Virus record (IMG/VR): IMGVR_UViG_2609460125_000009
Length of the DNA stretch: 64,000 nucleotides
Source: a virus
Taxonomy: Duplodnaviria; Heunggongvirae; Uroviricota; Caudoviricetes
Reading direction: 5' to 3' (one strand)
Shown here: one piece after another, positions 1 to 64,000 of the stretch
Layout of the letters: each line of letters begins with the position of its first letter
Position numbering within the stretch: the stretch's first letter is position 1
Program-made: the position numbers and the translations under genes
Notes under the pieces: model-generated
Database searches by the model: none
What the model saw: the letters and a program-made list of their open reading frames with translations, nothing else
What the model was told of the DNA's origin: nothing

Positions 1-72
1 GCGCGACAAAAAGGCGGAAGCCGAGTTTGAAGAATTTGTAGATTATCTGTTGAGTCTGGAGGAAGAAGAATA
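1..72 (+). CDS. 3' end of an upstream ORF truncated by the window edge (..EFEEFVDYLLSLEEEE*)
   Basis: Open frame from window start to TAA at 70-72, immediately followed by the next gene; function unknown. Confidence 0.3.
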
Positions 73-432
73 ATGTCCATGAAAATGGGTGACCTAGCAA
101 AGCGCAAAGAGCCTGATGCACCGGCTAAGAACACAACTCCTTTGCGCCAACCAGTCAGACCACAGGGACGCCCGACTCGTGGCAAAGAGAAAATTAAAAG
201 CCGCACAATGTCACTGGAGGACGAATACTTCGAACTGCTGGAGATGATGAAGTTCATCCCTCGCTTCGAGAAGTTCACTCGTTCTGACGTGATTCGAGCA
301 GCCATTTTCCATCTGGCAGAGAAGTCACCGCAGGAAATCGAGGACATCGTGAAATTGAATGAGGCGATCACCGCTGCCGATGTCACGATGCGTACCGATG
401 AAATCAAACGAGAGTTGATGAAGAAAGGTTAA
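73..432 (+). CDS. hypothetical small basic protein; possible ribbon-helix-helix DNA-binding protein
   Basis: 119-aa ORF; basic low-complexity N-terminus then a short beta-strand/helix pattern (TMSLEDEYFELLEMMK) typical of RHH proteins; inference only. Confidence 0.45.
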   Translation: MSMKMGDLAKRKEPDAPAKNTTPLRQPVRPQGRPTRGKEKIKSRTMSLEDEYFELLEMMKFIPRFEKFTRSDVIRAAIFHLAEKSPQEIEDIVKLNEAITAADVTMRTDEIKRELMKKG

Positions 433-484
433 AAATCATGCATTGGCGCGTACATTGCGCCAATGCATAACTACAGTGTCAGCT

Positions 485-1252
485 TTATGCCGCGCTAACA
501 CTATGTTCAGTCCTAACCACCCCAACCTTCACAAAAGGGCTACCGTAGCTTGGTGGCTTCTTGATTAATTTGCCTACATACAGTTTTCTAATATGCTCAT
601 CGGCTATTCTGCCAACAAATTCATAACGTTTTGTGTCGGGGCCAAGAGCTATATCCCTTGTAAAGTACTGCTGAGAACCGGCTTTGACCCAGCATTCAAT
701 CTGATAAACTTCCATTATCAGCCCACCATATGTAGCGTAGGCATATTTGAGATTCTCGTCTCTTGGAACCTTTGCCCATACGCCACGCGTAGCTTCATAT
801 AATGCCAGAGCGGACATTCCTGACTTGTAGGTGCTGTTTAGCAGGAAGGCAAGACCGGCGTGCTCAGGAGCAATTTCAGTTTCCTCTTGCAGCACTAAGT
901 GATGGTAGGCGTCCAGTGATATTCTGCCCATCATGGAACCACTTCCTCGTACCTTATTCGTAAGCTCTCCGACCCCCATAAGGTCGATGCATGTCGCCTC
1001 AACAAGTTTGGCTGTGGTTTCATCCATACCATGACGAAGTATATCTATGCCTAATTTTTTATTAGCCAAAAGTTCTTTGATCCGCATGGATTTGGGAGAG
1101 TCATCGGGATACTTGATGTGATCGAGACAACGAGTCGATTTGCCTTTTCCTATGTAAAACGGTCTTTTCATCTTGTCTTCTGTATCATAGAGACAGTAAA
1201 CATAGTATTTAGCCTTATCCAATGATCTCGCGTATACCGATAAATCGTCCAT
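485..1252 (-). CDS. GIY-YIG nuclease domain protein (possible homing endonuclease)
   Basis: N-terminal motifs YYVYCLY ... PFYIGKG ... R..H ... E ... N match the GIY-YIG catalytic core; C-terminal ~150 aa unknown. Confidence 0.7.
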   Translation of the reverse strand: MDDLSVYARSLDKAKYYVYCLYDTEDKMKRPFYIGKGKSTRCLDHIKYPDDSPKSMRIKELLANKKLGIDILRHGMDETTAKLVEATCIDLMGVGELTNKVRGSGSMMGRISLDAYHHLVLQEETEIAPEHAGLAFLLNSTYKSGMSALALYEATRGVWAKVPRDENLKYAYATYGGLIMEVYQIECWVKAGSQQYFTRDIALGPDTKRYEFVGRIADEHIRKLYVGKLIKKPPSYGSPFVKVGVVRTEHSVSAA

Positions 1253-1362
1253 TATTGCATCTCTTTGCTACTGACTAATGCGTTCTATTTTACACATAAG
1301 TTTTTAATCAATTTAACAGGCTCAAAGTGTAGAGCTTCTGGGCGTCTAAGACGACAAGTTAT

Positions 1363-1426
1363 GCCTGCTTCTGTATATATAAATAATAAGTAACTTATTA
1401 AATATATACGGAAGCAGGTCTTTTAA
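1363..1426 (+). terminator. long-stem hairpin (17-bp arms, conserved G.U position) followed by T-run; twin of the element at 48727-48791
   Basis: gcctgcttctgtatatat ... atatatacggaagcaggtc then tctttt; contains TATATAAATA. Confidence 0.45.
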
Positions 1427-1525
1427 AAGACACCACCAGAACAACTCCCTTCCGTTTCCACTTCCAAAAACTGCCACCAGTCGCTATCATCCGCTCATTG
1501 TGATAAGTAAGTAACTACCTACCAG

Positions 1526-2275
1526 GTGAGCCACATGAGCCAAATCTTTTTCGATACCATCGACAACGACCAGTACGACTTCATGACAGAGTGGAATACC
1601 GCTGTTATGGACAAGTGGGTCGCTGAAAACATTGGTTTGTCGCGCTGTAAAGACGAGGCTGAACTCTTCGAGACGAAGTGGTTTGATTACCGCGACATGC
1701 ATCCTCTCATGGCCACCTGTCTTTTTACGGAGGCATACAAACGTCAGTACTCAAATATCATGCTGACGCACGGTCGCGAACACTTTGAAACAGCTCCGTT
1801 CACCACCGGGTTAAAACGCCTGCCTTATCAGGAGTTGTCGACTGCCAATAAAACGTCGCTATGGAAAGCACGCCAGTTTGCGGATCGCTATTGCTGCTCA
1901 TACGACTACTTTATCTCCACCGTTCTTTCCGCAGCTGCACGACGGCTGTGGGACAAGCTGCCGCGCCCACAGCATTTGTGGCAGCCAGAGCTGATTGAGA
2001 TATTCGAAGAGAAATTAGCCAGACGCGCAACAACCCGTCTGGATGACTCTCTCGTTAGCTTTAAGCATATGGGAGACATGCAGTTCAACCCGATTCAGGA
2101 AAGCTATTTTGAGTGGATTCTGGAGCGTTTACGCACCATCCCCCGCAGCAAGCGCATACGCGCAATTTTCTCCGCTATCTGGCTAATGGAAATCGTTCCA
2201 GAGCGCCTTATTTCCGCCCACTTTCCAGAAGAACTGGAAGAAGCACGGCGGTTTATTGATCCCCTATCTAATTAA
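1526..2275 (+). CDS. hypothetical protein (candidate helicase-associated factor by position)
   Basis: 249-aa ORF with AGGTGAG RBS, directly upstream of the DnaB-like helicase; no recognisable motif. Confidence 0.55.
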   Translation: MSHMSQIFFDTIDNDQYDFMTEWNTAVMDKWVAENIGLSRCKDEAELFETKWFDYRDMHPLMATCLFTEAYKRQYSNIMLTHGREHFETAPFTTGLKRLPYQELSTANKTSLWKARQFADRYCCSYDYFISTVLSAAARRLWDKLPRPQHLWQPELIEIFEEKLARRATTRLDDSLVSFKHMGDMQFNPIQESYFEWILERLRTIPRSKRIRAIFSAIWLMEIVPERLISAHFPEELEEARRFIDPLSN

Positions 2276-2318
2276 CTAATACTAGAAAACAATTTGTTTA
2301 AAAAACAAAGGAAAGCAC

Positions 2319-3659
2319 ATGACCGAACTTTGCCATACAGGACGCGGGCTGTCCGAAGAGTTTGATGAAGATTTTCAGAACAGATTGACGGCCTATTTTT
2401 GTCGTGATCACGAGTTTCTTACTCGTGCTGGAGATCTGGTTGTACCTAGCCAATTTGCCAATGCGGCCAATGCCATATTGGTTAATATGGTTTCGGGCTA
2501 TTACCGTATGTACAAGAGCGCGCCCTCTTCATCTGCGATTCTGGATATGCTTAAGCGTGCGAAACGCGATAAGACTATCCGTGAGGAACTATTCGCCGAT
2601 GTTGTTGCTGCGTTTAAGCGCATCCTTGCAGAAAAATTGTCTGATACCTCGTACATGGTTGACCAGGTATCAACCTTCGCAAAAAGCGTAGCGTTTGATG
2701 ATGCTCTGATTAAGGCTGCTGAACTGAAAGAGAAGGGCGACTTTCAGGGGGCGATGGCAATCATGGCCAAGGTTCAGCAGATTGGATCGAACGAAGCGAC
2801 CGGAATCTATGACTACTACACCTCCGCAAGTGAGCGATTGAAAGCGCGTGAATATGAGGCTTCAGAGGAGTATGTGCCAAACAGCATTACAACTGGACTC
2901 CCTCTGCTCGATAGGTTGCTGTACCAAAAAGGCTGGGCGAAGCGTGAAATGGTGCTCTTCATGGGGTTCGCTAAATCCGGTAAATCGACCGCAATGGGTG
3001 AGTTTTCCATAAACGCAACGCTTGCTGGCTACAATGTTCTGTATCTCTCGCTGGAGGTTCACACCACCATTTTATCCGACCGTTTTGATGCAAGATTGTC
3101 GGAGACAGAAATGTCCAAGCTGGTGGAACGGCGCGATGAGGTTCATCGTAAGTTGGCAGAGTTGGGAGCCACGAAGGGGATTGGTAGTTTGTGGGTTGTT
3201 GAGCGTCCGTCAGGAAGTATGTCACCGGCAGATCTGGACCGTATGCTTAACAGCATGAAAGCCAATGGCATGGTGCCTGACATGGTTGTTGTCGACTACG
3301 CAGATTTGATGCGTGCCAGTTATGACCTTCGTGATGATCGCGCCAACATTCGTAGTATCTACACCGATTTACGTGCTCTTTATGACAAGCATAACGTTGC
3401 TGGGATCACGGCATCGCAGACAAACCGTGAAGGTGGCGCGTCAGAAGTTGCCACAATGATGCACGCTGCCGACAATATCGAAAAAGTACGTATTGCTGAC
3501 CTGGTAATAACGATCAACAAAACCGAAGAAGAAGAAGCGAAAGGAGAGGCTCGTCTCTACTTTGCTGGTTCACGTAACCAGCAGGGAGGGATCAGCATTC
3601 GCGTTAAACAAAACCTCGAACAAATGCGCTTCATTGAGCGAATCTTAGACGTTACCTAA
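2319..3659 (+). CDS. DnaB-family replicative DNA helicase
   Basis: Walker A GFAKSGKST, Walker B VVVDYADLM, RecA-like C-terminal domain typical of DnaB/T7 gp4 helicases; conserved AAAGGAAAGCACATG start context. Confidence 0.85.
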   Translation: MTELCHTGRGLSEEFDEDFQNRLTAYFCRDHEFLTRAGDLVVPSQFANAANAILVNMVSGYYRMYKSAPSSSAILDMLKRAKRDKTIREELFADVVAAFKRILAEKLSDTSYMVDQVSTFAKSVAFDDALIKAAELKEKGDFQGAMAIMAKVQQIGSNEATGIYDYYTSASERLKAREYEASEEYVPNSITTGLPLLDRLLYQKGWAKREMVLFMGFAKSGKSTAMGEFSINATLAGYNVLYLSLEVHTTILSDRFDARLSETEMSKLVERRDEVHRKLAELGATKGIGSLWVVERPSGSMSPADLDRMLNSMKANGMVPDMVVVDYADLMRASYDLRDDRANIRSIYTDLRALYDKHNVAGITASQTNREGGASEVATMMHAADNIEKVRIADLVITINKTEEEEAKGEARLYFAGSRNQQGGISIRVKQNLEQMRFIERILDVT

Positions 3660-3740
3660 AAAATAAGCGTGGAGAACACCTCCACGCTTGATTCATTGGT
3701 GAAACAACTTTTCTTTTGCCAAACCACAAAAGAAAAACAC

Positions 3741-4922
3741 ATGAGCCTTTATGTTATATCAACATTTAGGTTGGTCACAATATTGCCTGTTAAAAGTGGA
3801 ATTATCGTGAGCGAGCTGAAAGAGCTAATTACCGAATTAGATTTTGAACAATGGTTGGATACTGAAGGTATCGTTTATCGACGTGGAGGCGTGAGTACTC
3901 GCGGTCGTGAAGTGAATATCAAGGAGTGTCCGGTATGTGGCAGCTCCAACTGGAAGGTATATTTCAATCTGACCAGTGGCGTCGGTAAATGCTTCGCTGG
4001 TGATCATCCCGAAGAGATTCAGTTCAATAAGCTGGTCTTCCTCAAGCACTACAGCGGCAAATCACGACGACAGTTCGAGGAATATGTGCAGAACGCCCTT
4101 CTTTCCCAGGGGTGGGCACCAAAGAAAGAAGAGATAGTGCTTGCAAGCACAGTCGAGTTAGAGGGACCACTTGCACTCCCTCGTCATTACGAACTTCCTA
4201 TAGATGGCCGTCTTCCAGACTATCTGGTTGAACGAAACATATCGCCTGAAATGGCAAAGTATTTTGACCTACGATACTGCGTCGAAGGCAAGCACGCTTA
4301 TGTAGATCCGTATACAGATCAGGTTAAAGGACAGATATTCGATATGCGAATACTGATACCGGTTTACGATCTGGATGGGGTAATGAAGACATTTCAGGGG
4401 CGAGACATTACCGGTACAGCTGAACGTCGCTACCTCTTTCCTATGCAGCTTCCAGCTTCAGGTAAGTTTCTCTACAACGGCCATAATGCGGTCGGCAAAC
4501 AGACTGTAGTTGTCTGTGAGGGGGCGTTCGATGTTATGGGAGTTAAACGAGCTATTTTTGATGAAGAAACATTACGTGATTACGTGGAACCGATAGGAAC
4601 GTTCGGGATGCATCTATCTGGTAACACCACTCAGGATGCAGAAGATCAGTTGGGCGCGTTCCTGACGCTCAAGGCGCGTGGATTACGTAATGTGATCATG
4701 ATGTGGGATAGTGAAAAGCAAGCTATACGCAACACTATGGCCGCAGCCAGGCGACTGACCAGTATTGGTCTTAATGTCAAAGTAGCATGTTTGGGCGAGG
4801 AAGGACTCGACCCAGGCGATGCAACGCCAGAACAAATTATCAAAGCCTATTATCGGGCAAAACCGTATACCAAACAGTTGGAGTTGCAAAGCAAGGTTTT
4901 GGGCATTAAGGCGCTATCGTAA
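3741..4922 (+). CDS. DNA primase (zinc-finger + TOPRIM)
   Basis: CPVCGSS..C zinc ribbon, TOPRIM-like VVVCEGAFDVMG; start placed at the ATG with the conserved AAAAACACATG context (ORF in track begins at 3669). Confidence 0.8.
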   Translation: MSLYVISTFRLVTILPVKSGIIVSELKELITELDFEQWLDTEGIVYRRGGVSTRGREVNIKECPVCGSSNWKVYFNLTSGVGKCFAGDHPEEIQFNKLVFLKHYSGKSRRQFEEYVQNALLSQGWAPKKEEIVLASTVELEGPLALPRHYELPIDGRLPDYLVERNISPEMAKYFDLRYCVEGKHAYVDPYTDQVKGQIFDMRILIPVYDLDGVMKTFQGRDITGTAERRYLFPMQLPASGKFLYNGHNAVGKQTVVVCEGAFDVMGVKRAIFDEETLRDYVEPIGTFGMHLSGNTTQDAEDQLGAFLTLKARGLRNVIMMWDSEKQAIRNTMAAARRLTSIGLNVKVACLGEEGLDPGDATPEQIIKAYYRAKPYTKQLELQSKVLGIKALS

Positions 4923-4997
4923 CAAGTGCCGCTAAAATAAGTAGATGATTACTTATCTTTCTGTAAGAATACTTTCATCTGTTAGCTAGGAGTTGGT

Positions 4998-5780
4998 ATG
5001 AAAGACGAAATTCAGAAATTAGCCTGCGACATCATTGATAAAACTGGTTTAGAAATCAGCGAGTGCAATCGGCTAGACATCATTGAAAAAGCCGTAAAAA
5101 CAGCAATGGATCATATCGCCACTCGTTTGGTCGAGATCCCGCTACCGGGGCTACCTTATCTGAAGGTTAAGTTACACGTATGGGGTGAACCTTCTTGTGC
5201 ACGGCGTTATGCATTAGTTGTTTTTATTAGCAAAGAAAACCCGATCAGTCTTAAAGTGCAGGTTGGGGCATGGATGGATGGCAAAGTGATCTACACAAAT
5301 ACCGTTTTTTGTGCGTCAAATGACAGTATTATTGAAGAGGCTATTCAAGAATCACTTCTAACTATGCATAGCTTAGTTTTGCTGGAAGACAAGCAAAACT
5401 ACGAAGAGTACTTACGGTCGATAAAAGGTGAGAGAACATTGTCACTTAAAGCCGATTTCGTTACCCCGACAAACCTGTTGGAAGTCTTGCTTAATAAAGG
5501 GGCTAATGATGCCGTAAATGTAATCAGGGAGAGCGAATATTCGACTCTTTGGGACATGTGCAAAAGCCAGTTGGATCTGGTGCATATCGTTATTGATGCT
5601 GGGAAGGCATGTGATGGCGTAATGGCGGAATTTGCTGGGAAGGTGGTCAGGATTGCTAACGAATTACCGATGATAGAGCAAGAGGCCAAATCATACGCCA
5701 CCAATCATGTCACAGAGCTTCTTGTCCCCTATCGCTTAGAAAGCAATCAGCGCAAGATGGTTAGCTGGGGAAGTTGGTAA
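4998..5780 (+). CDS. hypothetical protein
   Basis: 260-aa ORF with AGGAG RBS. Confidence 0.55.
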   Translation: MKDEIQKLACDIIDKTGLEISECNRLDIIEKAVKTAMDHIATRLVEIPLPGLPYLKVKLHVWGEPSCARRYALVVFISKENPISLKVQVGAWMDGKVIYTNTVFCASNDSIIEEAIQESLLTMHSLVLLEDKQNYEEYLRSIKGERTLSLKADFVTPTNLLEVLLNKGANDAVNVIRESEYSTLWDMCKSQLDLVHIVIDAGKACDGVMAEFAGKVVRIANELPMIEQEAKSYATNHVTELLVPYRLESNQRKMVSWGSW

Positions 5781-5835
5781 TCTCTCCGCGCGTCGTTTTT
5801 TACGCAAATAACGATAGGTAAGTACAAGATTATTT

Positions 5836-6318
5836 ATGGCGGTAGTTGTGAAAGCTGATTTGTCAAAAATCCCTTCTATTTCAGGAAATAACGGTTATTC
5901 ACTTCGTTGTGAGGAAGTAAAGATAAACGGTGAGTCGGCATATTGCAGCTATTCCGTTTGCCAGCACACCATTCTTGCCTTCAAAGAAAACCGTCTTCCT
6001 CGAACTTCTTTCCAGTCGTGCGCAACCGCTATTAAAGCAGGCAAATGCAAGGCGTTAAAAATGATGGTTGAAGAGATTCGTAAAGGAGAATCTCTGTATT
6101 TCGAAGATATGACCGCGCTCATTAAGGAGGTTGAAGAACGGAATAAACAAGCCAGAACTATAAAACGAAAACGTGACAGTGTAACGATTAATAGCATGGT
6201 TAAGAAGAGCACCACATCACAAACAGCGATCACTGACGTGTATGCGGCGTTGCTTGAAGAAACAACAAAAGAAACACATGAGCAAATCGATCAACATATG
6301 GAGGCAAAACAACAATGA
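5836..6318 (+). CDS. hypothetical protein
   Basis: 160-aa ORF, stop overlaps ligase start. Confidence 0.5.
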   Translation: MAVVVKADLSKIPSISGNNGYSLRCEEVKINGESAYCSYSVCQHTILAFKENRLPRTSFQSCATAIKAGKCKALKMMVEEIRKGESLYFEDMTALIKEVEERNKQARTIKRKRDSVTINSMVKKSTTSQTAITDVYAALLEETTKETHEQIDQHMEAKQQ

Positions 6319-7637
6319 AAAAGTTGATCGCACTTAAGCATAAGCTGGACGAAATGAAAGCTATGGGAACCAATGCAAAAAAAGAGGCATTGGCCAACAT
6401 GGATGACTTCGAGCAAAGCATGGTTTCATTGATGCTCAACCCTTTCATCCGTTTTGGGGTAAAGAAATACAAAGTGGCAGAGCCGCTTAGTGAGTCCGTC
6501 CCAAGTGACGAAAAAGCCATTGATATACTGAATAAGCTGGCCTCTCGCGAGCTGACGGGGAACGCAGCAATAGCAGCTGTTGAGTCTATCGTGGCGTCAA
6601 TGTGCGCCGATGGGCAGGACGTGTTCCGTCGTTTCCTCTTAAAAGACCCGAAAGCAGGTGTTGGGATTAGCCTATGCAACAAGGTTTTTGAAAATCCCAT
6701 TCCGAAATTCGAGGTGCAGCTGGCGTCACCGTATAAAGAAAAAGGCGACAAATACCCCTTCAAGCCAAATCCTAAAGCCAAATGGCCGATGATTGGCAGC
6801 CTTAAGCTCGATGGTTTGCGAGTAATTTGCGAGGTTATTGTTGACGAGGAAGAGGTTAACTTCCTTTCTCGTACTGGTAATCCAATCACGTCTCTCGATC
6901 ACCTAAAGCCAGCCATGCTCGAATTAGGCAAACTTTCAGGCCACAAACACATCTTCTTCGATGGTGAAGGAACAGCCGGTTCATTTAACCAGTCCGTATC
7001 TGCATTGCGCAAAAAGAACGTGCAGGCAATTGGCGCTATTTATCATGTTTTCGACTTCTTCCTACCGGAATGGCGGGCACAGGCTAAATCCAAAGAGTAT
7101 GCAAAGACAGGTATGAAGCTGAAAGAGCGCCTGGCTATTCTCGTGGCGTTGTTCAAAAACGATCGCAGTGAAGACTACGCGCAAGACATTCACCTACATC
7201 CGTTCTACATCATCCATAGCCACGAAGACTTCATCGAACGCTTCATGAAACGCCTGGACGATAACGAAGAAGGGGAGATGGGCAAAGATCCGAACTCTGT
7301 TTACGAGTTTAAACGTACCCGCAGCTGGTGGAAGTTAAAAGACGAAGATTCAGAAGATGGTGAAATTATCGACTTTGAGCCGGGCGACCCGGACTCTGGT
7401 TTTGCCAACACACTTGGAAAAATTGTTATTCGTCTTGAAAACGGCGTCATCGTTCGTGCGAGCGGCATTAAGCATAAATATCTGGACGAGATCTGGAACA
7501 ACAAAGAGAAGTACCGTGGTCGTATTGTCGAGGTTCATTGTCACGAGAAAACACCGGACGGCAGCTTACGCCACCCACGACTGAAATGGCCGCGTTGCTT
7601 ACGCGATACAGAAGATCGAATCGGAGATAAAGAATGA
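6315..7637 (+). CDS. ATP-dependent DNA ligase
   Basis: KxDG adenylation motif (SLKLDGLR), size and context in the replication module. Confidence 0.8.
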   Translation: MKKLIALKHKLDEMKAMGTNAKKEALANMDDFEQSMVSLMLNPFIRFGVKKYKVAEPLSESVPSDEKAIDILNKLASRELTGNAAIAAVESIVASMCADGQDVFRRFLLKDPKAGVGISLCNKVFENPIPKFEVQLASPYKEKGDKYPFKPNPKAKWPMIGSLKLDGLRVICEVIVDEEEVNFLSRTGNPITSLDHLKPAMLELGKLSGHKHIFFDGEGTAGSFNQSVSALRKKNVQAIGAIYHVFDFFLPEWRAQAKSKEYAKTGMKLKERLAILVALFKNDRSEDYAQDIHLHPFYIIHSHEDFIERFMKRLDDNEEGEMGKDPNSVYEFKRTRSWWKLKDEDSEDGEIIDFEPGDPDSGFANTLGKIVIRLENGVIVRASGIKHKYLDEIWNNKEKYRGRIVEVHCHEKTPDGSLRHPRLKWPRCLRDTEDRIGDKE

Positions 7638-7813
7638 TGCTCGGCTGGATGATTGCATTTTTAGCGGTTGGTTTTTTAATCGGTATTGTGGTGATGTCCA
7701 GTTGCATCAATGACTACATTAAAAGCGGTGTTATAGAACGACGCGGTCGTATTTATCGCATTGTAGAAATAACCCGCACAGTGAAGGAGATTAAGGATGA
7801 TCGTATTAAGTAA
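7634..7813 (+). CDS. small membrane protein (59 aa), paralog of the 8009-8161 ORF
   Basis: ATG overlaps ligase stop; one TM helix then GRIYRIVEITRTVKEIKD, resembling GKRVYRVVHETKVRK in the 8009 ORF. Confidence 0.4.
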   Translation: MMLGWMIAFLAVGFLIGIVVMSSCINDYIKSGVIERRGRIYRIVEITRTVKEIKDDRIK

Positions 7814-8012
7814 GCGGGAGAAGGAAACGCTTCATGAAATCAGTAAGTGGCCGGAGTTCCCTGAGTACTGGAAGCCTAAAACGCGGGCTAAGTTAGAGCG
7901 GTTAGGGTTGGTTGCAAACGTTTCTGAAACGTGGTGTTCGGCCAACTACCAGTTAACTGATAAAGGGAAAGTATTGCTACAGCAATTAGTAGAATCAGGA
8001 GCGTTAAAATGA
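7797..8012 (+). CDS. hypothetical protein (71 aa)
   Basis: ORF in track, translationally coupled to neighbours. Confidence 0.4.
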   Translation: MIVLSKREKETLHEISKWPEFPEYWKPKTRAKLERLGLVANVSETWCSANYQLTDKGKVLLQQLVESGALK

Positions 8013-8161
8013 TTCCATACATCTCATTAGCTTTTATGGGTGGCTTCCTTATCGGCTTCGGCATCTGTCGTGATTTAATTAAGCAGGAACTTAAAACCAA
8101 AACACTGTGCATCGGAAAGCGTGTGTATCGGGTAGTTCATGAAACAAAGGTTAGAAAATGA
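8009..8161 (+). CDS. small membrane protein (50 aa), begins MIPYI on the recurring 13-mer AATGATTCCATAC
   Basis: ATG 8009 overlaps previous stop; TM helix; C-terminal similarity to the 7634 ORF. Confidence 0.4.
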   Translation: MIPYISLAFMGGFLIGFGICRDLIKQELKTKTLCIGKRVYRVVHETKVRK

Positions 8162-8448
8162 GCAATTTAACTTCTTGGGACTGGTGGTTGGCCACCTATT
8201 TCTTAGCGGCCGGAGTCGCATTCGCCTTTTACGTAGGTCAGTTAGTCGTAAAACTGCTGCTGATTAAATTTGCCAGTCATAAACGTATCGATGATGGTCT
8301 GTGGCGTCTTGGCACCCTGGTGGAAACTCGCTACGGGCAACTTAAGGAGAACGAAACCATTACTATCCAAGCGAAACGATTCACTGCCACCATCACAAGA
8401 ACACCTAGTCGTAGAGTGGCCTTGATCAAAAAAGTCACAACCGAATAA
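8158..8448 (+). CDS. membrane protein (96 aa)
   Basis: N-terminal TM helix (WWLATYFLAAGVAFAFYVGQLVV). Confidence 0.5.
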   Translation: MSNLTSWDWWLATYFLAAGVAFAFYVGQLVVKLLLIKFASHKRIDDGLWRLGTLVETRYGQLKENETITIQAKRFTATITRTPSRRVALIKKVTTE

Positions 8449-9224
8449 AAACATGGTGATAAGTATTTACTTACTTATCTTTTATGTATAAGATGACTTT
8501 GTTTTCGTTGAGACGCGACTGTTTGAACTTAAATACAAGTGCAAACGAAGAAGTCTATCTGGCAGTAGCCTAATAAGCCAAACACCAGCGAGGTCAGTTT
8601 CCAGCCTCGTTACCGAAATGGGACACACTGAGCGAGTGTGATTGCAGAACGCAGGAGGGAACATTCATGTTCCCTCCGATGAAGTAACAGAATGGGCGGT
8701 TGGTATATTTTCAACTCCATATGACTCCCGGATTCTTAGCCACTGACCGCCCATCCTGTTACGTCATTTTGTTCAATTATGTCGTTTATACTGGGTTAAA
8801 AAGCGGCGACGTAGCCCGGCTGGTATGGTTAGCCAGCACACAACGTTGAGGCCATTACATTTTTATCAATTCTAAGGTTCTATTCACAGAGATACCGGCG
8901 AGCGTTGATATGTAACATGTTGGGCAAACATTCAATCGGAGTAGTGGCCTCAACGTTGTGAAGACAGGATTGTTGTGTAGGTTTAACCACTGTTGCCATT
9001 GGTGCCTGTTTTCACAACAAATGATTCCATACATCACATTGTATAAATTACAAAGTAGGTGCTGTCCTCAGAAACATCATCTACTTAAAGATTTTGCCTT
9101 CTATTGAGCGAAGTCGAAAACGTCTGGCACTAACGGAAAGTGCAAGTAGCGGTGTGTTTCCTGGCAGAAACTAACACCGCCGCGATTGGCACTGTTGAGT
9201 AATAAATACTGGCAGTGCTGAATT

Positions 9225-9299
9225 GATGGTGTAGCTCAGCGGTAGAGCAGTTGGCTGTTAACCAACTGGTCGGTGGTTCGAATCCACCCACCATCGCCA
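9225..9299 (+). tRNA. tRNA-Asn (anticodon GTT)
   Basis: Manually folded cloverleaf: acceptor gatggtg/caccatc, D-arm gctc-agcggta-gagc, anticodon loop ctGTTaa, T-arm ggtgg-ttcgaat-ccacc, discriminator G + CCA. Confidence 0.85.
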
Positions 9300-9304
9300 A
9301 TTTA

Positions 9305-9391
9305 GGGGAGTTAGTCCGTAGAGGTAGCGGGGTAGACTGTAAATCTACTGTCATTGCGACTCGGGTGGTTCGACTCCATCACTCCCCACCA
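9305..9391 (+). tRNA. tRNA-Tyr (anticodon GTA), type II with long variable arm
   Basis: acceptor ggggagt/actcccc, anticodon arm gtaga-ctGTAaa-tctac, T-arm ggtgg-ttcgact-ccatc, discriminator A + CCA; D-arm pairing less clean. Confidence 0.75.
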
Positions 9392-9395
9392 AATT

Positions 9396-9471
9396 GCCGG
9401 TTTAGCTCAGTTGGTAGAGCGCCTGCCTTGTAAGCAGGATGTCAGCGGTTCGATCCCGTTAACCGGCACCA
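9396..9471 (+). tRNA. tRNA-Thr (anticodon TGT)
   Basis: acceptor gccggtt/aaccggc, D-arm gctc-agttggta-gagc, anticodon arm cctgc-ctTGTaa-gcagg, T-arm agcgg-ttcgatc-ccgtt, A + CCA. Confidence 0.85.
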
Positions 9472-9835
9472 ACACAACAGGTAAGAGCATTGGGCGAATC
9501 GGCGATACTGACCCACAAGCCCGTAAATCGATAGAGTCAGACCAGTGCTCTTACCGTTGTGAGGAAGTGCAGCTCTTTGAAGCAACCAGAAGATAAGCAT
9601 CTGGCTTCACAACACAACGATAAGATCATTACGGTTAATCGTCGTTCATGTGCACAATGACTGGTCGAAAGGTAGTGATCTTACCGTTGTGGTGGATTCG
9701 CAGACTGATGCGATAGCTTTCTTGGATGTTAGGGAAATGCGGCCGCAAATCTTCCCTTTCGCGAGCGGTGATCGTCCGTAGTCCTAATTGGCTGCACCGT
9801 ATGCCGGAGATTCAGTACCGGCCACCACAACGGCC

Positions 9836-9922
9836 GGAGAGTAGGGAGCATGGTGCTCAAGCGGTCTTGAAAACCGTCCCATTGCGCAAGCGATGATGGT
9901 TCGATTCCATTACTCTCCGCCA
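9836..9922 (+). tRNA. tRNA-like gene, probably tRNA-Ser (anticodon TGA), non-canonical D-arm
   Basis: acceptor ggagagt/actctcc, anticodon arm gcggt-ctTGAaa-accgt, long variable arm, T-arm gatgg-ttcgatt-ccatt, G + CCA; D-arm does not fold cleanly. Confidence 0.45.
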
Positions 9923-10077
9923 GACACAGCGTTGAGCGGTTTGGCCTTTTAATCACCCAGATTAAGACTCCGCTAACATAAACCAGACCGCTCAACGCTG
10001 TGATAGACAATTACGGCAGACGTTCTTAACCATAGCTTGCTAACATCCTAGCAACACTTTTTTTCAGCGCAAAATTC

Positions 10078-10100
10078 AAAGGGGCTTCGGCCCCTTTTTT
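10078..10100 (+). terminator. rho-independent terminator after the tRNA cluster
   Basis: aaaggggc-ttcg-gcccc followed by tttttt. Confidence 0.7.
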
Positions 10101-10143
10101 GCAACTGAAAGAGTCAAGTCTACGAACTTTGTAGGAAGAAATA

Positions 10144-10494
10144 ATGACCAGCAAAGATAACACACCACTAAAAGTCACCCCTGAACACATTGAACAACTC
10201 ATTCAAAGTGAACATTATTTCACTGCATATGATGCCAGCCACGGGGATAACTTCATCTCCGTTTACAATTCAAAAACAGATATCGACAAATGTCATGAGT
10301 CGTTAAAACTCTTAACGTTCTGCGTTATGGTTCTCAAAAATGGATATACCGTAACGGGAAAATCTGCGTGCGTAAGACCAGAAATCTTCAACTTTGATGT
10401 TGGTCGCGAGTACGCTCGAAAAGATGCTATCGATCAAATCTGGCCCCTGGAAGGCTATCTCCTGAAGCAAAAGTGGCATGAGGCAAAGCAATGA
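10144..10494 (+). CDS. hypothetical protein
   Basis: 116-aa ORF with AGGA RBS. Confidence 0.55.
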   Translation: MTSKDNTPLKVTPEHIEQLIQSEHYFTAYDASHGDNFISVYNSKTDIDKCHESLKLLTFCVMVLKNGYTVTGKSACVRPEIFNFDVGREYARKDAIDQIWPLEGYLLKQKWHEAKQ

Positions 10495-10736
10495 CGATCA
10501 CTATCTACGGACGAGATAACTGCTCATTCTGCAAACGTGCGGTCGAGCTGGCGAAGCAACTAAAGGGACATGGCTACGGTGATTATGAGTACATCGACAT
10601 CACCACTGCCGGTATCGACAAGGAAAAACTAAGTGAAATTGTTGGTAAACCGGTAGAGACTATCCCCCAAGTGCTGATCGATGGCCAACCGATTGGCGGA
10701 TACACAGAACTGGCTGCATACGTCAGCACCCTCTGA
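10491..10736 (+). CDS. glutaredoxin/NrdH-like redoxin
   Basis: 81 aa, N-terminal CSFC (CxxC) active site and thioredoxin-fold spacing (TIPQVLIDGQPIGGY). Confidence 0.7.
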   Translation: MTITIYGRDNCSFCKRAVELAKQLKGHGYGDYEYIDITTAGIDKEKLSEIVGKPVETIPQVLIDGQPIGGYTELAAYVSTL

Positions 10737-10815
10737 TTTTAACGGCTCACAGGAGCCGTTTTTATTCCCACCAAACTCACTCCCGTTTCCCTTAAAATTC
10801 AAAAAACAACGTCAA

Positions 10816-10848
10816 AATGATTCCATACCTACTATGTATGGAATCATT
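10816..10848. repeat. loxP-like site: perfect 13-bp inverted repeats AATGATTCCATAC flanking a 7-bp asymmetric spacer CTACTAT
   Basis: Read directly; lies ~100 bp upstream of the tyrosine recombinase gene; additional copies of the 13-mer at 8008-8020, 9020-9032 and (reverse) 16867-16879. Confidence 0.5.
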
Positions 10849-10902
10849 AGTAAAAATGAGTTACTTTTACTCTTGATCCTATAAGAATCTATGCCTAATA
10901 TA

Positions 10903-10918
10903 CTGTTTACTTATACAG
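10903..10918. promoter_or_regulatory. LexA-box-like palindrome CTGT-N8-ACAG upstream of the recombinase gene
   Basis: taCTGTttacttatACAGta, 29 bp upstream of ATG 10947. Confidence 0.4.
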
Positions 10919-10946
10919 TACATCGGCGTAACTCGGTGATTGTCAT

Positions 10947-12050
10947 ATGAAAAATAGCTTTGACAGAGCACGCGCTGCGGAGAACACCTCAAAAGAGGCG
11001 ATTGAGTATCTCGAAAGAGCATCTCAAATGCAGGCCGTTATGATCTCCCAGGTCAGCAATGACATGAGATTCTCGGACGCATTCATGTTATTCACTCGCT
11101 TATCTCTGCTGATAACAAGACGTCGGCCAGAGATCGCTGTTCATTGTATTTTGATACATGTTTTGCCGCACATTGCCGATGTAAAAGTAAGTGATATTAA
11201 TAGGTTCATGGTGAACCAACTGGTCAACCCACTAATACTGGATGGCAAAATTGTTATGGGTCGCCGCGTTTTCTCTCTGATGAAGCAGTTCCTCAGCTGG
11301 TGCGCCTTCCAGGGGATGATCGACGTGTCACCGTTAAACGATATGTCACTTAACAAAGTTGCCGGTGGCGCAAAGCCCACACCTCGCGAGCGGAAGCTGA
11401 CCGACGCAGAGGTATGGGTGTTCTGGAATATATGGGACTACTTCAATGTGTGTGCTGGTACAAAATGGGCGGCCAGGCTATGTCTTGTATCCGCAAGACG
11501 ACCTGACGAAGTACTGCGGGCTAAAAAAAGTGAGTTCAATCTTAAGCGTGGGGTTTGGAATCAAGGCAAGAGGAACAAATCTGCCCGTGAGCATTCTCTG
11601 CCTTTAAGCTCATTAATGCGCACTTGTATTGAAGAGTTGTTCGAATATGGTAAAGACAGCCAGTGGCTCGTGCCTTCGAATAAAAAAATCGGGAAAGACC
11701 TTCCTATGTCTAAAGTGGCAATAGCCCAGGCATTACGTCGTATTCTGGAACGACCAGAACTGATGGAGCTTGAGCCATTTACACCCCGAGATTTGCGCCG
11801 TACTGCGCGTAGTTACTTCCCAGCATTAGGCATAAGCCAGGAGGTATCACGTAAAATCATGAACCACAGTCTTGAGGGGATAGATCGGGTCTACGACCGG
11901 CACGATTATATGGACGAGATGCGAGACGCCTTAGAAAGTTTCTCGACGTACATCGCATCAATCGTAGAGCAACCGGATTTAGACGAAATTGACCACAAAT
12001 TTAAGGGAGATCGTCTATCAACAGAGCTTATTCGTGTAAATTTTTCATAG
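10947..12050 (+). CDS. tyrosine site-specific recombinase/integrase
   Basis: C-terminal catalytic domain with R ... HSL ... R ... Y pattern (RDLRRTARSY, NHSLEG, VYDRHDY); no clear RBS so start is uncertain. Confidence 0.75.
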   Translation: MKNSFDRARAAENTSKEAIEYLERASQMQAVMISQVSNDMRFSDAFMLFTRLSLLITRRRPEIAVHCILIHVLPHIADVKVSDINRFMVNQLVNPLILDGKIVMGRRVFSLMKQFLSWCAFQGMIDVSPLNDMSLNKVAGGAKPTPRERKLTDAEVWVFWNIWDYFNVCAGTKWAARLCLVSARRPDEVLRAKKSEFNLKRGVWNQGKRNKSAREHSLPLSSLMRTCIEELFEYGKDSQWLVPSNKKIGKDLPMSKVAIAQALRRILERPELMELEPFTPRDLRRTARSYFPALGISQEVSRKIMNHSLEGIDRVYDRHDYMDEMRDALESFSTYIASIVEQPDLDEIDHKFKGDRLSTELIRVNFS

Positions 12051-12431
12051 AGACTTTATGGCCTCAACAACCTTTTGTGATGCGCCTTTCTCTTTACCGA
12101 ATCGCTCGTTATATGCAGCAAGAACCTGTTTTTCGTCCTCGTTAAGAGGAGCAGTGCCTTCTTTGTATAAAAATGCTGCGAGTTCGGGTTGGCGTTCTTC
12201 CAGCACCATCATCATAAGACGACTTGGCTCAATACCCAGTGCCAGCGCCAGCGGACGAACCTTATCGATAGGCAAAGGAATTTTGCCGCTTTTAATTAAA
12301 GAAAGGTTGTTGGCGTTTTTATACCCAATTGTTTTGGCTATCTGGGCCTGGCTCATAGGTGAGGATTCAATCAACCCTGCGATAAAAGCAGCGTAGCGAC
12401 TTTCTATAAATTCAATCTTGTTATCAGACAT
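12045..12431 (-). CDS. XRE-family helix-turn-helix transcriptional regulator
   Basis: HTH SQAQIAKTIGYKNANNLSLIKSGK; convergent with the recombinase gene. Confidence 0.65.
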   Translation of the reverse strand: MSDNKIEFIESRYAAFIAGLIESSPMSQAQIAKTIGYKNANNLSLIKSGKIPLPIDKVRPLALALGIEPSRLMMMVLEERQPELAAFLYKEGTAPLNEDEKQVLAAYNERFGKEKGASQKVVEAIKSL

Positions 12432-12682
12432 GGTTACAACCTTTGCGCGTTCAATTCTCTCTGGTAAGTGCTTACCGATATTACATCAAAGGTTAGGGTT
12501 GTAAAGCTATTATCATTTTTTTCGATAGGCACTTAAAAGACCGGTTAAAGGCCATTGCACGGAGAAAAATTAGCCCAAAATAGGTAAGAAAATCAACTTG
12601 CATATGATATGAATGTATTCAGTATTGATACAAATTTTAGTAGTATTCCTTACCATAGTATAAGTTAGAATGGATTGATTGA

Positions 12683-12895
12683 ATGAACACCACTATTTCC
12701 AGCCTAATCGCTCTTGAGATCGGACACGTACAGAAATTAGCTGATGAGTGTGTAGCTGACATCCTCACCGATCTACCGAATGAGCAGATTCAGGTTGGTG
12801 TGAATGACACAACTGGATTTATATTCGAACTTAACAACAAACGCTTCACGCTTCTCAATACCGGCTCCGGGTCTTTAGCCGTCAGAATCTGTTAA
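12683..12895 (+). CDS. hypothetical protein (70 aa)
   Basis: ORF in track only; weak support. Confidence 0.3.
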   Translation: MNTTISSLIALEIGHVQKLADECVADILTDLPNEQIQVGVNDTTGFIFELNNKRFTLLNTGSGSLAVRIC

Positions 12896-12993
12896 CCCCT
12901 CTTCTCCCTGCGCGAATGGCTTAGTTCCCTGTTCGCGCAGTGCTACATTAAACACACTAGTAAATAATTTGTTTTCATAACAAAGGATTAGCC

Positions 12994-15102
12994 ATGTCTA
13001 AAAAACGTTCCATCAAAGAGGTTCAGGACTTCCGTGACAGTGTAAAACGAGTAGTCGCTCTCCTTTCAGGTAAAAACATCCCTGTTGCAGAACGAGGGGA
13101 CGACGCTTATGTACGCTATAACGATGATGGAGAGCCAATTCTCGTAAACATCCCATCAATCCCGGATAACGCAACACCGGCATTGATGAATGCTGTGCGC
13201 GGATTTCTCGATCATGAGGTTGCTCACATTTTGTTTACCGATATTCGTGTGTCCAACAAAATGAGAGAAAAAGGACGCGTTCCTTCCTGGTCGCTATGGA
13301 ATGCCTTAGAAGACGTGTTCATCGAGCGAAAAATGGGTCAGGTCTTTAACGGAACAAGACGTAATCTGATGGCAACTCAGCGCCTTATAATCGAAAAAGT
13401 CTTTAAACCAAAGGCTTCAGAGGCTATTGCTTATTGTGGCAAAGATCAGCGCGCGCTTTTTCTAAACTTCTTTCTCTGTCCGGTTGTAAGAGCCTGGGAT
13501 GGCCAAGCACCGTTCGTAGATTTCATGGATGAATATTGGCCTGTCATTGAGAAACCAATTTCATTATTAAAAGAACATGGTATCGATGTGGCCGTGCGTA
13601 ACATGTCTTGCACCGAGGATTGTGTAAAGGTGGCTGCGACCATAGCTAAGATCCTCAAAGACACTGAAAGTGAAAGCAAAGGTAAGGAGTCAGCTCCGGG
13701 AAAAACTTCCGATCCTTCAGACGCTGACCAGACGGATGCCTCTGGAGAAAACAATGAAGACAACGAAGATCATGAGACACCCTCAGCGTTAGATAATCAC
13801 AAATCTATCAAATCAGAATCACACAGTAAGCACAAACATGATAATAACGACGGTGATGATTCAGATAATTCTGAATCATCAGAAACAATATTCGATGATA
13901 CAGAAAATGATAAAGAGGTATCAGATTCTGATGCTTCTGATAACGCGGTGTCAGAATCATTTACCGCTGACCACGAAAAAAGAAAAACGACAGAAGACGG
14001 CTCTTCAGATATCCCAACTCCGTCAAAAATGAGTCTGGAAGAGGCTTTAGAGGAGCTGGATAGCATAGAAGATGAAGTCGGAGGCATGACAGAAGATGCT
14101 CTATCCGAAACGATTAAAAGCGAGTTAACAGAAACCTCGAAAAGCGAATACAGGCCATACAATCGCTCATACGACTTCATCGGCTCGATTGATCAGGCAG
14201 AAGCCCATATCAAACGGCTTATTAAAACATTCTCCGATATTGATTTAGGAGGATATCCAATCAGCCGCTATCGCATCGTTCCTGAAGGCAACCAGCTCTT
14301 CGACAAATATATTGAAAAGCATCTTTCGTCAGGTGTTTCGTCGACGCTGGCAAAAGACCTGGAGCGAGCAATAGCAAGCAGAAACAGAGTTCAGTTTATA
14401 CCGGGCCAGCGTCGGGGGCGCATTCATGGTTCTAGTATCTACAGATTAGCAATGAATGATGATCGCGTGTTTCGTAAAAAAGAAGAATCTAAAGCCGTTA
14501 ACGCCTGTGTTCAGCAAGTGATTGATTTATCAGGTTCAATGAGTGGTATAACGATACAATTGGCTCTTGCAAGTGCATATACCATCGCCGATGCCCTTGA
14601 TCGAATAAATGTTCCCAACATTATCACCGGCTTCACTACATTTGGTAGTCATATGGCGGCAGGAGAACTTAAGGCTGTCAAGTATGAGTTCTCTCGCTTT
14701 GAATCTTTAATGCTACCTATCATCAAAAATTGGAATGAAAAGGTAAATTCTCGCGAAGTTCGCTCACGTATGGGGTGCGTAGGCTACACATTCCCACTTC
14801 TTAATAACGTGGATGGTGAAAGCATAGCCAGCCTTGCATCGTTATTTTCCGGTCGCATGGAGGACAGGAAGATCATGCTTGTTCTGAGTGATGGCGCGCC
14901 GTGGGCTGTTGGGAGAGGTTTTGACGCTCATTTGCGTTCGGTTGCGAAGCAAATTGAAACGCAGACTGACATTGATTTGATGGCAATTGGCATCATGACT
15001 GACGCACCGGAGAGATTATACTCAAATCATGCCCTGGTAACGAGCGTTGATAGTCTTGGTTCATCTGTAGTTACTGAACTATCTCGTATCATTTTAAAGT
15101 GA
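12994..15102 (+). CDS. VWA-domain protein, CobT-like
   Basis: C-terminal MIDAS-like DLSGSMSG, long acidic/Ser-rich central linker; paired with the downstream AAA+ ATPase. Confidence 0.65.
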   Translation: MSKKRSIKEVQDFRDSVKRVVALLSGKNIPVAERGDDAYVRYNDDGEPILVNIPSIPDNATPALMNAVRGFLDHEVAHILFTDIRVSNKMREKGRVPSWSLWNALEDVFIERKMGQVFNGTRRNLMATQRLIIEKVFKPKASEAIAYCGKDQRALFLNFFLCPVVRAWDGQAPFVDFMDEYWPVIEKPISLLKEHGIDVAVRNMSCTEDCVKVAATIAKILKDTESESKGKESAPGKTSDPSDADQTDASGENNEDNEDHETPSALDNHKSIKSESHSKHKHDNNDGDDSDNSESSETIFDDTENDKEVSDSDASDNAVSESFTADHEKRKTTEDGSSDIPTPSKMSLEEALEELDSIEDEVGGMTEDALSETIKSELTETSKSEYRPYNRSYDFIGSIDQAEAHIKRLIKTFSDIDLGGYPISRYRIVPEGNQLFDKYIEKHLSSGVSSTLAKDLERAIASRNRVQFIPGQRRGRIHGSSIYRLAMNDDRVFRKKEESKAVNACVQQVIDLSGSMSGITIQLALASAYTIADALDRINVPNIITGFTTFGSHMAAGELKAVKYEFSRFESLMLPIIKNWNEKVNSREVRSRMGCVGYTFPLLNNVDGESIASLASLFSGRMEDRKIMLVLSDGAPWAVGRGFDAHLRSVAKQIETQTDIDLMAIGIMTDAPERLYSNHALVTSVDSLGSSVVTELSRIILK

Positions 15103-15197
15103 ACAAAACAGCCTTAACGATAAGTAACCACTTACGATAGATAATGATATATTTATATAAGAAGTTGAACGCTCATTAGAAAACAAAGGAAAAACGC

Positions 15198-16433
15198 ATG
15201 ACTACTACTGCACTGCAAAATGAAAACAATCCTTCTGATTACCTTGTTTGCAAGTGGTGCGGAAAATCATTTCACTATTTTAAGTCCCATGTTGCCAATG
15301 GTAATTGCGAGGGCATTCCTGAGTCAGTAAAAGATGCCGATCCTGACACCGTACTGAAAATGTACACAACACAGTTTCCAGATGAGCCAACGCTATCGAA
15401 AAAGGCACTTGATGCAATTCAAGCTAAACGTGCCGAGCAAAAAAGCGAAATGGCCAAATCATCTGGCGTGACCAGTAGCCCAGGCTACACAGGCACAGTT
15501 GAGTACAAGACAGATCTGGTCGCAGCTCACGAACTGCTAAATGTAACGGTGAAAGAACTCGGAACAAAACGTGGGACGCCGCTCATGGTTAGCGTCAACG
15601 TCAATACGCCGTTTCCAGAGTTCGTTCCAGAAGTGAAGAAGGGATACGTATATGGCGACTTCGAACTGATCAAAGACATTTTCATGATGCTTGAACTTGG
15701 CATACCTGGCTATTTGTGGGGTCATGCAGGAACAGGCAAATCGTCATTGCCTACACAACTATGTGCTTTGCTCAATCGTCCGTTGATCCGTGCCCAACAT
15801 ACAGCATCAATGGAAGAGGCACATGTTACGGGGCAAATTCTGGCGCGTGATGGCTCTACGTATTTCGAGCCTGGCTTGCTTGCGCTCGCAATGAAGCATG
15901 GCTGGGTTTACCTCGCGGATGAATACGACTTTGCGTTTCCACAAATTCTTGGCGTGTATCAGCCAGTGCTGGAAGGTGAAGCGTTAGTCATCAAAGAGGC
16001 GACTCCAGAATGGCGTCGCATTACTCCGCATGAACGGTTTGCTTTCATTGGCACTGGCAACACGAACGGATCTGGTGATGAAACCGGCTTGTACCAGGGT
16101 ACAAACATCCAGAACGCCGCGAACTTTTCGCGTTTTGGCATCGTTTCGAATGTGAAATACATGAGCAAAGAGGCAGAGATCAACATGTTGATAAATGCCG
16201 GTATCGTGGATGAATACGCAGAAAAGATGGTTAAGTTTGCCGGTATCGTTCGCGATGGATACGAAGAACACCTTATCAGTCAGCCAATTGGCCCTCGTGA
16301 ACTTTTGTTGTCGGCCAAGATTGGAATGATGCGAGGCGACTTTGTGACAGGTATTGAGCGTTCTTTCATTAACAAACTCCCTTCAGCTTCTGCACAAGCG
16401 GCTCGTGAAGTTGTTCAAAAAATATTTGGTTGA
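15198..16433 (+). CDS. AAA+ ATPase, CobS/MoxR-like
   Basis: Walker A GHAGTGKSSL, Walker B VYLADEYD, sensor region; conserved AAAGGAAAAACGCATG start context. Confidence 0.7.
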   Translation: MTTTALQNENNPSDYLVCKWCGKSFHYFKSHVANGNCEGIPESVKDADPDTVLKMYTTQFPDEPTLSKKALDAIQAKRAEQKSEMAKSSGVTSSPGYTGTVEYKTDLVAAHELLNVTVKELGTKRGTPLMVSVNVNTPFPEFVPEVKKGYVYGDFELIKDIFMMLELGIPGYLWGHAGTGKSSLPTQLCALLNRPLIRAQHTASMEEAHVTGQILARDGSTYFEPGLLALAMKHGWVYLADEYDFAFPQILGVYQPVLEGEALVIKEATPEWRRITPHERFAFIGTGNTNGSGDETGLYQGTNIQNAANFSRFGIVSNVKYMSKEAEINMLINAGIVDEYAEKMVKFAGIVRDGYEEHLISQPIGPRELLLSAKIGMMRGDFVTGIERSFINKLPSASAQAAREVVQKIFG

Positions 16434-16613
16434 TCGTGCGTAAAGGATGTTTCGGCTCTCTTATCGCTGCTTCTGAAACTGGTAAGGCTTGTCTGGTGTG
16501 TCCAGACAAGCCCGATTGTCACCAATCAGCAAAAGAAGTTGCGATTTCGATGCATGGGAAGTTCGTAGGCTTCCCAAATGACAAAATCAAAAAAACCAGA
16601 AAGGTAAAAACAC

Positions 16614-19600
16614 ATGAAGGCACTGATGGTTCGAACTGACTTCTCACTTGGGGAGTCGGCTTTAAAAGCAGAAAACGCGGTGAAGATTGCCAGAGAAGCT
16701 GGCTACACCGCTGTAATTTCAGCAGATAGCATGAATATTGCGAGCGTTATTCCACTACAACGTGCCGCTGGTGACGACATGGCGGTTATTTGTGGTGTGA
16801 AACTAAACATCGTTGATGATCCCACATACGAGCACCGGGCTAAACTTGCTAAAGAGTCTAAGGGATGTATGGAATCATTGGAGCGAGGACGTAACTACTC
16901 GTTTACCGCTCTAATTAAAAATGAGAAAGGATATCGCGACATCTGCGAACTAATGACGGCGGCCAACACACGAGAACAGTTCTACTTTGTACCGCGTCTC
17001 TCGCTCGAACAGTTGGTTTCTACATATGCCAAAGGCAACATCATCCTGCTTACTTCCGACATCGGTAGCGTGTTCCAACGCAACGATTTTGCAAAAATCA
17101 TAAGCACACTGATTACAGCGGGTGGAAAAGACAACTTCTATAGTGTGGTTTATCCGCACCCTACCCCATTCTACGACCAGATTAACGTCCGGGCGATGAA
17201 AGTCGCCAGCGCATTGAAAATAGAGCCAGTGGCGTTCTATCCCGCTTATTACGAATCGATCGACGATGCAGACATTAAAGACATTGCGCACATGGTTACG
17301 AACAACATAAAAATCGACCAGCCGCATCGTCTGCGTATCCCCCACCAGCGAGATAACGCCATCAATGGTCGTCGCCATCTCCTTGAGGCGCTTAAAGCCT
17401 TCTCCGTTCGCATGGATGTGCCGGTAACAGCTGCAATGGCCTCAACAACGCAGGACTCCATTATCGATGCCTGCACATGGCGCTGGCATGAATTGCCACC
17501 AGCACTGCCCAAGATGGCAGACGACGAACCTGCAACGCTGATGAAACTGGCTGTTGCAGGGCTGCGTAAACGTCTTACCACAAAAGAGTTTGGATACACA
17601 CCACCTGCTTCTGAGAACAGGGTTTATGTTGAGCGGCTAAAGTACGAAATGGACACGCTGACTCGCCTGGGATTCTGTGGTTACTTCCTGATGGTACGCG
17701 ATCTGATGAATCACAGCCGTGAAACTGGCATTCCTGTCGGGCCTGGTCGTGGTTCCTCTGCCGGTTCTCTGGTGGCGTGGTGCATAGGCATAACCAACGT
17801 CGACCCAATCCGTCACGGTCTTCTGTTTGAGCGTTTCATCAACCCTGAGCGTCTCGACTTGCCGGATGCTGACTTGGACTTCAGCCAGGCACGTCGCCAT
17901 GAGGTGATCGAGTATCTGAATGAACGCTACGGCGAAGATTACGTTGCAGGCATTCCGAACTTCACCTATCTGGGCGCGGCATCTGCGCTGCGTGACACTG
18001 CACGTATTTACGGTGTCGATGCTGCGGATATGGCGGTATCCAAAGAGTTCAAGAATATGGAGGACGACAGCCTGTCTCTGGAAGAGCTGCGCGAGCAACT
18101 GGCCAGCCTGGACAAATACGCCACGAAAAACCCGGAAGCGTTCAAAGCGGCGTGTAAGCTGCAAAGCCTGATGCGTGGTTTTGGTCGTCACGCTGCGGGG
18201 ATGATCGTCGCTGGCGTTCCATTAGTAGAGCGCACGCCCGTCGAGCTGCGTGGCAATGCTCGATGTATTGCGTTCGATAAACGTTACTGCGAGGCGATGG
18301 GGCTGATTAAGTTGGACGTTCTCGGTCTGGCAACACTCGATCTTCTGGATAGCGCGAAACGCTACATCAAAGAGAGTACCGGTGAAGACATCAATCTCGA
18401 CGCTATCCCACTGGACGATCGCAAGGTTCTGGATGGGTTCGCTGCAGGGTACACGCAGGGCGTATTCCAGCTGGAGTCCGGCCCCATGCGTAAGCTGCTT
18501 AAAGATCTGGGCGGTGGCATCGAGCCAATGAGTTTCAAAACCGTTGTCGCAACTACCGCCCTCTTCCGACCGGGACCGATTCAATCCGGCATGTTGGATG
18601 ACTATGTTTCCGTTGCGAAAGGATTTATGACGCCTACATCACTACATCCTGTCTTGGATGAACTGACCTCTGAAACAAATGGAGTGATTCTCTATCAGGA
18701 ACAAACGATGAACGCAACAAGGCTTCTTGCTGGTTTCACAATGGCCGAGGCGGATGGTGTGCGTTCAGCAATCGGTAAGAAGAACATGGAAAAGATGAGG
18801 AGCATGGGTGAGAAATTTGTCATTCAGGCTCAAGCTGGGTGGATCGACGTAGAGCTTGAAAATGGCGCAATACAACGGATTCATCGCGCAGAACATTTTA
18901 AATGCGAGGACGGTACTCTGAGGACAGTTGAAGAGGCGTTGGAGCATGGAGTGAAGCTGCCAATGCCAGTTGTGCGCGTTACAACGTCACATCCAGGTCT
19001 GTCTGAGACGAAGGCAAAAGAGATATGGACTGCATTTGAGAAAAACGGAGCCTATCAGTTCAATAAATCACACTCCGTTGCTTATTCTTTAATCAGTTAT
19101 CAGTCTATGTGGCTAAAGACGCACTACCCTGCTGAGTTCTTCGCAGCTGCGCTCACCATTCTGGGCGAGGATAAGCATCAGGGGCTGGTGAAGGATGCGC
19201 TGACCTATGGCATTCGCGTATTGCCACCAGACGTTAATGTGTCATCTAACCGAATTGAGATCCGCACACTCGAAGACGGCAGTCAGGCACTGTATGCGCC
19301 ATTCTCTGCTGTGAAAGGCTGTTCTGAAAATGGTTGTCAGGCAATTATGCGTGCGCGTGAGAAAGTTGGTGGCAAATTCGAGTCAGTGGCACAATTCGAT
19401 GAAGCGGTCGAGAAGCGTGCATGTAACAGTCGTGTACGCGAGTCGCTTCATAAAGTAGGGGCTTTTGCGTCAATTGAGCCAGGCAGTCTGCCAGCAACTG
19501 ATCCTGAACGACTGCGCGACCAGGCTGAGCTGATGGGCAATCTCATCATTGACGCTGTTAAAGCATCACGTCCGTTCGAAATGAATCCTAAGCGTTCTGC

Positions 19601-20132
19601 CGAAATCAACGTACTCATGACACGTATGGCGGCTGAAATGGGCTTGGGTGAGGAGTTGATACGCCCGACTATTGGTATTAAACCCAAAATCATGATCATT
19701 CTGGACAATGCGAACGGCAATGACGCTCGTACCGGCTACTTCATGGAGAACGGATACGACGACTTTAAGGCAAAACTACTGACAGTTGGAGATCTGCGCA
19801 TGGGCGATCTTTATGTCACGGGTGTTTGTAAGAAGGTTAAGGACAAAGAGAAAGACTATACCAAAGACGAGATAGGCCAGTTCACAGACTTTATGCGGGA
19901 AGAAATTAATCTTGTACGACCAACCTACATTTTGACGTGTGGTAGTCGTTCAACCGCACTATTTAACAATAAGAGTAAACCATCAGATCTGATTGGTCGT
20001 AAGGAGTACTTCCCAGAGCTTGATGCAACCGTCTTCTACGGATTTAACCCGAATATCCTGTACTTCCGACCGGAAGAAGGAGAGCGACTGGAGGCCATTC
20101 TGGCTGATATCGCGGAGACAATAAATAAGTAA
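16614..20132 (+). CDS. DNA polymerase III alpha subunit homolog (DnaE-like) with a divergent C-terminal domain
   Basis: 1172 aa; N-terminal PHP domain, polymerase core motif GPGRGSSAGSLVAWCIGIT; conserved AAAAACACATG start context. Confidence 0.9.
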   Translation: MKALMVRTDFSLGESALKAENAVKIAREAGYTAVISADSMNIASVIPLQRAAGDDMAVICGVKLNIVDDPTYEHRAKLAKESKGCMESLERGRNYSFTALIKNEKGYRDICELMTAANTREQFYFVPRLSLEQLVSTYAKGNIILLTSDIGSVFQRNDFAKIISTLITAGGKDNFYSVVYPHPTPFYDQINVRAMKVASALKIEPVAFYPAYYESIDDADIKDIAHMVTNNIKIDQPHRLRIPHQRDNAINGRRHLLEALKAFSVRMDVPVTAAMASTTQDSIIDACTWRWHELPPALPKMADDEPATLMKLAVAGLRKRLTTKEFGYTPPASENRVYVERLKYEMDTLTRLGFCGYFLMVRDLMNHSRETGIPVGPGRGSSAGSLVAWCIGITNVDPIRHGLLFERFINPERLDLPDADLDFSQARRHEVIEYLNERYGEDYVAGIPNFTYLGAASALRDTARIYGVDAADMAVSKEFKNMEDDSLSLEELREQLASLDKYATKNPEAFKAACKLQSLMRGFGRHAAGMIVAGVPLVERTPVELRGNARCIAFDKRYCEAMGLIKLDVLGLATLDLLDSAKRYIKESTGEDINLDAIPLDDRKVLDGFAAGYTQGVFQLESGPMRKLLKDLGGGIEPMSFKTVVATTALFRPGPIQSGMLDDYVSVAKGFMTPTSLHPVLDELTSETNGVILYQEQTMNATRLLAGFTMAEADGVRSAIGKKNMEKMRSMGEKFVIQAQAGWIDVELENGAIQRIHRAEHFKCEDGTLRTVEEALEHGVKLPMPVVRVTTSHPGLSETKAKEIWTAFEKNGAYQFNKSHSVAYSLISYQSMWLKTHYPAEFFAAALTILGEDKHQGLVKDALTYGIRVLPPDVNVSSNRIEIRTLEDGSQALYAPFSAVKGCSENGCQAIMRAREKVGGKFESVAQFDEAVEKRACNSRVRESLHKVGAFASIEPGSLPATDPERLRDQAELMGNLIIDAVKASRPFEMNPKRSAEINVLMTRMAAEMGLGEELIRPTIGIKPKIMIILDNANGNDARTGYFMENGYDDFKAKLLTVGDLRMGDLYVTGVCKKVKDKEKDYTKDEIGQFTDFMREEINLVRPTYILTCGSRSTALFNNKSKPSDLIGRKEYFPELDATVFYGFNPNILYFRPEEGERLEAILADIAETINK

Positions 20133-20138
20133 TAAAGA

Positions 20139-20162
20139 AAACCCGCCTGTTGGCGGGTTTAT
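20139..20162. terminator. bidirectional rho-independent terminator
   Basis: aaaacccgcc-tgtt-ggcgggttt between convergent genes. Confidence 0.65.
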
Positions 20163-20435
20163 AAAGAATTATGGCGCTTGTTGAGGAAGTCACTCCTCTT
20201 ACGCACTTTGTTTTGCCATGCCGGCAGTTAGCTTCTGCCTTTGACTATTCATGCGGCAACCCCGCATTTCGCCACAATGGGCAATTCACTTTTATGGAAT
20301 AAACTGGCCGTTGTGTCGATTTAATTAGCATGGCCTTACCATGCTAATTTATTCAACTTGTACAATCCTACAAATCTATCCACTCAGGCTTACACCGTCT
20401 TCGTTATTGTAGAAATGAGGATCATCAGCGTTGAA

Positions 20436-20651
20436 TCAGCTTAGAGCAACGACATTTGCTGCTGCTGGGCCTTTAGCCCCATTCTCGATAGAGAATTCGA
20501 CCTGCTGGCCTTCTTCCAAAGTGCGGAAATTATTACTCTGAATTGCCGAAAAATGTACAAAAACATCTTTACTGCCATCAGCAGGAGAAATAAAGCCAAA
20601 GCCTTTATCAGAGTTAAACCATTTTACTAAACCAGTCATTTTATTAGACAT
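20436..20651 (-). CDS. cold-shock protein, CspA family
   Basis: [21 protein letters not shown] ... VFVHFSAI with RNP1/RNP2-like motifs; start moved to the internal Met matching the CspA N-terminus; ~300-nt leader upstream. Confidence 0.85.
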
Positions 20652-20980
20652 AGATATTACCTTCTTAATTTTGTGAGCCACATAGTGCGGCGAGAATTTG
20701 ATCTGTATAGATTGGGACTTACTTAGGCACTTAAGGAGGAGACTCACGAAGAAGGGAAATCAGAAGATAACACTGAACTGAGACTGCTTTACTAAAACTG
20801 CTTACATAAGGTCTGTCTTGCAAACCAACGATGCTATTAACGCATACCCCTTCTTTTCATGCAACCTTTATTTTTCAAAGATAACTAATTTTTGTCACCA
20901 TTGGTTTAGTAAACGTTAACGAACCAGACGATGCCAGACACCTTTACAGAGAACAGATGCCCGCCAATTGGCGGGCATCA

Positions 20981-21544
20981 TTATGCGCATTTCGCAATAT
21001 CTTTGCGGCGTTTAATCAGTTTCTCCGCAATTTGCTCTATTTCGTTGAAATCTTTCGAGACGCTGTTTCGAAGCGCCAGATTCCATTTACTCAAAGTTCG
21101 GGCATTTTGGACAATTTGATCGCCCTCTTTAAGTCGTCCGTTATTCATGAGCCATTCAGCCACATCAGCCCAATCCCAGAGAGGAGACTGGCCTTTTATG
21201 CGTTGTACAGGGCAAGGGAAGTCGCCGCTTCCGCGCTTACCGTCTTTGAGCAACGCCACTGCCTGGCGAGACAGGTCTGTCAGTTCCGCGATATCGCTTA
21301 AGCCCACAAGAGCCGAGTCGACGGATTCAACAATTGCACCGATACCGGCTGATTCAATATTGTCGACCGCAGATGCGATAGCTGCATCAAGTGATTGTGC
21401 TTCGCGGTCAAATTCTACATAGACGGAGTTTCCATATGCGCAAATTAGCGCATCGTCACAGCCGTTTTGGTACAGCGCGTCTTCCAGTCCTTCCGTCTCA
21501 TACGATACGCCTGAGAGCGTCAGAGTGAAGTTATAAAGCGCCAT
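20981..21544 (-). CDS. hypothetical protein (187 aa), possible DNA-binding protein
   Basis: ORF with internal start MALYNF; terminator hairpin just downstream (20958-20980). Confidence 0.5.
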   Translation of the reverse strand: MALYNFTLTLSGVSYETEGLEDALYQNGCDDALICAYGNSVYVEFDREAQSLDAAIASAVDNIESAGIGAIVESVDSALVGLSDIAELTDLSRQAVALLKDGKRGSGDFPCPVQRIKGQSPLWDWADVAEWLMNNGRLKEGDQIVQNARTLSKWNLALRNSVSKDFNEIEQIAEKLIKRRKDIAKCA

Positions 21545-21604
21545 AGTTTTCCTTTGAAGATAGTTGGACAGTTTCTGCAAAAGGCGGCTAATGCCGCCTT
21601 GAAA

Positions 21605-21829
21605 TCATTTACAACGATCAACCATTCGTTTGATCTGTTTGGCATGGTTTTCGGGATTACCCGGAGTCGACCATACGCTCATTTGGTGAGTTTTGTGTTC
21701 ACCTTCTGGATTACCGCATCGCAGTCTGCAAAAACAATGTGCAGCACCACCAGCAGCTACCCAGATCCAGCCTTTACTTAATGCATAGTCAATGGCTGCT
21801 TGAATATGCTTATTCGGATGTTGCTTCAT
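21605..21829 (-). CDS. hypothetical Cys/His-rich small protein (74 aa)
   Basis: ORF in operon with the 20981-21544 gene; HCFCRLRCGNPEGEHKTH cluster suggests metal binding. Confidence 0.45.
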   Translation of the reverse strand: MKQHPNKHIQAAIDYALSKGWIWVAAGGAAHCFCRLRCGNPEGEHKTHQMSVWSTPGNPENHAKQIKRMVDRCK

Positions 21830-22083
21830 TCGCCTCCGATAATAGTATTCTATTCACAGTGTTGACATCTGTCAACGGCGACTGAATTTCATCCGTTCAT
21901 GCCACACCACCATCCATCTCATGTATGTGACCTAAAGATGGTCAGCACAGCTTACCAAAATAAGACAACTAATTATCTTCGGTGATCTCAATATCTTCCC
22001 CTGAACAAAGTTGACATGACGCCATAAACCCGTTCTCTGTTTGATATAATTGATACAGATTTTATAAGTAGGAACCTATTAGA

Positions 22084-22515
22084 GTGAACACTGATATTTT
22101 TTCTAAAATCATGGCCGATCTGGAGTTCGACCGCGACAACCTTGAGGAAGTATGGCGTAAACAGCCACGGCTTTTAATGGAGTATGGGTCAAAACTAGCG
22201 CAGGCAGATCGAGATGTCGCAGAGGCAAAACTTAACCTTGAAGCTGTTGAAGCAAAGCTATACGACACAGAGCGTAAGAACTTGAGTATGAACGGCATTA
22301 AGTTCAACGAGTCTGTACTGGACGCTAAGGTTAAAACAAACCCACAGTATCTGTCTAAACGGCAGAAGTTGGATGAAGCACGGCACATCGCAGACATATA
22401 CAAACATGCTGTCGCCGCCTTTTCGCATCGCCGAGACATGATCGTTCAGGCGTCAAAGATGGCCATCGTTGAATTAGAGCGATTAGGCTCTGAACGCTTT
22501 ATTACTCCCCGTTGA
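22084..22515 (+). CDS. hypothetical protein (GTG start)
   Basis: 143-aa ORF, AGGA upstream; first gene of the long plus-strand block. Confidence 0.5.
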   Translation: MNTDIFSKIMADLEFDRDNLEEVWRKQPRLLMEYGSKLAQADRDVAEAKLNLEAVEAKLYDTERKNLSMNGIKFNESVLDAKVKTNPQYLSKRQKLDEARHIADIYKHAVAAFSHRRDMIVQASKMAIVELERLGSERFITPR

Positions 22516-22632
22516 TTTTTGATAGATAATAAGTAAGTACTGATCTATCATTTAACAGCTCGAAAGAGCCACGAATGAACGAAAGCCCAACGCGCATAGC
22601 GCCATCGGCCAAATCACAACAAGGAGAAACAC

Positions 22633-23661
22633 ATGTCTAAGACATTACTTGATTTGCTTAACAAAACTCGTGAAGACATTGCCGCCAAACGTGGCAACAA
22701 CGTTGATCTGACTCGCTTAAAAGACGGCGTCAACTATATCCGCATCTTCCCGAATAAAGACGACCCAAACGGTAAGTTCTTCCAGACTTTCGGTATGCAC
22801 TACGTTAAGTATCAGAACGAGGAAGGTAAAGAAGCAACCAACGCTTATATTTGTGAGCAACATACTCACGGTCGCGCTTGTCAGCTATGCGAAATGGTGA
22901 TGGAAGGTCGCGCTCGTCACAAGGGTAACAAAGCAATGGAAGAACGCATCGGTCAAATGCGTGCCACTCCTCGCTACCTGGTCAACGGCATTCTTTCTGC
23001 TCGTGAGGATTTCGCAGATGCTGAGAAATGCCAGTTAATCGAGCTGCCGTCTACTGTATTCGATGATATCTGCAAAGCAATCACCGAAGACATCGCTGAT
23101 GATATCGGCAATCCACTGAGCAAAGAGGAAGGCTACGCATTCCTGATTAAACGTACTGGCTCTGGTCGCGATACCAAATATGACGTCTCGCCTAAGCGTA
23201 AAGTCTACAAAGGCGATATCGAAGATAAATTCTGGAACACCCAGCATGATCTGATCGCATACGCAAATCAGGCTGATGAAACTCGTCTTCTGTCGACAGT
23301 TCGCACTATGGGTCGTCTGATTGGCATCGCTGCACCAACTGCCGCAGCATCTGCACCAGCAATTTCCTCAACCGCGAAAACATCGGCTGCGGCACTACCT
23401 GGATTTGGCTCTGTCACTGGTCATACAGAAGGAGCGACGGCTGTAGCAACCGCGCACACACCGGCTTCTGAACCAACCAGTCTGGTTGATGAAGAAATCC
23501 TCCGTGCCGTTGAAACTGAATTTAAACCAGAGGCAAGTTCCGCTGCCGTTGCCGTATCAGTCAAAGAGTCTGAAGCAGTCGCAGCGACATCTGTAGCAAC
23601 CGCATCTGCGACGGAAGATGAAGGTCTGGATGACCTACTGAGAGAGCTGGACTCTCTGTAA
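22633..23661 (+). CDS. single-stranded DNA-binding protein, gp32-like
   Basis: Zn-binding C..H.H...C..C cluster (CEQHTHGRACQLC), Ala/Ser-rich linker and acidic C-terminal tail DEGLDDLLRELDSL. Confidence 0.65.
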   Translation: MSKTLLDLLNKTREDIAAKRGNNVDLTRLKDGVNYIRIFPNKDDPNGKFFQTFGMHYVKYQNEEGKEATNAYICEQHTHGRACQLCEMVMEGRARHKGNKAMEERIGQMRATPRYLVNGILSAREDFADAEKCQLIELPSTVFDDICKAITEDIADDIGNPLSKEEGYAFLIKRTGSGRDTKYDVSPKRKVYKGDIEDKFWNTQHDLIAYANQADETRLLSTVRTMGRLIGIAAPTAAASAPAISSTAKTSAAALPGFGSVTGHTEGATAVATAHTPASEPTSLVDEEILRAVETEFKPEASSAAVAVSVKESEAVAATSVATASATEDEGLDDLLRELDSL

Positions 23662-23678
23662 TCCCATTACGTGACCAG

Positions 23679-23707
23679 TAAGGCGTCTACGGACGCCTTA
23701 CTTTTTG
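23679..23707 (+). terminator. rho-independent terminator after the SSB gene
   Basis: taaggcgtc-tac-ggacgcctta then ctttttgg. Confidence 0.6.
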
Positions 23708-23721
23708 GAAGGAATGTACCG

Positions 23722-24666
23722 GTGAATTATCTCTTCGTAGATGGCAATAGCCTGGGTTATTACCACCAACAATCTGACAAATTGCACAACGGCGAAATGG
23801 AAGTACAGGCTGCTTTCGGCTTTGTTAAGAACGTCCGTCGTTATGCCTCCATCCTCCATGCCCGACCTATGATTCTTTGGGATGGATTTAGTGACAAGCG
23901 TCGCGACTTTTACCCGGACTACAAAGCAAATCGCGACGACGATCCTGATATGAAAAAGATGAAGGAAGGCTTTGCTATCCAGAAGCCATACATCCTCAAA
24001 ATGATGACCGCGCTTGGAGTTACCCAACTCATTGCAAAAGATGCAGAAGCGGATGATCTGGCCGGGCTGCTGGTATCCCGCATGGCACCGCAGCCAACCG
24101 TTGAACACATCTATCTGTTAACAGGCGATAGCGACTGGCTTCAGTTAGTTCGTGAAAACGTAAGCTGGGTAAGCCTGCGTGAAGACGCCAAAAACAAGCA
24201 GGTTAATTTTGAGCAATTTGCGGAGCTGACAGGATTCGCTACTCCTCGCGCATTTTTGGAAGCAAAAGCATTACAAGGCGATAAATCGGACAACATTAGC
24301 GGTGTTGGTGGCATTGGTGCTGGCGGTGCGAAAGAGCTGCTGCATGAATGGGGAAGTGTCGCAACGATGGTACGCGGCATCAACGACGGCTCAATCGTGG
24401 TTGACAAAGGACGCCATAAGACCGCCTTCAACAAACTAGCGAAGAATGCCTTCAACGAGAAAACAGGCTGTCGAATGCTCGAAGCGTTCAAGAGAAACAT
24501 CACGCTAATGAACCTGATTGAGACGAAGTTTCCGCCTACCGAAATCGAAACAATCAAAGGCAATCGTGACGTGAAAGCATTCGAGCAACTGTGCTACGAG
24601 CTGAATTTCCGTTCGTTCCTTGAAGACCTTGAAGTGTTTGTTCTTCCATTCGAAAGGTATTGCTAA
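23722..24666 (+). CDS. 5'-3' exonuclease / flap endonuclease (RNase H-like, FEN family)
   Basis: LFVDGNSLGYY N-terminal motif and TGDSDWLQLV helical-arch motif; start moved to GTG after the terminator with GGAAGGA RBS. Confidence 0.8.
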   Translation: MNYLFVDGNSLGYYHQQSDKLHNGEMEVQAAFGFVKNVRRYASILHARPMILWDGFSDKRRDFYPDYKANRDDDPDMKKMKEGFAIQKPYILKMMTALGVTQLIAKDAEADDLAGLLVSRMAPQPTVEHIYLLTGDSDWLQLVRENVSWVSLREDAKNKQVNFEQFAELTGFATPRAFLEAKALQGDKSDNISGVGGIGAGGAKELLHEWGSVATMVRGINDGSIVVDKGRHKTAFNKLAKNAFNEKTGCRMLEAFKRNITLMNLIETKFPPTEIETIKGNRDVKAFEQLCYELNFRSFLEDLEVFVLPFERYC

Positions 24667-24932
24667 TGCTTAAATCGATTATTAATGGCGCTACAACCAC
24701 CCCCACCCAACTGGCAAAAGAGATTGTCTTTTATCACGGTGAGTACGCTGTCATCGCACTGCCGTCAATTCTAGGCGCTGCCGGAATGAAAGCGACAGAT
24801 CGCGAGTTTGGATTAGTCAGCGAGCAGGTCGTAAAAATCCTCGCTCGTGTATCCAGACTCCTTAACCACGATGCGATTGTATTCGACGAATCCGCCGCTT
24901 TAAAACGAATCAACGAAACAAAAGGAGCCTGA
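24666..24932 (+). CDS. hypothetical protein (88 aa)
   Basis: ORF in track; ATG overlaps previous stop. Confidence 0.4.
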   Translation: MLKSIINGATTTPTQLAKEIVFYHGEYAVIALPSILGAAGMKATDREFGLVSEQVVKILARVSRLLNHDAIVFDESAALKRINETKGA

Positions 24933-24934
24933 TC

Positions 24935-27274
24935 ATGGCAAAAGGAAAATCCGCACTGGCACTTGCTCTGAAAAAGAAAATCGGTAGCAACGACGAAATT
25001 CAGAAAGTAACTCATTGGATTGACACAGGCTTTCCTCCGTTAAACAAAGCTATTTCCGGTCGTTACGATGGCGGTTTCCCATGTGGTCGTATCGTAGAAG
25101 TATTCGGGCCACCAAGCGCGGGGAAATGTGTTACCGCAGACACCATGCTGCTGACGGAGCGTGGAATGGTAACAGTGAAAGAGTTGTTTGAGATTGAAGG
25201 GTACAAAGCGACATGCACTACTCGCGATGTAGAGCATAACGTTGGACTCATCAATGAAAATGGCGTGATAGAGAAGACCTCACACCTGACATGGAACAAC
25301 CGTCGCAAATTCAAGCGTATTAAGCTGGCATCAGGCGGTTATATCGAGGCTACGTTCCGTCACCCAATCCGTGTGGTTGACGACTTAGGTAATGTCGTCT
25401 GGCGACATGCTGAAAAAATCAGTGTAGGCGACACGATTCCTTCAATGGTTGGCACACATCAATTCGGCGATCAGCACCTGGATGCCAATATCGCAAAACT
25501 GATGGGCTATTTAATTGCTGACGGATACGTGGCCTCTGAAAATTCAGTGAATTTTTCTAACACAGATCCTTTCATCAAGGATGAGTACTACCGCCTCATT
25601 TCGCTGGTATCAGACAAGATGCCAGTTACGAGAAAACATAACGGCTCGGAAGACCATGTGCTGTTTAGCAAAGAGGTGCGTTCGCTGCTTTTTAAAGAAT
25701 ATGGTCTGGAGTATGAGAAAGCTGCTGGCAAGCAGGTTCCGTTGAGTGTGCGTCGCGCCAATAGCGAGGCTCAAATTGCATTCCTTCGCGGCTACTTTGA
25801 GCTGGAATGCCACGTCAATGATGGTCGCTGCATTGAGGTTGTGAGCGCGAGTGGGCTGCTGCTACAGCAAATTCGCCTCATGCTCCTGAATCTGGGGATT
25901 ACGTCAACTATCTCTGAAAAACACGTCGCGGGTTATGAAAATACATATTACCGGCTGTCATTCAGTGGCTCTAATTACGACCTTTTTCTGTCAACGATTG
26001 GTTTCGAATCTCCGGCACGTTTATCAGTGGCAACCAAACGGGACATTGGTTTTGACCGCACTTACTCAGGCTATGTTCCGCACATCAGCGGCTTAGTGAA
26101 ATCACTCTACGAGTCGCTCACCAAGACCACCCGTGAAGACTACGCTCTGGTAGACCACGTTATTGGCCGCGGCGATCGTGTCGGAATAGACAAACTGCGA
26201 GAAATCTATGTCTCCTTCATTGGCAGAAAGAATCGTTTTAACGAGCATCTGTTTGCACAACTGGCAGCGGTAATTGGCTCTAACTTGTTCTACGACGAAG
26301 TCGTGGCTATTGAGGAAGGTGAAGCACCAACGTTCGACGTAGCGATGCCGGAAACACACTCTTTCTGGTCTAACGGGATTATCAGCCACAACACATTCCT
26401 TGCAACAGCAGCGATGATCTCCGCTCAAAAACAAGATGGTCTGGCGGTATTCCTCGATCATGAAAACAGTTTTGACGTTGGCCTGGCTGTAGCCAATGGC
26501 CTGAACGCAGATGAGGATGACGGTCAGTGGGTATACAAGCAGCCAGATACCTTCGAAGACTCTGTAGAGTTGATCGGCACAATACTTAAATTGGTTCGTG
26601 ATGAAGAGCTTATCCCCGAATCAGCACCTATCTGTATCGTGGCTGACTCTCTTGCGTCTATGGTTCCGAACTCCAAAGCCGAGAAGTTCGAAAAGATGGC
26701 TGAAGGCACAGCCAAAGACAAAGATCAGCTAAACATGAACGACAATACGGCACTGGCTCGTGCGACGAGTGCGAACTTCCCTACTCTGGCTTTGTGGGCA
26801 CGCAAATACAACGCCTGCATCATCTTCTTGAATCAGGTTCGCACAAAAATCGGTGTAATGTTTGGCGACCCTACTACGTCGCCAGGTGGAGATTCACCGA
26901 AGTTCTACGCTTCTGTACGTATCCGTCTTGGTGCATCGGTGATGAAGGATGGTAAAGAGAAGATCGGCCAGGACGTAGGCGCAGAATGCATCAAAAACAA
27001 AGTTGCACCACCGTATGGCAAATGCACCTGGAAATTCTACTTCGATCCTACTCGTGGCCTCGACGTTATCGAGTCGCTCGTCGAGTACATGCTGGAAGAA
27101 GGATACCTGCCAAAGAACGCCAGCGGTCGAGTAGAAATTGGTGACAAGAAATACACCAAATCACAGATCGTCGAGATGTATCGGGAGAAGCCACTAGCTG
27201 AAATCATTGCGGCTTTACAGGCAATCGACGACCGGAGATCAAAAGACAATCCCACCGAGTCAGTAGAAGAGTAA
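24935..27274 (+). CDS. RecA-family recombinase interrupted by an intein
   Basis: Extein: GPPSAGK|TFLATAAM P-loop and FLNQVRTKIGVMFGDPTTSPGGDSPKFYASVR, closely matching the RecA core; 422-aa insertion between K64 and T. Confidence 0.85.
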   Translation: MAKGKSALALALKKKIGSNDEIQKVTHWIDTGFPPLNKAISGRYDGGFPCGRIVEVFGPPSAGKCVTADTMLLTERGMVTVKELFEIEGYKATCTTRDVEHNVGLINENGVIEKTSHLTWNNRRKFKRIKLASGGYIEATFRHPIRVVDDLGNVVWRHAEKISVGDTIPSMVGTHQFGDQHLDANIAKLMGYLIADGYVASENSVNFSNTDPFIKDEYYRLISLVSDKMPVTRKHNGSEDHVLFSKEVRSLLFKEYGLEYEKAAGKQVPLSVRRANSEAQIAFLRGYFELECHVNDGRCIEVVSASGLLLQQIRLMLLNLGITSTISEKHVAGYENTYYRLSFSGSNYDLFLSTIGFESPARLSVATKRDIGFDRTYSGYVPHISGLVKSLYESLTKTTREDYALVDHVIGRGDRVGIDKLREIYVSFIGRKNRFNEHLFAQLAAVIGSNLFYDEVVAIEEGEAPTFDVAMPETHSFWSNGIISHNTFLATAAMISAQKQDGLAVFLDHENSFDVGLAVANGLNADEDDGQWVYKQPDTFEDSVELIGTILKLVRDEELIPESAPICIVADSLASMVPNSKAEKFEKMAEGTAKDKDQLNMNDNTALARATSANFPTLALWARKYNACIIFLNQVRTKIGVMFGDPTTSPGGDSPKFYASVRIRLGASVMKDGKEKIGQDVGAECIKNKVAPPYGKCTWKFYFDPTRGLDVIESLVEYMLEEGYLPKNASGRVEIGDKKYTKSQIVEMYREKPLAEIIAALQAIDDRRSKDNPTESVEE
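25127..26392 (+). mobile_element. intein with LAGLIDADG homing-endonuclease domain inside the RecA P-loop
   Basis: Begins with Cys directly after GPPSAGK, ends ...SHN followed by Thr; internal LAGLIDADG-type motifs MGYLIADGYV and FLRGYFELECHV. Confidence 0.75.
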
Positions 27275-27280
27275 ACACAA

Positions 27281-27304
27281 GGCGTCCACAGGACGCCTTT
27301 TTTA
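27281..27304 (+). terminator. rho-independent terminator after the RecA gene
   Basis: ggcgtcc-aca-ggacgcc then ttttttat. Confidence 0.7.
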
Positions 27305-27367
27305 TCTCTTGAAAATATATAAGTGCTTACTTATCATTTTTCACATAACAACCACATAGGAAAACAC

Positions 27368-27568
27368 ATGATCAAAATCTATCTATTGGCAGTAGCCACA
27401 GGCCTTTCAGTGGCTCTCATCTACGGATTACTGGTTCCGTCGCTGATTTCTGCAAAGAGTGATTTGGCCGTCATGCTTGGAGTTCTCGTTGGTTTTGGCG
27501 CTCCAGTAATCGGTCTTATTGGTGGTCGTAAGTTTATTAACTCATTAATCAAAGCAAAGGGGAAATAA
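27368..27568 (+). CDS. small two-TM membrane protein (66 aa)
   Basis: Start at the ATG with GGAAAACACATG context; hydrophobic throughout; directly upstream of the SPFH gene. Confidence 0.5.
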   Translation: MIKIYLLAVATGLSVALIYGLLVPSLISAKSDLAVMLGVLVGFGAPVIGLIGGRKFINSLIKAKGK

Positions 27569-27571
27569 GTA

Positions 27572-28402
27572 ATGAAGAAAGGTTTACTTGCAGTTGCTCT
27601 GGCGGCTATTTGCACAATGGGTCTTACTGGCTGTGATCGCGTGGAGCCTGGATACGTTGGCATCAAAGTAAACAAATTAGGTGAAGACAAAGGGATTGGT
27701 GAAGTGGTTGGCGTTGGTCGCCAATGGACAGGTCTTAACACCGAACTTTACGTATTCCCGACCTTCAAACAAATGAAGACCTACGACGAACCGTTCACAT
27801 TCCAGATGAGTGACGGTACTGCTATTGGTCACAAAATTGGCGTTGCGTATCTGGTTAATCGTGACAAGGTAACGACGGTGTTCCAGACCTATCGCAAAGG
27901 CGTAGACGATATCACCGAATCAGATCTGCGTCAGAAAATTGCCGACTCTCTAAACCGTTTGGCCAGCCGTATGACCACTGACTCATTTATCGACGGTGGT
28001 AAGGCACAATTGCTGGACAACGCACTGAAAGATATTCAGAAAGAGATGTCTCCGGTTGGTATTGAGGTACTGAGCCTGTCATGGGTTGGAAAGCCTGATT
28101 ACCCAAAAACCGTCATTGAATCTATTAACGCCAAAGTAACGGCTAACCAGCGTACTCTGCAACGTCAGCAGGAAGTTGAACAGCGTAAAGCTGAGGCGAA
28201 TATGCTACGTGAACAGGCTAATGGTGAAGCTGATGCTATCCGTGCTCGTGCGCAAGCAGAAGCAGACGCCATTCGTCTGCGCGGTGAAGCTCTGCGTCAA
28301 AACCCGAACGTTATGGAACTGGAAGCCATCAATAAATGGAATGGCCAGTTACCGCAGTACATGACTCAAGGGGCTAACACTCCTTTCATTACAGTGAAAT
28401 AA
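27572..28402 (+). CDS. SPFH/band-7 (prohibitin/stomatin-like) lipoprotein
   Basis: Signal peptide with lipobox LTGC, SPFH-like core, C-terminal coiled coil with AEA-rich repeats. Confidence 0.65.
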   Translation: MKKGLLAVALAAICTMGLTGCDRVEPGYVGIKVNKLGEDKGIGEVVGVGRQWTGLNTELYVFPTFKQMKTYDEPFTFQMSDGTAIGHKIGVAYLVNRDKVTTVFQTYRKGVDDITESDLRQKIADSLNRLASRMTTDSFIDGGKAQLLDNALKDIQKEMSPVGIEVLSLSWVGKPDYPKTVIESINAKVTANQRTLQRQQEVEQRKAEANMLREQANGEADAIRARAQAEADAIRLRGEALRQNPNVMELEAINKWNGQLPQYMTQGANTPFITVK

Positions 28403-28419
28403 CTCCCCTAAAAAGTTCA

Positions 28420-28444
28420 GGCGTCCAGTTGGACGCCTTTTTTA
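28420..28444 (+). terminator. rho-independent terminator after the SPFH gene
   Basis: ggcgtcc-agtt-ggacgcc then ttttttat. Confidence 0.7.
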
Positions 28445-28493
28445 TCGCAATTATCTTATTAAGAAAACAATTTGTTTAAAAGGATAAGAAAAC

Positions 28494-28919
28494 ATGACAG
28501 CTATTAAGAAACTCTACGATGCCGCAAACGTGGCTCTGGATGTTATTGATGATGAAGTAGCAAAAGGCTTTCCTGAACCTGATTGGGCGCATCAGCTACG
28601 AAACGCTATCGCAGAAATGACCCCACCAGATCCAACCCCCGACGAGACAGACTGGCAGCGATTCATCCGTATGTACGCTCAGGAAATAGGTCCAACGCCA
28701 ACGGCAGAGCAAGCAATGCTGCTGAAATACTTCAAAGAGGCGGGGGAGGATTTACCAATTGATGACTCAGCATATTGGTTCCACTGCGCATGGCGTAAGT
28801 ATGACGTGATATTCACACAAGGCATGGGGAGCAAAGATATGGTTGTGTGGCATCTACTCCATATAGACACAGCCGTTGACAGAGTTATTGAACAGTTTTT
28901 CCCTAAACAAGAAGATTGA
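28494..28919 (+). CDS. hypothetical protein
   Basis: 141 aa; conserved AAAACAATTTGTTTAA ... AAAACATG upstream context. Confidence 0.55.
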   Translation: MTAIKKLYDAANVALDVIDDEVAKGFPEPDWAHQLRNAIAEMTPPDPTPDETDWQRFIRMYAQEIGPTPTAEQAMLLKYFKEAGEDLPIDDSAYWFHCAWRKYDVIFTQGMGSKDMVVWHLLHIDTAVDRVIEQFFPKQED

Positions 28920-28974
28920 TCGCCTATTCATAACTACCAAAATAAGTAAACACTAACCACAAAAGGAAAAACAC

Positions 28975-29250
28975 ATGAGAGTTTTAGTTCGAATCGTTAC
29001 CAGCACTGTCTATGACGCATTTCCGCTTTTTATCGTCAAAGCCGATGGCCTTAACGACGAAGAAACTGACGCGCTGATCCAGCGTACTCTTGTTGAATAT
29101 ACAGGTCATGACGCTGATTCAGTGATGGTTGATGATGATGGTGTTTGTTGGCATAACGGCAACTGTTGGTACGTAGAAGAGACTCAACAAATCAGTGATG
29201 AAGATGCCGCACATCTTGAGCGTATTTTAAGCATCAGCACTTTTGAGTGA
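28975..29250 (+). CDS. hypothetical acidic protein (91 aa)
   Basis: Conserved GGAAAAACACATG context; Asp/Glu-rich. Confidence 0.5.
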   Translation: MRVLVRIVTSTVYDAFPLFIVKADGLNDEETDALIQRTLVEYTGHDADSVMVDDDGVCWHNGNCWYVEETQQISDEDAAHLERILSISTFE

Positions 29251-29289
29251 GTTTACAGTAAAATTTATATAAGTTAGTATCTACCTATC

Positions 29290-29469
29290 ATGAAGATTTT
29301 TATTGAATACTTGTTACTCATCGTTTCAATAGCTTTTGTCATCGACTGCATTTTCACCGGTGTCATTCGTAAAGTCTTTTCCCCGGTGAACGACGTAGTC
29401 ATAAACGCTTTGGCTATCGTGCTCGTATTTAATTCAGCATTTGATGTAATCAAAGAGGTGGCAGCATGA
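29290..29469 (+). CDS. small membrane protein (59 aa)
   Basis: Hydrophobic ORF below the track cutoff; stop overlaps next start. Confidence 0.35.
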   Translation: MKIFIEYLLLIVSIAFVIDCIFTGVIRKVFSPVNDVVINALAIVLVFNSAFDVIKEVAA

Positions 29470-29801
29470 AGGCCATCCCATTCACTCTGTTGTTCCTTTC
29501 CTCGATCGTTGTGGCCGACACCACTGTTTATCAGTGTGAAATGTCTGTAGCCGACGTTAAGAATGGCGCTCTTACCGACGTCATAAAAGCACCATATGGA
29601 GCGATGGTCGTAGACAGCGGCGACCAGTTCTATGTTGTGCGTGACGATCGAGTGTTGTCATCCCCATATCTCACAAACCGTAATGGCAAATTAACCGGCG
29701 TCGGAGAAGACCACTTCGTATACAACAAATACAAGGGCTTCTATGGCGTTCACGCTTCTCAGCAAAGCTACCTTTTCGATGACTGCAAGGAGGTTGGATA
29801 A
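29466..29801 (+). CDS. secreted/periplasmic hypothetical protein
   Basis: N-terminal signal peptide MKAIPFTLLFLSSIVVA. Confidence 0.5.
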   Translation: MKAIPFTLLFLSSIVVADTTVYQCEMSVADVKNGALTDVIKAPYGAMVVDSGDQFYVVRDDRVLSSPYLTNRNGKLTGVGEDHFVYNKYKGFYGVHASQQSYLFDDCKEVG

Positions 29802-30013
29802 TGGCATTAACACTGGCAGGTCTGGAAATCGAGAAAACAAGCGGCTACTGGCGTGCTAAGGGTTTCAAGCAGCCTGGCATTCTTGAGCGTCTGGAACGTG
29901 AAGATGGGTATATCGTCCACCAGCGGCGTGAATGGCGTATGTACGATCCAGAAACAGGAAAACTGACTACAAAAGCCGGAACACTTTGGGGCCTGTTGAA
30001 GAAAATACACTAA
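29801..30013 (+). CDS. hypothetical protein (70 aa)
   Basis: ORF in track; overlapping stop/start. Confidence 0.45.
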   Translation: MALTLAGLEIEKTSGYWRAKGFKQPGILERLEREDGYIVHQRREWRMYDPETGKLTTKAGTLWGLLKKIH

Positions 30014-30491
30014 TAGCACCAACCACTGCGGTGAGTAGCCAGCTCACCGCATTCGTATCAGCTCATTATCCACTGTGGTCTGCAGTCCTCTCTTCCTACA
30101 TATCTGCTAACCACTGTAGCGAGTAGACAGCCTTTCATTCGCATCAAACAACCACTATGGTGAGTATTGGAGTGAGATGTACAGCGGGTATCCACTATGG
30201 TGAGTAAGCCTTTGCTGTTTTCAGTGGATATCCACTCGCCACAGTGGATACGCTCAAAGATGAGGGCGACAACAACCACTATAGACAGTAAATTTTCCAA
30301 GATACCCAGTGACCACTAACCTCGCAGCCCTTGTTTCATCAGTGTTAGTGATCACTAACATTTGATTCAGTATTTGCATTCTACTGCCTACAGTGGTTAT
30401 CAACAGATAACGATACTCACTATAGTGGATAGCGAATTACAGATATAAGTAAGGCTCACTACAGTGGATAGTGAGCCTTACTACTAACTAC
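30011..30491. repeat. iteron array downstream of rep (incA-like): ~10 copies of the palindromic core CCACT(A/G)T(A/G)GTGG in both orientations
   Basis: e.g. aaccactatggtgagta (30141, 30181), accactatagacagta (30265), ctcactatagtggatag (30406), ctcactacagtggatagtgag (30445). Confidence 0.7.
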
Positions 30492-30501
30492 AGTGGTTGG
30501 G

Positions 30502-31557
30502 CTATTTGCGAGTCTTTGCCTTGCGCAACTCTTCGAGAAGCGCCAGTTCTTCTTTACTCAACATGACCATTTTGCCTTCTTTTTCGTCAGGCACAACGTC
30601 GATAATGTCATCTTGATTCTCATCTGGGAGGCTATATTCCGTCTCATCATTATCGATTTTTGTTGATATTTGTGCCTGGCGTAACTTTGGCCGCCTATAG
30701 TGGATGACGAAGTAGACCGAGTTTCCGCGCTTAACTTCCGTGTAATCGAGATATCCTATCTCTCGCAGCTGTTCCATAGCCTTTCTTACCGTCGCATTCT
30801 GAGTAATAGTGCGACTTGTCAGATTAAGTCTGGCGCGTAAACGGGCTAGTGATATTGGTGCCGGATCAGGCGGCAAACTTTCAATAAAAGTATAAAGCGC
30901 CTGAGCGGATTCTTTTCTTGAGAGTTCGTTTATAGCCCGGAGTTGCAGAAGAACCTTTTTGTCGAACTGGTAGAGTTCGAAAATCTTGGGATCTGCTTTC
31001 AGTTCGACCGTATCGTGCTTGACACTATATTTTGCCGTTTGCACAAGATGCGTTACGTAAAACTCATCAGAGCCTTTGCTACGGAACGAGATGGTATTTG
31101 TGGCAATACGGCTTAGCGAACTGTCCAGGCGTTTGCGTAACTTCGCTGATGACCTGGCGGTCGGAATGCCACACAGCCTTACAAACTCAACGAACGGCAA
31201 CGTGACAGTATCGCCAACGACCTTGTGTTTGGCAAACGCGTGGATTATTCCCACCCACGTTTTAAAGTCGTTATCCATATCAAGCCGAAGGCCAGAGATC
31301 CTTATGTCTTCGTACCCTTCGGCTTTTGCCAGAGACAGCTGTTTGAGTTCAGCAGAGGCATCCATAGAGACCATTTGCCCCTTTCTTCCTCTGGATGTCG
31401 ATTTCAGCGTCGGAACGAAGAGGCCCAGACGCATCAAAGCAACAGGCTGAACAGTGTTATTAGTGTTAGGAACCAACGTAACAACTTCGCCTGTCTTTTT
31501 ATCTGTTTCTGAAAATGCTTCAACGATCGCTATGTTTTTATTGCCGTTTTCGCTCAT
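30502..31557 (-). CDS. iteron-binding plasmid replication initiator (RepA/Rep_3-like)
   Basis: 351-aa protein flanked on both sides by iteron arrays, adjacent to DnaA boxes and GATC cluster; family assignment from architecture and general sequence character. Confidence 0.7.
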
Positions 31558-31602
31558 TCCAAATGTCTCTTGTTATTCGACGGCTTTGGTGGCCTTTGCT
31601 GA

Positions 31603-31722
31603 TTACAGTGGATAGTAGCACTCATCACAGCGGTTATCCTACCGTCTATAGTGGTTTTTCTCCTCTCTATAGTGGTTGCTTTGCTCCCTATAGTGGATTA
31701 TTCGCTCTCTATAGTGGATATC
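31603..31722. repeat. iteron array upstream of rep (incC-like): direct repeats ctctatagtgg at ~20-bp spacing
   Basis: ctatagtggtttttc, ctctatagtggttgc, cctatagtggatta, ctctatagtggatat. Confidence 0.75.
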
Positions 31723-31740
31723 GATCATGTCTGAAGGCAG

Positions 31741-32220
31741 ATGGCGCAACGGTTTGAGGTGGGCGGGGATCTTATTGGGTCTTTATGGGTCTCTTTGGTT
31801 CTCTTTGTGATCTGAATTACTGGATCGGGCCTGTGGATAAAAATCAGAGGATTTCAAGAACAGGTAACTCTACTCTTCTGTGGATATTTAAGGACATAAG
31901 AATCATGACTAAGAGTAGAGTTTAAAATATATCTATGTATATCAGTATGTTAATGAAGAATTAAGTCATTAAGTTATCCATAAAAGACAATGTGCTCTAC
32001 TCTCTACAGTGGATATATACAGCTCTCCAGAGTGGTTGTTTTACTCTTCATAGCGGTTATTCAGCTCTCTACAGAGGTTTCTTTGCTCTCCATAGTGGAT
32101 GGCAACACCCTTTCAGACCAGTAACCGCAACGGCTAGAGGCGATCGGGGATCTCTTTGGATCTTCTATTTGATCTTACTTGGGATCTCTTATTTGGATCT
32201 ATCCAGTGGATAACTGGGAT
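31741..32220. promoter_or_regulatory. origin-like region: two copies of a module (GCAACGG.TAGAGG..GGGGATCT + GATC cluster + DnaA box) separated by a second iteron array (31995-32102)
   Basis: DnaA boxes tgtggataa (31832-31840, perfect TTATCCACA on the other strand), near-matches at 31879-31887, 31974-31982, 32205-32213; six GATC within 32143-32200. Confidence 0.6.
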
Positions 32221-32300
32221 AAGTAAAACAGGCAAATGCAGATTAAGGTATGCCTAATGAGTTATCGTAGCATCGGCCAATAACTACTGAAAAAACGATT

Positions 32301-32945
32301 ATGGATCTAAAACGCACGCGCTGGGTTCGTCGTCTTGAGGACGGCTCCTACACTATCGAATCAAATTCCAACCTGAATAAGCAGAAGTTACTTTGTGATA
32401 TCTGCGGTATAGCGGCGAAGTGCCCGATCTACGAAACCAGAATTAAACTTGATAAGGCTGGTGTGAACTTTCATTTGAATAGTTGTATCAGGTACGTTCC
32501 ATTGCTCGCATTTCGTAAACCGATCATCGGATTGGATGCGCCCTACTTCAACACACTCCGTTCAGGAGTAACGTGGCGAGATCGTTTATCACCAGACAAA
32601 CTGATTTGCCTTGTATCCGCAGATACAGGAAAAATCATTCGTTTTGGGAAAGTAGACAAGGTTTACTCAGGCCCAGTTGACGAGATGTTGCGGAAACACA
32701 GCCGGTTTAATCACCTCTGCATGGGTGGTGAGAAAATAGAGAAGGTTGAAGAAGTGATCCGCAAATCCTACGGACACTTCCTGACCAAAGATAGCCTGCT
32801 CACTGCAATCTACATCAGACATGTAAAACGTGAGTTCGACCTTGAATACCATAGCGAAGAAGAACTGAACCTTGTCGATCCACGTCCTAAAGCTGGCGTC
32901 ATAAGCATAAATGCAGCGCGTAAAAAGCCCACTGACGCGCTGTAA
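32301..32945 (+). CDS. hypothetical protein
   Basis: 214-aa ORF followed by hairpin terminator ggcgtagat-agaa-tctacgcc. Confidence 0.5.
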   Translation: MDLKRTRWVRRLEDGSYTIESNSNLNKQKLLCDICGIAAKCPIYETRIKLDKAGVNFHLNSCIRYVPLLAFRKPIIGLDAPYFNTLRSGVTWRDRLSPDKLICLVSADTGKIIRFGKVDKVYSGPVDEMLRKHSRFNHLCMGGEKIEKVEEVIRKSYGHFLTKDSLLTAIYIRHVKREFDLEYHSEEELNLVDPRPKAGVISINAARKKPTDAL

Positions 32946-33199
32946 CCCTCCAGATCGTATATTGGCGTAGATAGAATCTACGCCCCCTCAAAATAGCTCT
33001 CATAGCGTTCTACAGTGATCCAGTCTTATTTTTAGTCATACAGACAAGCAAAGTTGCGCCACGATAAATAGGTATATACTTACTTATAAATTTTGTATAT
33101 TAAGGCGCTCGTTTCATTCCTAACATACCGTTATGCATAGTTGTTTACCTCCTCATTGCTCTTAGAATTTGTATCAAAATAACCACAAAGGAAAAACAC

Positions 33200-34285
33200 A
33201 TGACTTTGCCATACGGCGTCATTTCTGACTGCCACTACCACAAATGGGATGCGTTCTCCACGACGAACGCTGAGGGGCTTAACTCCAGACTTGAAATACA
33301 GTTGGAAGCAACGAAAGAAGCAGCCATCGCCATGAAGAAGGCCGGTTGTACGTACATGTTGGTTGCCGGTGATACATTTCACGTCCGAGGAACTGTGTCC
33401 CCTTCTGTTTTGCATTACGTAACTGAAACGTACAAGTGGATTATCAACGAGCTTGATCTGACAGTAGTAATGCTGGCCGGTAATCACGATCTTGAAACCA
33501 ACGATTCAGTATATAGCGCCAACGCAGCAGCATCGCTGAGTTCTATCGGCGTGGTAATCGTATGTGGCAAGTGCCCACACTCAATAAAAATTGGTGATGT
33601 GACTGTCCACCTGATTAGCTGGCGTAACAATCATGCGGAGCTTATCAGCGATCTGAAAGCATTACGTAAGAGCGTAGAAGGTGACAATCATGACGTTGTT
33701 ATCCATACATCCATTAACAAAGCCATTCCAACAATGCCTGACGTCGGTATCGATGCGCAGGAGTTAAAGGATATCGGCTTTCGTCTCGTGCTTAGTGGGC
33801 ATTACCACAACCACAAAGAGGTCATTCCTGGAGTTATCAGTGTCGGTGCACTGACTCATCAAAATTGGGGAGATGTTGGATCTCTGGCTGGCTACATGAT
33901 CGTAAACCCGGACGGCAGTTTCAGTCACTACGAAACCAGTGCGCCTAAATTCATTAACCTGGAAGATGATGTTGCTGATGACCAAATTCGCGGCAACTAC
34001 GTGCGTTTCCGCGCCGTAATTGAGAACGATGAAGAAGGCATTAAGTACCAGAACATCCTCAAAACAATGGGTGCAAAAGGTGTCGTGTGCAACTTCATCC
34101 GTAAGTCATCAATGATGGAAGGGACAGCCAGCACAACTGAAACCAGCAAAATCGATAGCCTGGGAGAGTCGGTATCTGCTTATTGCAAGATTGTCCACGA
34201 TACTGACGGCGGATTTGATCTGAGCAAATTGGATATTTTGTGTCAGGAAATCCTCACCGAAGCGGAGAGTTCGGAGGCTGTGTGA
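33200..34285 (+). CDS. SbcD/Mre11-like nuclease (calcineurin-like phosphoesterase)
   Basis: Motifs DCHYH, GDTFH, GNHD; followed by the Rad50-like ATPase. Confidence 0.8.
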   Translation: MTLPYGVISDCHYHKWDAFSTTNAEGLNSRLEIQLEATKEAAIAMKKAGCTYMLVAGDTFHVRGTVSPSVLHYVTETYKWIINELDLTVVMLAGNHDLETNDSVYSANAAASLSSIGVVIVCGKCPHSIKIGDVTVHLISWRNNHAELISDLKALRKSVEGDNHDVVIHTSINKAIPTMPDVGIDAQELKDIGFRLVLSGHYHNHKEVIPGVISVGALTHQNWGDVGSLAGYMIVNPDGSFSHYETSAPKFINLEDDVADDQIRGNYVRFRAVIENDEEGIKYQNILKTMGAKGVVCNFIRKSSMMEGTASTTETSKIDSLGESVSAYCKIVHDTDGGFDLSKLDILCQEILTEAESSEAV

Positions 34286-34514
34286 AGCAAAGTCGTTATG
34301 GGAGCTTTCGAGACTTTGCCATCACGATGAAAAGACTTGAACGAGGCCAGACGGTGATGTTTCACAAGCCCTACCCGCCACAAGGAAATCCCGTAGCGTT
34401 TTATCTTGGAAGGTTAACAAGAAAAGGCGTATTGAGACGCAGATCCTTCCCGGCGCATACGGAGTTCAGATTGAAAGAAGGCCAAAAGCTAACACACGGT
34501 ATCAGAGGTGTTAT

Positions 34515-36431
34515 ATGAAGTTTTTAAAGCTCCAGGTTGAGAATTTTATGGCTATCGCCAGCGCGGAGGTCGAGTTAGATCAGCGTGGTTTAGTGCTCAT
34601 TCAGGGTGTTAATAGTGATGATAGTTCCGCATCAAGTAATGGCTCTGGAAAGTCAACTCTAATGAATAGCCTGATGTGGTGTCTTTATGGCGAAACAGCT
34701 CATGGTGTGAAGGGTGACGATGTGTTGTCTACCGACCATGAAAAGAACTGTCGTGTTGCAGTAACCATCGAGGATGAAGGCAAGAGATACGCAATCATTC
34801 GTCACCGTAAACACAAAGAGTTCAAAAATCGTCTTATCGTTCGTGGTGAAGATGGCGATATGACGAAAGGCAAAGATGCGCTGACGCAGGAGTTCGTCGA
34901 GCGTCTGATCGGTGCATCTAAAGAGGTTTTCATGGCTTCCATCTATGCGAGCCAAGAAGCTATGCCAGATTTACCTGGAATGTCCGACAAAAACCTCAAA
35001 ACCATCGTAGAAGAAGCCGCTGGCGTTGACAGACTGACACGCGCCTACGCTATTGCTCGTGAGCGAGCTAATGCAGCTGCCGCACGTATGGATGTGGTTA
35101 AAACCAAATTGGAGTCGACAATCTCGACCATTGAGGCAACACAGTCAGAAATTGAGTCAGCGAAAGCCTCCTCTGAATCATGGGAGCAAGAGCGTTCTAA
35201 ACGTTATGACGATGCCCTGGCTGGGCTGGCCAGTGCCGAAGTTGAGTTAACGGAAGTTGAACTTGAGATCCGCACTCTTCCCGAACAGATACGTGATACC
35301 GAGAAGGCAATCGAAAGTGAGCGCAAAAAGTTAGCCTCAAAAGAAGAACATGACGCCAAGTTGCTCAAAGTTCGTGGTGCGATAACTGATATTCGGGCAA
35401 GCATCAAAGCTACAGAAAATAGTCAGGCTGATGCAATGAACCGCGCGCGTAATTTTAAGACCAAAGCAGAAGAGGTTGGTACTAAAGTGGGATCACCATG
35501 CCCTACTTGTGGCAAAGCCTACTGCGAAGAAGATCTATCAACGGTGAAGGAGAATTTCATTGAACAAGCACGTCAGGAAATTGGTCAGGCGAAGACACTT
35601 GCAGAGGCAATGGCTAAACACAAAACGAATCTTGAGAAAGCGTTAAGCATTGAGTCTGCCCTTGTTAAAACGACACCTGATGTAACGGCTATCATTGCCC
35701 GGATTGAAGAGCTTACGAAACAACTCTCATCTTTGCGTCATCGTGAGAAGGAGGTTGTTGCTATTGAGTCTCTTGTGACTCGTGCTCGTACTGAGGTCGA
35801 TCGTATATCAAAAGAGATTAATCCGTTTATTGCTCTTATCGCCAGACACGAAGATAACCTGGTATCCAGTAAGTCTACCTTCAAGTCCTTAAAAGATGAG
35901 TTGAAGGCTATTCAGGAACAAACGTTGCTATTGGAAAAAGCTCGTCAGGTCTACTCTCCTGCCGGGGTGCGTTCTCATATTTTGACGTCTGTTACGCCTT
36001 TCCTGAATACACGCACTGCCGAGTATCTCAATACGTTGTCTGACGGGAATATTACTGCTGAGTGGTCGACGATGGATGTCACTAAAAAAGGTGAGTATCG
36101 CGACAAATTCAACATTAGTGTGCAGAAGAAAGGTTCAAGTAAGTCGTTCCAAACCCTCTCTGGTGGTGAGAAGCGGAAGGTTCGCATTGCGTGTTCTTTG
36201 GCATTGCAGGATCTGGTTAGTAACCGGGCGAGTAAAAACATCGATTTGTTTATCGGCGACGAAATTGACGATGCACTCGATACAGCCGGTCTTGAACGCC
36301 TCATGGGTATTCTGGAGTCCAAAGCTCGCGAGCGAGGTACTGTGCTGATTATCTCCCATAAAGAGATGAAGTCGTGGTTCCGGGAAACTATTACGCTGGA
36401 AGTTAAAGAGGGGCGCAGCTATGTCGTTTAA
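34515..36431 (+). CDS. SbcC/Rad50-like ATPase
   Basis: N-terminal Walker A GSGKSTLMNSL, long coiled coil with CPTCGKAYC zinc hook, C-terminal signature LSGGEKRK and Walker B LFIGDEIDDALD. Confidence 0.8.
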   Translation: MKFLKLQVENFMAIASAEVELDQRGLVLIQGVNSDDSSASSNGSGKSTLMNSLMWCLYGETAHGVKGDDVLSTDHEKNCRVAVTIEDEGKRYAIIRHRKHKEFKNRLIVRGEDGDMTKGKDALTQEFVERLIGASKEVFMASIYASQEAMPDLPGMSDKNLKTIVEEAAGVDRLTRAYAIARERANAAAARMDVVKTKLESTISTIEATQSEIESAKASSESWEQERSKRYDDALAGLASAEVELTEVELEIRTLPEQIRDTEKAIESERKKLASKEEHDAKLLKVRGAITDIRASIKATENSQADAMNRARNFKTKAEEVGTKVGSPCPTCGKAYCEEDLSTVKENFIEQARQEIGQAKTLAEAMAKHKTNLEKALSIESALVKTTPDVTAIIARIEELTKQLSSLRHREKEVVAIESLVTRARTEVDRISKEINPFIALIARHEDNLVSSKSTFKSLKDELKAIQEQTLLLEKARQVYSPAGVRSHILTSVTPFLNTRTAEYLNTLSDGNITAEWSTMDVTKKGEYRDKFNISVQKKGSSKSFQTLSGGEKRKVRIACSLALQDLVSNRASKNIDLFIGDEIDDALDTAGLERLMGILESKARERGTVLIISHKEMKSWFRETITLEVKEGRSYVV

Positions 36432-37164
36432 ATTAAGCCGCTCGCAGTTTTTGCAGGTATTTGCAGTGATGCAGTCGATAAAACTGATCAATGGGCATAC
36501 TTCCAATGGTGCGGCTCCACGTATTCTGTGGGGCAGCAACAATATTGACGGAGTACAATTCGCCGCGTTGCTTGGTCTAATATCCGAGACGCCATTGATG
36601 CAAAGTTTGAAATCACTACCACCTGGATGTATTGCGCCGATCCTGATTAATCCTTTTGTTGAGGGGGGATATCTTCCCAACGTCGGGCCTGGGTTTATCG
36701 CAACCCATGAAACTGAAGATCTTAACATTGATAGCGAAGGGTTCTTTGGGGCAATGGATGCGCATCTCTGTATGGCTTTCACGAACCTTATTCGACTTGC
36801 CAATAAGCGGGTGGATAGTTTGGCATCGCCAGGTGATGCTTTTACTGGTTTCCTTATCCAAAGGAGGGATAAAAAGTACAGTGCGGACAAACTACAGTTT
36901 GTTGGTAAGTATGGAGAAATGGTAGAAATCGAACTTCAGCTCCCTCATGTTTTAGCAAACGATAGTGCAGACAGTCGGAGGCTGTTGGGCATCATGCGTC
37001 ATTTCATAGCAAGTGGCGTTAAACATGCCGTAGATAAACGTGTCACGCAGGAAAATGAGTATTCAGACTTTGCAAACTATCCCCAACCAACGTTGCAAAC
37101 GGCAATAGTAGCCAATTCGTTGGAGGCGAGATTATTGGAAAACCCTCTATGGGGAACATGGTAA
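36421..37164 (+). CDS. hypothetical protein
   Basis: 247-aa ORF between SbcC-like and RuvC-like genes. Confidence 0.5.
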   Translation: MSFKLSRSQFLQVFAVMQSIKLINGHTSNGAAPRILWGSNNIDGVQFAALLGLISETPLMQSLKSLPPGCIAPILINPFVEGGYLPNVGPGFIATHETEDLNIDSEGFFGAMDAHLCMAFTNLIRLANKRVDSLASPGDAFTGFLIQRRDKKYSADKLQFVGKYGEMVEIELQLPHVLANDSADSRRLLGIMRHFIASGVKHAVDKRVTQENEYSDFANYPQPTLQTAIVANSLEARLLENPLWGTW

Positions 37165-37173
37165 GGAGACTAT

Positions 37174-37743
37174 ATGAGTAAAAAAATCAGCGTAGTTGGT
37201 GTTGATCCCTCTATGAGCAACTTTGGGCTTGCTGTGGGCACTTTAGACCTTGAAACGGACGAACTTGAGATTCACGGCCTTACTCTTGTTGAGACTAAAG
37301 CGGGGAGTAACAAAAAGACCGTTCGTGTGAACAGTGACGATCTGCGCCGTGCCAGTGAAATATGGCGTGTTGCGAAGCCAATCATTGATAAGGCGAATAT
37401 GGTTTTTTGTGAACTACCGGTTGGGAGCCAAAACTCTCGTTCGCAGACGTCTTACGGTATTTGTATCGGTGTACTTGCGTGTGTGGATAAGCCATTGATC
37501 CAGGTCACTCCAAACGAAATCAAGCATTTTGTTGGCAATAAACTTACTACATCGAAAGAAGAGATTATCCAGTGGGCTACGAAAAAACACCCTAAAGCAC
37601 CGTGGCTGCGTCGTAAGCAATCTGGACAGGATGTTCTCGTGAACAAAAACGAACATTTGGCTGATGCGGTGGCTGCCATCCATACCGGTATGCAAACAGA
37701 TCAGTTTCGCCAGGTGCGCGATGTTCTCAAGTCTCTCATTTGA
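37174..37743 (+). CDS. RuvC-like Holliday junction resolvase
   Basis: N-terminal VVGVDPSMSNFGLAV and downstream acidic residues consistent with the RuvC/RNase H fold. Confidence 0.6.
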   Translation: MSKKISVVGVDPSMSNFGLAVGTLDLETDELEIHGLTLVETKAGSNKKTVRVNSDDLRRASEIWRVAKPIIDKANMVFCELPVGSQNSRSQTSYGICIGVLACVDKPLIQVTPNEIKHFVGNKLTTSKEEIIQWATKKHPKAPWLRRKQSGQDVLVNKNEHLADAVAAIHTGMQTDQFRQVRDVLKSLI

Positions 37744-37816
37744 TCTCATTGATAGGTAAGTGCTTATCTATTAACATGGGCCACTAAATATAGTGGCCCT
37801 CTTTATTTGGTGATAC

Positions 37817-40132
37817 ATGATAAGCATCGTAAAACGTAACGGCCAAACAGAGCCGTTATCCGAAGAAAAATACAACCGCGTCGTAATGTATGGCGTAGAA
37901 GGCATTCGTGGTGTAAGCGCATCCGCTGTAGCAATGGGAGCTGCGACCAGCATTTTTGATGGGATTACCACCAGCCAGTTGCATGAGGCTTTGGTTAAAT
38001 CTGCCGCTGATTTGATCTCACCAGATGCACCAAATTACTCGCAGGTGGCTGCCCGCCTGAACATTTTTAAAATCCGCAAAGATGCCTTCGGTCGTTACGA
38101 CTATCCGAACTTCTACCAACACATTGTCAAGAACGTTAACAAGGGCGTTTATGACAAGGATTTGCTGACACATTATTCATTTGAAGAGATCGAAGAACTC
38201 GGCAATTACATTAAGCCTAAACGTGACGATCTTTTTGGCTATGCAGCTACGGTGCAGTTGCAAAGCAAATACCTCGTTCAAAACCGTGTTACTGGTGAGA
38301 TTCACGAAGGCCCGCAACATATCTATATGCTGGTGGGCATGTGTCTGTTCCAGAATTGGGAAGACGACTGCGCGGGCAAAACACGTATGGAGATGGTCAA
38401 AGGTTTCTATGACGTTACAAGTACGTTCAAGCTGTCTCTGCCCACACCAATCATGGCCGGCGTCCGTACTCCAACCCGTCAGTTCTCCAGTTGTGTGCTG
38501 ATTGAGTCTGGCGATAGTCTGAAAGGGATTAGTGCAGCTTCAGCCGCAATTATCGACTACGTTTCACGTCGTGCTGGAATTGGTATTGGTTTTGGCCGTA
38601 TCCGTGCGCTGGGCAGCGAGATCCGCAATGGTGAAGCCACCCATACCGGAGTTATTCCATTCCTGAAGCATTTCCAGACGGCTGTTAAATCTTGTTCGCA
38701 AGGTGGTGTTCGTGGTGGCGCAGCAACAGCGTTTTACCCGATCTGGCATCTTGAAGTTGAAAGTCTGCTGGTGGTGAAAAATAACCGTGGTATTGATGAA
38801 AACCGCGTTCGCCATCTTGATTACGGCGTCATGAGTAACCGTCTAATGTACCGTCGACTCGTCAGAAGCGAGAACATCACTCTGTTCAGCCCGCATGATG
38901 TGCCTGATATGTACGAAGCCTTCTTCACAGACCAGGATCTGTTTGAAAAGCTGTACCATAAATACGAAGCCGATGATTCAATTCGCAAGAAGTCAGTACC
39001 TGCCATTGAGCTGTTCTCATCTCTGATGCAGGAACGAGCGTCCACGGGCCGAATTTATATTGCGAACGTCGATCATATTAACGAGCATGGCGCTTTCATT
39101 CCTGCTCTTGCACCTGTTCGCCAGTCAAACCTGTGCATGGAGATCACTCTACCCACTCGTCCACTGGCATTTACCGACGACCCGAACGGTGAGATCGCGC
39201 TATGCACTTTATCCGCTTTTAACCTCGGAGCCATCCGTTCACTGGAGTCCCTTAAAGAGGTGGCGTTCTATGCCGTTGCTGCACTGGATTCGTTACTGGA
39301 TTATCAAGACTATCCGATGGAGGCAGCCGAAGTGCCTGCCAAAGCTCGTCGTAGCTTGGGAATTGGTGTAACCAACTTTGCTTATTACCTGGCAAAGAAT
39401 GGCGTTCGTTATTCTGATACCGCTGGCAATAAACTGGTGCATGAAACGTTCGAAGCTATCCAGTATTACCTTCTTGATGCCAGCTGCCGACTTGCTGAAG
39501 CAAAAGGTGAGTGTGACTGGTTTGAGCAGACCAAGTACGCAATTGGTCAGTTGCCGATCGACCATTACCGTTCTTCATTAGACGAAAGTGGCGAAACCAA
39601 CTTTGAGTTAAAGATGCCGTGGGAAGAACTGCGTGAACGTATTGCAAAATACGGCCTTCGCAACTCCACACTGACGGCACAAATGCCATGCGAGACTTCC
39701 AGCCAGATCACTAATTCCACCAACGGCATCGAACCGCCTCGTGGCCCGGTGTCGGTGAAATCTTCTAAGGACGGCATCGTTAAGATGGTCGTGCCTGAGT
39801 TTGAAAAACTGAAGGAACAGTATGAATACCTGTGGGATATGCCGGACAACCGCGGCTATCTGACAAAGGTGGCGATCATCCAGAAGTTCTTTGACCAGGC
39901 TATTTCAGCCAATACCAACTATGACCCTTCTCGCTTTGAAGGCGATAAAGTCCCAATGATGACGCTACTGTCAGATTTGCTTCTCGCCTACAAGATGGGA
40001 GTTAAAACGCTTTACTACCACAACACCAGAGATGGTGCAGGAAAGCGTGATGACGACGAAGCGCAGAATCCACTTACGCAAGCTGTAGCCGTCGAGCCAG
40101 AAGATGAGTGCGACGGAGCCTGCAAAATCTGA
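37817..40132 (+). CDS. nrdA: ribonucleotide reductase class Ia large subunit
   Basis: N-terminal ATP-cone, active-site region SNLCMEI, C-terminal Cys pair; 771 aa. Confidence 0.9.
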   Translation: MISIVKRNGQTEPLSEEKYNRVVMYGVEGIRGVSASAVAMGAATSIFDGITTSQLHEALVKSAADLISPDAPNYSQVAARLNIFKIRKDAFGRYDYPNFYQHIVKNVNKGVYDKDLLTHYSFEEIEELGNYIKPKRDDLFGYAATVQLQSKYLVQNRVTGEIHEGPQHIYMLVGMCLFQNWEDDCAGKTRMEMVKGFYDVTSTFKLSLPTPIMAGVRTPTRQFSSCVLIESGDSLKGISAASAAIIDYVSRRAGIGIGFGRIRALGSEIRNGEATHTGVIPFLKHFQTAVKSCSQGGVRGGAATAFYPIWHLEVESLLVVKNNRGIDENRVRHLDYGVMSNRLMYRRLVRSENITLFSPHDVPDMYEAFFTDQDLFEKLYHKYEADDSIRKKSVPAIELFSSLMQERASTGRIYIANVDHINEHGAFIPALAPVRQSNLCMEITLPTRPLAFTDDPNGEIALCTLSAFNLGAIRSLESLKEVAFYAVAALDSLLDYQDYPMEAAEVPAKARRSLGIGVTNFAYYLAKNGVRYSDTAGNKLVHETFEAIQYYLLDASCRLAEAKGECDWFEQTKYAIGQLPIDHYRSSLDESGETNFELKMPWEELRERIAKYGLRNSTLTAQMPCETSSQITNSTNGIEPPRGPVSVKSSKDGIVKMVVPEFEKLKEQYEYLWDMPDNRGYLTKVAIIQKFFDQAISANTNYDPSRFEGDKVPMMTLLSDLLLAYKMGVKTLYYHNTRDGAGKRDDDEAQNPLTQAVAVEPEDECDGACKI

Positions 40133-40232
40133 CATATGGTGGGGTATATCCCCACCTTATCTTTGATTTGTAAGCCTTGTTTAAACACATAAGATAACAA
40201 CTTGTTTAAACACATCAAAAAAGGAAAAACAC

Positions 40233-41375
40233 ATGTCATATTCAACGTTCCGTTTGGGTGCTAATGATGCAACCAAAGAGCCTATGTTCCTCGGACAATC
40301 TGTCAACGTGGCACGTTACGATCAGCAAAAATACCGTGATTTTGAAAAGTTGATTGAACGTCAATTGTCTTTCTTCTGGCGGCCGGAAGAAGTTGATATT
40401 TCGAGTGATCGTATCGACTTCAACACGAAGCTGCGGGACCACGAACGTCACATTTTTCTGAGCAATCTCCGTTATCAAACGTTACTCGATTCAGTTCAGG
40501 GACGTAGCCCAAATGCAACGCTTCTGCCGCTTATCTCTATTCCTGAACTGGAAACGTGGGTTGAAACATGGTCTTTCTCTGAGACTATCCATAGCCGCAG
40601 CTACACCCACATTATTCGTGGCATGGTGGACGATCCGAGTATTGTTTTTGACGGTATTGTTACGGATGAAGAAATCATCAACCGAGCGATCAGTATCTCT
40701 GCTGAATATGACAGGCTTTATGGGATGACCTGCGAGCGCCAGTCGTTAGGTGAGAAAGAGTTTGAACGTCTGTACGTAAATGAATATGGCTGGGAGCCAT
40801 ACCCTTTGCACCGTCAGCTTTTCCGCACGTTGGTGTCCATTAATGCGCTTGAGGCGATCCGTTTCTATGTAAGTTTTGCATGTACGTTTGCCTTTGGCGA
40901 ACGGAAGTTGCTTGAGGGTAACACCAAAATTATGCGCTTTATTGCCCGTGATGAAGCTCTGCATTGCGAAGGAACTGAACGCATGATCCGCTTCATGCGT
41001 ACCGGTCGCGAAGGCTTATTGTGGAAAGAGATTGCTGCTGATGAAGAAAACGTCATTTACGACACCATGAAATCAGTCGCCGAACAAGAAATGAACTGGG
41101 CAGACTATCTCTTCAAAGACGGTTCGATGATTGGTTTAAACGCGGATATTCTGAAGACCTATGTAAAATACCGCACCAATCTGGCTATGAATCGTCTTGG
41201 CCTGAAGGCTTTATTTCCAGAAGTTACCACAGATCCGCTGGTCTGGATGAACAAGTGGTTGTTAACCGACACACTGCAAATTGCACCACAAGAGGCAGAG
41301 CAAAGCACATATCTGGTAGGTCAGATCGATTCTACCGTGGATAAGGCTTCTCTAAGCCAGTTTGCAGACCTGTAA
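40233..41375 (+). CDS. nrdB: ribonucleotide reductase class Ia small subunit
   Basis: Immediately downstream of the large subunit; length and overall sequence character typical of R2; conserved GGAAAAACACATG context. Confidence 0.85.
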
Positions 41376-41452
41376 ACCGATACAAAGCATTATGTGGCCT
41401 GGCAACGCTGGGCCACAATGGATCACAAGAATTAAGAAGGAACAAAACTAGC

Positions 41453-42322
41453 ATGAACTTTACCAAACTGACTGACCACCTGAAACTTGCCACCGATCGT
41501 CTCATTGGATTTAAGCCAGAACCATATGAGTTGCATGAAGGTCATGGTGTAGCTACTGAAAGTATTTACAAGATGGTCGATCAGTTTCATGAACTCTTCC
41601 AGCATCCGAGACGCGTTATGCCGACACCAGAGCTGCTTCGTCTCCGTGCAAGCCTGATTCATGAAGAAGCTGTAGTGGAAGGTATTCCAGCCGCAATGAA
41701 TGGGGATATTGAGCAACTGCTGGATGCAATGGCCGACTTTTTATACGTTGGTGTTGGTACGATGGTCGCCATCAAAGGTGGTATTTCTACCGGCATGACC
41801 TATTACACGCAGGAACAGAGCATTGATCGCTTTATGCAGACAATTTTTGTGCCCGGTAACACTGTTTTCGATGATATGGCAATGCCATTTCAGGAAGCTC
41901 GTGAGGCGTCATGTATGCTCGAAGAGCTGGCAGATAAACTTGAGAAGAAGACTGTTAAGGATTCTGAGCTGATTCAGGAACTGCGCCGTGTAATGAACAA
42001 AATCTATGTGGCGTGCATGATGACTTATCGACTGGCTGATTTCCTCGGTATCAATGTCGTCGAGCTGGTTGGCGAAATTCATCGGTCTAACATGACAAAA
42101 TTATGGCCTGCTGATGTTGAGGAACGTCGCCAGGCTGTGGCCAACTGCAAATACGACTCTTCAGATCTGGGATTCCGCCATGCTGATGGCACCGATAAGA
42201 TGATCGGTTTTCGAATTTCCGATGGAAAGATTATGAAGTCTCCAACCTATAGTGATGTCGATTTATCCTCCTTTGTTGAGCAAGCTAAAGCCTCAGCAAT
42301 GTACGGAATGATCAAAAAATAA
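41453..42322 (+). CDS. MazG-like nucleotide pyrophosphohydrolase (tentative)
   Basis: All-alpha character with E..E..D-type acidic motifs (IHEEAVVEG ... DIEQLLDAMADF); domain assignment not verified. Confidence 0.4.
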   Translation: MNFTKLTDHLKLATDRLIGFKPEPYELHEGHGVATESIYKMVDQFHELFQHPRRVMPTPELLRLRASLIHEEAVVEGIPAAMNGDIEQLLDAMADFLYVGVGTMVAIKGGISTGMTYYTQEQSIDRFMQTIFVPGNTVFDDMAMPFQEAREASCMLEELADKLEKKTVKDSELIQELRRVMNKIYVACMMTYRLADFLGINVVELVGEIHRSNMTKLWPADVEERRQAVANCKYDSSDLGFRHADGTDKMIGFRISDGKIMKSPTYSDVDLSSFVEQAKASAMYGMIKK

Positions 42323-42492
42323 TTGTAGGTAGTTATCTATCTGTGTATATTTAACATGCGTAATAAAACTCTGGAATGACTATTCGTTTTGGTGGCCTAT
42401 GGCCGCCATTTTTTTATCTGTCTGGTCTTGTTCTCTCAATGAATGTAAACTCACACGATGAATAAGTAATTACTTATCTTTGTGAGGTTTTT

Positions 42493-43596
42493 GTGTCACT
42501 CCTTTTGAATCGAGAGCATACGAACGGTCAGGTAACAAACGCATCGTATGCAAAAGTTATTGAGACGGTGCTTAAAAGCGGCGTGCAGGCTGATGATCGC
42601 ACAGGCACTGGTACTTTAAGCACCTGCTACGTTCCCTCTTACTACATGCTTACTGGTGGGACTGTGCCGCTTATTTCTGGAAAGGCGGTAAATCTTAAGC
42701 CACTGCTTGTCGAACTTGAGTGGTATCTGAAAGGCACGGGCAACATCCAATTTCTCAAGGATAACGGCGTTAAGATTTGGGATGCATGGGCCGATGAGAA
42801 TGGCGATTTGGGGCCGGTTTACGGTAAGCAGTGGCGTCGATGGGAAGATACCCGCATCGTGAGCCATAGTGAATATCTGAGCAAGATCGATACTTTCCGT
42901 GAACGCGGGTACAAAGTCGAGGGATACCTGGGTATCAGTGAAGATCGCGTAGTGCTGTCCCGTGAAATCGATCAGCTACAGCGTATTGTCGATACACTGC
43001 GCACGAACCCCACCGATCGTCGCATCATGCTTAACGCATGGAACGTAGGCGAGCTTGAGGATATGAAACTGCCACCTTGCCACTTTGTCTTCTCTTTGTG
43101 GAGTCGTGAGCTTGATTTTGAAACCCGTTTAACGATGGCAACTGACATTGGTCTTCAACACAGTCGCCTCGGTTATGAGTCTATCTACACCAAGATGCTA
43201 TACGATCTGGAGATGGACGGCAGTGTTACTGAAACTGAACTGGATGAACTTGGAATCCCCAAACGCATCCTCAACTCCTGCCTCGTACAGCGTAGCGTAG
43301 ACACTTTTGTTGGTATGCCATTCAATATTGCTGGCTATGGCATTCTCACTCATTTTCTCGCGAAGATTACGGGTCACATGGCCGGTGCATTTGTACATTT
43401 TGGCTTTGACGTGCATTTGTACAACAACCACATGGAAGGTGTGTGTGAGCTAATGAAACGACAGGCTCCAGAGCATTCAGATCCGGTCGTTATTTTCCCT
43501 CATGAATGGTCTGAGCTGGATGATTTCAAATGGGACGATATTCTGATTCTTGGCTATGACCCTCTACCGTGGATCAAGGTTCCAGTGGCGGTGTGA
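42493..43596 (+). CDS. thyA: thymidylate synthase with two insertions
   Basis: DRTGTGT, IWDAWADENGDLGPVYGKQWR, NAWNVGEL, PPCH, FNIAGY, HLY motifs align with E. coli ThyA; GTG start with GAGG RBS. Confidence 0.9.
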   Translation: MSLLLNREHTNGQVTNASYAKVIETVLKSGVQADDRTGTGTLSTCYVPSYYMLTGGTVPLISGKAVNLKPLLVELEWYLKGTGNIQFLKDNGVKIWDAWADENGDLGPVYGKQWRRWEDTRIVSHSEYLSKIDTFRERGYKVEGYLGISEDRVVLSREIDQLQRIVDTLRTNPTDRRIMLNAWNVGELEDMKLPPCHFVFSLWSRELDFETRLTMATDIGLQHSRLGYESIYTKMLYDLEMDGSVTETELDELGIPKRILNSCLVQRSVDTFVGMPFNIAGYGILTHFLAKITGHMAGAFVHFGFDVHLYNNHMEGVCELMKRQAPEHSDPVVIFPHEWSELDDFKWDDILILGYDPLPWIKVPVAV

Positions 43597-43597
43597 T

Positions 43598-44011
43598 ATG
43601 GCAATAGGTATGTATGTCTTATGCGAAATTGAAGGTGTGCTGGCAAATACCAGCCATCGTAAATCTGTATCTGACGCGGATGCAGGCCAGCTCATTGCCG
43701 GTGATGAACTCATTTTCCCCACCAGCCGTATGTTGCGTGGTTTTGCTCGCTCAGGGGCTGAAGTGGTGCTTATCAGTAGCCGCTCTGAAACTCTTGAAGC
43801 GCCCACTAAACGATGGTTGAAAGATTTTGGTGTTGATTACGACTGGCTTCATCTCGTACCGAATGGCGTCAGTTATGAGAAGCATATTAAGCGCACATTA
43901 GCGGAGCATAAAGGCGATCTGCTTATCGCTGCGCTGGTGCACGATCCTCGACTCCGTGCCGCTTTAGCTGACTCTCATCATAGACCGGTCATCTATGAGG
44001 TGAGCAAATGA
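43598..44011 (+). CDS. hypothetical protein
   Basis: ORF with ATG 2 nt after thyA stop; start uncertain. Confidence 0.4.
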   Translation: MAIGMYVLCEIEGVLANTSHRKSVSDADAGQLIAGDELIFPTSRMLRGFARSGAEVVLISSRSETLEAPTKRWLKDFGVDYDWLHLVPNGVSYEKHIKRTLAEHKGDLLIAALVHDPRLRAALADSHHRPVIYEVSK

Positions 44012-44484
44012 AGATGATAGCTGCTGTTGGCCGTAACTATGAGATCGGCATAGCGAACGAACTGCCCTGGCGTTGTTCTACCGATCTGAAGCTATTTAAG
44101 AGACTCACCAAAAACGCCACTGTCGTTATGGGGCGTAAAACGATGGAAAGTCTCAAACGCCCTCTTCCAGAGCGTCATAACCTCGTTTTGACGCGCTCTC
44201 ATGGCTTTGTACCAAATGGATTCTACCCTGCTGGTGTGGATGATGTGTTGCGATTACCAGAGCCTGTGTGGGTGATTGGCGGGGAACAAATTTACTCGCT
44301 ATTCATGCCGCATGTTGAAGAGATTTGGCTCTCCCACATCGGCGTTGATGTGCCAAACGCCGATGCATTCTTCCCGGCAAGCATGATGCGTAATTTAGGC
44401 TTTGTGCCTGTTGAAACAGTTTTTACCCAACGAGCCAGCGAGGAAGAGCTTGGCTTTTCGCAGATCGTATACAGAAGGTCGTAA
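44008..44484 (+). CDS. folA: dihydrofolate reductase
   Basis: MIAAVGRNYEIG ... LPW ... VVMGRKT ... VIGGEQIY motifs. Confidence 0.85.
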   Translation: MKMIAAVGRNYEIGIANELPWRCSTDLKLFKRLTKNATVVMGRKTMESLKRPLPERHNLVLTRSHGFVPNGFYPAGVDDVLRLPEPVWVIGGEQIYSLFMPHVEEIWLSHIGVDVPNADAFFPASMMRNLGFVPVETVFTQRASEEELGFSQIVYRRS

Positions 44485-45128
44485 TGGATTACCGGATTGG
44501 GATCACTGGTGCTCAGGGCAGTGGGAAAACAACCCTGGCAAAATATATCGACAAACATTACGGAATCCCTTACGTGGATGCTGGTGTCGGAAGTTTGATG
44601 AGCCGACTCGGTGTTCGAGTAGGTGAGTCTATGCCTCTATATGAGCGGCTTCAGATTCAAATGGAAATAGCAAAGCATATAGAGCTACTTACGCGTGGTG
44701 TTGAAGGCTTTGTTATCGATCGCACACCTGCTGATGTTATGGCCTACACGTTGGATTTGGTCGGCCATACCAATGAAGATCGATGTATTGAGTTAGCCCT
44801 CGATATCGAAAAGTTTTGCCACAAAACTGCTATTTCAAACTTTAACGCCATTGCTGGCTTACGCCCGGGAGTCGCTCTCTCAGAGCGAGATTACTTGCGA
44901 TCACAACGAGCATCATTAGACCGTCTGTATGTCGCTCGTATTGATGCGTTGATGTGCGGGGAACTGACAAAAATTCACCTGCATCCGCAAAGGGGGGATC
45001 TGCAAACCTTCGTCGTTTCCAACCGATATCGCACGGTTGAAGCAAGAGCCAGATCAGTGATGAGAATGCTAGATAACGCTGTAGAAAAGATAGAAAACCG
45101 GTTCTGTGGCCGAGTGACCGTTCATTAG
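44484..45128 (+). CDS. P-loop NTPase, putative (deoxy)nucleotide kinase
   Basis: Walker A GITGAQGSGKTT at N-terminus; sits in the nucleotide-metabolism cluster. Confidence 0.5.
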   Translation: MDYRIGITGAQGSGKTTLAKYIDKHYGIPYVDAGVGSLMSRLGVRVGESMPLYERLQIQMEIAKHIELLTRGVEGFVIDRTPADVMAYTLDLVGHTNEDRCIELALDIEKFCHKTAISNFNAIAGLRPGVALSERDYLRSQRASLDRLYVARIDALMCGELTKIHLHPQRGDLQTFVVSNRYRTVEARARSVMRMLDNAVEKIENRFCGRVTVH

Positions 45129-45189
45129 AAATTGTTCGCCTCTTCGACATTGCGACAATAAAACTCTCAAAATGGGTTAAGGATAAAAA

Positions 45190-45609
45190 ATGTTTAGTGA
45201 AATGTTGCTTGAAGATGAACTGGATCGGAAAACAACAGAGGCTTTGATTCGTGTAGCGGACGAACATTCCCGGTCTCTTATGAGCGATCGAGAGGCTCGT
45301 CTGGCTATTCGTGCCATATTCGAAACTGCGCAGGGGCTTGTTGGCGCACAAGTAGGTGAAGCCATTAACATCGCCATGTCTCAGTTCAGTGAAGGCAGTA
45401 AAAAGCCTCTGTTTCCTATGCATTTGATGCTGGCTGGTGGCACGGTGCTTTACGTCTCTGTTTGTCTGGATAGCAACCAAATCAACATTCTCAACACGGC
45501 GTCAGGTAAGTGGAAAGATCCGGTTGTCTGTGAAACCAGTGAAGAAACTTTGAAAAAAGCGGCTCAATTTGTACGTAGCGCACTACTTAAGGGCGCTAAG
45601 AAGTTGTAA
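45190..45609 (+). CDS. hypothetical protein
   Basis: 139-aa ORF with AGGA RBS. Confidence 0.5.
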   Translation: MFSEMLLEDELDRKTTEALIRVADEHSRSLMSDREARLAIRAIFETAQGLVGAQVGEAINIAMSQFSEGSKKPLFPMHLMLAGGTVLYVSVCLDSNQINILNTASGKWKDPVVCETSEETLKKAAQFVRSALLKGAKKL

Positions 45610-45618
45610 GGAGTAGTA

Positions 45619-46413
45619 ATGGGACAACCGGTAGACATAACAGGTAAACGTTTTGGAAAGTTGGTTGCACTTAAATATTCCGGTATTTCAAACAAACAAG
45701 GGCGACTTTGGGATTGCATCTGCGATTGCGGCAACACCTGCCTGGTTAGTTACGGGAAGCTAAATCACGGGGCGACAATATCGTGTGGCTGTGTCTACAA
45801 CGCACATCGCCGTAGCGTAAAGCCTCATGGTATGAGTAAAACGCCAATTTATCGTATATGGCTGGGTATGCGGGAACGATGTGAAAAACCAATCCATCAC
45901 GCCTATAAGTGGTATGGCGGCCGAGGTATCAAAGTCTGCGAGCGGTGGCAAATATTTGAAAACTTTTATGCTGACATGGGAGAGCGACCAGAGGGGATGT
46001 CTCTTGATCGCAAAGATGTGAATGGTGACTACGAACCTGAAAATTGCAGATGGGCGACTTTTGAAGAACAGGCCAATAACACGCGTTCAAACTTAATTTT
46101 GGAGCATAAGGGGGAAAAGCTGACTCTCTCACAATGGGCTAAAAGAGCCGGGATTCAGACATCAACTCTTCACTATCGAATCAAGAAAGGGTGGCCATTA
46201 GATCGCGCGCTTAACGCCAGCGTCGACACGTATGCCAACCGAGATAGTAAGCGTCTGATCGAGTGTCGCGGCAGAACTCAGCGAATTACCGAATGGGCTA
46301 GAGAGGTTGGCTTGACTGCGACCATTATCTCGCAGCGAATTTTGAGGGGGTGGGATGTTGAAGCTGCCATCTTCACACCGTCCAAACGACCAGTAAAAGG
46401 AGATAAAAAGTGA
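45619..46413 (+). CDS. HNH-like homing endonuclease family protein (degenerate) with C-terminal HTH repeats
   Basis: Cys-rich N-terminus, YGGRGIKVCERW and SLDRKDVNGDYEPENCRWAT..EQANN resembling HNH_3-type proteins, two helix-turn-helix-like repeats. Confidence 0.45.
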   Translation: MGQPVDITGKRFGKLVALKYSGISNKQGRLWDCICDCGNTCLVSYGKLNHGATISCGCVYNAHRRSVKPHGMSKTPIYRIWLGMRERCEKPIHHAYKWYGGRGIKVCERWQIFENFYADMGERPEGMSLDRKDVNGDYEPENCRWATFEEQANNTRSNLILEHKGEKLTLSQWAKRAGIQTSTLHYRIKKGWPLDRALNASVDTYANRDSKRLIECRGRTQRITEWAREVGLTATIISQRILRGWDVEAAIFTPSKRPVKGDKK

Positions 46414-46958
46414 TTGCTACAGGGGTGGACATCGAATCAACAGGTCTTGATTTCCTCTCAGGCCATAAAATCATTGAAATCGCAATGGTGAAGTACGAAA
46501 TTGAGACACAGACAATGGTTGATAGTTTTGTAATGCGGTTCAACCCGCGTCGCAGTATCGATCCGAAAGCGCAAGCGGTACACGGCATCAGTCTTGAAGA
46601 TTTAGCCGCCGAGCCGTTACTAGCCGATCACGCTTCATCTGTCGCTTCGTATCTCTCTTCTTCCGATATTTGGATAGCCCACAACGGCGAAGCGTTCGAT
46701 ATTCCGTTTATTAGGCATGAGCTGAAAAGTTACGGTTTTTCGCTTCCAGACATCCCATTGATTGACACTCTATTTTCCCTGTGGGCCACAGAAGACGGTA
46801 AACGTCCTCGCCTTGAAGAATTGGCCTTCTCTCTTGGCTTTATATACGATCATGCCAAAGCACATAGTGCCTTATATGACACAAACTTAATGATGCAATG
46901 CTTCTTTAAGGCACGTAATAAATACGGATTTTTTAAATTACCCTCTGAAATTGTGTAA
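46410..46958 (+). CDS. DnaQ-like 3'-5' exonuclease (DEDDh)
   Basis: Exo I VDIESTG, Exo II IAHNGEAFD, Exo III HSALYD; GTG start with AGGAG RBS. Confidence 0.75.
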   Translation: MIATGVDIESTGLDFLSGHKIIEIAMVKYEIETQTMVDSFVMRFNPRRSIDPKAQAVHGISLEDLAAEPLLADHASSVASYLSSSDIWIAHNGEAFDIPFIRHELKSYGFSLPDIPLIDTLFSLWATEDGKRPRLEELAFSLGFIYDHAKAHSALYDTNLMMQCFFKARNKYGFFKLPSEIV

Positions 46959-46963
46959 AACAA

Positions 46964-47002
46964 AAGCCTGCTTTAAAGAGAGTTTGAAGCAGGCTTTCTT
47001 TT
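46964..47002 (+). terminator. rho-independent terminator after the exonuclease gene
   Basis: aagcctgctt ... aagcaggctt then tctttt. Confidence 0.6.
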
Positions 47003-47118
47003 AAAGAACAGTCGCCTTTCAATCATTTCCTGCCTGTATTTAATACTTTTCCGCCTGATAGGTTTAGTCAAAATGTAGCCATCGAAACGCAAATGTAACC
47101 AAGCAGAAGGAGACTTAC

Positions 47119-47928
47119 ATGAGTTCGGTTGAAAATGTAATGACAAATGATGATCTGGACGAGCTGACAGCCATGTTGCAATCACTTGATGAACCAGTAA
47201 AAAAAGCCGCACAGGTTGAAAATACTGATGATATTGACGATCTGCTGCTCGGCCTCGATGCTGGCGTAGCCATGAGTTCTGATGATGTTGCCGAAGAACT
47301 GTTCAATGAAGAAAAAGCAGGTGATTTCAGCTCTGCTTTAAATGAGTTGGAGTTAGCGCATGAGCCTATAAACGTAATTAACGCTGAAAGTGTTGAAGCT
47401 GCCGAAAACGAGCCAGAACAATTGGGATTTATTGAGGTTGAAGAGTATGTTGAGGTTAATGACGAATTAAAAGTTCAACAGTCAAATGATAGCAACACAA
47501 ATAAAAAAGCGCGTACTGCAAGAGGTCCTCGTTTTACTTTAAGTGATAAAGATGATTCGTTTTTCAATAAAGCAGGCTTAGAAACAGATATTTTCTTAGA
47601 CGCTTACGAAAACGCGCCTGTCAAAGCAAAGGATAAGATATTAAACCTTCTTAATTGGTTTAGCGGAGGTCCAGATATTAGTGTTTACACGGTAATTTCC
47701 ATGAGACACCTTCTCACAGAAAAGAAGGCTACAAGTAATAGTATTAAGATTGCTTTAATGAGCAATCCAGAAAAACCGTATCCGCTTAACACTGCGTCAA
47801 CTCAGGCTGGGCAAATGATGGCTGTATTTCCAGCGACAGGAATTGCCGTTAGAGACGGTGGAAATCTAACATTGAACGAAGAATCACCGATCGTTAAGAA
47901 GTTTGTAGCGGAGTACACTATTGGATGA
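47119..47928 (+). CDS. hypothetical protein with highly acidic N-terminal half
   Basis: 269 aa; AGGAG RBS; Asp/Glu-rich first ~120 aa. Confidence 0.5.
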   Translation: MSSVENVMTNDDLDELTAMLQSLDEPVKKAAQVENTDDIDDLLLGLDAGVAMSSDDVAEELFNEEKAGDFSSALNELELAHEPINVINAESVEAAENEPEQLGFIEVEEYVEVNDELKVQQSNDSNTNKKARTARGPRFTLSDKDDSFFNKAGLETDIFLDAYENAPVKAKDKILNLLNWFSGGPDISVYTVISMRHLLTEKKATSNSIKIALMSNPEKPYPLNTASTQAGQMMAVFPATGIAVRDGGNLTLNEESPIVKKFVAEYTIG

Positions 47929-48111
47929 CGTCCCCCTACTGAAAATAAAGCCCATAGAGAGCTTTATAGTGCTGGGTAAGCCAATCACATACCCAGCACC
48001 ACAAAAACGCGCCAGAGAGCTTCTCGTTTGCATTTCTGGCGCGTTTTATTTGATTGCCAGACATAAAATCAAATGCAAAAATAGGTAATCACTTACCTAT
48101 CGAGAAAGAAG

Positions 48112-48705
48112 ATGATTGCAGCCGAAAAAATCAAACAGCGAAAGCGCGACAACTCTCTTCGTGACCTCTGGAGAACACCTGACTGGCTGTTTTCTGCCAT
48201 TCAACGTTATCTTGGAGTGACATTTGATGTTGACGTTGCCTGCAACAAGGACAATGCAAAGCTGCCTAATTTCATAGGCGTTGAGCGTGATGCTTTGAAA
48301 TCTGAATGGGGACAGCCAGGTACAATTGCCTTCCTCAATCCACCCTACTCCAAAATCTCCCCCTGGATTGATGCGGCTATACGTGAGCAGGCTCGCGGAG
48401 TTACAACAGTGATGCTAATTCCTCAATCCCTCGATACAAAGTGGTATGAGCGTGCAACAGAGTGTGCGAATGAGACGATTATTCTGTCTGGTGGCCGCGT
48501 AGCGTTTGTCGAGCCTGACGTCAATTTGGGTCAGGTAGAAGTAAACATCAACCCCGGTGGCAGTATGCTCGTTGTTTTTCGAGGATTTTGTCAGGACGCT
48601 GGGCACTCTATAAGCAAGATCCCTTTGGACGTCATGAAAAGTCTGGGAGGGTATGATCCTGCGAATGTGATCAGGAAAAAAAGACCATCAAAGAAGGCTG
48701 CTTAG
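48112..48705 (+). CDS. DNA N6-adenine methyltransferase (phage Dam-like)
   Basis: Catalytic NPPYS motif and overall organisation of the small phage N6-MTase family. Confidence 0.7.
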   Translation: MIAAEKIKQRKRDNSLRDLWRTPDWLFSAIQRYLGVTFDVDVACNKDNAKLPNFIGVERDALKSEWGQPGTIAFLNPPYSKISPWIDAAIREQARGVTTVMLIPQSLDTKWYERATECANETIILSGGRVAFVEPDVNLGQVEVNINPGGSMLVVFRGFCQDAGHSISKIPLDVMKSLGGYDPANVIRKKRPSKKAA

Positions 48706-48726
48706 TTTGTTCTGGAGTCTGTAATT

Positions 48727-48791
48727 AGCCTGCTTCTGTATATATAAATAACTACATATTAATTATTAATATACGGAAGCAGGCTGTTTTA
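48727..48791 (+). terminator. long-stem hairpin terminator, twin of 1363-1426
   Basis: agcctgcttctgtatat ... atatacggaagcaggct then gtttta; same G.U position as the first copy. Confidence 0.55.
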
Positions 48792-48891
48792 TATCAGAGA
48801 CTCCCAGACCTGAACACCACTACAGAATCCACTAGAACCCCTTCCCAGACGCTTTAAAATCGATTTTATGAACCACTTTAAGGAAACCAAC

Positions 48892-49122
48892 ATGTCATAC
48901 CCGACTAATGTCGTTGCGCTCGTAGAGAGCGATTTTCTGGCCCAGGCTCGTGAAATGATGAAAGATCGTGAGCAGGCTTTCAACTTGTACGAGTGGGCAA
49001 TTAAGTGCTTGCATCTTGGCGAGCATCGCGAACTTGTTGAACAGCTTTTAGGTGAGTTGATCAATGAGGTGTTTGCCTTGAATGTTCAACTACATGGTCG
49101 AGAAAATAATCAATCACAATGA
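48892..49122 (+). CDS. hypothetical protein (76 aa)
   Basis: Start moved to the ATG with AAGGAAACCAACATG context. Confidence 0.4.
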   Translation: MSYPTNVVALVESDFLAQAREMMKDREQAFNLYEWAIKCLHLGEHRELVEQLLGELINEVFALNVQLHGRENNQSQ

Positions 49123-49706
49123 TAGATAAGTACAAACTATTCATAAAGTGAATTGTAAGTGCTAAGATCTGATAGTTTCCAGTCGTAGACTGGAGGCTCG
49201 ACCTGATGGGTGGGGGTAAGCGTCACTGGCGTCAGGTTTAAAAAAGCTCACTACCAGCGTAGAACCGGTGCCGTATAGGTGTCGGGGAAGGGGGAACCAA
49301 AGTGAGCAGAGACAAGGGTCACTTTATGATTGTCGAGTCTGGGGTGTTTCGAGAGGTTGAATCCAGTACTCCCCTTCATAAAGTGTGGGAAGATCTCGGT
49401 TCTGGGGTGCTGTCATCCATAACTTCCCAAGTCTAAGCTGGCAGTAGACTTAGACCATAACTTTTCAGGTTATGAAACGACCAGGTTGGTGAGGGATTTT
49501 TATACTCACCTCCCTGGGAGAGTATTACCTGAAAAGACAACCTCTCACTTCGTTCGAGGTGAACTTCACTCACTTCGTTCGTTCAGTTCAGGTTTATAAA
49601 AACCTGTTCTGGGAAGTAATTTGTTTATTTTAATAATTATTAACACGCACGCGTGTGCGCACGCGCGAGGAAAAAAATCGGCGCGGCGCTTGATTCAGGA
49701 GTTTAT
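49123..49706. other. ~580-bp non-coding region with hairpins, tandem cacttcgttcg repeats and GC palindrome acgcacgcgtgtgcgcacgcgcg next to an AT-rich tract
   Basis: No ORF of 60 aa or more on either strand; structures read directly; function unknown. Confidence 0.4.
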
Positions 49707-50300
49707 ATGACGACGAAGACACCAGCCCGATCGCAAGCAAAAACTCGCAAAAAAGCCAAAAACAAAAATTCTCCCCGCACCAATCCCACAACGCCTGTCG
49801 TAGAGTTCAATCCCCAGCTTAAAACCGTGAAAATCTTCAGTGATGGCTCTTGCCTTAAAAATCCGGGTGGCCCGGGCGGTTACGGTATAGTTCTCCAGTA
49901 TCGTGGTGAGGAACGCGAGTTCTCAGATGGTTTTCATAGCACCACCAATAACCGCATGGAGATGATGGGGGCACTTATCGGGCTGGAGCGTTTGAAATAT
50001 CCATGCAACGTTATTTTGCACTCTGATAGCCAGTATCTGAAAAACGGCATGACACAGTGGATGAAATGGTGGAAACGCAATGGATGGGTGACTTCTGACA
50101 AAAAACCGGTAAAGAATGTTGATCTGTGGAAGCGTCTGGATGAGGCTGCAAGTCGACATAATGTTCGCTGGAAGTGGGTTAAAGGTCACGCCGGGCATCG
50201 TGAAAATGAAATATGTGATCGACTCGCGAAGATCGCAGCTTTTTCCGCAGCAGATATGCCTCACAAGAAAGATATTGGTTTTGTTTACAACAAGCAGTAA
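49707..50300 (+). CDS. rnhA: ribonuclease HI
   Basis: [57 protein letters not shown] align with E. coli RNase HI; start moved to the Met with AGGAG RBS; basic N-terminal extension. Confidence 0.85.
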
Positions 50301-50445
50301 GTAAGTGTTTACCTATCATTTTAAATCATGTATCTTATCGGCGTCAGGATGACAATGTGTCGGTAAGACACAGTTCCAGGATGGAACGAGAAAGGCGGCT
50401 GGCAATCGCCAGCCGCAACTCTTTCTGACACTGGATGGAGTCCAC

Positions 50446-50940
50446 ATGGCACGTCAAACCTATTTCACTTCTGCAACTAAACGTCCTCGTTCACTACGTC
50501 AAATTTTGGCCGAATTATTTAGCGGTCGTGTTCTGTCACGTCTTGATGAACTAGAGACTGCCGTTCGGTTGCTGAATGAACGTTTAGATAAGCAAGCGTC
50601 AGTTGTTGCGAACGTGGGGGCGATTGTTACCTCTGGTTCTTCACGCGAAGCGAAAAGTACACGGCCTTTAGTGAAGGAGAAAAACAACAAGGACAGTTCG
50701 AATGGAAAATTTTCAAAGAAAGAGGCTGAAACCAATGGCCTACGTTCTCATTATAGTTTCACTGGCGACGGTAGCCGTTCCAGCCGGCCAGAGCCTTTTG
50801 ATGCCGGGTTCATCCATCACCACACCTCCGTCGACGACAATTACCACCACTCCAGTAGAGCGTCCTGTCACTCTGGATGGGATGACGGTGGATGCGATAC
50901 CTCAAGTTCATCCAGTTACTCAGGATCATGCTGTGACTAA
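50446..50940 (+). CDS. hypothetical protein; C-terminal part overlaps an alternative frame (50702-50953)
   Basis: First ~85 aa protein-like, remainder low complexity; alternative frame encodes a TM segment plus Pro/Thr-rich linker. Confidence 0.35.
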   Translation: MARQTYFTSATKRPRSLRQILAELFSGRVLSRLDELETAVRLLNERLDKQASVVANVGAIVTSGSSREAKSTRPLVKEKNNKDSSNGKFSKKEAETNGLRSHYSFTGDGSRSSRPEPFDAGFIHHHTSVDDNYHHSSRASCHSGWDDGGCDTSSSSSYSGSCCD

Positions 50941-50949
50941 GGCGGTTGT

Positions 50950-51147
50950 ATGAACTGGTTTTCAAATCACTTTGGAAAAACTTGGCTGGCGATTCTGGCT
51001 TTCATAGCTCTCATGGCCGCCGGTTGGGTATCGAACATTGTAAAACTCGTTTGCTCTGGTGATCTCCAGTTTCAGGCTGGTATGACCTTGGCTCGTGTTG
51101 TTGGGATTTTTGTTTTTCCAGTCGGTTCGGTACTTGGTTATTTCTGA
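50950..51147 (+). CDS. small membrane protein (65 aa)
   Basis: Two hydrophobic segments. Confidence 0.4.
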   Translation: MNWFSNHFGKTWLAILAFIALMAAGWVSNIVKLVCSGDLQFQAGMTLARVVGIFVFPVGSVLGYF

Positions 51148-51240
51148 CGGTTGTTAGTGCATATGCATTGACCGTCTTTTCGTAAGCAATTCATGTAACT
51201 AGAAAACAACTTGTTTTAACAAATAACAAAAGGAAAGCAC

Positions 51241-51666
51241 ATGTTAGGTTTATTCAAAAAGAAAACTCGTAAAGCTGTTATCGAGGTCAAAAAAATGGAG
51301 AACCGAGATGCGGTTGAAGCCACCGTGTGGGGCGCGTACATGATCTCCTATGCCGATGGCACATGCGACGCAAAGGAAATTTCCATTCTTGAGAAAACAA
51401 TTGCAGCTCTGCCTGCGTTTTCTCCGTTTGCTGGTGAGATTGCCCAAATGAGCGCCAATATCCGTGCTCAATACGAAGCCTCACCGCGCCGCGCTAATGC
51501 CCAGGCTTTACGTGAGCTGGCTGATGTGGCCGGGACTAATGATGCAGTAGATGTACTGTGTCTGTGCCTTGATATTGCCGACCAAGACGGTATTGGCGAA
51601 CAAGAAGAGCTGGCCCTGAAAAAGATCGCACAGGCGCTTCAGTTGTCACTGGATGCTTATCTCTAA
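51241..51666 (+). CDS. TerB-like domain protein (tentative)
   Basis: Two ADG..(E) helical repeats (ISYADGTCDAKE, DIADQDGIGEQEE); conserved upstream motif. Confidence 0.45.
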   Translation: MLGLFKKKTRKAVIEVKKMENRDAVEATVWGAYMISYADGTCDAKEISILEKTIAALPAFSPFAGEIAQMSANIRAQYEASPRRANAQALRELADVAGTNDAVDVLCLCLDIADQDGIGEQEELALKKIAQALQLSLDAYL

Positions 51667-51824
51667 TGCTTGAGAGATTCCGGCTTGTGACCGTCATTGC
51701 TCTTCTGGTGATGGCGGTGTTGGTGGATTTTACGGGAAAGATGATGTCTGTCATTTCTGATGGCGTCCTCATTGGTCTGGCGATCTACTTCGCTTATCCG
51801 CTAGTCCGTAAAGCAACGTGTTAA
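51666..51824 (+). CDS. small membrane protein (52 aa)
   Basis: ATG overlaps TerB-like stop; hydrophobic; followed by terminator 51828-51856. Confidence 0.4.
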   Translation: MLERFRLVTVIALLVMAVLVDFTGKMMSVISDGVLIGLAIYFAYPLVRKATC

Positions 51825-51963
51825 TGACAAGGGCCAAATGGCCCTTGTGTTTCGTTGACCGAAATAGAGAGTTTGCACCTTTACGTTTAGCTTGCTCCCC
51901 TTTTATGCCACATCACAATAAAGCCAATAAGAAAACAACTTGTTTAAGCATTAGGAAAAACAC

Positions 51964-52530
51964 ATGTGCAAGAAATGCAAAGCGATAGCTGATGAACAAA
52001 ACGCCTTATTCGAAGAAATGGATGCTAATGAACTGGTCAAAATGTTAGCCATTCTTCGAGGAATAGAAGACGTTTCCATATTTGAGAGAGTGGTTACAGC
52101 ACTTAATTTTGAGTCCACCTTTGAAGAGCCAACTCAGATTGTAGCTTTAGCACATCATTTCGGTGTTCATTATCTTGCTGAAAAAGAGAGAGCTGATAAG
52201 TTGCAAGCGACTTTGGATATGGTGAGCGAGACTCAAGGATCTCATGACGGTAATAAAAGTGAGACGATTATTGCCAGCAAAGATCGTGAAATTGCCGGGC
52301 TTAAATCCTCTCTAACGATGTTGATGTCTGCAATTAACCTTATGTCTTCTAAAGCAGGTTATAAAATGCCATCACTAAACAGCGACGATCCGATGGCCGT
52401 TCGCCAGCTTTTAGGTGCAATGGCCGACCAGCTCGACGACACAAAGAGTCGCCTTGAAGACATGATGCGGGAGCTCACGCATCGCCATGACTTGAATAAG
52501 CAGCCGCACAAAACGCAATACGCACTCTAA
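51964..52530 (+). CDS. hypothetical coiled-coil protein
   Basis: 188 aa; conserved upstream motif; terminator gggggc-gaaa-gccccc at 52548-52570. Confidence 0.55.
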   Translation: MCKKCKAIADEQNALFEEMDANELVKMLAILRGIEDVSIFERVVTALNFESTFEEPTQIVALAHHFGVHYLAEKERADKLQATLDMVSETQGSHDGNKSETIIASKDREIAGLKSSLTMLMSAINLMSSKAGYKMPSLNSDDPMAVRQLLGAMADQLDDTKSRLEDMMRELTHRHDLNKQPHKTQYAL

Positions 52531-52671
52531 TACTGCACCAGTCGACAGGGGGCGAAAGCCCCCATTTTTACGCCTTAAATCTGCTGTAACGCCTATGAAT
52601 GCAGCTTTTATGCCTTTTCAAGTTTGCGATAATTACACCAATCAGAAAACAAATTATTTAATGGTGTAATT

Positions 52672-54357
52672 ATGAATACAGCCCTTTCTATCATCGACGA
52701 TGCCAGCTCAAACACGGCTATCGACTATCGTCAGGAAATGAATGTCATCCACGAAATTGTGGCCGAGTGCGAGAAAGAGATCGCCTTCATGTATCAGGTA
52801 CACGACTTCGTTTATGGCGACGAACGCCACAACATGATTAATCGCCTGCTGAGACTAAACCATCGACCAGATGAAGATCGCTCGCGTTTAAATCGAGGTT
52901 GGTTGGATAAAGTCGATCTGGAATGGGTGAAACAGAATATTTGGGCCGAGTACTGGAGGAAGGTCACGGACATGACTAACGTTTTGCTGATCATGCCAGC
53001 TTCCCGTCGAGATGAGTGGCGCGAGCAGTTTATAGAGGGCAAACAGGAAGTCATCAAAACTGACAGAACCGGCTACCAGATGAAGGTTAAAGAGTTCGTT
53101 GGTGTACCGGAGTTCAAAGCAGAAACGGTCATACCCACGATGCTTAATTTGCTGAATGACAGGCACAAATATCTCTCTGAGCGCGTGTATGGCTTGTTTA
53201 AGGCGCTGAGTCCTGCGCACAAGACAAATAAGACAAACGGTTTCAGCGAGCGTCTGATAATCGCTGACTGCATTTCTGATTTCTGGCGGGACAGCGTTAG
53301 CGTGAACTATCGCAAAGAGGACTACATCGACGATCTGCGTGTCTTGCTTCATTTCTTCGCGCACAAAGAATTTATTACCATCAACCGCACTGCTGAGGTG
53401 CTATCAGCTGCGTATAGGGCAAACGACTGCCAGACCGGTGACTGGATGAACGTCGATGGAAATCTGATGCGCGTGAAGATGTTCAAGAACGGCAACGTTC
53501 ACTTTGAAATACATCCTGACGTGGCCTGGAAGTTGAATGAGGTGCTGGCTTACAGTATGCCTGCTGCAATCCCCGCGCCATGCCGAACTGCGCCAAAAAC
53601 ACGGGCACCAAAGCAGTTCGGTTTAATCCAGAAGACGATCTCCGTGCCGGTTCGCACTGCGCTTCGTGACGGGCGATTGAGCAAAGACAAAGGCGTATGG
53701 TACTTCTCTGATTCAGCTCTCCAGAAGTCGCAGGTGGAAGAGCTTGAGCGCACACTGAGCTTCATTGGCGGCGTGCAGGAGAAAAAGCACTGGCAGTTCC
53801 CGTATGAGATCGGCCATACGCTAAATACGATTGTGGCTACCGGATTAATACCGGATACAAAATCACACCAGTTCTACCCTACCCCACGCTTGATTGCTGA
53901 GTACGTTGCCAGAGCCACTGAATTGAAGTCTGGTGAGAAGCTGCTGGAGCCTCAAGCCGGACGTGGGGATCTTCTGGCCTATATCAACGCCGATCTGGAA
54001 GATGTTACCTGCATAGAAATCGCACCTCTCTTCGCTGATATCCTGCGCGGAAAAGGGTATACGAACACGATTTGCTGCGACTTCATAAAGTGGTCTGAGG
54101 ACAACGTAGGTTATCAGTTCGACAAAATCGTTATGAACCCGCCGTACTCGCTTGGTCGTCATAGAGAGCACACGCTGGCTGCGCTGGGGCATCTGAAAGT
54201 CGGCGGGCGTCTTGTAGCAGTATTGCCGGGCACTGCGCCAATACTGGACTGGATGACGATGGATAATTACGTTTATGCCAGAGGGAAGTCGTTTACCAAC
54301 GAGTTTGAAGACACAGGGATCACAGTCAGCGTATACGTTTTCAAACGCGTTAAATGA
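52672..54357 (+). CDS. fusion protein with C-terminal N6-adenine DNA methyltransferase domain
   Basis: C-terminal SAM-binding LLEPQAGRGDL and catalytic NPPY; N-terminal ~400 aa of unknown function. Confidence 0.65.
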   Translation: MNTALSIIDDASSNTAIDYRQEMNVIHEIVAECEKEIAFMYQVHDFVYGDERHNMINRLLRLNHRPDEDRSRLNRGWLDKVDLEWVKQNIWAEYWRKVTDMTNVLLIMPASRRDEWREQFIEGKQEVIKTDRTGYQMKVKEFVGVPEFKAETVIPTMLNLLNDRHKYLSERVYGLFKALSPAHKTNKTNGFSERLIIADCISDFWRDSVSVNYRKEDYIDDLRVLLHFFAHKEFITINRTAEVLSAAYRANDCQTGDWMNVDGNLMRVKMFKNGNVHFEIHPDVAWKLNEVLAYSMPAAIPAPCRTAPKTRAPKQFGLIQKTISVPVRTALRDGRLSKDKGVWYFSDSALQKSQVEELERTLSFIGGVQEKKHWQFPYEIGHTLNTIVATGLIPDTKSHQFYPTPRLIAEYVARATELKSGEKLLEPQAGRGDLLAYINADLEDVTCIEIAPLFADILRGKGYTNTICCDFIKWSEDNVGYQFDKIVMNPPYSLGRHREHTLAALGHLKVGGRLVAVLPGTAPILDWMTMDNYVYARGKSFTNEFEDTGITVSVYVFKRVK

Positions 54358-54418
54358 TAGGTAAATACTTACCTAATTTGTGTAAGAATGTAGTTACTAA
54401 ACGATAAGAGAAAAACAC

Positions 54419-55123
54419 ATGAACAACCTCCAGTTAGAGCATTTTAACGTCACAGGCCATTCTGATTTTCCTTTCAAGTTTACATTGAAAGGTTATGCAG
54501 AGGATGCGGTAGGCCAGATCATTATTGATAAAGGCATCGTTAAGTTTGAGGGGGATTTTGATGAATCCGCGAAAACATTCATAGACTTCGTTGCCAAACG
54601 TTGGAGCGAGCAATGGAAAAACCTGGAAAAGCGCGCCAATGAGTTTGATCGGTTCATGGATGCAATGGATACAGCAAAAGAGGCTCTTGATGCCGGGACT
54701 CCGTTAGATCTGGAGTCACTTTTCAACGGCGAAGTGGCCTCTGCGATGTTCGCCACCATGTTCGCGGGTGAGTTCGTCCGCAGCGGTGCCAAAAACTACC
54801 TTGAGCTGGATTACAACGTCCCTGCAATTGGCGATTTCGTCGTTACCATCCAACGCAAAGAAGGTAAGACGCCAGGTGAACGCGTCGCAGAGCTTGAGGC
54901 CGTTGTGGATCAGCGTAACGGAGAGTGTGACCGTTTGATCAACGAGCTTCATGCACTTCGGGAAGAAAGAATATGTGCGGGTAGCAATACACGTAATGCA
55001 GCGGATATCTACTTCCAGTTAGTTGAGGAATGCCAGATTCCACCAGGTGGCTCTCTTGTCGATTACGTCAGACATTTAATGGCGGAAGTTAACTCCAGCC
55101 ATAAAGATGGTGAGGTGCGCTGA
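54419..55123 (+). CDS. hypothetical protein
   Basis: 234 aa; conserved GAGAAAAACACATG context. Confidence 0.55.
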   Translation: MNNLQLEHFNVTGHSDFPFKFTLKGYAEDAVGQIIIDKGIVKFEGDFDESAKTFIDFVAKRWSEQWKNLEKRANEFDRFMDAMDTAKEALDAGTPLDLESLFNGEVASAMFATMFAGEFVRSGAKNYLELDYNVPAIGDFVVTIQRKEGKTPGERVAELEAVVDQRNGECDRLINELHALREERICAGSNTRNAADIYFQLVEECQIPPGGSLVDYVRHLMAEVNSSHKDGEVR

Positions 55124-55503
55124 TGTTTGGCATTGACGCACAGCGTATAGCCGCTTTTGCAAAAAGCCCTCTTGATAATCCCTTGTCTCGTAGTGAGCAA
55201 ATGGAGCTGGCAAGGCTTTTTCTTCACATTCAAAAACAGGCAGACATTTTCAATAACATGCCTAATCAACCTATTCTGGATGGTCACATCCAGATGGTCA
55301 TTAACAGTCATGAGAAAGGCTGGGCTGCAATCGTCCCCTGCACAATTACATACAAGTTGGCGAAAGAGGTTCAAGAGTTTCGAAAAGCCAGTGTCGAATC
55401 GGAGTCTACCAAAGCCGCAATAAACACTCTTATTCGCATGGGGTTCACATGGACCGGTGGAGCCTACTGGCAAGCACCTCACCCCATTTTATCCGGCAAT
55501 TAG
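55123..55503 (+). CDS. hypothetical protein
   Basis: 126 aa; GGTGAGG RBS; overlapping stop/start. Confidence 0.5.
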   Translation: MFGIDAQRIAAFAKSPLDNPLSRSEQMELARLFLHIQKQADIFNNMPNQPILDGHIQMVINSHEKGWAAIVPCTITYKLAKEVQEFRKASVESESTKAAINTLIRMGFTWTGGAYWQAPHPILSGN

Positions 55504-55622
55504 ACGCTACAAATCCTTCGGCATGAATAAATAAAGGCCATAAGTTGTGGCCTTAAATAAATTGTTTTCTACCTTTTCTTATTTGTGAAAATAACAACAA
55601 CTAGAAAACAACGGAGTTAAGA

Positions 55623-56264
55623 ATGTCTAGTATTTCCGAAGCTCATATGTTCGCCGCTGGCGCTCATGGTGGCGTTGGTCAGAAAAGAAAATATACCGGC
55701 GAAGACTACATCAACCACCCGGTTGCTGTCCGAGAGATTGTTGCATTGCATGACGGAACCGTGGAGATGCAAATCGCGGCGCTTCTGCATGATGTGGTCG
55801 AAGACACCCATGTAACCATAGAGATGGTTCGTGATCACTTCGGTGAGCGCGTAGCTGAAATGGTTCAGGCTCTGACCAACATTGCAAGGCCAGAAGACGG
55901 CAATCGAATACAGCGTTTCATCATCAATGTCCGGGAGCTGGAGCAAAATCTCGACATGCAGACGCGCATGATCAAGCTGGCTGACCTGCTCGACAATACC
56001 TCTTCTATCGTGAGTCGCGATCCCGAGTTTTCAGCTGTCTACCTCGCAGAGAAAGAACTGATGCTGGACGTACTCTTTCACGGCAAAGAGATTGGTGCCA
56101 ACGCTGATGTTGTCGAGTACATGGAGAGGATAGGTATAGAACACCCGTTGCTATTAAGCGCAATGGCGAAAGTCACTGAAGGTATTGCGCTTCTGAAACC
56201 GGTACACATCAAACGTTATGAAAAACACAAATCGCTGATCTGGAGCGCGTGGGAGGCTGCATGA
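55623..56264 (+). CDS. HD-domain phosphohydrolase, SpoT-hydrolase-like (small alarmone hydrolase candidate)
   Basis: AALLHDVVEDT matches the RelA/SpoT hydrolase HD motif; ~210 aa with no synthetase domain. Confidence 0.65.
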   Translation: MSSISEAHMFAAGAHGGVGQKRKYTGEDYINHPVAVREIVALHDGTVEMQIAALLHDVVEDTHVTIEMVRDHFGERVAEMVQALTNIARPEDGNRIQRFIINVRELEQNLDMQTRMIKLADLLDNTSSIVSRDPEFSAVYLAEKELMLDVLFHGKEIGANADVVEYMERIGIEHPLLLSAMAKVTEGIALLKPVHIKRYEKHKSLIWSAWEAA

Positions 56265-56803
56265 AGGTCGAAAAAATAGATGTTCTTTCCTTTGTGCTGA
56301 CGGATCTGGAACGCCTCGATCCGGTTCGAGTGATGATTGAAAACTACGAACCTGGTAAGGGAAGAATCACCATCATCTGCTACGGAAAAGCGTGGACTGC
56401 GGCTTGGTTTGCTATGGGCGGTGATGATGTGCAGACGTTCATTAAGCGGGTCAGCAACGAGTATCTAATCGGCTATTTCGACTCTCAACTGCGAAGCACG
56501 GTCGACGATGACAACGATGCAAATCTGCTTTTCGTGAAGTCAGAAATCATAAAGTTACGAAGAGAGAGAGAAATCGACGCCGTACTGGCTCGTGAAATGT
56601 GGGACGAGGCGGAAAACACCGATGACGTAAAAGAAAGCTGCTGTTGTTTCGGCGTCGGTAACAAACTGCTGAATCTCTTTGGTGATGATCCGTGGTATGC
56701 CGACTGGCCAACGGTACCAAACCCGAAATACCAGTATCTGGAACGCATTGTGAACGCGGTACGTGAAGGGCTGAAAGAGTTAGATAAGTTAGAGGCATCG
56801 TAA
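56261..56803 (+). CDS. hypothetical protein
   Basis: Start moved to the ATG with GGGAGG RBS. Confidence 0.5.
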   Translation: MKVEKIDVLSFVLTDLERLDPVRVMIENYEPGKGRITIICYGKAWTAAWFAMGGDDVQTFIKRVSNEYLIGYFDSQLRSTVDDDNDANLLFVKSEIIKLRREREIDAVLAREMWDEAENTDDVKESCCCFGVGNKLLNLFGDDPWYADWPTVPNPKYQYLERIVNAVREGLKELDKLEAS

Positions 56804-57303
56804 TGAGAGAGAAAATCAAGAACCCGGTCGTCGTATTGTATAAACGGGAAACCAGCGATTCTTATGCGGTATCCATCACTGATGGAAGCCAGAACATGCA
56901 CGATGGTCTGCTAATGGCCTCCGTATCTCCTGATGATTCTGACTACCCTTTCGCCACTTTCGCTATGGTTGGTTACTACATGGCTGCCGAAATTGAGAAG
57001 TTGCGAGCGCAGAGAGACGCATTAGCGGCGGAGAATGCAGCCCTGAAAGAATCTGAGCGAGCATTCGATGCGATGTGTGCCGAGGAACACGGAGATAATT
57101 GGGTTAGCGAATTAACGGAGACTCCAGCCACCGATGCTTTTCTGGCTGAAGTACGTGCGCAGGGCGTGGATATGGCTCGTAACGCGATGATTGATTTTGT
57201 TGATGGTGAAGTTGGGCCAAACAAGAACGTTCCGGGGCTGATTAGAGGCGCAGAGATATGCGTAAGTATTGCTGAACAGCTTCGTAAAGGAGTCATCCAG
57301 TGA
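56803..57303 (+). CDS. hypothetical protein
   Basis: 166 aa; GAGG RBS. Confidence 0.5.
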   Translation: MREKIKNPVVVLYKRETSDSYAVSITDGSQNMHDGLLMASVSPDDSDYPFATFAMVGYYMAAEIEKLRAQRDALAAENAALKESERAFDAMCAEEHGDNWVSELTETPATDAFLAEVRAQGVDMARNAMIDFVDGEVGPNKNVPGLIRGAEICVSIAEQLRKGVIQ

Positions 57304-57701
57304 GCAAGATTGACTATCAGGCACTGCGTGAGGCGGCAGAGCGTGCAATTCCGGCAATGGAACGCCTGTTAATGTTGCCAGTTGATGATGATCTGATATG
57401 CGAACAGGAACTTAAAGATAGCGGTGTTGATATTGATGCCCTCAACGCCTTCAAATTTCTGGCCGGACCAGAAACCGTGCTGGCACTACTGGATGAGATC
57501 AACGCATTAGAGGAAACGCGTATCAACGATGTTTGCCGTATTGCGGAACTAACAAAACAACTGGAGTTGGCAAAATCAAAACTCAACGAGCAGCGTGAGT
57601 ATTACGAGGGCGTTATCTCGGATGGAAGTAAGCGCATAGCCGCTCTTCTTCGCAAGGACAATCTTGCCAGCGCCACGAACATTGAAGGTGAAAGAAAATG
57701 A
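57300..57701 (+). CDS. hypothetical protein (GTG start)
   Basis: 133 aa; AGGAG RBS. Confidence 0.45.
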
Positions 57702-58021
57702 CCACATCGCACTCTGCTATTACCCAAGAAAAAGCCTTCAACATACTCGAACGACTAGAGACGCTCGCTACGGAGGAGGAGATATCCCCGGAGAAACTGG
57801 TTGAGTTCAGCCGTGTGATATTGCGTCGCAAGAACGATATGGAGCGGCTGACATCTGGCGCTCCATCCTTATCAGTCAGGCGAACACTTTGTTGCAGCTT
57901 CTGCAACAAATCCCAGTACGCCGTCAAAAAGTTAATTGCTGGGGACGCCGTTTTCATCTGCGACGAGTGTGTGGATGTGTGCAACAGAATTATCCGGGGA
58001 GAGAAAGAGAGATCAGCATGA
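57698..58021 (+). CDS. ClpX N-terminal zinc-binding-domain (ZBD)-like protein without ATPase domain
   Basis: C-terminus [35 protein letters not shown] aligns with the E. coli ClpX ZBD ([34 protein letters not shown]). Confidence 0.7.
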
Positions 58022-58548
58022 AATTATCCAAATTTTCTGAGTTGGTGAATCGTATTTTGTCCAACAACCACAGCCATCGTCGCGATATGGATGTAACGAT
58101 CGTTGTTCATTCGCCTGGTCGCATCGGTTCAACACCATCAGTTGAGGTTCAGTCAATTCAGGCGGGTTTTGATTGGGATGCCGGGCAAGTGATGATTTTT
58201 CCATCACAGCCACTGACCACGCTAACACCAGAGCAGGTTGCTGATATCGCTGATAGTGTGCGCAAAGGTCAGTCTTGGCACGCGTATCAGGAATACAAGA
58301 AGCATAAAGAGCAGTTGGAAAAATTGTCGATGGAGTTGGAAGCCGCTAAACAGCGGGAAAAAGATCTGTTTATGGAAAATGTTCGACTTAAGTCAGGTAT
58401 AGCCGGTCTGATACACCTCGGTATTCGATATGCGGATGTTGAGGTCATGAAAATTGCTGGAGATGCCCAGCTTTCTACTCCATGCACTGACAGCATCATA
58501 AACAGCATTGCAGCAGGCATTTTCACCAAAGAGGGGGCAGCACGATGA
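58018..58548 (+). CDS. hypothetical protein
   Basis: Start at the ATG overlapping the previous stop (track ORF begins at 57889). Confidence 0.5.
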
Positions 58549-58730
58549 GAACACTAGAGGTTCGCGCTGAAGACGTAATCCCTGGTGATGTGCTCATAAC
58601 ATCTAAAGGTCAACAATGTGCGGTTAAATCTTTTTGGATGGAAAATGACAAAGTGACTCTGTTCGGTACGGATGGTTCCGAAACTGATTATGACTACGAC
58701 GAATTGCTTGTTGTTGAGAGAGCTGCCTAA
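58545..58730 (+). CDS. hypothetical protein (61 aa)
   Basis: AGGGGG RBS. Confidence 0.4.
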   Translation: MRTLEVRAEDVIPGDVLITSKGQQCAVKSFWMENDKVTLFGTDGSETDYDYDELLVVERAA

Positions 58731-59383
58731 TGACCACCGTTAACAATAAGAAATGCTACCCAAGCGAGAAATATCTTAATGAGCTGATCACCAACATTGA
58801 GTTTGCTGCAAGGGCACCAGTTGAAGTCGTGAGAGCGATTGCAGCAGAGCTACAGAAGCACCGTAAGGCCTATGCCAATACAGCCGCATCTAAGGATGGT
58901 TGGATAAGCTGTAGTGAGCGAATGCCTGTAATTGGCGAGCTAAATTGGAGAACTAGTTTTCCTTTACTGGTTACGTGTGAGATCGGCGTTATACCTGCTT
59001 ATTACGGCTTTGTGAGCGTTAATGGTGATAGGCATTATGGCTTTATGGAGAGTCTTAAATACGGAGACGATAACGGCAACCATCCTCAAACTAATGAATA
59101 TGGTCTGATTAGCAATGTCACACACTGGATGCCACTACCAGAACGCCGCAGGAGTCGAACAGTGAATAATGCAGAGTTATTTCAGAAAATATCGGCTCTC
59201 GCGACTGAATGCCACGCTATAGCATCTGAGCTTGATGTTGGCGATGAACGAACCGAGATGTTCGAAATATACAGTGTGCTGCGCAATCTCTGTCGGCGTG
59301 GCTACGCCACTCAAGTAGGGCGAATGACTAACCCACTACTCTCATCCTGTGATGAGGATGACTCGGATGAGGATGACGAATGA
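58730..59383 (+). CDS. hypothetical protein, possible DUF551-like region, acidic C-terminal tail
   Basis: GWISCSERMPV segment resembles the DUF551 motif common in phage proteins; tentative. Confidence 0.45.
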   Translation: MTTVNNKKCYPSEKYLNELITNIEFAARAPVEVVRAIAAELQKHRKAYANTAASKDGWISCSERMPVIGELNWRTSFPLLVTCEIGVIPAYYGFVSVNGDRHYGFMESLKYGDDNGNHPQTNEYGLISNVTHWMPLPERRRSRTVNNAELFQKISALATECHAIASELDVGDERTEMFEIYSVLRNLCRRGYATQVGRMTNPLLSSCDEDDSDEDDE

Positions 59384-59763
59384 TGCATAAATCAGTAGCC
59401 GGTGAGTTTCAGAAGGAAGTCGATAATACCACTGATCTATTGGACGATATTTTAAGCATTCTCGCGCTGCTTGAGGCTGGCGATTGGTCAGAACATTGCA
59501 CTAAAACAGAGCTAGGCGGTCGGCTTGAAAGAGAGATTACACGACTGATTAGCGATGCCCAAAATGATTTGTCACCTGAGCATCTCCCCTGCGATGTAGT
59601 TCTTGTGCCAGGGATGAGGATACACGAAGGCGTCAGAACGAAAACATTATTAACCGCATTACAGAGAAGAGCCGAACTAAGCTCGCGGATAAAGTTGATG
59701 CCATCCAAAATATTTGATGTCGTCAAATTTACGCCATCGCAACATACTGAGAGAGATAAATGA
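59380..59763 (+). CDS. hypothetical protein
   Basis: 127-aa ORF. Confidence 0.45.
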   Translation: MMHKSVAGEFQKEVDNTTDLLDDILSILALLEAGDWSEHCTKTELGGRLEREITRLISDAQNDLSPEHLPCDVVLVPGMRIHEGVRTKTLLTALQRRAELSSRIKLMPSKIFDVVKFTPSQHTERDK

Positions 59764-60392
59764 GCACGGTAGCGAAAGATCTCACAGAAGATATTCTCAA
59801 TGAAATTATTGCTGGTGCAAATACCTCGCTTGAGCAACTTCTTGCGTTAGCACTGAGAGCCGAACGTCGAGACAGAAATCGTTTTTATGAACGATTACCA
59901 GGGAAACGACCAGATAGATCAGATGAAGAAGGTTGCGATATAGACTACATGGAGCCTTCAGAGATTTATCAACTTGGTAAAGATGACGGCTGGAACGCTT
60001 ATCACGATGCTGTGATGAAGTTGGATGAAAAAGTTAAACCTCTTTCTCGACCGGTAGATCACGGTTTCCGCGATAACTGCGAATGCTCTAGTTGCCAGAC
60101 CACGGCCCGTATTTGTTCCGAATTGACAGATAAGTCCAGCCTAATCTACGAAGTTAATGTAGGCGGTAATACATGGGTCGAATGCACAAGAGCTGCATAC
60201 GTAAGAGCAAAAGACAAGGGTGAATTAACCAGAGTTGTTGCCCATCACCCAAATAATGAGCTTAAAGATCACCAGATTAGAGAACTGGTGAATGAGTTGC
60301 GGGATATTGCGGTTCAGTACCACGGAACGCAGCAATTGCGGGAGAAAATTGCCAGAGCAGTGAACAACTCAATTAGATCAGAAAGTATGTAG
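59760..60392 (+). CDS. hypothetical protein
   Basis: 210-aa ORF; last gene of the plus-strand block. Confidence 0.5.
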   Translation: MSTVAKDLTEDILNEIIAGANTSLEQLLALALRAERRDRNRFYERLPGKRPDRSDEEGCDIDYMEPSEIYQLGKDDGWNAYHDAVMKLDEKVKPLSRPVDHGFRDNCECSSCQTTARICSELTDKSSLIYEVNVGGNTWVECTRAAYVRAKDKGELTRVVAHHPNNELKDHQIRELVNELRDIAVQYHGTQQLREKIARAVNNSIRSESM

Positions 60393-60835
60393 TCAATACA
60401 ATAAAATGGCCCCATTTGGATGGGGCCGGTAACAACTAGCATTATGGGCGCTGGTTGACGTACTCAATGATCGCTTCGATGATTGCGAACATAGGCGGCA
60501 CGATTTTGAAAAGTAAGTTAAGCACTATAGGCCTCACTTAGTTTTATCGCACCTAGCTGCAAATACCTTTGAGCTTGCCTTTGCAGTTGCAATATCTGTA
60601 GTCGCCAGATACTTACGGCACGATTTCGAGTTAAGGTAAGGTTTTAGAGTCACCAAAAACCTGGACTTAAATCTTCTTTGAGAACAACGATGTTTGGTAA
60701 ATGGTCATTATTACCTAGCATGACGGCTCAACGTTTCTTGATGAATCCAGTACATTCGGTTAATCTTAGCTCAGTCGCCAGATACTTATGGCTCAGGAAC
60801 AGAGGCGCAAACTCTGTTTCCTTTTAAAAAGCCCA

Positions 60836-60869
60836 GCCTAGTCAACTGGGCTTTTTTAATGTCCGTTTT
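60836..60869. terminator. rho-independent terminator (bidirectional shape)
   Basis: aaaaagcccag-cctagtcaa-ctgggcttttttaa. Confidence 0.6.
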
Positions 60870-61154
60870 TAACCAAATGTACCCACAATACCGCAACATC
60901 AGTGTCTTGCGAATTAAGATAGGATTTATAGAGACTATGTGCAAGTGCATAACTTTGTGGATAACTCGTAAAGGAAAAAGTGGTTTCCGCGGACATTAGT
61001 TCAGACAAGGAGTCTGGGAAAGTCAATGGGAAGTAAAAATTTGTTAAAAATAACGTTTGTTGGAATTGTATATATTTATGCCTTTCAATAGTTAGCATCT
61101 TATTAACATCTTTTTTAAGAGATAGAGTTCAAAAATATATAGCTTCAACATATA

Positions 61155-61170
61155 CTGTATGCATATACAG
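61155..61170. promoter_or_regulatory. LexA (SOS) box
   Basis: taCTGTatgcatatACAGca, perfect CTGT-N8-ACAG with AT-rich centre, ~20 bp upstream of the UmuD'-like gene. Confidence 0.7.
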
Positions 61171-61188
61171 CATTAAGAGGCGAGTATT

Positions 61189-61578
61189 ATGGGCTTCCCT
61201 TCTCCTGCGGCGGATTATGCTGAGAGCCGTATTTCTCTTGATCAGCAGATAATTAGACATCCTTCAGCGACCTACTTCATGAGGGCGGCTGATAGTCATC
61301 ATCGTGAGGGAATATTGCAGGGTGCATTGCTGGTGGTCGATTCCTCACTGACTCCTGTTGATGGATCTCTTCTTGTATGTGCTCTGGATGGGGAATATCG
61401 CGTAAAAAGATACCGGAAGTATCCACGTCAGCATCTGGAGGATTTAAGAACTGGTAAGAAGGAAGCATTGCCAAAGGATGATGATGGATGCACGGGCAGC
61501 AATGCCGTGTTTGGTGTGATCACTCACATTATCAACGACGCAAGAAGTGGCGAGTTTGATGATTGTCCTGTGATGTAG
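61189..61578 (+). CDS. UmuD'-like protein (pre-processed UmuD homolog, HumD-like)
   Basis: Begins MGFPSPAADY, i.e. at the position where UmuD is cleaved to UmuD' (..C/GFPSPAADY); retains the Ser (DS) and Lys (RVKR) region; SOS box upstream. Confidence 0.8.
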   Translation: MGFPSPAADYAESRISLDQQIIRHPSATYFMRAADSHHREGILQGALLVVDSSLTPVDGSLLVCALDGEYRVKRYRKYPRQHLEDLRTGKKEALPKDDDGCTGSNAVFGVITHIINDARSGEFDDCPVM

Positions 61579-61590
61579 GAGAACTGTTTA

Positions 61591-61616
61591 GGTGGTGCAT
61601 TGCACCACCTTTTTAT
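61591..61616 (+). terminator. hairpin terminator between the umuD'-like gene and mrp
   Basis: ggtggtg-cattg-caccacc then tttttat. Confidence 0.55.
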
Positions 61617-62716
61617 CACACTGCGCGGAATGCGATTTCGCCAGGTATTACTTCACCTTGCCAATACATTTGGGCAGCAACGCGATCTGCGAGGTCACGA
61701 TAAATAGCCGTAAATTCGCTATCTGGACGACTAATAACGGTTGGTGTTCCGTTATCCAGATCTTCACGAAGAGAGATATGAAGTGGCATTTGGCCTAACA
61801 ACTGCGTGTTGTATTTCTCGGCCAGTTTCTGTGCGCCACCGGTGCCAAAAATTGGCTCGTGATGACCGCAGTTACTGCAAATATGCACACTCATGTTTTC
61901 GACGATACCTAGTACCGGCACTTCGACTTTTTCGAACATCACAATGCCTTTCTTCGCATCGATCAGCGCGATGTCTTGCGGCGTAGTTACCACAACCGCA
62001 CCAGTTACAGGAATGTTCTGCGCCAGCGTCAATTGAATATCACCAGTGCCCGGCGGCATATCGAGAACGAGATAGTCCAGATCAGGCCACAGTGTTTCCT
62101 GCAACATCTGCATCAGCGCCTTGCTGGCCATCGGTCCACGCCACACCATTGCATTGTCGTCGGTGACCAGATAACCAATAGAGTTGGTTGCCAGGCCATG
62201 AGACATGATAGGTGCCATGTGAGTACCGTCCGGTGAGGTTGGACGTTGGTTTTCCGCGCCCAGCATGGTTGGAATTGATGGACCATAGATATCGGCATCC
62301 AAAATACCAACTTTCGCACCTTCAGCAGCCAAAGCCAGTGCCAAGTTTACTGCTGTGGACGATTTGCCTACACCGCCCTTGCCTGAGCTTACGGCGATAA
62401 TATTCTTAACACCATTAATGCCTGGTTGGTTTTTGACGCGCTTAAGCGTGGCAATGTTGTACGACAGCTTCCAGTCAATAGCCTTTGCGCCAGTGATACG
62501 GAGCAGATCACCACTACATTGCTCTTTCAGGTCTTCAAAAGGCTTATTCCACACGAAAGGCATGATTAGTTCGACATGCAGTGTGTCATCCATCAACGCA
62601 ACATGGTGTAACGCTTTAAGCGTAGTCAGGTTGTGTTTCAGGGTTGGGTGCTGAAAATTAGCCAGCGTACCGGCTACCATTGCTCTCAGGGCATCCGGCG
62701 ATTTGGACTCGCTCAT
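61616..62716 (-). CDS. mrp: Fe-S cluster carrier ATPase Mrp/ApbC
   Basis: Near-identical to E. coli Mrp over its length (SSGKGGVGKSSTAVNLALALA ... CSNCGHHEPIFG). Confidence 0.95.
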   Translation of the reverse strand: MSESKSPDALRAMVAGTLANFQHPTLKHNLTTLKALHHVALMDDTLHVELIMPFVWNKPFEDLKEQCSGDLLRITGAKAIDWKLSYNIATLKRVKNQPGINGVKNIIAVSSGKGGVGKSSTAVNLALALAAEGAKVGILDADIYGPSIPTMLGAENQRPTSPDGTHMAPIMSHGLATNSIGYLVTDDNAMVWRGPMASKALMQMLQETLWPDLDYLVLDMPPGTGDIQLTLAQNIPVTGAVVVTTPQDIALIDAKKGIVMFEKVEVPVLGIVENMSVHICSNCGHHEPIFGTGGAQKLAEKYNTQLLGQMPLHISLREDLDNGTPTVISRPDSEFTAIYRDLADRVAAQMYWQGEVIPGEIAFRAV

Positions 62717-62873
62717 CCCGTCTCCTTTATTTTAATTTGCGCAATTGTCGCCTTGTAGTGTACTCCAGCTGCGACATTTAATCATTTATGAGAAATGCTG
62801 TTATCACATGGCAGACATAAGGCCATTTTGTTACTATCAAGCCCCTTTTCACTACAAAGAAGTAATGCCTACT

Positions 62874-64000
62874 ATGACCCAAGTCGCGAAGAAAATTCTG
62901 GTGACGTGCGCGCTGCCGTACGCTAACGGCTCAATCCACCTCGGCCATATGCTGGAGCACATCCAGGCTGATGTCTGGGTTCGTTACCAGCGAATGCGCG
63001 GCCACGAGGTTAATTTCATCTGTGCCGACGATGCCCACGGTACGCCGATCATGCTGAAAGCACAGCAACTTGGTATCACACCGGAGCAGATGATTGGCGA
63101 AATGAGTCAGGAACACCAGACTGATTTCGCAGGCTTTAACATCAGCTATGACAACTATCACTCGACGCACAGCGAAGAGAACCGTCAGTTGTCTGAGCTT
63201 ATCTATACTCGCCTGAAAGAGAACGGTTTTATTAAAAATCGCACTATCTCTCAGTTGTACGACCCGGAAAAAGGCATGTTCCTGCCGGATCGTTTTGTGA
63301 AAGGCACCTGCCCGAAATGTAAAGCGCCAGATCAATACGGCGATAACTGTGAAGTTTGCGGCGCGACCTACAGCCCGACTGAACTGATCGAGCCGAAATC
63401 GGTGGTTTCTGGTGCTACCCCGGTAATGCGTGATTCTGAACACTTCTTCTTTGATCTGCCCTCTTTCAGCGAAATGTTGCAGGCATGGACCCGCAGCGGT
63501 GCGTTGCAGGAGCAGGTGGCAAACAAAATGCAGGAGTGGTTTGAATCTGGTCTGCAACAGTGGGATATCTCCCGCGACGCACCTTACTTCGGTTTTGAAA
63601 TTCCGAACGCGCCGGGTAAATATTTCTACGTCTGGCTGGACGCACCGATTGGCTACATGGGTTCCTTCAAGAATCTGTGCGACAAGCGCGGCGACACTAC
63701 CAGCTTCGATGAATACTGGAAGAAAGACTCCACCGCCGAGCTGTACCACTTCATCGGTAAAGATATCGTTTACTTCCACAGCCTGTTCTGGCCTGCCATG
63801 CTGGAAGGCAGCAACTTCCGCAAGCCGACCAACCTGTTTGTTCACGGCTATGTGACGGTGAACGGCGCGAAGATGTCCAAGTCTCGCGGCACCTTTATTA
63901 AAGCCAGCACCTGGTTGAATCATTTTGACGCTGACAGCCTGCGTTACTACTACACTGCGAAACTCTCTTCGCGCATTGATGATATCGATCTCAACCTGGA
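62874..64000 (+). CDS. metG: methionyl-tRNA synthetase (5' portion, runs off the window)
   Basis: [46 protein letters not shown]... HIGH-type motif and E. coli MetG N-terminus. Confidence 0.95.

Follow-up and report, generated by a model that had tools for sequence, protein, structure and literature searches.

In the lambda Rz/Rz1-type spanins, the gene of a small Pro-rich envelope protein lies in the +1 frame within the 3′ part of a larger gene of the same strand, and both products are real. Gene E of phiX174 lies within gene D, in the +1 frame of the latter, and encodes a protein of about 80–90 amino acids with an N-terminal transmembrane helix. Gene callers discard long same-strand overlaps. 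In phage P1, tciA and tciB (followed by tciC) are arranged with an overlapping stop and start codon. At the RNA level, CsrA binds to GGA in the loop of a short hairpin.

The Locus and Its Closest Described Relatives

The window studied here, a stretch of 64,000 nucleotides (IMG/VR record IMGVR_UViG_2609460125_000009), is an SSU5/pHCM2-type phage-plasmid of E. coli. This family of elements was matched in 680 plasmids from Klebsiella, Escherichia, Enterobacter, Salmonella, Citrobacter, and Cronobacter. The element studied, a temperate dsDNA phage-plasmid of 110 kb, has its lysis cassette elsewhere. All the features described below are on the + strand. The locus comprises orfA (50446–50940, 164 amino acids), orfB (50702–50953, 83 amino acids), which overlaps orfA by 239 nt in the +1 frame relative to it, and orfC (50950–51147, 65 amino acids). 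An earlier sequence-only reading of this DNA had listed the features of the region, all of which were located where it had placed them, and had left three explanations for orfA and orfB: a programmed frameshift, an embedded gene pair or a miscalled start. The comparative evidence favored the second, and orfA and orfB are probably a genuine same-strand overlapping pair, conserved across the SSU5/pHCM2 phage-plasmid family.

The arrangement of the pair on one strand is like that of Rz/Rz1, but the likeness does not extend to the proteins or to the location. In contrast to Rz, the orfA product has no N-terminal transmembrane domain, and the orfB product, unlike Rz1, has no lipobox cysteine: the E. 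coli, Salmonella, Enterobacter, and Cronobacter forms have no cysteine after the hydrophobic segment. Moreover, orfB extends 13 nt beyond the orfA stop, whereas Rz1 is fully embedded, and the pair lies outside the lysis cassette. In the gene map of the related phage Cyrano, the holin, endolysin, Rz, and Rz1 genes are at 26.7–28.2 kb, and the orfA homologue, flanked by rnhA and tciA, is at 79.8 kb. A spanin identity was therefore rejected on both anatomy and location. The orfB product resembles phiX174 E in its length, its transmembrane helix near the N-terminus and its +1 frame, but the two share no sequence similarity, nothing points to a lytic function of orfB, and its host element has a separate lysis cassette.

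PGAP calls orfA a hypothetical protein, and no orfB is listed in the RefSeq plasmid records that were checked; in the annotated phage records, a single feature, orfA, spans the orfB region. Hence, orfB is missing from all the annotated records examined (RefSeq plasmid and GenBank phage), and a conserved gene for an 83-amino-acid membrane protein has gone unrecorded in them. Homology searches with orfA, orfB, and orfC gave matches confined to the same phage-plasmid clade: 28, 16, and 9 clusters, respectively, were found among 5.8 billion proteins, and a further homologue search gave 20 matches among 1.84 billion representatives. Searches of Pfam, NCBIfam, PADLOC, and PDB sequences with the three products returned nothing above threshold, and their PHROGs matches (phrog_10411, phrog_15659, and phrog_6006, respectively) were only to families without assigned function. 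With PADLOC, no family match was obtained for these three or for the adjoining TerB and DUF3927 products at E-values up to 1. The orfA/orfB locus adjoins the resistance-gene insertion region of pSLy3-type phage-plasmids (PMC9600943), so its products and their regulation may bear on what is lost or changed when resistance is acquired.

Both Frames Are Open Across the Overlap

In every intact sequence of the nine lineages compared, frames A (orfA) and B (orfB) contained no stop codon within the overlap. The third frame had 3–9 stops in the nine lineages (3–7 in seven of these), and the reverse frames had 0–7 stops in seven lineages. The orfA stop was found 13 nt before the orfB stop in every lineage, and the two remotest ones, in which orfA identity falls to 45% and 31%, had the identical arrangement and the same offset. 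The persistence of a 239-nt overlap down to 31% protein identity makes this a well-supported case of dual coding, and one that lies outside the lysis cassette of a large temperate dsDNA phage.

The expectation under chance was estimated by synonymous reshuffling. When the orfB protein was kept fixed, frame A was open in 0.03–0.14 of the trials per lineage; when the orfA protein was kept fixed, frame B was open in 0.017–0.72 of them (by lineage, 0.72 for E. coli, 0.10 for Klebsiella and 0.017 for L088), and our own multiplication of the latter values over the lineages gave about 3e-5. The double open frame thus exceeds chance. In addition, a 13-nt core, TCTGGATGGGATG (50872–50884), which encodes S-G-W-D in orfA and L-D-G-M in orfB, was identical across seven lineages with differences at about 35–40% of the other positions; within this core, each frame fixes the silent positions of the other. 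Many database copies of the gene carried frameshifts or insertions, which indicates that it is dispensable for plasmid maintenance.

Substitution Patterns in the Overlap

Outside the overlap (50446–50701), orfA showed a coding signature, with 657, 489, and 302 differences at the third, first, and second codon positions, respectively. Since the N-terminal part of orfA behaves as normal coding sequence, the miscalled start proposed earlier was discarded. A coding signature by codon position was also found in orfC (539/318/205). Within the overlap, variability followed frame B in a muted form, with 397, 341, and 281 differences at its third, first, and second positions, respectively.

Silent sites are under constraint in both frames. 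At codons whose amino acid is conserved, the third base was invariant in 11 of 18 cases in frame B and 11 of 16 in frame A, compared with 3 of 32 in the flanks (Fisher tests against the flanks, 1.8e-4 and 4.7e-5 for frames B and A, respectively). On short branches, B-silent changes occurred at 0.44 and A-silent changes at 0.41–0.53 of the flank silent rate, a comparison weakened by the unequal silent rates of the flanks themselves (0.6 vs 1.5 relative units). Parsimony also counted four changes that create or remove an orfA stop; as none of the extant sequences carries one, these were taken as artifacts of reconstructing the ancestors site by site.

The orfA tail showed an amino acid identity between lineages of 0.40–0.62, and the non-coding third frame gave 0.32–0.58. 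Tail identity is thus barely above that of the third frame and, together with the predicted disorder of the tail (see below), this means that selection may target a few motifs, the composition or the openness of the frame. These observations speak for an alternative in which only orfB and the 85 N-terminal residues of orfA have a function as peptides, the orfA tail being a tolerated read-through whose frame is kept open for ribosome traffic that leaves the mRNA unfolded, for protection from Rho or for the delivery of ribosomes to the orfC start. It would account for the order of variability in the overlap, which is that of frame B, and for the position of the orfA stop inside the Shine-Dalgarno (SD) region of orfC. 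Nevertheless, in the two distant lineages in which orfC is absent, frame A continues without a stop to the same point and retains an ending of the C-x-S-G-W-(D/N)...C-D type. Furthermore, orfB codons are under strong constraint at their silent positions, and the His-rich and Ser/Cys-rich composition of the tail persists with its terminal motif at 31–45% identity. We consider this alternative unlikely, and the reading of orfA and orfB as two coding genes is retained.

Probable Translation Start of orfB and the Frame Junction

An SD-like AAGGA (50689–50693) is located 8 nt 5′ of the orfB ATG. A purine-rich AGGA, GGAG or AAGG was present 7–10 nt before this ATG in eight of the nine lineages, despite variable surroundings; in the most distant lineage (L091), no obvious SD element preceded orfB. 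The ATG itself was conserved among the lineages, and both features point to an independent translation start of orfB.

The programmed frameshift that had been suggested for this locus, here taken as a +1 shift at the ribosome, would, like transcriptional slippage, fuse the orfA helix to the orfB membrane segment in one bitopic protein. The fused product would indeed resemble a natural bitopic protein, and the databases contain many fusions created by 1-nt deletions: P0012, P0013, P0015, and P0018 are one base short in a run of four T (50796–50799), P0022 is one base short in a run of five A (50680–50684), and further cases are P0053, P0055, P0065, L064, and L085. The site of fusion, however, is not constant between variants, and three of the sequences (P0011, P0025, and P0060) shift into the third frame, as sequencing errors or random mutations would do. 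No slippery heptamer of the X_XXY_YYZ type was found at the frame junction, near 50700, nor any homopolymer conserved among the lineages; the sequence upstream of the orfB ATG was the most variable part of the locus, with indels of 6 and 12 codons, and past the supposed shift site the zero frame remains open. Given the lack of a conserved slippery site, programmed frameshifting finds no support here, and with an ATG and an SD-like element that orfB has of its own, we regard it as very improbable. A single-ORF mosaic formed by the orfA helix, the orfB membrane segment and the orfA tail (P0066/L087) was also considered as an ancestral form and rejected: it was attributed to an indel error, because four other contigs of the lineage have the two-frame arrangement and the rnhA of L087 is also split. 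A scan of genome contigs with P0066 gave no match.

That orfA alone is a gene and the +1 ORF a by-product of its Ser/Gly/His-rich tail composition, as the annotations by PGAP and phage depositors imply and as the E. coli lineage, with frame B open in up to 72% of reshuffles, would allow, is scarcely credible against the low values of the Klebsiella and L088 lineages and their product, orfA third positions that form the least variable class in the overlap, constrained silent sites in frame A, a hydrophobic transmembrane segment kept through conservative substitutions, the orfB start signals and an ATGA junction with orfC.

Predicted Protein Products of the Locus

The orfA product consists of a basic N-terminus, one long helix and a His/Ser/Cys/Asp-rich tail ending in ...C-x-S-G-W-D...C-C-D, in agreement with the earlier description of an ORF at 50446 that is protein-like at first and then of low complexity. 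In the AlphaFold2 model, the helix spans residues 17–67 (block-mean pLDDT of 76–91 over residues 21–60) and is the only confident one; pLDDT was below 50 at residues 67–87 and 89–164, with an overall mean of 54.6, so that the tail is predicted to be disordered. No transmembrane segment was detected in the orfA product: its top 17-residue hydrophobicity was 0.88, and no segment exceeded 1.6.

The orfB product has a positively charged N-terminus, a single hydrophobic segment (residues 9–34; Kyte-Doolittle 17-residue mean of 2.24), a Pro/Thr-rich stretch after this segment, and the conserved motif LDGM-x-x-D-x-I-P. The transmembrane helix and Pro/Thr-rich linker assigned to the +1 frame in the sequence-only reading are thus both present, and orfB is predicted to encode a single-pass membrane protein.

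The 65-amino-acid product of orfC, which had been taken for a membrane protein, showed two hydrophobic segments by hydropathy. The orfC ATG overlaps the orfB stop (ATGA), and an ATGA or GTGA junction is conserved. A holin identity for orfC was rejected: the score with Phage_holin_4_1 was 14.6 bits, below the cut-off of 22.2, and in Cyrano the lysis cassette is elsewhere.

Promoter-Like Element and Structured Leader

A promoter-like element (50308–50336) was found directly 3′ of the rnhA stop, with TTTACC at 50308–50313, a spacer of 17 nt and TATCTT at 50331–50336. The TTTAC and TATCTT sequences were invariant in the nine lineages. The element agrees with the consensus at 8 of 12 positions, which is under the reporting threshold of the scan tool, and its function as a promoter is inferred.

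It is followed by a structured 5′ leader of orfA (50336–50448), with a fold of −53.6 kcal/mol and a z-score of −5.56. The leader contains an invariant CAGGATG site (50345–50351), three hairpins, HP1 (50357–50371), HP2 (50373–50387; stem and loop GUUCC-AGGAU-GGAAC) and HP3 (50395–50416; a 9-bp GC hairpin), an anti-SD tract, CTCTTTC (50419–50425), and the SD region, GGATGGAG (50433–50440). RNAalifold predicted 28 pairs, 9 of them with compensatory changes; 97.4% of the alignment cells were paired, and none of 500 shuffles reached the covariation score. The structure of the leader therefore covaries, and its covariance model found one copy per genome. HP3 is the hairpin that had been noted before; it is real, but belongs as a single stem to a larger conserved structure. 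A local hairpin, CGUCA-GGA-UGACG, and a long-range GUCAG/CUGAC helix both fit the leader and are indistinguishable because the bases involved are invariant.

The AGGAU loop of HP2 retained its GGA while the stem covaried, and a GGA was present in the SD region of most lineages. In these two features and in the upstream CAGGAUG, the leader is similar to those repressed by CsrA, and on motif resemblance only CsrA may be involved. It differs from such leaders and from the CsrB/McaS-type RNAs in having only two or three motifs and in its strong GC hairpin and anti-SD helix, which could act without a protein. No Rfam family matched the leader at threshold, the best score being that of CsrB (RF00018; 16.8 bits vs 71), and a search of the literature for CsrA in combination with SSU5 was negative. 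As a covarying structure, the leader is a concrete candidate for a site through which a host regulator controls a gene of a phage-plasmid.

A Possible Mode of Action

The unit would be expressed from the conserved promoter-like element through the structured leader. The CU-rich tract of the leader would pair with the SD region of orfA, and the two hairpin or loop GGA motifs and the SD-proximal GGA resemble binding sites of the host regulator CsrA; from this combination we propose that the leader and CsrA hold back orfA translation, which would in this way be tied to the physiology of the host. Once initiated at 50446, translation would yield a 164-amino-acid soluble protein formed by a long helix and a disordered His/Ser/Cys-rich tail. 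Ribosomes starting independently at the internal ATG (50702), with AAGGA as SD, would produce in the +1 frame an 83-amino-acid single-pass inner-membrane protein, with its N-terminus inside and its Pro/Thr-rich tail in the periplasm. The stops of the two frames would lie no more than 13 nt apart, where orfC begins, and the overlap of the orfB stop with the orfC start suggests that orfC is probably translated by coupling.

As a guess only, the products may have an accessory, membrane-directed role belonging to the early or lysogenic-conversion region, for example in exclusion or in modifying the envelope. The broadest proposal is that orfA, orfB, and possibly orfC form a membrane system specific to phage-plasmids. 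Its two core proteins, a cytoplasmic helix whose tail is His/Cys-rich and metal-binding-like and a bitopic membrane partner, would be locked to each other through long-lived dual coding, and an undescribed structured leader that reads the CsrA state of the host would set its expression. This proposal is speculative and has a low probability in our judgment. If true, it would represent a new host-sensing conversion or exclusion module and a new cis-regulatory RNA.

The Adjoining TerB/DUF3927 Cassette

Downstream of orfC, a TerB-family gene (51241–51666, 141 amino acids) was identified as a homologue of P1 tciA, with a DNA identity of 76.7%. Its product matched Pfam TerB (PF05099) over residues 33–136 with 29.3 bits (cut-off of 24.4), which bears out the TerB-like assignment made from the letters alone, and phrog_632 at 2.8e-62. 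The next gene (51666–51824), a homologue of P1 tciB, encodes the 52-amino-acid small membrane protein expected there; this product matched Pfam DUF3927 (PF13064) with 47.4 bits (cut-off of 25) and the TciB-like phrog_1470 at 7.8e-21, and P1-type phage records name its counterpart tciB. The ATG of the DUF3927 gene overlaps the tciA stop (TAATG). Gene order and stop/start overlap are therefore as in P1, although a third gene resembling tciC was not found at this locus. What the tciA/tciB cassette does is inferred from homology only, as resistance to tellurite or colicins or as an inhibition of cell division.

A palindromic motif, GAAAACAACTTGTTT, is located upstream of the TerB gene (51202–51216). 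It had nine matches in the window, compared with 0.26 expected, and all nine were at most about 70 nt (mostly 20–35 nt) upstream of a start codon on the + strand; the motif is taken to mark the TerB gene as a separate unit of transcription or regulation. In the SSU5/pHCM2 lineage, a Rha antirepressor gene occupies the place of TerB/DUF3927. With an upstream motif and a terminator of their own, and replaced by Rha in that lineage, these two genes do not belong to a single membrane-associated cluster with orfA, orfB, and orfC, as had been supposed; they are an independent, swappable tciA/tciB cassette already known from P1. The terminator anticipated at the end of the region corresponds to an intrinsic-terminator-like element (51827–51858), formed by a ACAAGGGCC-AAAT-GGCCCTTGT hairpin (51827–51848) followed by GTTTCGTTGA.

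The orfA-orfB-orfC Locus and Its Genomic Context

Every element that the sequence-only reading had listed for this region was found where it had been placed. The product of orfA (50446-50940, 164 aa) contains one long predicted helix (residues 17-67); disorder is predicted for its other ~100 residues, in which His, Ser, Cys and Asp are abundant. In the +1 frame, orfB (50702-50953, 83 aa) encodes a protein that is basic at its N-terminus, with a single hydrophobic segment and a tail rich in Pro and Thr, and orfC (50950-51147, 65 aa) encodes two hydrophobic segments. Protein homology searches found no homologues of the three products outside the SSU5/pHCM2 phage-plasmid clade, and none of the profile libraries searched yielded a function. 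In the window, orfC carries a 3-codon insertion, AFI, at 51018-51026 (ILAFIALMAAG vs IL---ALMAAG), which has no counterpart in other lineages and falls within the first transmembrane segment.

The 1.6-kb region was 100% identical to ~110-kb circular E. coli plasmids, 95-97% identical to the Escherichia phages Cyrano and PhiR41_1 and ~68% identical to the Salmonella phage SSU5; judged by these identities, the window is an SSU5/pHCM2-type phage-plasmid. The locus lies among DNA-metabolism and accessory genes, flanked by exonuclease, Dam methylase and rnhA genes on its 5′ side and by a DUF4942 methylase gene on its 3′ side; holin, endolysin, Rz and Rz1 form a lysis cassette located elsewhere. In a plasmid that matches the 1.6-kb query at 100% identity, PGAP gave the name dfrA51 (trimethoprim-resistant dihydrofolate reductase) to the gene at window ~44008-44484, which is native to the phage-plasmid and belongs to its nucleotide-metabolism block.

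Copies of the locus came from plasmids, phages, IMG/VR contigs and metagenome contigs, 95 sources in all. They comprised 56 different orfA-orfB sequences falling into seven lineages, to which two more distant lineages were added. Among the hosts are Escherichia, Salmonella, Citrobacter, Enterobacter, Klebsiella and Cronobacter. Both orfA and orfB were always retained, while orfC was missing from the two most distant lineages (L088/L089 and L090-L093), and in a subgroup hosted by Klebsiella (L003, L053-L056, L065) it was either replaced or disrupted. One metagenome copy (L087, JGI contig Ga0487874_03078) carries two compensating indels that put the orfB membrane segment into the orfA frame, and its adjacent rnhA is split; since four sister contigs have the normal two-frame arrangement, it is probably an error-rich assembly.

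Both Overlapping Frames Are Under Selection

Across the 239-nt overlap, the frames of orfA (A) and orfB (B) were both open in every intact copy, the orfA stop lying exactly 13 nt 5′ of the orfB stop, and the third frame contained 3-9 stops. When synonymous codons were redrawn, frame A stayed open in only 3-14% of the trials per lineage if the orfB protein was kept constant, and frame B in 1.7-72% if the orfA protein was. Differences upstream of the overlap followed frame A (third > first > second position, 657/489/302) and those in orfC followed its own frame (539/318/205), whereas in the overlap they were ordered as in frame B but flattened (397/341/281). On the short branches of a parsimony tree, relative to the silent rate of the non-overlapped flanks, B-silent changes occurred at 0.44, A-silent changes at 0.41-0.53 and changes altering both proteins at 0.29-0.39, so that no substitution class behaved as neutral. 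The cleanest test was restricted to codons with a conserved amino acid across six lineages: the silent third base was invariant in 11 of 18 frame B codons and 11 of 16 frame A codons, vs 3 of 32 in the flanks (Fisher tests, 1.8e-4 and 4.7e-5, respectively). Moreover, a 13-nt core, TCTGGATGGGATG, encoding SGWD in orfA and LDGM in orfB, was identical across seven lineages. We therefore conclude that orfA and orfB are two overlapping genes with both frames under selection, which supports the embedded gene pair suggested by the sequence-only reading.

The stop codon of orfB and the start codon of orfC overlap (as ATGA, or as GTGA in Klebsiella), and the orfC SD region contains the orfA stop, a layout in which frame A might stay open solely to bring ribosomes to orfC. 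Against this, the two distant lineages without orfC still show the orfA/orfB arrangement and retain the tail motif of orfA. Directly 3′ of orfC (51153-51172), a weak terminator-like hairpin, GTTAGTGCATATGCATTGAC then CGTCTTTTCG, could end the orfA-orfB-orfC transcript ahead of the tciA promoter motif.

Programmed frameshifting, also raised earlier, is unlikely, since orfB has its own conserved ATG, followed by a conserved MENFQRKRL-P motif and preceded in 8 of 9 lineages by a purine-rich SD-like element, no in-frame slippery heptamer or conserved homopolymer was found at the junction, the zero frame stays open past every candidate shift site, and the many orfA-orfB fusion proteins in databases derive from single-base deletions at differing sites. 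Together with variants shifted into the third frame or broken by insertions, these fusions are consistent with sequencing errors, or with ordinary mutation of a gene that is dispensable. Apart from the SD-like element, variability within the locus is highest just 5′ of the orfB ATG, where indels of 6 and 12 codons occur.

Deletions fusing the orfA N-terminus to the orfB frame were observed at a T4 run (50796-50799) and an A5 run (50680-50684); the fusion-type copies comprise proteins P0012, P0013, P0015, P0018, P0022, P0053, P0055 and P0065 and loci L064 and L085. The same T4 run was hit in four E. coli variants, a surprising recurrence for so short a run, and the single-base deletion copies may be sequencing errors or natural mutants. 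Foreign sequence interrupts some copies near orfA codon 109 (window ~50770), and one contig ends within the gene (P0016, P0057, P0010; L096).

Overlapping gene pairs on one strand are familiar from phages, for example Rz/Rz1 and phiX174 genes D and E. The defining features of these two families fail in orfA/orfB, which is not a member of either but a new instance of the general kind, with an added candidate regulatory RNA.

A Structured Leader Precedes orfA

Conservation of the 160 nt 5′ of orfA, which include a promoter-like element (TTTACC-N17-TATCTT), exceeds that of the coding sequence. The leader (50336-50448, ~105 nt), present in one copy per genome, has a far more stable fold than its shuffled controls (z-score -5.56). 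Its consensus fold consists of three adjacent hairpins and a helix pairing a CUCUUUC tract with the SD region. Compensatory changes were found in 9 of 28 pairs, and five of the six pairs of the first hairpin covary; the observed covariation was reached by 0 of 500 shuffles, and shifted-register controls collapsed. The GC hairpin noticed earlier in the 5′ leader is the third stem, which is terminator-like and covaries at its loop-proximal pairs. In the second hairpin, a GGA within the loop persists despite stem changes on both sides; an invariant CAGGAUG is located 5′ of this hairpin, and a further GGA is found at the SD. This arrangement, with GGA in a hairpin loop, upstream and at the SD, is one known from CsrA target sites. 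The leader is thus a candidate CsrA target, a proposal kept hypothetical because the Rfam CsrB model scored far below threshold.

In the proposed model, orfA-orfB, with orfC in most lineages, would form a co-expressed, translationally coupled unit comprising a soluble helical protein whose His/Cys-rich tail is disordered (orfA), a single-pass membrane protein (orfB) and a two-helix membrane protein (orfC), and the structured leader would control it at translation. The gene structure and the selection acting on it are demonstrated by the present analysis, and we infer the topology, coupling and regulation; as a guess, the role of the unit might be accessory and envelope-directed rather than lysis or replication.

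The TerB/DUF3927 Genes Form a Separate Cassette

The TerB-like assignment (51241-51666) passed the Pfam cut-off, as did that of DUF3927 (51666-51824). The two genes correspond to tciA/tciB of phage P1, with 76.7% DNA identity between tciA and the TerB-side gene. Contrary to the earlier proposal, they do not belong to one cluster with orfA-orfC, since they have their own terminator and upstream palindromic motif and are swapped or missing in relatives. In the SSU5/pHCM2 lineage (L002, L009, L010, L012, L013, L014), a Rha-family antirepressor gene occupies the same position 3′ of orfC, and in one Citrobacter plasmid (L011) tciA/tciB are missing. The slot 3′ of orfC thus holds exchangeable accessory genes, and TerB/DUF3927 is a separate, already known cassette of uncertain role.

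The palindromic motif, GAAAACAAnTTGTTT, occurs nine times in the window vs 0.26 expected, each copy preceding a + strand start codon by at most ~70 nt, in most cases by 20-35 nt; copies at 2285, 12962, 28463, 40193, 51202, 51931, 52645 and 55555 are 5′ of eight genes. The motif probably represents a promoter or operator of the phage that defines a regulon. In a pangenome analysis, the resistance-gene insertion locus of pSLy3-type phage-plasmids adjoined DUF3927 and tellurite/colicin-resistance genes (PMC9600943).

Follow-up and report, generated by a model that had tools for sequence, protein, structure and literature searches.

A predicted orphan N6-adenine DNA methyltransferase of an SSU5-type phage-plasmid is fused to a DUF4942 module homologous to YdiA/YgfB of conjugative plasmids

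The stretch of DNA analysed here (64,000 nucleotides, hereafter the window) is an SSU5/pECOH89-type phage-plasmid, which at the nucleotide level is 98% identical to pECOH89-type plasmids and to phage Cyrano and 84% identical to Salmonella phage SSU5. SSU5-type phage-plasmids rank, together with IncI, IncL/M, and IncHI2 plasmids, among the main vehicles of ESBL and carbapenemase genes, and blaCTX-M-15 is present in close relatives of the window. Neither a relaxase nor an oriT was found in the 64-kb window, and its relatives are typed as non-mobilizable. A sequence-only reading had placed two N6-adenine methyltransferase genes about 4 kb apart on this element, and both open reading frames were confirmed on the plus strand, with 3,966 bp between them:

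52672..54357, plus strand: gene for a 561-aa DUF4942-methyltransferase fusion, ATG start (SSU5_095; CYRAN_90 of Cyrano)
48112..48705, plus strand: gene for a 197-aa phage-type N6-adenine DNA methyltransferase of the PF05869 family, ATG start (phrog_111)
48337-48348, plus strand: NPPY motif of the small protein (aa 76-79)

In a six-frame regular-expression scan of the 64 kb window, these were the only ORFs of at least 100 aa carrying NPPY. The one other match to [NDS]PP[YFWH] was a DPPF in the minus-strand ORF 44845-45501, which we took to be a chance ORF on the non-coding strand. Neither methyltransferase ORF is a chance ORF. Both genes are kept throughout the SSU5/pECOH89-type group, the larger one being a core gene of SSU5-type phage-plasmids, and both were already annotated as adenine DNA methylases of the SSU5-type phage-plasmid; two orphan methyltransferases on one phage are, by themselves, ordinary.

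The 561-aa protein is matched over its full length by phrog_6263 'DNA methyltransferase' (E = 5.5e-300) and has hundreds of full-length homologues of equal length, with identities running from 99% down to 33%. Those that are 98-99% identical are labelled 'DUF4942 domain-containing protein' or 'DNA modification methylase'. Its N-terminal 372 aa matched at least 615 clusters at 50% identity, nearly all of them 510-580 aa long. A split form, in which consecutive genes encode the DUF4942 part and the methyltransferase, was also sought; the search returned a 390-aa representative (P0127), which ends 68 bp from the end of its contig. Searched directly by sequence against the PDB, the 561-aa protein matched M.TaqI only, at E = 0.1; weak N-terminal matches to ZorA and ribosomal L28 were discarded as noise. 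Two signals lie at the front of the gene:

52548..52563, plus strand: terminator-like GC hairpin with a T-run, 3' of the upstream gene
52629..52673, plus strand: inverted repeat or RNA hairpin with a 12-bp stem, spanning a Shine-Dalgarno-like GGUG and reaching two bases into the AUG

The terminator-like hairpin, found by a consensus scan and kept in SSU5, suggests that the 561-aa gene is transcribed as a unit of its own. The second hairpin folds as RNA at -12.4 kcal/mol (z -2.3), and in phage Cyrano its two arms carry compensatory A->G and T->C changes; translational control or an operator is a possible function.

The large protein had been described as a fusion, and it does consist of two separable modules, aa 1-303 and aa ~304-561. 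The extent of about 400 aa given earlier for the region ahead of the methyltransferase domain was correct, since the Rossmann core begins at about aa 396. Within these 400 aa, Pfam matched a single family, PF13708 (DUF4942), at aa 140-295 (74 bits, gathering threshold 25); aa 1-95 gave no Pfam match at permissive E-values, and aa 301-400 gave none even at E < 5. The protein can be divided as follows:

52672..52929, plus strand: aa 1-86, mostly helical, poorly conserved segment of the YdiA-like module (AF2 helices 20-48 and 52-62)
52930..53580, plus strand: aa 87-303, DUF4942 core, homologous to YdiA/YgfB of conjugative plasmids (Pfam PF13708, hhalign)
53581..53856, plus strand: aa 304-395, variable small alpha/beta segment, candidate DNA-recognition element, which travels with the catalytic core
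53857..54354, plus strand: aa 396-561, minimal gamma-class N6-adenine methyltransferase core (motifs X, I, IV)
53869-53886, plus strand: motif X, QFYPTP (aa 400-405)
53944-53970, plus strand: motif I, LEPQAGRGD (aa 425-433)
54136-54147, plus strand: motif IV, NPPY, of the large protein (aa 489-492)

By sequence comparison, the front half of the larger methyltransferase matches YdiA/YgfB, typically the first gene in the leading regions of many conjugative plasmids. The free-standing YgfB (282 aa) aligned with aa 1-301 of the 561-aa protein by BLASTP (E = 6e-11), and hhalign joined the DUF4942 core (aa 87-303) to the free-standing family with a probability of 99.4% (E = 2.3e-21). Identity over aa 1-90 is 6-30% in distant homologues; aa 1-86 are nevertheless alignable to the N-terminus of YgfB. 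The free-standing proteins are thus homologous end to end to aa 1-303 and likewise reside on mobile elements, where they are co-located with anti-restriction and orphan methyltransferase genes, but they are only ~20% identical to aa 1-303, consistently 282-295 aa long, and have a Pfam match to DUF4942 only, with no methyltransferase domain. Their genes adjoin oriT in IncI and IncL/M plasmids, beside mobC/nikA-oriT and pointing the same way as ardA, psiB, and psiA. In the scheme of Samuel et al. (2024), the YdiA/YgfB DUF4942 proteins make up leading-region families 24 and 76. Family 24, entered in Supplementary Table 1 of that study as 'Uncharacterized; DUF4942; Methyltransferase' (n = 2171, FDR p = 0), has a median position of 1 from oriT and a strand value of 1, and is 24th by size among the significantly leading-region-enriched families. 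At least 5,000 plasmid records gave a match, 3,893 of them conjugative. When one of the many conjugative resistance plasmids with YdiA/YgfB is transferred, this is typically the gene that enters the recipient first. This oriT-proximal position at the start of a conjugative leading region was found for the free-standing homologues and not for the 561-aa gene, which lies on a non-conjugative phage-plasmid. Free-standing homologues also occur in pathogenicity islands (L0010, SRL orf56), beside KlcA, RadC, and YeeU/YeeV. Because the same module stands free near oriT and in such islands, its function would not need an attached methyltransferase.

These locations raise the possibility that DUF4942 is an independent anti-defence effector, an inhibitor of a restriction or immune system, and that the fusion combines inhibition with methylation. 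Besides the strong enrichment of the free-standing family close to oriT, this idea draws on the company it keeps, since the leading region is dominated by ArdA, KlcA, PsiB, and orphan methyltransferases and the island copies lie beside KlcA, RadC, and YeeU/YeeV. The DUF4942 polar residues T102, Q119, S180, T185, N186, D221, H277, and N289 are moreover invariant, which points to a conserved binding or catalytic site. However, neither the mildly basic DUF4942 core (pI 8.4) nor YgfB (pI 6.0) is acidic, which speaks against a DNA mimic of the Ocr/ArdA type, a candidate that we rejected for the N-terminal part as a whole on the pI of its three segments (5.1, 8.4, and 9.5). Samuel et al. (2024), moreover, matched family 24 to no known anti-restriction or anti-CRISPR protein, either by sequence or by structure; in the part of its table row covered here, the DIAMOND columns are all NA. 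Literature on DUF4942/PF13708, the SSU5 methyltransferase, and the pHCM2 methylome yielded no functional or methylome data for the family, and an ST131 methylome paper does not cover it. An independent effector is a possibility that we entertain, at odds clearly below even.

The 561-aa protein has no C-terminal target-recognition domain and no HsdS-like gene nearby. Its catalytic core ends ~70 aa past NPPY, directly after the last Rossmann strands (protein end at aa 561), and so something else must contact DNA. This could be DUF4942, as a target-recognition domain moved to the N-terminal side, with the free-standing YdiA/YgfB as DNA-binding remnants or specificity subunits; the mildly basic core and a fused architecture strictly conserved in more than 600 clusters are in line with such a role. 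Normally, however, a methyltransferase varies most in its target-recognition domain, while here aa 91-310 equal or exceed the catalytic core in conservation (38-95% against 38-80%), the DUF4942 core at aa 87-303 is the best-conserved segment, and the variable part is aa 311-395. The mosaic homologue P0045 switches parent at about aa 303: over aa 91-310 it shares 93% identity with the window, and over aa 396-561 it shares 93% with the Klebsiella type. It thereby pairs the DUF4942 module with a catalytic unit just 48% identical to that of the window. In addition, no methyltransferase gene was adjacent to the free-standing copies in the contexts examined. A search for PDB fold relatives of the DUF4942 module among solved structures, target-recognition domains and HsdS included, found none, and for this reason the module is not recognisable as a standard target-recognition domain. 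We consider a relocated target-recognition domain unlikely. On the alignment of P0045, the module boundary at about aa 303 is a natural recombination joint, and aa 304-395 were inherited in P0045 together with the methyltransferase core. This segment shows the lowest conservation of the protein (20-39% in distant homologues), and phrog_9133 covers aa 328-560 as a single unit. Within an orphan methyltransferase so built, the variable segment at aa ~304-395 probably supplies any DNA recognition that the enzyme has.

The methyltransferase identity read from the letters was borne out for both proteins, by motifs and profile matches for the large one and by PF05869/TIGR01712 for the small one; both are supported as N6-adenine-type methyltransferases, with methyl transfer to DNA as the predicted reaction. 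The large protein has the class I SAM-dependent Rossmann fold and the gamma-type motif order X-I-...-IV, with ~55 aa between motif I (aa 425-433) and motif IV (aa 489-492) and no insertion. Across 21 homologues N489, P490, and P491 do not vary and position 492 is Y or F; Q400-F401-Y402-P403-T404-P405, P427/A429/G430/G432, E449, and D470-F471 vary little or not at all. The best matches in a PDB profile search were M.TaqI and the EcoR124II M (HsdM) subunit. PF02384 (N6_Mtase) scored 18.4 bits over aa 396-561, under its gathering threshold of 20.4; the IncHI2 homologue scored 18.5 bits, and homologue P0100 has a precomputed PF02384 match. Unlike M.TaqI and HsdM (PF02384; Eco57I, PF07669), the 561-aa protein has a core of only ~166 aa, without a C-terminal target-recognition domain or HsdS, and an N-terminal extension of ~395 aa that is unlike the N-terminal domain of HsdM and unlike any solved target-recognition domain. 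That the C-terminal domain methylates RNA (m6A in rRNA or tRNA) or protein (glutamine, as HemK does) instead of DNA is very improbable: the structural matches with the highest sequence identity are DNA methyltransferases (M.TaqI 25%, CamA 25%), as are the best PDB profile matches and the PADLOC matches (mad2, MTase_II), QFYPTP resembles motif X of HsdM and type IIG enzymes, and the prophage homologues cluster with other DNA methyltransferases.

Both methyltransferases had been called orphans, and the surroundings of the larger gene agree with this. The flanking ORFs at 51964-52530 and 54419-55123 were scanned and gave no nuclease, helicase, or defence-system HMM match, and no cognate restriction endonuclease of the kind that adjoins the methyltransferase in type II restriction-modification systems was found in them. 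Genes resembling the phage accessory genes Ead/Ea22 and Eaa follow downstream. In distant relatives the neighbours are wholly different: lambdoid prophages carry homologues in their early regions, adjoining other orphan methyltransferases (PF01555, PF00145), and IncHI2-type plasmid homologues adjoin a Dam-family (PF02086-type) methyltransferase. As the neighbours differ across SSU5-type, IncHI2, lambdoid, and other contexts, the gene has no conserved partner. It is accordingly extremely unlikely that the 561-aa gene supplies the modifying enzyme of a restriction-modification system, or of a defence system of another kind, even though some phage records label homologues 'RE endonuclease' or 'DNA restriction methylase' and both flanking ORFs are without an assigned function.

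The small methyltransferase belongs to a phage Dam family (Pfam PF05869 at 131.8 bits, cutoff 28.1; TIGR01712 at 113.9 bits, cutoff 97.05), to which the Dam proteins of T1 and HP1 also belong. Its description as Dam-like therefore holds for the phage family and fails for E. coli Dam: despite the name, PF05869 is unrelated to PF02086, the E. coli Dam family, and neither methyltransferase protein matched PF02086. The 197-aa protein is 39% identical to the dam product of Stx phage VT2-Sakai and, like the M.EcoVT2Dam family, is small, without a separate target-recognition domain, and encoded by an orphan phage gene. Its specificity is probably GATC, although 39% identity is no guarantee of this. 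The origin of the element, at 31.6-32.3 kb, had been called GATC-rich, and 300-bp windows with at least 6 GATC sites do occur only at 31901-32450, adjoining a Rep3-family rep gene, iterons, and DnaA-box-like sequences. The cluster itself, located from sequence and counts, is:

32143..32205, no strand assigned: GATC cluster (GGATCT-type repeats) beside DnaA-box-like GTGGATAA

All GATC sites of the origin cluster are invariant in SSU5 and in Klebsiella phage pJN2-26, though the iterons and rep genes differ, and the cluster is a likely substrate for GATC methylation. Taken over all 64 kb, GATC sites show no enrichment (291 observed, 341 expected); the observed/expected ratio of 0.85 is like that of most palindromic 4-mers, of which only CTAG is strongly depleted, and so these ratios give no hint as to specificity. 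Phage P1 has a Dam-type methylase of its own, thought to keep GATC methylated, including at oriR, independently of host Dam. The window resembles P1 as a phage-plasmid with its own adenine methyltransferase and an origin with a Rep3-type initiator, iterons, DnaA boxes, and GATC repeats, but its methyltransferases come from families other than that of P1, and any dependence of its origin on methylation is hypothetical. By this likeness, the 197-aa enzyme would keep the origin cluster and other GATC sites methylated without requiring host Dam.

The domain composition, motifs, fold, N-terminal homology, module boundary, conservation, and genomic contexts come from the sequences themselves, whereas DNA as the substrate of the 561-aa protein, its protective role, the role of DUF4942, and the GATC specificity of the small enzyme are inferred. 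The sequence-only reading stands as to the N6-adenine type, the orphan state, the fusion, and the GATC-rich origin; it is amended in that the small enzyme is no homologue of E. coli Dam and the N-terminal part is a DUF4942 module. We regard it as reasonably probable, overall, that the larger protein is an orphan self-protection methyltransferase of the gamma class (M.TaqI/HsdM-like), carrying a DUF4942 module, and that the smaller is a second N6-adenine methyltransferase, of a phage family. The 561-aa enzyme would most likely methylate the element's own DNA, so that host restriction is survived after infection or induction, and the DUF4942 module may act in early establishment by engaging incoming DNA or a host factor. 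A parallel is offered by the ParB-methyltransferase fusions (M.EcoGIX, M.EcoGII) of leading regions and prophages, which are thought to protect incoming DNA (PMC11541004, PMC4659465). Like the 561-aa protein, they belong to mobile elements, are orphans that methylate adenine, and carry an accessory domain on the N-terminal side of the catalytic one, but they join a beta-class PF01555 enzyme to a ParB-like domain, whereas the 561-aa protein joins a gamma-class core to DUF4942 and gave no ParBc or PF01555 match in Pfam. The parallel does not imply non-specific or single-strand activity for the 561-aa protein.

Both enzymes are unremarkable orphan methyltransferases that most likely serve self-protection, and the larger one has an accessory DUF4942 module. 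What the larger one may tell about that module is that DUF4942 and a DNA adenine methyltransferase are covalently joined not only in phage-plasmids but also in IncHI2 plasmids and in many phages. Together, the fusion, the recombination joint, and the unlikeness of the module to target-recognition domains lead to the hypothesis that the function of the DUF4942 family is tied to methylation or restriction evasion, and the natural joint at about aa 303 marks where to cut the protein. We suggest, tentatively and at odds well below even, that DUF4942 (YdiA/YgfB) is a new establishment or anti-defence module acting on or alongside incoming DNA minutes after entry, which would deliver or potentiate the methyltransferase when fused and work alone when free-standing. 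If this is true, the SSU5-type fusion would be a 'guilt by fusion' clue that ties a family among the largest uncharacterised ones of leading regions to restriction protection.

The window holds two genes for NPPY-bearing, N6-adenine-type methyltransferases about 4 kb apart, as the sequence-only reading had claimed; coordinates and motifs agree, 3,966 bp separate the two ORFs, and a six-frame regex scan of the 64 kb returned no further NPPY-bearing ORF of at least 100 aa. Both belong to a run of plus-strand genes (46410-56264) with nucleic-acid or accessory roles:

46410-46958, plus strand: DnaQ/RNase T-like 3'-5' exonuclease
48112..48705, plus strand: small methyltransferase ORF (197 aa, NPPY at aa 76-79)
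49653-50300, plus strand: RNase H
51241-51666, plus strand: TerB/TciA-like protein
52672..54357, plus strand: large methyltransferase ORF (561 aa, NPPY at aa 489-492)
54419-55503, plus strand: Ead/Ea22- and Eaa-like proteins
55623-56264, plus strand: HD-domain phosphohydrolase

The window belongs to the SSU5-type phage-plasmids: over the 10 kb around both genes, identity is 98% with pECOH89 (NC_023916.1) and numerous other E. coli plasmids, 97% with Escherichia phage Cyrano and 84% with Salmonella phage SSU5. Several otherwise collinear relatives (NZ_CP045278.1, NZ_LR890608.1, NZ_CP113488.1) carry an ISEcp1-blaCTX-M-15 unit inside this stretch. Annotations for both genes already exist in thousands of records, and orphan methyltransferases are commonplace in phages. 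SSU5_088 and SSU5_095 are both labelled 'DNA methyltransferase', while the small and large proteins are 'Adenine methyltransferase' and 'DUF4942 domain-containing protein' in Cyrano, and 'phage N-6-adenine-methyltransferase' and 'DUF4942 domain-containing protein' in RefSeq. The RefSeq name of the large protein is uninformative, because its sole Pfam match is DUF4942 (aa 140-295) and NCBIfam methyltransferase matches are marginal only.

Alignment of 21 homologues of the large protein (33-87% identity) revealed invariant or near-invariant Q400-F-Y-P-T-P405, L425-E-P-x-A-G-x-G432, E449, D470-F471 and N489-P-P491 followed by Y or F, a motif order (X-I-III-IV) that is the one of gamma-class amino-methyltransferases. 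PDB profile searches matched M.TaqI (E 2.2e-4) and the EcoR124II M (HsdM) subunit (E 2.7e-4), and PADLOC matched the MADS-system methyltransferase mad2 (5e-15) and several type II methyltransferase models. The methyltransferase core is minimal, starting at about aa 396, and in isolation (aa 396-561) falls short of the N6_Mtase cutoff (18.4 bits, with 20.4 needed). The protein lacks the customary C-terminal target-recognition domain, since it stops at aa 561, directly after the last Rossmann strands. Relatives of the core are found within very large phage proteins (phrog_15406, 11358 and 10691; PHROGs of 1,259-3,925 aa), and the minimal core (aa ~400-520) is also found in a Pseudomonas phage H66 gene labelled 'structural protein' (KC262634.1 53543-53884). 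Together these hint at DarB-type methyltransferases carried in virions.

Identity of each of 20 homologues to the window protein was compared by segment:

aa 1-90: 6-80%
aa 91-310 (DUF4942 core): 38-95%
aa 311-395: 20-83%
aa 396-561 (methyltransferase core): 38-80%

By these ranges, the DUF4942 core is conserved at least as well as the catalytic core, and variation concentrates in aa 1-90 and 311-395. The homologue P0045 showed 90-97% identity to the window protein from about aa 31 to 300, and 83-100% identity to the Klebsiella-type homologue P0078 from about aa 304 to the end, and is a clean natural mosaic with a parentage switch at about aa 303. This switch coincides with the end of free-standing DUF4942 proteins, at a conserved A-I-P motif (aa 299-301), and phrog_9133 matches aa 328-560 as a single unit. 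Together, these boundaries give a two-part build split at aa 303/304, with a YdiA-like module (aa 1-303) followed by a small variable alpha/beta segment (aa 304-395) plus the catalytic core (aa 396-561). The mosaic shows that the two units undergo exchange among phage-plasmid lineages.

The N-terminal region had been described as of unknown function; a domain search identifies it as DUF4942, homologous to the plasmid proteins YdiA/YgfB. Using aa 91-322 as a tblastn query, at least 5,000 plasmid records were matched; among the matches listed, 4,413 records had distant homologues only (<60% identity) and 3,893 were conjugative plasmids. A 282-aa 'DUF4942 domain-containing protein' adjoins mobC/nikA-oriT on an IncI-gamma/K1 plasmid, oriented as ardA, psiA and psiB; a pOXA-48-like IncL/M plasmid carries a 286-aa version amid JAB/RadC-like, DGQHR and DUF3085 genes, and an IncHI2 plasmid a 563-aa fused version near a Dam-family methyltransferase. 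The free-standing proteins form very large clusters, are consistently 282-295 aa long and have DUF4942 as their one Pfam domain. The IncI protein aligns end to end with aa 1-301 of the window protein (BLASTP E 6e-11), and profile-profile comparison matched the free-standing family to aa 87-303 (probability 99.4%, E 2.3e-21). These alignments show the N-terminal part to be a separable YdiA/YgfB module.

In the survey of plasmid leading regions by Samuel et al. 2024 (Nature 635:186, PMC11541004), the Supplementary Table 1 entry for family 24, 'Uncharacterized; DUF4942; Methyltransferase', names YdiA and YgfB (n=2171, FDR p=0, median ORF position 1 from oriT, strand value 1); the same table gives family 76 n=551 and median position 6. 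DUF4942 proteins are also known from SPI-3 (PMC10893270) and from the SRL pathogenicity island, where they follow KlcA, RadC/YeeS and YeeU/YeeV (PMC6980539). No functional study of this family was found in the literature searched. DUF4942 may be an establishment or anti-defence effector, a reading of fairly low probability; Ocr/ArdA-type DNA mimicry is disfavoured, since the pI of the DUF4942 core (8.4) and of free-standing YgfB (6.0) is not acidic. DUF4942 is less likely still to be the target-recognition domain, and the variable segment at aa 304-395 is the better candidate for DNA recognition because it travels with the catalytic core. Another DNA-engaging, recruiting or oligomerisation module was also considered.

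Full-length homologues were found on contigs of ~100-118 kb from Escherichia, Salmonella, Klebsiella, Citrobacter, Cronobacter, Buttiauxella, Enterobacter, Xenorhabdus, Moellerella, Providencia and Morganella, so the gene is widely conserved in the SSU5-type group. Matches to the N-terminal 372 aa comprise at least 615 clusters (50% identity), with lengths of 510-580 aa in almost every case. Further members of the fused family occur in Aeromonas, Pseudomonas, Vibrio and Marinomonas phages, and distant fused homologues lie in early regions of lambdoid prophages. In a Variovorax prophage the gene follows cI-like and cro-like genes, with a PF01555 methyltransferase immediately next; in an Enterobacterales genome it follows lambda-P-like replication genes, between PF01555 and C5 methyltransferases. 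No neighbour was conserved across the contexts compared and the gene's flanks in the window yielded no nuclease match, which upholds the earlier proposal of an orphan methyltransferase. Activity of the catalytic domain on an RNA or protein substrate is unlikely, as is membership of a restriction-modification pair.

A perfect 12-bp inverted repeat (ATAATTACACCA ... TGGTGTAATTAT; 52629-52673) covers the Shine-Dalgarno-like GGTG and start codon of the large gene (-12.4 kcal/mol as RNA, z -2.3). It shows compensatory change in both arms in Cyrano, is only partly kept in SSU5, and could serve as translational occlusion or an operator.

For the small protein, the name 'Dam-like' fits Pfam PF05869 ('Dam'; 131.8 bits, curated cutoff 28.1) and NCBIfam TIGR01712 'phage N-6-adenine-methyltransferase' (113.9, curated cutoff 97.05), but not kinship with E. 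coli Dam (PF02086), to which this family is unrelated. It also matches phrog_111, and no solved structure by sequence; tblastn gave 39% identity to the dam gene of phage VT2-Sakai and ~30% to T1-like phage methylases. In the older literature, M.EcoVT2Dam methylates GATC. It is handled as a Dam homologue in PMC6602927. Directly upstream, a 269-aa ORF (47119-47928, plus strand), kept in SSU5 (SSU5_087) and Cyrano, has a strongly acidic N-terminus (~110 aa, rich in D/E) with no Pfam match found, and might be a DNA mimic or anti-restriction protein.

The plasmid replicon comprises:

30502-32300: whole replicon, with rep gene, iterons, DnaA-box-like sequences, AT-rich stretch and GATC cluster
30502..31557, minus strand: Rep3-family rep gene, followed by the origin
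about 31625-31725 and 31995-32100: two iteron sets, CTCTATAGTGG-type
within the origin: DnaA-box-like TGTGGATAA, GTGGATAA and TTATCCA
about 32143-32205: tight GATC cluster

The origin is GATC-rich, as had been noted: within the window, 300-bp intervals with at least six GATC are confined to 31901-32450, and GATC overall stands at 0.85 of Markov expectation. The GATC/DnaA-box segment is the sole origin part conserved in Klebsiella relatives, whose rep gene and iterons differ, and SSU5 and Klebsiella phage pJN2-26 retain each GATC site of the cluster unchanged. We take this segment to resemble P1 oriR; GATC methylation, which either the element's own PF05869 enzyme or host Dam might supply, is therefore relevant to replication control. 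CTAG is strongly under-represented in the window (35 observed, 97 expected, ratio 0.36; other palindromic 4-mers 0.73-1.22), a scarcity usual in enterobacterial DNA.

Relative to the literature searched, what appears new is that the N-terminal module of the large protein is YdiA/YgfB, one of the top uncharacterised leading-region families, joined to a methyltransferase at a natural recombination joint and with no known fold relative found. The 561-aa protein is probably an orphan DNA m6A methyltransferase protecting phage-plasmid DNA from restriction, in which a swappable catalytic unit would be combined with a conserved DUF4942 module whose function would be independent of the fusion.

Follow-up and report, generated by a model that had tools for sequence, protein, structure and literature searches.

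The window analysed here, a stretch of 64,000 nt of viral DNA, carries at 55623..56264 on the plus strand a gene for a stand-alone hydrolase of the SpoT type. The gene is confirmed as real, and the nature of its product is supported by family membership, catalytic motifs and predicted fold. The gene is the orthologue of SSU5_099, which encodes the enzyme PaSpo-SSU5 of Salmonella phage SSU5, and as the orthologue of a studied enzyme it is an already known kind of gene. Probably its product is a Mn2+-dependent 3'-pyrophosphohydrolase, i.e. a hydrolase-only RelA/SpoT homologue (RSH) or small alarmone hydrolase (SAH), of the PaSpo subfamily (Atkinson 2011; Jimmy et al. 2020), encoded by an orphan accessory gene which would protect a phage-plasmid from the immunity based on toxic RelA/SpoT-type synthetases (toxSAS).

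The original prediction had described an open reading frame of about 210 codons with the motif AALLHDVVEDT at 55623-56264. In our analysis this frame opens with an ATG and codes for 213 aa, and the motif occupies residues 52-62 (nt 55776-55808). A Shine-Dalgarno sequence, GGAG, can be read from the sequence 6 nt before the ATG (55613..55616, plus strand). A consensus scan, which returned fewer sites overall than in shuffled controls, gave no sigma-70-like promoter upstream of the gene on the plus strand. Compared with the orthologues of SSU5 and pHCM2, the dN/dS ratio (Nei-Gojobori) was 0.19 for the whole gene; residues 1-140 gave 0.10 and residues 141-213 gave 0.30. This indicates purifying selection with a faster evolving C-terminal third. 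Given this selection, strongest in the core, and the 1549 homologues found at E <= 1e-5, the frame at 55623-56264 is not a chance ORF.

The expectation that the protein contains the hydrolase HD domain without a synthetase domain, to be checked with HD_4 and RelA/SpoT hydrolase profiles, held in these searches. Pfam HD_4 (PF13328) was matched with 67.8 bits (cut-off 27.2, E 1.2e-18) and the generic Pfam HD domain more weakly, both at E <= 6e-6; the other three Pfam families listed for the protein remained below their gathering cut-offs (E 0.06-0.19). The NCBIfam model TIGR00691 (spoT_relA) was matched with E 1.4e-24 at profile positions 1-123 of 687 only, which is the hydrolase part. Since the match is confined to these positions, the protein has no synthetase, TGS or ACT part, and none of these regions was found in the 213 aa with the Pfam and NCBIfam profiles. 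In the PHROGs collection the protein matched phrog_990, annotated as 'metal-dependent phosphohydrolase' (E 3e-55).

All matches of a sequence search against the PDB were hydrolase domains of Rel or SpoT, or SAHs. They included SpoT (7qpr/7qps), Rel of M. tuberculosis (5xnx), MESH1 (3nr1/5vxa), Lmo0812 (4yf1), RelH (7qoc-e) and PaSAH (6yvc), and the matches to SpoT, Rel and MESH1 had E values of 1e-13 to 1e-12. An Aph1-type (p)ppApp-specific hydrolase (7smg) was considered as the closest kin and discarded, its match being much weaker (E 2e-6, 31 bits, Foldseek rank 31). The assignment to the PaSpo subfamily was made via orthology: SSU5_099, which Jimmy et al. placed in PaSpo, is 87% identical and syntenic. 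The profile matches, the residues of the active site, the predicted fold, the presence of a single domain and the purifying selection all agree, and the classification of the protein as an SAH is therefore supported.

The six hydrolase motifs of RSH proteins, HD1-HD6 as defined by Bisiak et al. (PMC9293644), were assigned from a HMMER alignment to MESH1, and their conservation was taken from an alignment of 36 homologues with 43-88% identity. HD1 and HD2 lie in RKYTGEDYINH (codons 55686..55718, plus strand) and are represented by R22, the Arg that stacks on the base, and the metal ligand H32. AALLHDVVEDT (codons 55776..55808, plus strand), which was aligned to SpoT, Rel and MESH1, contains the His-Asp pair H56-D57 of HD3, both metal ligands, and the catalytic Glu-Asp pair E60-D61 of HD4, assigned to the nucleophilic attack. 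HD5 and HD6 lie in KLADLLDN (codons 55974..55997, plus strand), with D121 as a further metal ligand and the Asn N125, respectively. The corresponding residues of MESH1 are R24, H35, H61-D62, E65-D66, D122 and N126. In the 36-sequence alignment R22, H32, H56, E60, D61, K118, D121 and N125 are invariant, and D57 is conserved in at least 90% of the sequences. Hence the catalytic His and Asp residues are conserved on alignment, as expected from the original prediction. One position deviates: the residue after D121 is L122, where K/R is usual. This counts against the hydrolase reading, though the active SSU5 protein has the same Leu and the form KLADLLDN of HD5 is common to both proteins. An HD5 variant in which the Asp is combined with a hydrophobic residue has been described (PMC9293644).

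The AlphaFold2 model, computed on the alignment of the 36 homologues, has 12 helices and is confident throughout (mean pLDDT 96.4, pTM 0.92). When it was compared with the PDB by Foldseek, the top 41 matches (E <= 0.001) were all RSH hydrolases, and the best superposition was obtained with human MESH1 (3nr1; TM 0.82, rmsd 2.4 A). The family members from phage-plasmids have about 210 aa, and many relatives from phages and metagenomes have about 175 aa and lack the last helices.

As MESH1 is among the best matches in both sequence and structure, and as NADPH is dephosphorylated by MESH1 and by XccSAH, the main substrate could in principle be something other than an alarmone, for example NADPH, as for a MESH1-like phosphatase, or another 3'/2'-phosphorylated nucleotide signal. 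We consider this very improbable. Removal of a 3'-pyrophosphate directly explains the neutralisation of toxSAS by the orthologue, and XccSAH, which does not have the nicotinamide-riboside interaction motif that optimises the binding of NADPH in MESH1, is about 40-fold poorer on NADPH (PMC9765508). An NADPH phosphatase activity is possible as a side activity only. MESH1 itself (3nr1, 3nqw, 5vxa; human and Drosophila) shares 26-28% identity with the window protein and also removes the 3'-pyrophosphate of tRNA. Yet it is a metazoan protein regarded as an NADPH phosphatase, its HD5 reads D-K instead of D-L, and the window protein has about 30 more residues at the C-terminus.

PaSpo-SSU5 (SSU5_099, YP_006906731.1) and the window protein are identical at 87% of positions over 213 of 213 residues without gaps; pHCM2 of S. 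Typhi CT18 encodes a protein identical to PaSpo-SSU5. The SSU5 gene and the window gene sit at corresponding places in phage-plasmids of one family, and the catalytic motifs of their products are identical. Of the 27 substitutions between the two proteins, 18 fall after residue 140, in the C-terminal helices. Further differences are the host, which is Salmonella for SSU5 and E. coli for the window element, and the genes downstream of a two-gene block, which at the PaSpo-SSU5 locus are not those of the window. In E. coli PaSpo-SSU5 neutralised all five toxSAS with which it was tested, i.e. CapRel, PhRel2, FaRel2, PhRel and FaRel (Jimmy et al. 2020, PNAS, PMC7229694). FaRel makes (pp)pApp and the other four pyrophosphorylate tRNA (PMC7229694). 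The enzyme has since served as an expression reagent for CapRelSJ46 (PMC9712102), and it also detoxifies PhRel2 and FaRel2 during protein production, where leaky expression is enough. Thus publications already cover the family, the subfamily, the orthologous group and the toxin-neutralising activity, and the enzyme is a routine reagent, so that the gene as such has little discovery value.

These data bear on the further claim of the original prediction that the protein could dismantle alarmone-based responses. The claim is supported in so far as the orthologue neutralises the (pp)pApp-making FaRel together with the four toxSAS that pyrophosphorylate tRNA (PMC7229694). It is less well documented for the housekeeping stringent response based on (p)ppGpp, the best documented targets being the products of toxSAS, among them pyrophosphorylated 3' ends of tRNA.

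A mechanism can be proposed by which H32, H56, D57 and D121 would hold the metal, R22 and N125 would position the base, and E60 and D61 would activate a water molecule for the attack on the 3'-diphosphate ester. Removal of the 3'-pyrophosphate would undo the effects of the toxic synthetases (CapRel, PhRel, PhRel2, FaRel2, FaRel): pyrophosphorylated 3'-CCA ends of tRNA would be restored and (pp)pApp would be degraded. Probably (p)ppGpp is hydrolysed too. The most likely natural role would be to shield the phage-plasmid from abortive infection mediated by toxSAS when it infects a new host or establishes itself there, and damping of the stringent response may occur as a side effect. We infer the exact substrates of the window protein, the timing of its expression and its role in natural infection. 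That phages may encode alarmone hydrolases to bypass abortive infection by toxSAS or alarmones is a hypothesis already stated by Jimmy et al. (2020). In the literature search the use of a phage SAH as counter-defence in an actual infection was met as hypotheses and genome-annotation remarks only, and no paper reporting it was found.

Several known systems can be compared with the proposed one. PbcSpo, the SAH of Salmonella phage PVP-SE1, is likewise stand-alone and phage-encoded and neutralises all tested toxSAS (PMC7229694); by its description it belongs to another SAH subfamily and to a virulent phage instead of a phage-plasmid. ATfaRel of Cellulomonas marina is also a hydrolase-only RSH and a promiscuous neutraliser of toxSAS products, but it shares an operon with the toxin FaRel, whereas no toxSAS partner is annotated on the element of the window gene. 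It was with MESH1 and ATfaRel, not with PaSpo, that SAHs were found to restore the aminoacylation of FaRel2-modified (3'-pyrophosphorylated) tRNA in vitro. PaSAH of P. aeruginosa (6yvc), RelH of C. glutamicum and L. levettii (7qod, 7qoe) and XccSAH of Xanthomonas have the same fold and catalytic motifs and are promiscuous (p)ppGpp/(p)ppApp hydrolases; they are, however, only 21-24% identical to the window protein and are chromosomal enzymes for housekeeping or self-protection. At HD1 PaSAH has Leu and the window protein Arg; the window protein has its Leu beside the Asp of HD5. The long RSHs SpoT (7qpr) and Rel (5xnx, 1vj7, 6s2t) are the top PDB sequence matches (E 1e-13) and have the same active site, yet their HD domain is coupled to regulating synthetase, TGS and ACT domains, which the window protein does not have.

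The gene had been predicted to lie on a mobile element, and this element can now be named. Positions 55000-57000 are 100% identical to the E. coli plasmid CP099286.1 and 99.8% identical to pECOH89 (NC_023916.1), both of which are non-mobilizable plasmids of about 110 kb, and 87% identical to phage SSU5. A third plasmid, NZ_CP027358.1, is complete (110 kb), 99.8% identical over the same positions, and annotated with genes for capsid, terminase, tape-measure and tail-fibre proteins as well as for RepB, ParB, DnaE, NrdAB and tRNAs. As phage structural genes and plasmid genes are thus combined on one replicon, the window is part of an SSU5-type phage-plasmid.

Because SAHs act as antitoxins in some toxSAS operons, we looked for a toxin on the same element. 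None of ten flanking proteins contains a RelA_SpoT synthetase domain, and no toxSAS or RelA-SpoT synthetase product is listed in the PGAP annotation of the whole 110-kb NZ_CP027358.1. Hence the hydrolase is an orphan and not the antitoxin of a toxin on its own element. A candidate partner might be the downstream gene of 180 aa (56261..56803, plus strand), to which the SAH gene is translationally coupled, since its ATG overlaps the SAH stop codon (ATGA). The protein corresponds to the C-terminal part of phrog_3451 and has no match in Pfam or NCBIfam. The 180-aa gene follows the SAH gene in SSU5 and pHCM2. Yet it was rejected as a conserved partner or toxin, since it is missing next to the homologues of Klebsiella-type phage-plasmids (41-53% identical) and next to those of the phage type, and since phage EC.W1-9 has it without an HD match. 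The view that the SAH is a type IV (enzymatic) antitoxin of a toxSAS module on the same element, like ATfaRel, is therefore largely refuted, and we give it hardly any credence.

The SAH gene and the 180-aa gene together form a variable segment of about 1.2 kb (55596..56802, plus strand), which is replaced in phage Cyrano and in related E. coli phage-plasmids. In alignments with Cyrano and SSU5 the similarity to Cyrano ends after TGTGAAAATAAC (55584-55595) and returns at the next gene, which starts at 56803. The two genes are missing together in the Cyrano type, which would suit a two-gene cassette; this reading was dropped, as the pairing fails more widely. The 119-nt spacer before the SAH gene contains a GC-rich hairpin, AAGGCCATAAGTTGTGGCCTT (55534..55554, no strand assigned), with a 9-bp stem in the RNA fold. 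The fold of its 63-nt context reached a z of -1.9 only, and the hairpin was scored as terminator-like by the consensus scan on the minus strand only. It is kept in SSU5, Cyrano and other relatives with or without an SAH gene next to it, and it is conserved at the borders of modules. The hairpin may be a terminator and module boundary.

The SAH gene is preceded by a gene for a DUF4942/N6-methyltransferase, an orphan N6-methyltransferase, and by ea-type genes, with the same placement in SSU5. The DUF4942 methyltransferase gene is the sole constant neighbour of the SAH homologues and is found on either side of them. One related lineage has a Tad2-like (anti-Thoeris) gene at a distance of 2 kb from the SAH homologue. 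The setting of the SAH gene is a variable early/accessory region. Anti-defence genes tend to lie in such regions.

A part of 55000-57000 has a match in 298 plasmids of PLSDB (Escherichia 151, Enterobacter 81, Salmonella 39, Citrobacter 20, Shigella 6, Kluyvera 1). The SAH gene is matched in 144 of them (Escherichia 49, Enterobacter 41, Salmonella 39, Citrobacter 14, Shigella 1), in 122 over at least 80% of its length. Thus all 39 matching Salmonella plasmids have it, but only a minority of those from E. coli. Of 5426 complete E. coli genomes 36 contain the full gene, in each case on a plasmid, with no chromosomal copy. In most E. coli relatives and many Enterobacter relatives the gene is absent or broken, and at least five different routes of inactivation can be distinguished. 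In the Cyrano type the whole module is replaced. An IS1-associated rearrangement has left the first 43 nt of the gene beside captured apbC-metG, and in Enterobacter a deletion from the middle of the gene to the end of the downstream ORF has left a stump of 118 aa. In-frame chimeras exist as well, with a piece of an AAA ATPase (P0010) or of the ea-type protein encoded upstream (P0012) in place of the N-terminal catalytic motifs. Finally, in a 62%-identical variant from E. coli the aspartate of HD3 is changed to glycine (P0009). Loss by several independent routes indicates a gene that the element can do without and that is of use under certain conditions, as one would expect in an arms race.

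With so many truncated, chimeric or motif-mutated copies among the relatives, it may be asked whether the window copy, too, is a decaying remnant without function. This is extremely unlikely: the copy has its full length and all of its catalytic residues, its core is under the purifying selection described above (dN/dS 0.10), the AlphaFold2 model shows no poorly predicted part, and identical or nearly identical copies occur in dozens of plasmids.

The pattern of loss also bears on the rival explanation which we take most seriously, namely that the main natural substrate is the (p)ppGpp of the host, lowered to keep nucleotide synthesis, transcription and translation going while the element replicates lytically or is maintained as a plasmid. 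The protein belongs to the same enzyme family as the hydrolase domains of SpoT and Rel, and the guanine-contacting residues R22 (HD1) and N125 (HD6) are intact. Promiscuous activity that includes hydrolysis of (p)ppGpp is known from the characterised SAHs XccSAH and MESH1, and alarmone accumulation has been linked to phage infection. Moreover, the element has genes for NrdAB, thymidylate synthase and dihydrofolate reductase (DHFR), which suggests heavy investment in replication. However, SpoT is already present in E. coli, and the literature found contains no biochemistry for PaSpo-SSU5 itself, neither direct hydrolysis of ppGpp nor altered ppGpp pools. In addition, the element has survived repeated loss of the gene, and this agrees better with a benefit that is conditional and depends on defence than with a core need of replication. 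Host (p)ppGpp as the main substrate therefore seems rather unlikely to us, albeit with a real chance of being correct. Action on host (p)ppGpp and action against toxSAS are compatible and do not exclude each other.

Protection from toxSAS immunity, the reading we prefer, can be taken further. In a 2025 DefenseFinder survey of 1227 extracted contigs of the SSU5 group few or no anti-defence genes were detected (10.1101/2025.09.12.675607). From this we conclude that this SAH is not in the current anti-defence catalogues. Tentatively, and at somewhat less than even chances, we propose that PaSpo is an uncatalogued broad-spectrum gene of SSU5-type phage-plasmids for counter-defence against toxSAS, that its patchy occurrence tracks the toxSAS of the hosts, e.g. 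CapRel, and that the fast evolving C-terminal helices, which are absent from the phage SAHs of about 175 aa, tune the recognition of substrates or tRNA. If this is true, PaSpo would fill the anti-defence gap seen in the survey of the SSU5 group. Clinical Salmonella Typhi (pHCM2), Shigella and E. coli commonly carry phage-plasmids of the SSU5 type, and the natural polymorphism in presence or absence of the SAH gene offers ready-made isogenic comparisons for its role during infection.

The gene for the small alarmone hydrolase (HD gene) lies in a variable block, and a conserved element was found at the borders of this block. A GC-rich hairpin, formed by AAGGCCAYNNNTTGTGGCCTT and then AAAnAATTTGTTTT, is located 5' of the HD gene at window positions 55534-55554. 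The same hairpin is present in the relatives SSU5 (locus L001, 6786-6806), pHCM2 (L009, 3798-3818) and Cyrano, which has no HD gene (L002, 3535-3555), as well as in the related locus L004 (3661-3681). It is kept upstream of the HD gene and likewise upstream of any gene standing in its place. In Salmonella/Enterobacter-type elements a second copy closes the variable block on its other side, either after the LprI-family gene or directly before ydfZ. The hairpin looks like a terminator that at the same time marks a module border or a recombination junction.

The upstream 234-aa ea-type protein (54419-55123) matches the PHROG profile phrog_3451 (287 positions) with its N-terminal part (aa 13-101), and the downstream 180-aa protein (56261-56803) matches profile positions 105-282 over its entire length. 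Because the match to one profile is split across two reading frames, these genes, which flank the eaa-like and HD genes, look like halves of a single ancestral gene or like products of mosaic shuffling.

In relatives (proteins P0009, P0010, P0011 and P0012; loci L003 and L004), homologues of the hydrolase gene were inactivated in at least five ways. An IS1-associated truncation left 43 nt of the gene, and another route produced a stump of 118/139 aa. Two in-frame chimeras, one with its N-terminus from an AAA-ATPase (P0010) and one with its N-terminus from an ea-type protein (P0012), have lost the catalytic motifs HD1-HD3. The fifth form combines an active-site variant, HD to HG, with a C-terminal extension.

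Further cargo of the element was identified by correspondence with the annotated, 99.8%-identical plasmid NZ_CP027358.1. By size and synteny, apbC (iron-sulfur carrier; 61616-62716, minus strand) was assigned together with the beginning of metG (methionyl-tRNA synthetase; 62931-63923, minus strand), i. e. host-type housekeeping genes aboard a phage-plasmid; in a related plasmid they adjoin an IS1 remnant. A 158-aa reading frame (44008-44484, plus strand) corresponds in position and size to the gene annotated there as dfrA51, a trimethoprim-resistant dihydrofolate reductase whose presence as a resistance gene on a phage-plasmid has been described (PMC12217456). Within the replication gene block, a 779-aa reading frame (24935-27274, plus strand) corresponds to a gene annotated as LAGLIDADG family homing endonuclease; it may be a free-standing endonuclease or a host gene with an intein.

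The element also carries a tRNA gene cluster with four members, Asn-GTT, Tyr-GTA, Thr-TGT and Ser-TGA (9225-9922, plus strand). PMC11245113 names tRNA-Gly and tRNA-Thr as targets of FaRel2-type toxSAS toxins.

Downstream of the HD gene, a 107-aa protein (57698-58021, plus strand) consists of scarcely anything beyond a C4 zinc finger of the ClpX type (PF06689, E 1e-15) and has no ATPase domain. It could act as a decoy or adaptor for host ClpX.

The sole constant neighbour of the HD gene in E. coli-, Salmonella- and Klebsiella-type elements, among which gene order varies, encodes a 561-aa DUF4942 protein (52672-54357, plus strand) that bears the NPPY motif of N6-adenine methyltransferases in its C-terminal part; its SSU5 counterpart is annotated as a DNA methyltransferase. 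In an SSU5-like lineage, a Tad2-like gene (anti-Thoeris, PF11195) was found at 1063-1377 of locus L013 (a 110.6-kb Logan contig from SRR31304528), about 2 kb upstream of an HD homologue with 41% identity. This proximity suggests that the HD-gene region is an anti-defence island.

Follow-up and report, generated by a model that had tools for sequence, protein, structure and literature searches.

A gene at positions 61189-61578 (+) of the window, the 64,000-nt stretch of viral DNA analysed here, encodes a 129-aa protein which, by every criterion testable on its sequence, is a member of the HumD family and lies outside the self-cleaving UmuD family. By sequence, its product as translated is the equivalent of UmuD', and the gene very probably serves as a LexA-repressed, damage-induced source of a UmuD' analogue that joins the UmuC of the host in a Pol V-like polymerase. 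The gene was already known, being a catalogued phage-plasmid copy of P1 humD; the initial annotation had read it correctly, and the reading is not new.

Start and translation signals of humD

The ORF list for the window gave the N-terminus of the protein as MGFPSPAADYAESR, that is, MGFPSPAADY. In the protein alignment G2 paired with Gly25 of E. coli UmuD, the residue with which UmuD' begins, and both the 24-residue N-terminal arm of UmuD and the UmuD-type Cys/Ala-Gly self-cleavage site were missing from the window protein, which begins at Gly. The earlier statement that translation starts at the UmuD' position was exact. An in-frame TAA stop (61174-61176, +), identified by reading the sequence and by script, is located four codons 5' of the ATG at 61189 with no alternative start between the two, which excludes a longer or full-length UmuD form; an upstream in-frame start giving a normal UmuD, which had been named as the outcome that would overturn the reading, was thus looked for and is precluded by this stop. 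The start at the UmuD cleavage position and the stop upstream of it together bear out the description of the product as a pre-processed UmuD' analogue. A Shine-Dalgarno sequence, AAGAGG (61175-61180, +), was read 8 nt 5' of the ATG.

Promoter, LexA box and terminator

The promoter scan returned a promoter-like site for humD at 61128-61156, TTCAAA-17-TATACT, with 9/12 matches; the -35-like hexamer TTCAAA (61128-61133, +) is a consensus match only, and the -10-like hexamer TATACT (61151-61156, +) lies under a predicted LexA (SOS) box, which overlaps it at 61153-61156. The box itself, TACTGTATGCATATACAGCA (61153-61172), had been described as perfect and about 20 bp upstream of the gene. Its CTGT-N8-ACAG core is indeed perfect, while the box as a whole agreed with 17/20 positions of the palindromic consensus TACTGT(AT)4ACAGTA, and it does lie upstream of the humD ATG, at a true gap of 16 nt. 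Two 20-mer LexA boxes with at most three mismatches were found in the 64-kb window as opposed to none in 100 dinucleotide-preserving shuffles; the bare 16-mer core CTGT-N8-ACAG was uninformative alone, with two found and 1.0 expected in the window. The position of the box was common to P1, D6, Cyrano, N15, HK639, yong1 and E. coli umuD, and in a DNA alignment with P1, D6, Cyrano and E. coli umuD it formed a conserved island between promoter flanks that diverge. A predicted box over the promoter, kept in position while its flanks diverge, is what would be expected under the SOS control proposed earlier. P1 humD has been described as LexA-regulated (PMC9603915), and by homology we infer that LexA binds TACTGTATGCATATACAGCA and controls this copy of humD.

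Downstream of the gene the terminator scan called a strong stem-loop at 61590-61610, an intrinsic terminator (61590-61615, +) with a 9-bp stem, AGGTGGTGC/GCACCACCT, followed by a T-run. The humD unit is predicted to be monocistronic, with a sigma-70-type promoter and sealed by this terminator. A scan of the whole window against Rfam produced no match near humD.

Just one further strong LexA box occurs in the window, TACTGTTTACTTATACAGTA (10901-10920, 17/20 consensus positions), located 27 nt 5' of an ORF for a 367-aa tyrosine recombinase (10947-12050, +), just past a promoter-like site, TTGATC-17-TAATAT. This box was conserved in a 115.7-kb relative, which likewise has exactly two such boxes. 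The arrangement suggests an SOS-controlled recombinase on SSU5-type phage-plasmids.

The region upstream of humD is a non-coding stretch of about 0.8 kb. Within it, 60455-60852 (+) contains a promoter-like site (60455-60483) and an intrinsic terminator (60835-60852) with about 370 nt between them and no annotated gene; positions 60586-60685 were 100% identical among four relatives while the neighbouring sequence varied. Rfam gave no match for 60455-60852, and the region may encode a small RNA or a small protein (a 49-aa ORF with a TTG start, 60678-60827). An 80-aa ORF divergent from humD (60856-61098, -) had a full-length match to phrog_28987, a family of unknown function (E=1.5e-39). It was considered as a LexA-controlled partner gene, comparable to lxr in P1 or dinI in phiKO2, and rejected: in phage CMS-2020a a stop codon interrupts the ORF, and in Cyrano it differs by many non-synonymous changes that lie in clusters. 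Probably the ORF is non-coding, having been over-called and then passed on from one phage annotation to the next.

Family membership and sequence relatives

The window protein matched the NCBIfam equivalog NF051876, 'HumD family translesion DNA polymerase', at 219.8 bits (cutoff 120), with residues 1-129 covering model positions 1-129 of 129. With the NCBIfam UmuD model, NF007621, it scored 87 bits, below the cutoff of 110, as compared to 163.3 for E. coli UmuD. It is placed outside the self-cleaving UmuD family because of this score and because it lacks both the arm and the operon with umuC. The Pfam Peptidase_S24 domain (PF00717) was recognised at 37.9 bits (gathering score 23.3), and the UmuD' sequences in the PDB (1umu, 1i4v, 1ay9, 8gmt) matched over the whole domain, the best with E=6.7e-23 (1umu), residue 2 of HumD pairing with residue 1 of the PDB chain or residue 25 of full-length UmuD. 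The RefSeq protein WP_000506720.1 is identical and carries the same name as the equivalog model. An AlphaFold2 model made from a 35-sequence alignment was unusable (pLDDT 44.8, pTM 0.37).

Alignments with UmuD and P1 HumD, proposed as a check of the initial annotation, gave protein identities of 44% to E. coli UmuD from G25 and 92% to P1 HumD, with 91% to D6 and 100% to phage Cyrano. Relative to UmuD, the window HumD gains 4 residues in an insertion and 10 in an extension at the C-terminus. Ser36 and Lys73 aligned with S60 and K97 of UmuD, so the catalytic dyad is kept. Residues 116-129, NDARSGEFDDCPVM, fit the HumD-specific extension ...NDxRxGEFDDCPVM; the tail (residues 117-129, 61537-61575, +) was kept in P1, D6, N15, phiKO2, HK639 and yong1 and was missing from UmuD. 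The dN/dS ratio of humD was 0.046 relative to P1 and 0.064 relative to D6 (dS 0.7-0.84), and this strong purifying selection argues that humD is not a decaying fragment.

The likeness to the organisation of P1 humD noted in the initial annotation holds, as the two belong to the same gene family. The P1 protein is also 129 aa long, begins with MGFPSPAADY, retains both dyad residues and shares the C-terminal tail, and the P1 gene likewise has a LexA box, 36-39 nt before its ATG, no umuC and a phage-plasmid as its carrier. That carrier is P1 itself, while the window belongs to a siphovirus phage-plasmid of the SSU5/pECOH89 type. In P1 the gene is flanked by the divergent lxr upstream and by phd-doc downstream, in place of the non-coding stretch and the convergent apbC of the window, and nucleotide identity, with homology from the ATG on, is only 85.5%. 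The window humD differs from the P1 paradigm only in its vehicle and its neighbours.

The other HumD family members N15 gp26, phiKO2 gp23, HK639 and D6 shared the N-terminal truncation, the LexA box, the monocistronic arrangement with a terminator and an EFDDCPVM-type tail. N15, phiKO2 and HK639 differ in being only 64-72% identical to the window HumD and in having Thr in place of the catalytic Ser, with the Lys also replaced in HK639, whereas the window HumD keeps both residues. All seven relatives compared (P1, D6, Cyrano, N15 gp26, phiKO2 gp23, HK639 and Hafnia phage yong1) start with M/V-GFPSPA and have a LexA-type box, CTG-N10-CAG, 34-64 nt before the start; in none of them was a umuC homologue annotated beside the gene. 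In the phiKO2 record a LexA site was annotated by the depositors 5' of the homologue. From these sequences the combination of truncated start, LexA box and missing umuC appears to be a trait of the family.

E. coli UmuD/UmuD' (PDB 1UMU, 1AY9, 1I4V, 8GMT) resembles the window HumD in the S24 peptidase fold sequence, in the positions of the Ser/Lys dyad and in having a LexA box at an equal distance from the start. In contrast to HumD, UmuD begins as a 139-aa precursor, cleaves itself at Cys24-Gly25 on RecA* and is co-transcribed with umuC, and it has neither the insertion nor the extension described above. The pairs MucA-MucB, ImpA-ImpB, RumA-RumB and SamA-SamB are similar in that they include S24 accessory subunits of Y-family polymerases which are SOS-linked and lie on mobile elements. 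Unlike the window HumD, MucA, ImpA, RumA and SamA are full-length and self-cleaving, and each shares an operon with a polymerase gene of its own.

Missing polymerase partner

The statement that no umuC/dinB-like partner follows the gene was supported by the sequence downstream, where the terminator is succeeded by the convergent apbC and no polymerase gene is present. A tblastn search with E. coli UmuC found no homologue in the 64-kb window (best E=2.6) or in the collinear 115.7-kb relative, on which no UmuC/DinB or other Y-family polymerase is annotated. Only 64 kb of the element are in the window, and for the rest of it the absence of umuC is inferred from relatives. Among complete E. coli genomes umuC was found in 5423/5426, so that a partner polymerase is essentially always available in an E. 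coli host.

Carrier element and distribution

The window aligned with a 115,685-bp circular E. coli plasmid (NZ_JBWDPU010000001.1) in 15 collinear blocks of 82-99% identity, the 11 longest of which were 96-99% identical. That plasmid is annotated with RepB, ParB, terminase, portal, capsid, tape-measure and tail genes, as well as with dnaE, primase, helicase, ligase, nrdAB, thyA, dfrA51, recA and tRNAs. The sequence identifies the host element as an SSU5/pECOH89-type siphovirus phage-plasmid of E. coli; it is neither P1 nor a chromosome. DNA resembling humD was present in 765/5426 complete E. coli genomes, and 691/804 places were on plasmids. Copies of at least 95% identity were located on plasmids of about 100-115 kb, and copies of 80-90% identity on P1-sized plasmids of about 90-100 kb. 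The gene is accessory and mobile.

At the end of the window lie apbC (mrp, 61616-62716, -) and metG (62874-64000, +), the latter running off the window. The two form a second, captured and diverged copy of adjacent chromosomal core genes of E. coli K-12, with 87-88% nucleotide identity to K-12 and, at the protein level, 94.8% for ApbC and 98.7% for MetRS. Homology of the block to K-12 begins at 61620, outside humD and just past the terminator, and in one relative it stops at the metG stop codon. The block was kept in Cyrano, PhiR41_1 and pG749_2, and the humD-apbC-metG arrangement was also found in phage Cyrano and phage CMS-2020a. In the literature checked, no description of humD, apbC or metG on SSU5-type elements was found.

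The promoter region of humD (61144-61188) was mosaic among SSU5-type elements. In PhiR41_1 (2345-2501) and one CMS-2020a record the upstream region resembles that of P1 and contains another LexA box, TACTGTACAGATAAACAGTA; their similarity to the window begins at the humD ATG, while D6 and RCS47 match the window sequence from about 61144. The mosaic promoter region and the breakpoint at the ATG point to exchange of a humD cassette between P1-type and SSU5-type phage-plasmids.

Two further features of the element were recorded. A RecA homologue (24935-27274, +) is 779 aa long as opposed to about 357 aa in a related plasmid, and its Walker A motif is split by an in-frame insertion of about 1.27 kb (GPPSAGK|C...SHN|T). 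The insertion holds the LAGLIDADG-like motifs LMGYLIADGY and LRGYFELECH and so resembles a homing-endonuclease intein. At 20411-20829 (-), within a segment in which the window and the 115.7-kb relative differ, Rfam matched the cspA thermoregulator over its full length (RF01766, 185.7 bits compared to 78), which implies that the phage-plasmid has a cold-shock gene of the cspA kind.

Catalytic dyad and C-terminal tail across the family

A survey was undertaken on the 150 best representatives at 50% identity, aligned with UmuD, of which 29 were classed as N-truncated and 59 as full-length; these classes depend on one MAFFT alignment, and the representatives include fragments and possibly mis-called starts. 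The catalytic Ser was kept in 5/29 N-truncated and 53/59 full-length representatives (Fisher p 2e-11) and the catalytic Lys in 9/29 and 55/59, respectively (Fisher p 2e-9). Loss of the dyad in N-truncated homologues would be expected if they no longer need self-cleavage. The window HumD, in which Ser36 and Lys73 are kept, might also cleave host UmuD in trans. An EFDDxP-type C-terminal tail occurred in 11 of the 29 N-truncated representatives and in none of the 59 full-length ones (Fisher p 1e-6). The decay of the dyad and a tail exclusive to truncated forms may be new at the family level.

Among the 120 closest homologues of the window HumD the tail was almost invariant, with 81 ending in EFDDCPVM. 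SSB proteins carry at their extreme C-terminus an acidic-hydrophobic tip peptide of the type D-F-D-D-D-I-P-F-COOH, by which SSB partner proteins are bound. The end of the window HumD (EFDDCPVM, residues 122-129) bears a post hoc resemblance to that of K-12 SSB (DFDDDIPF), and some survey representatives end in EFDDTPF or EFHDNLPF. The HumD tail could conceivably mimic the SSB tip, either docking HumD and UmuC on the sites of SSB partners or competing with SSB, an idea that we regard as doubtful. If true, such mimicry would open to the UmuD' analogues of phages a way of being recruited that is not available to cellular Pol V.

Proposed function and alternative explanations

By analogy with umuDC and P1 humD, the box suggests that the humD unit would be repressed by host LexA in undamaged cells and de-repressed when DNA damage leads to RecA*-driven cleavage of LexA. 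The product is UmuD' from its first residue, with no arm or cleavage site, and so would need no RecA*-mediated self-cleavage. Given the identity to P1 HumD, it would be expected to dimerise and to join the chromosomal UmuC of the host and RecA-ATP in a Pol V-like translesion polymerase; homology makes cooperation with host UmuC the most likely mode of action. UmuC has been described as reaching the cytosol only once UmuD'2C has formed, about 45 min after SOS induction (PMC6375631). A pre-cleaved HumD would skip the slow conversion of UmuD to UmuD' and with it this delay of about 45 min in Pol V. The likely benefit would be that lesions in the DNA of phage-plasmid and host are bypassed sooner during the SOS response, and the cost would be mutagenesis.

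HumD could instead act mainly as a modulator or decoy which binds RecA* filaments, forms heterodimers with host UmuD or occupies UmuC, and so tunes the host SOS response, the UmuD2C checkpoint or RecA-dependent prophage induction in favour of the element, with mutagenesis as a side effect. The conserved acidic tail, confined in the survey to truncated representatives, and the partial loss of the dyad suggest an additional interaction, and the element encodes a RecA homologue of its own. For good complementation P1 HumD reportedly has to be supplied from a high-copy plasmid, and its native expression is said to be poor or weak, so that bulk mutagenesis may not be what it does physiologically; the protein is also said to dimerise and to bind UmuC and RecA filaments. 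The UmuD' core, however, is under strong purifying selection. P1 humD was found to be non-essential for lytic growth (PMC10695390), a point in favour of the modulator, whereas the title of McLenigan 1999, as cited elsewhere, and a statement in PMC7092418 report that the P1 protein, so close to the one studied here, facilitates SOS mutagenesis and can substitute for UmuD', that is, acts as UmuD'. A role that is mainly modulatory is thus considered unlikely, and the UmuD' analogue that works with host UmuC is preferred.

The two readings in which humD is not a functional phage-plasmid gene have next to no probability. A full-length umuD with a missed start, or a dead umuDC remnant that has lost its 5' end and umuC, would agree with the absence of an adjoining umuC and with the existence of umuD fragments on small plasmids (for instance 1-115 matches annotated 'S24 family peptidase'), but this is refuted by the TAA four codons upstream, by the gene's own Shine-Dalgarno sequence, promoter and LexA box, by the GFPSP start after the initiator that is common to eight phage or phage-plasmid lineages, by a dN/dS of about 0.05 at a dS of about 0.8, and by the full-length match to the curated 129-position model NF051876. 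That humD might be a chromosomal core gene of the host lineage, the other outcome named as fatal to the initial annotation, is a thought prompted by apbC and metG, which are adjacent core genes in E. coli K-12 and its neighbours here. It is equally far-fetched and is refuted by the collinearity of the window, at 95-99%, with a circular plasmid encoding replication, partition and virion genes, by the accessory and mostly plasmid-borne distribution of humD in spite of these neighbours, and by the nature of apbC-metG as a diverged, captured copy whose homology to K-12 starts beyond the gene.

Significance

The window humD is a further copy of an accessory gene that is already characterised and named in databases; it matters little in itself, and nothing new follows from it, because it is a catalogued family member on an SSU5-type phage-plasmid. 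Its presence on both P1-type and SSU5-type phage-plasmids, which are unrelated lineages, shows that the gene has travelled as a compact SOS cassette complete in itself. In about 14% of the E. coli genomes with a complete sequence such a ready-made UmuD' is encoded, and it could bring forward error-prone synthesis once DNA is damaged. This would have a bearing on stress-induced mutagenesis and on the evolution of resistance in strains with these elements, on which dfrA51 and sometimes CTX-M-15 are also found. At the level of the family, dyad decay together with a tail found only in truncated forms would offer a small new lead on how solo UmuD' analogues work.
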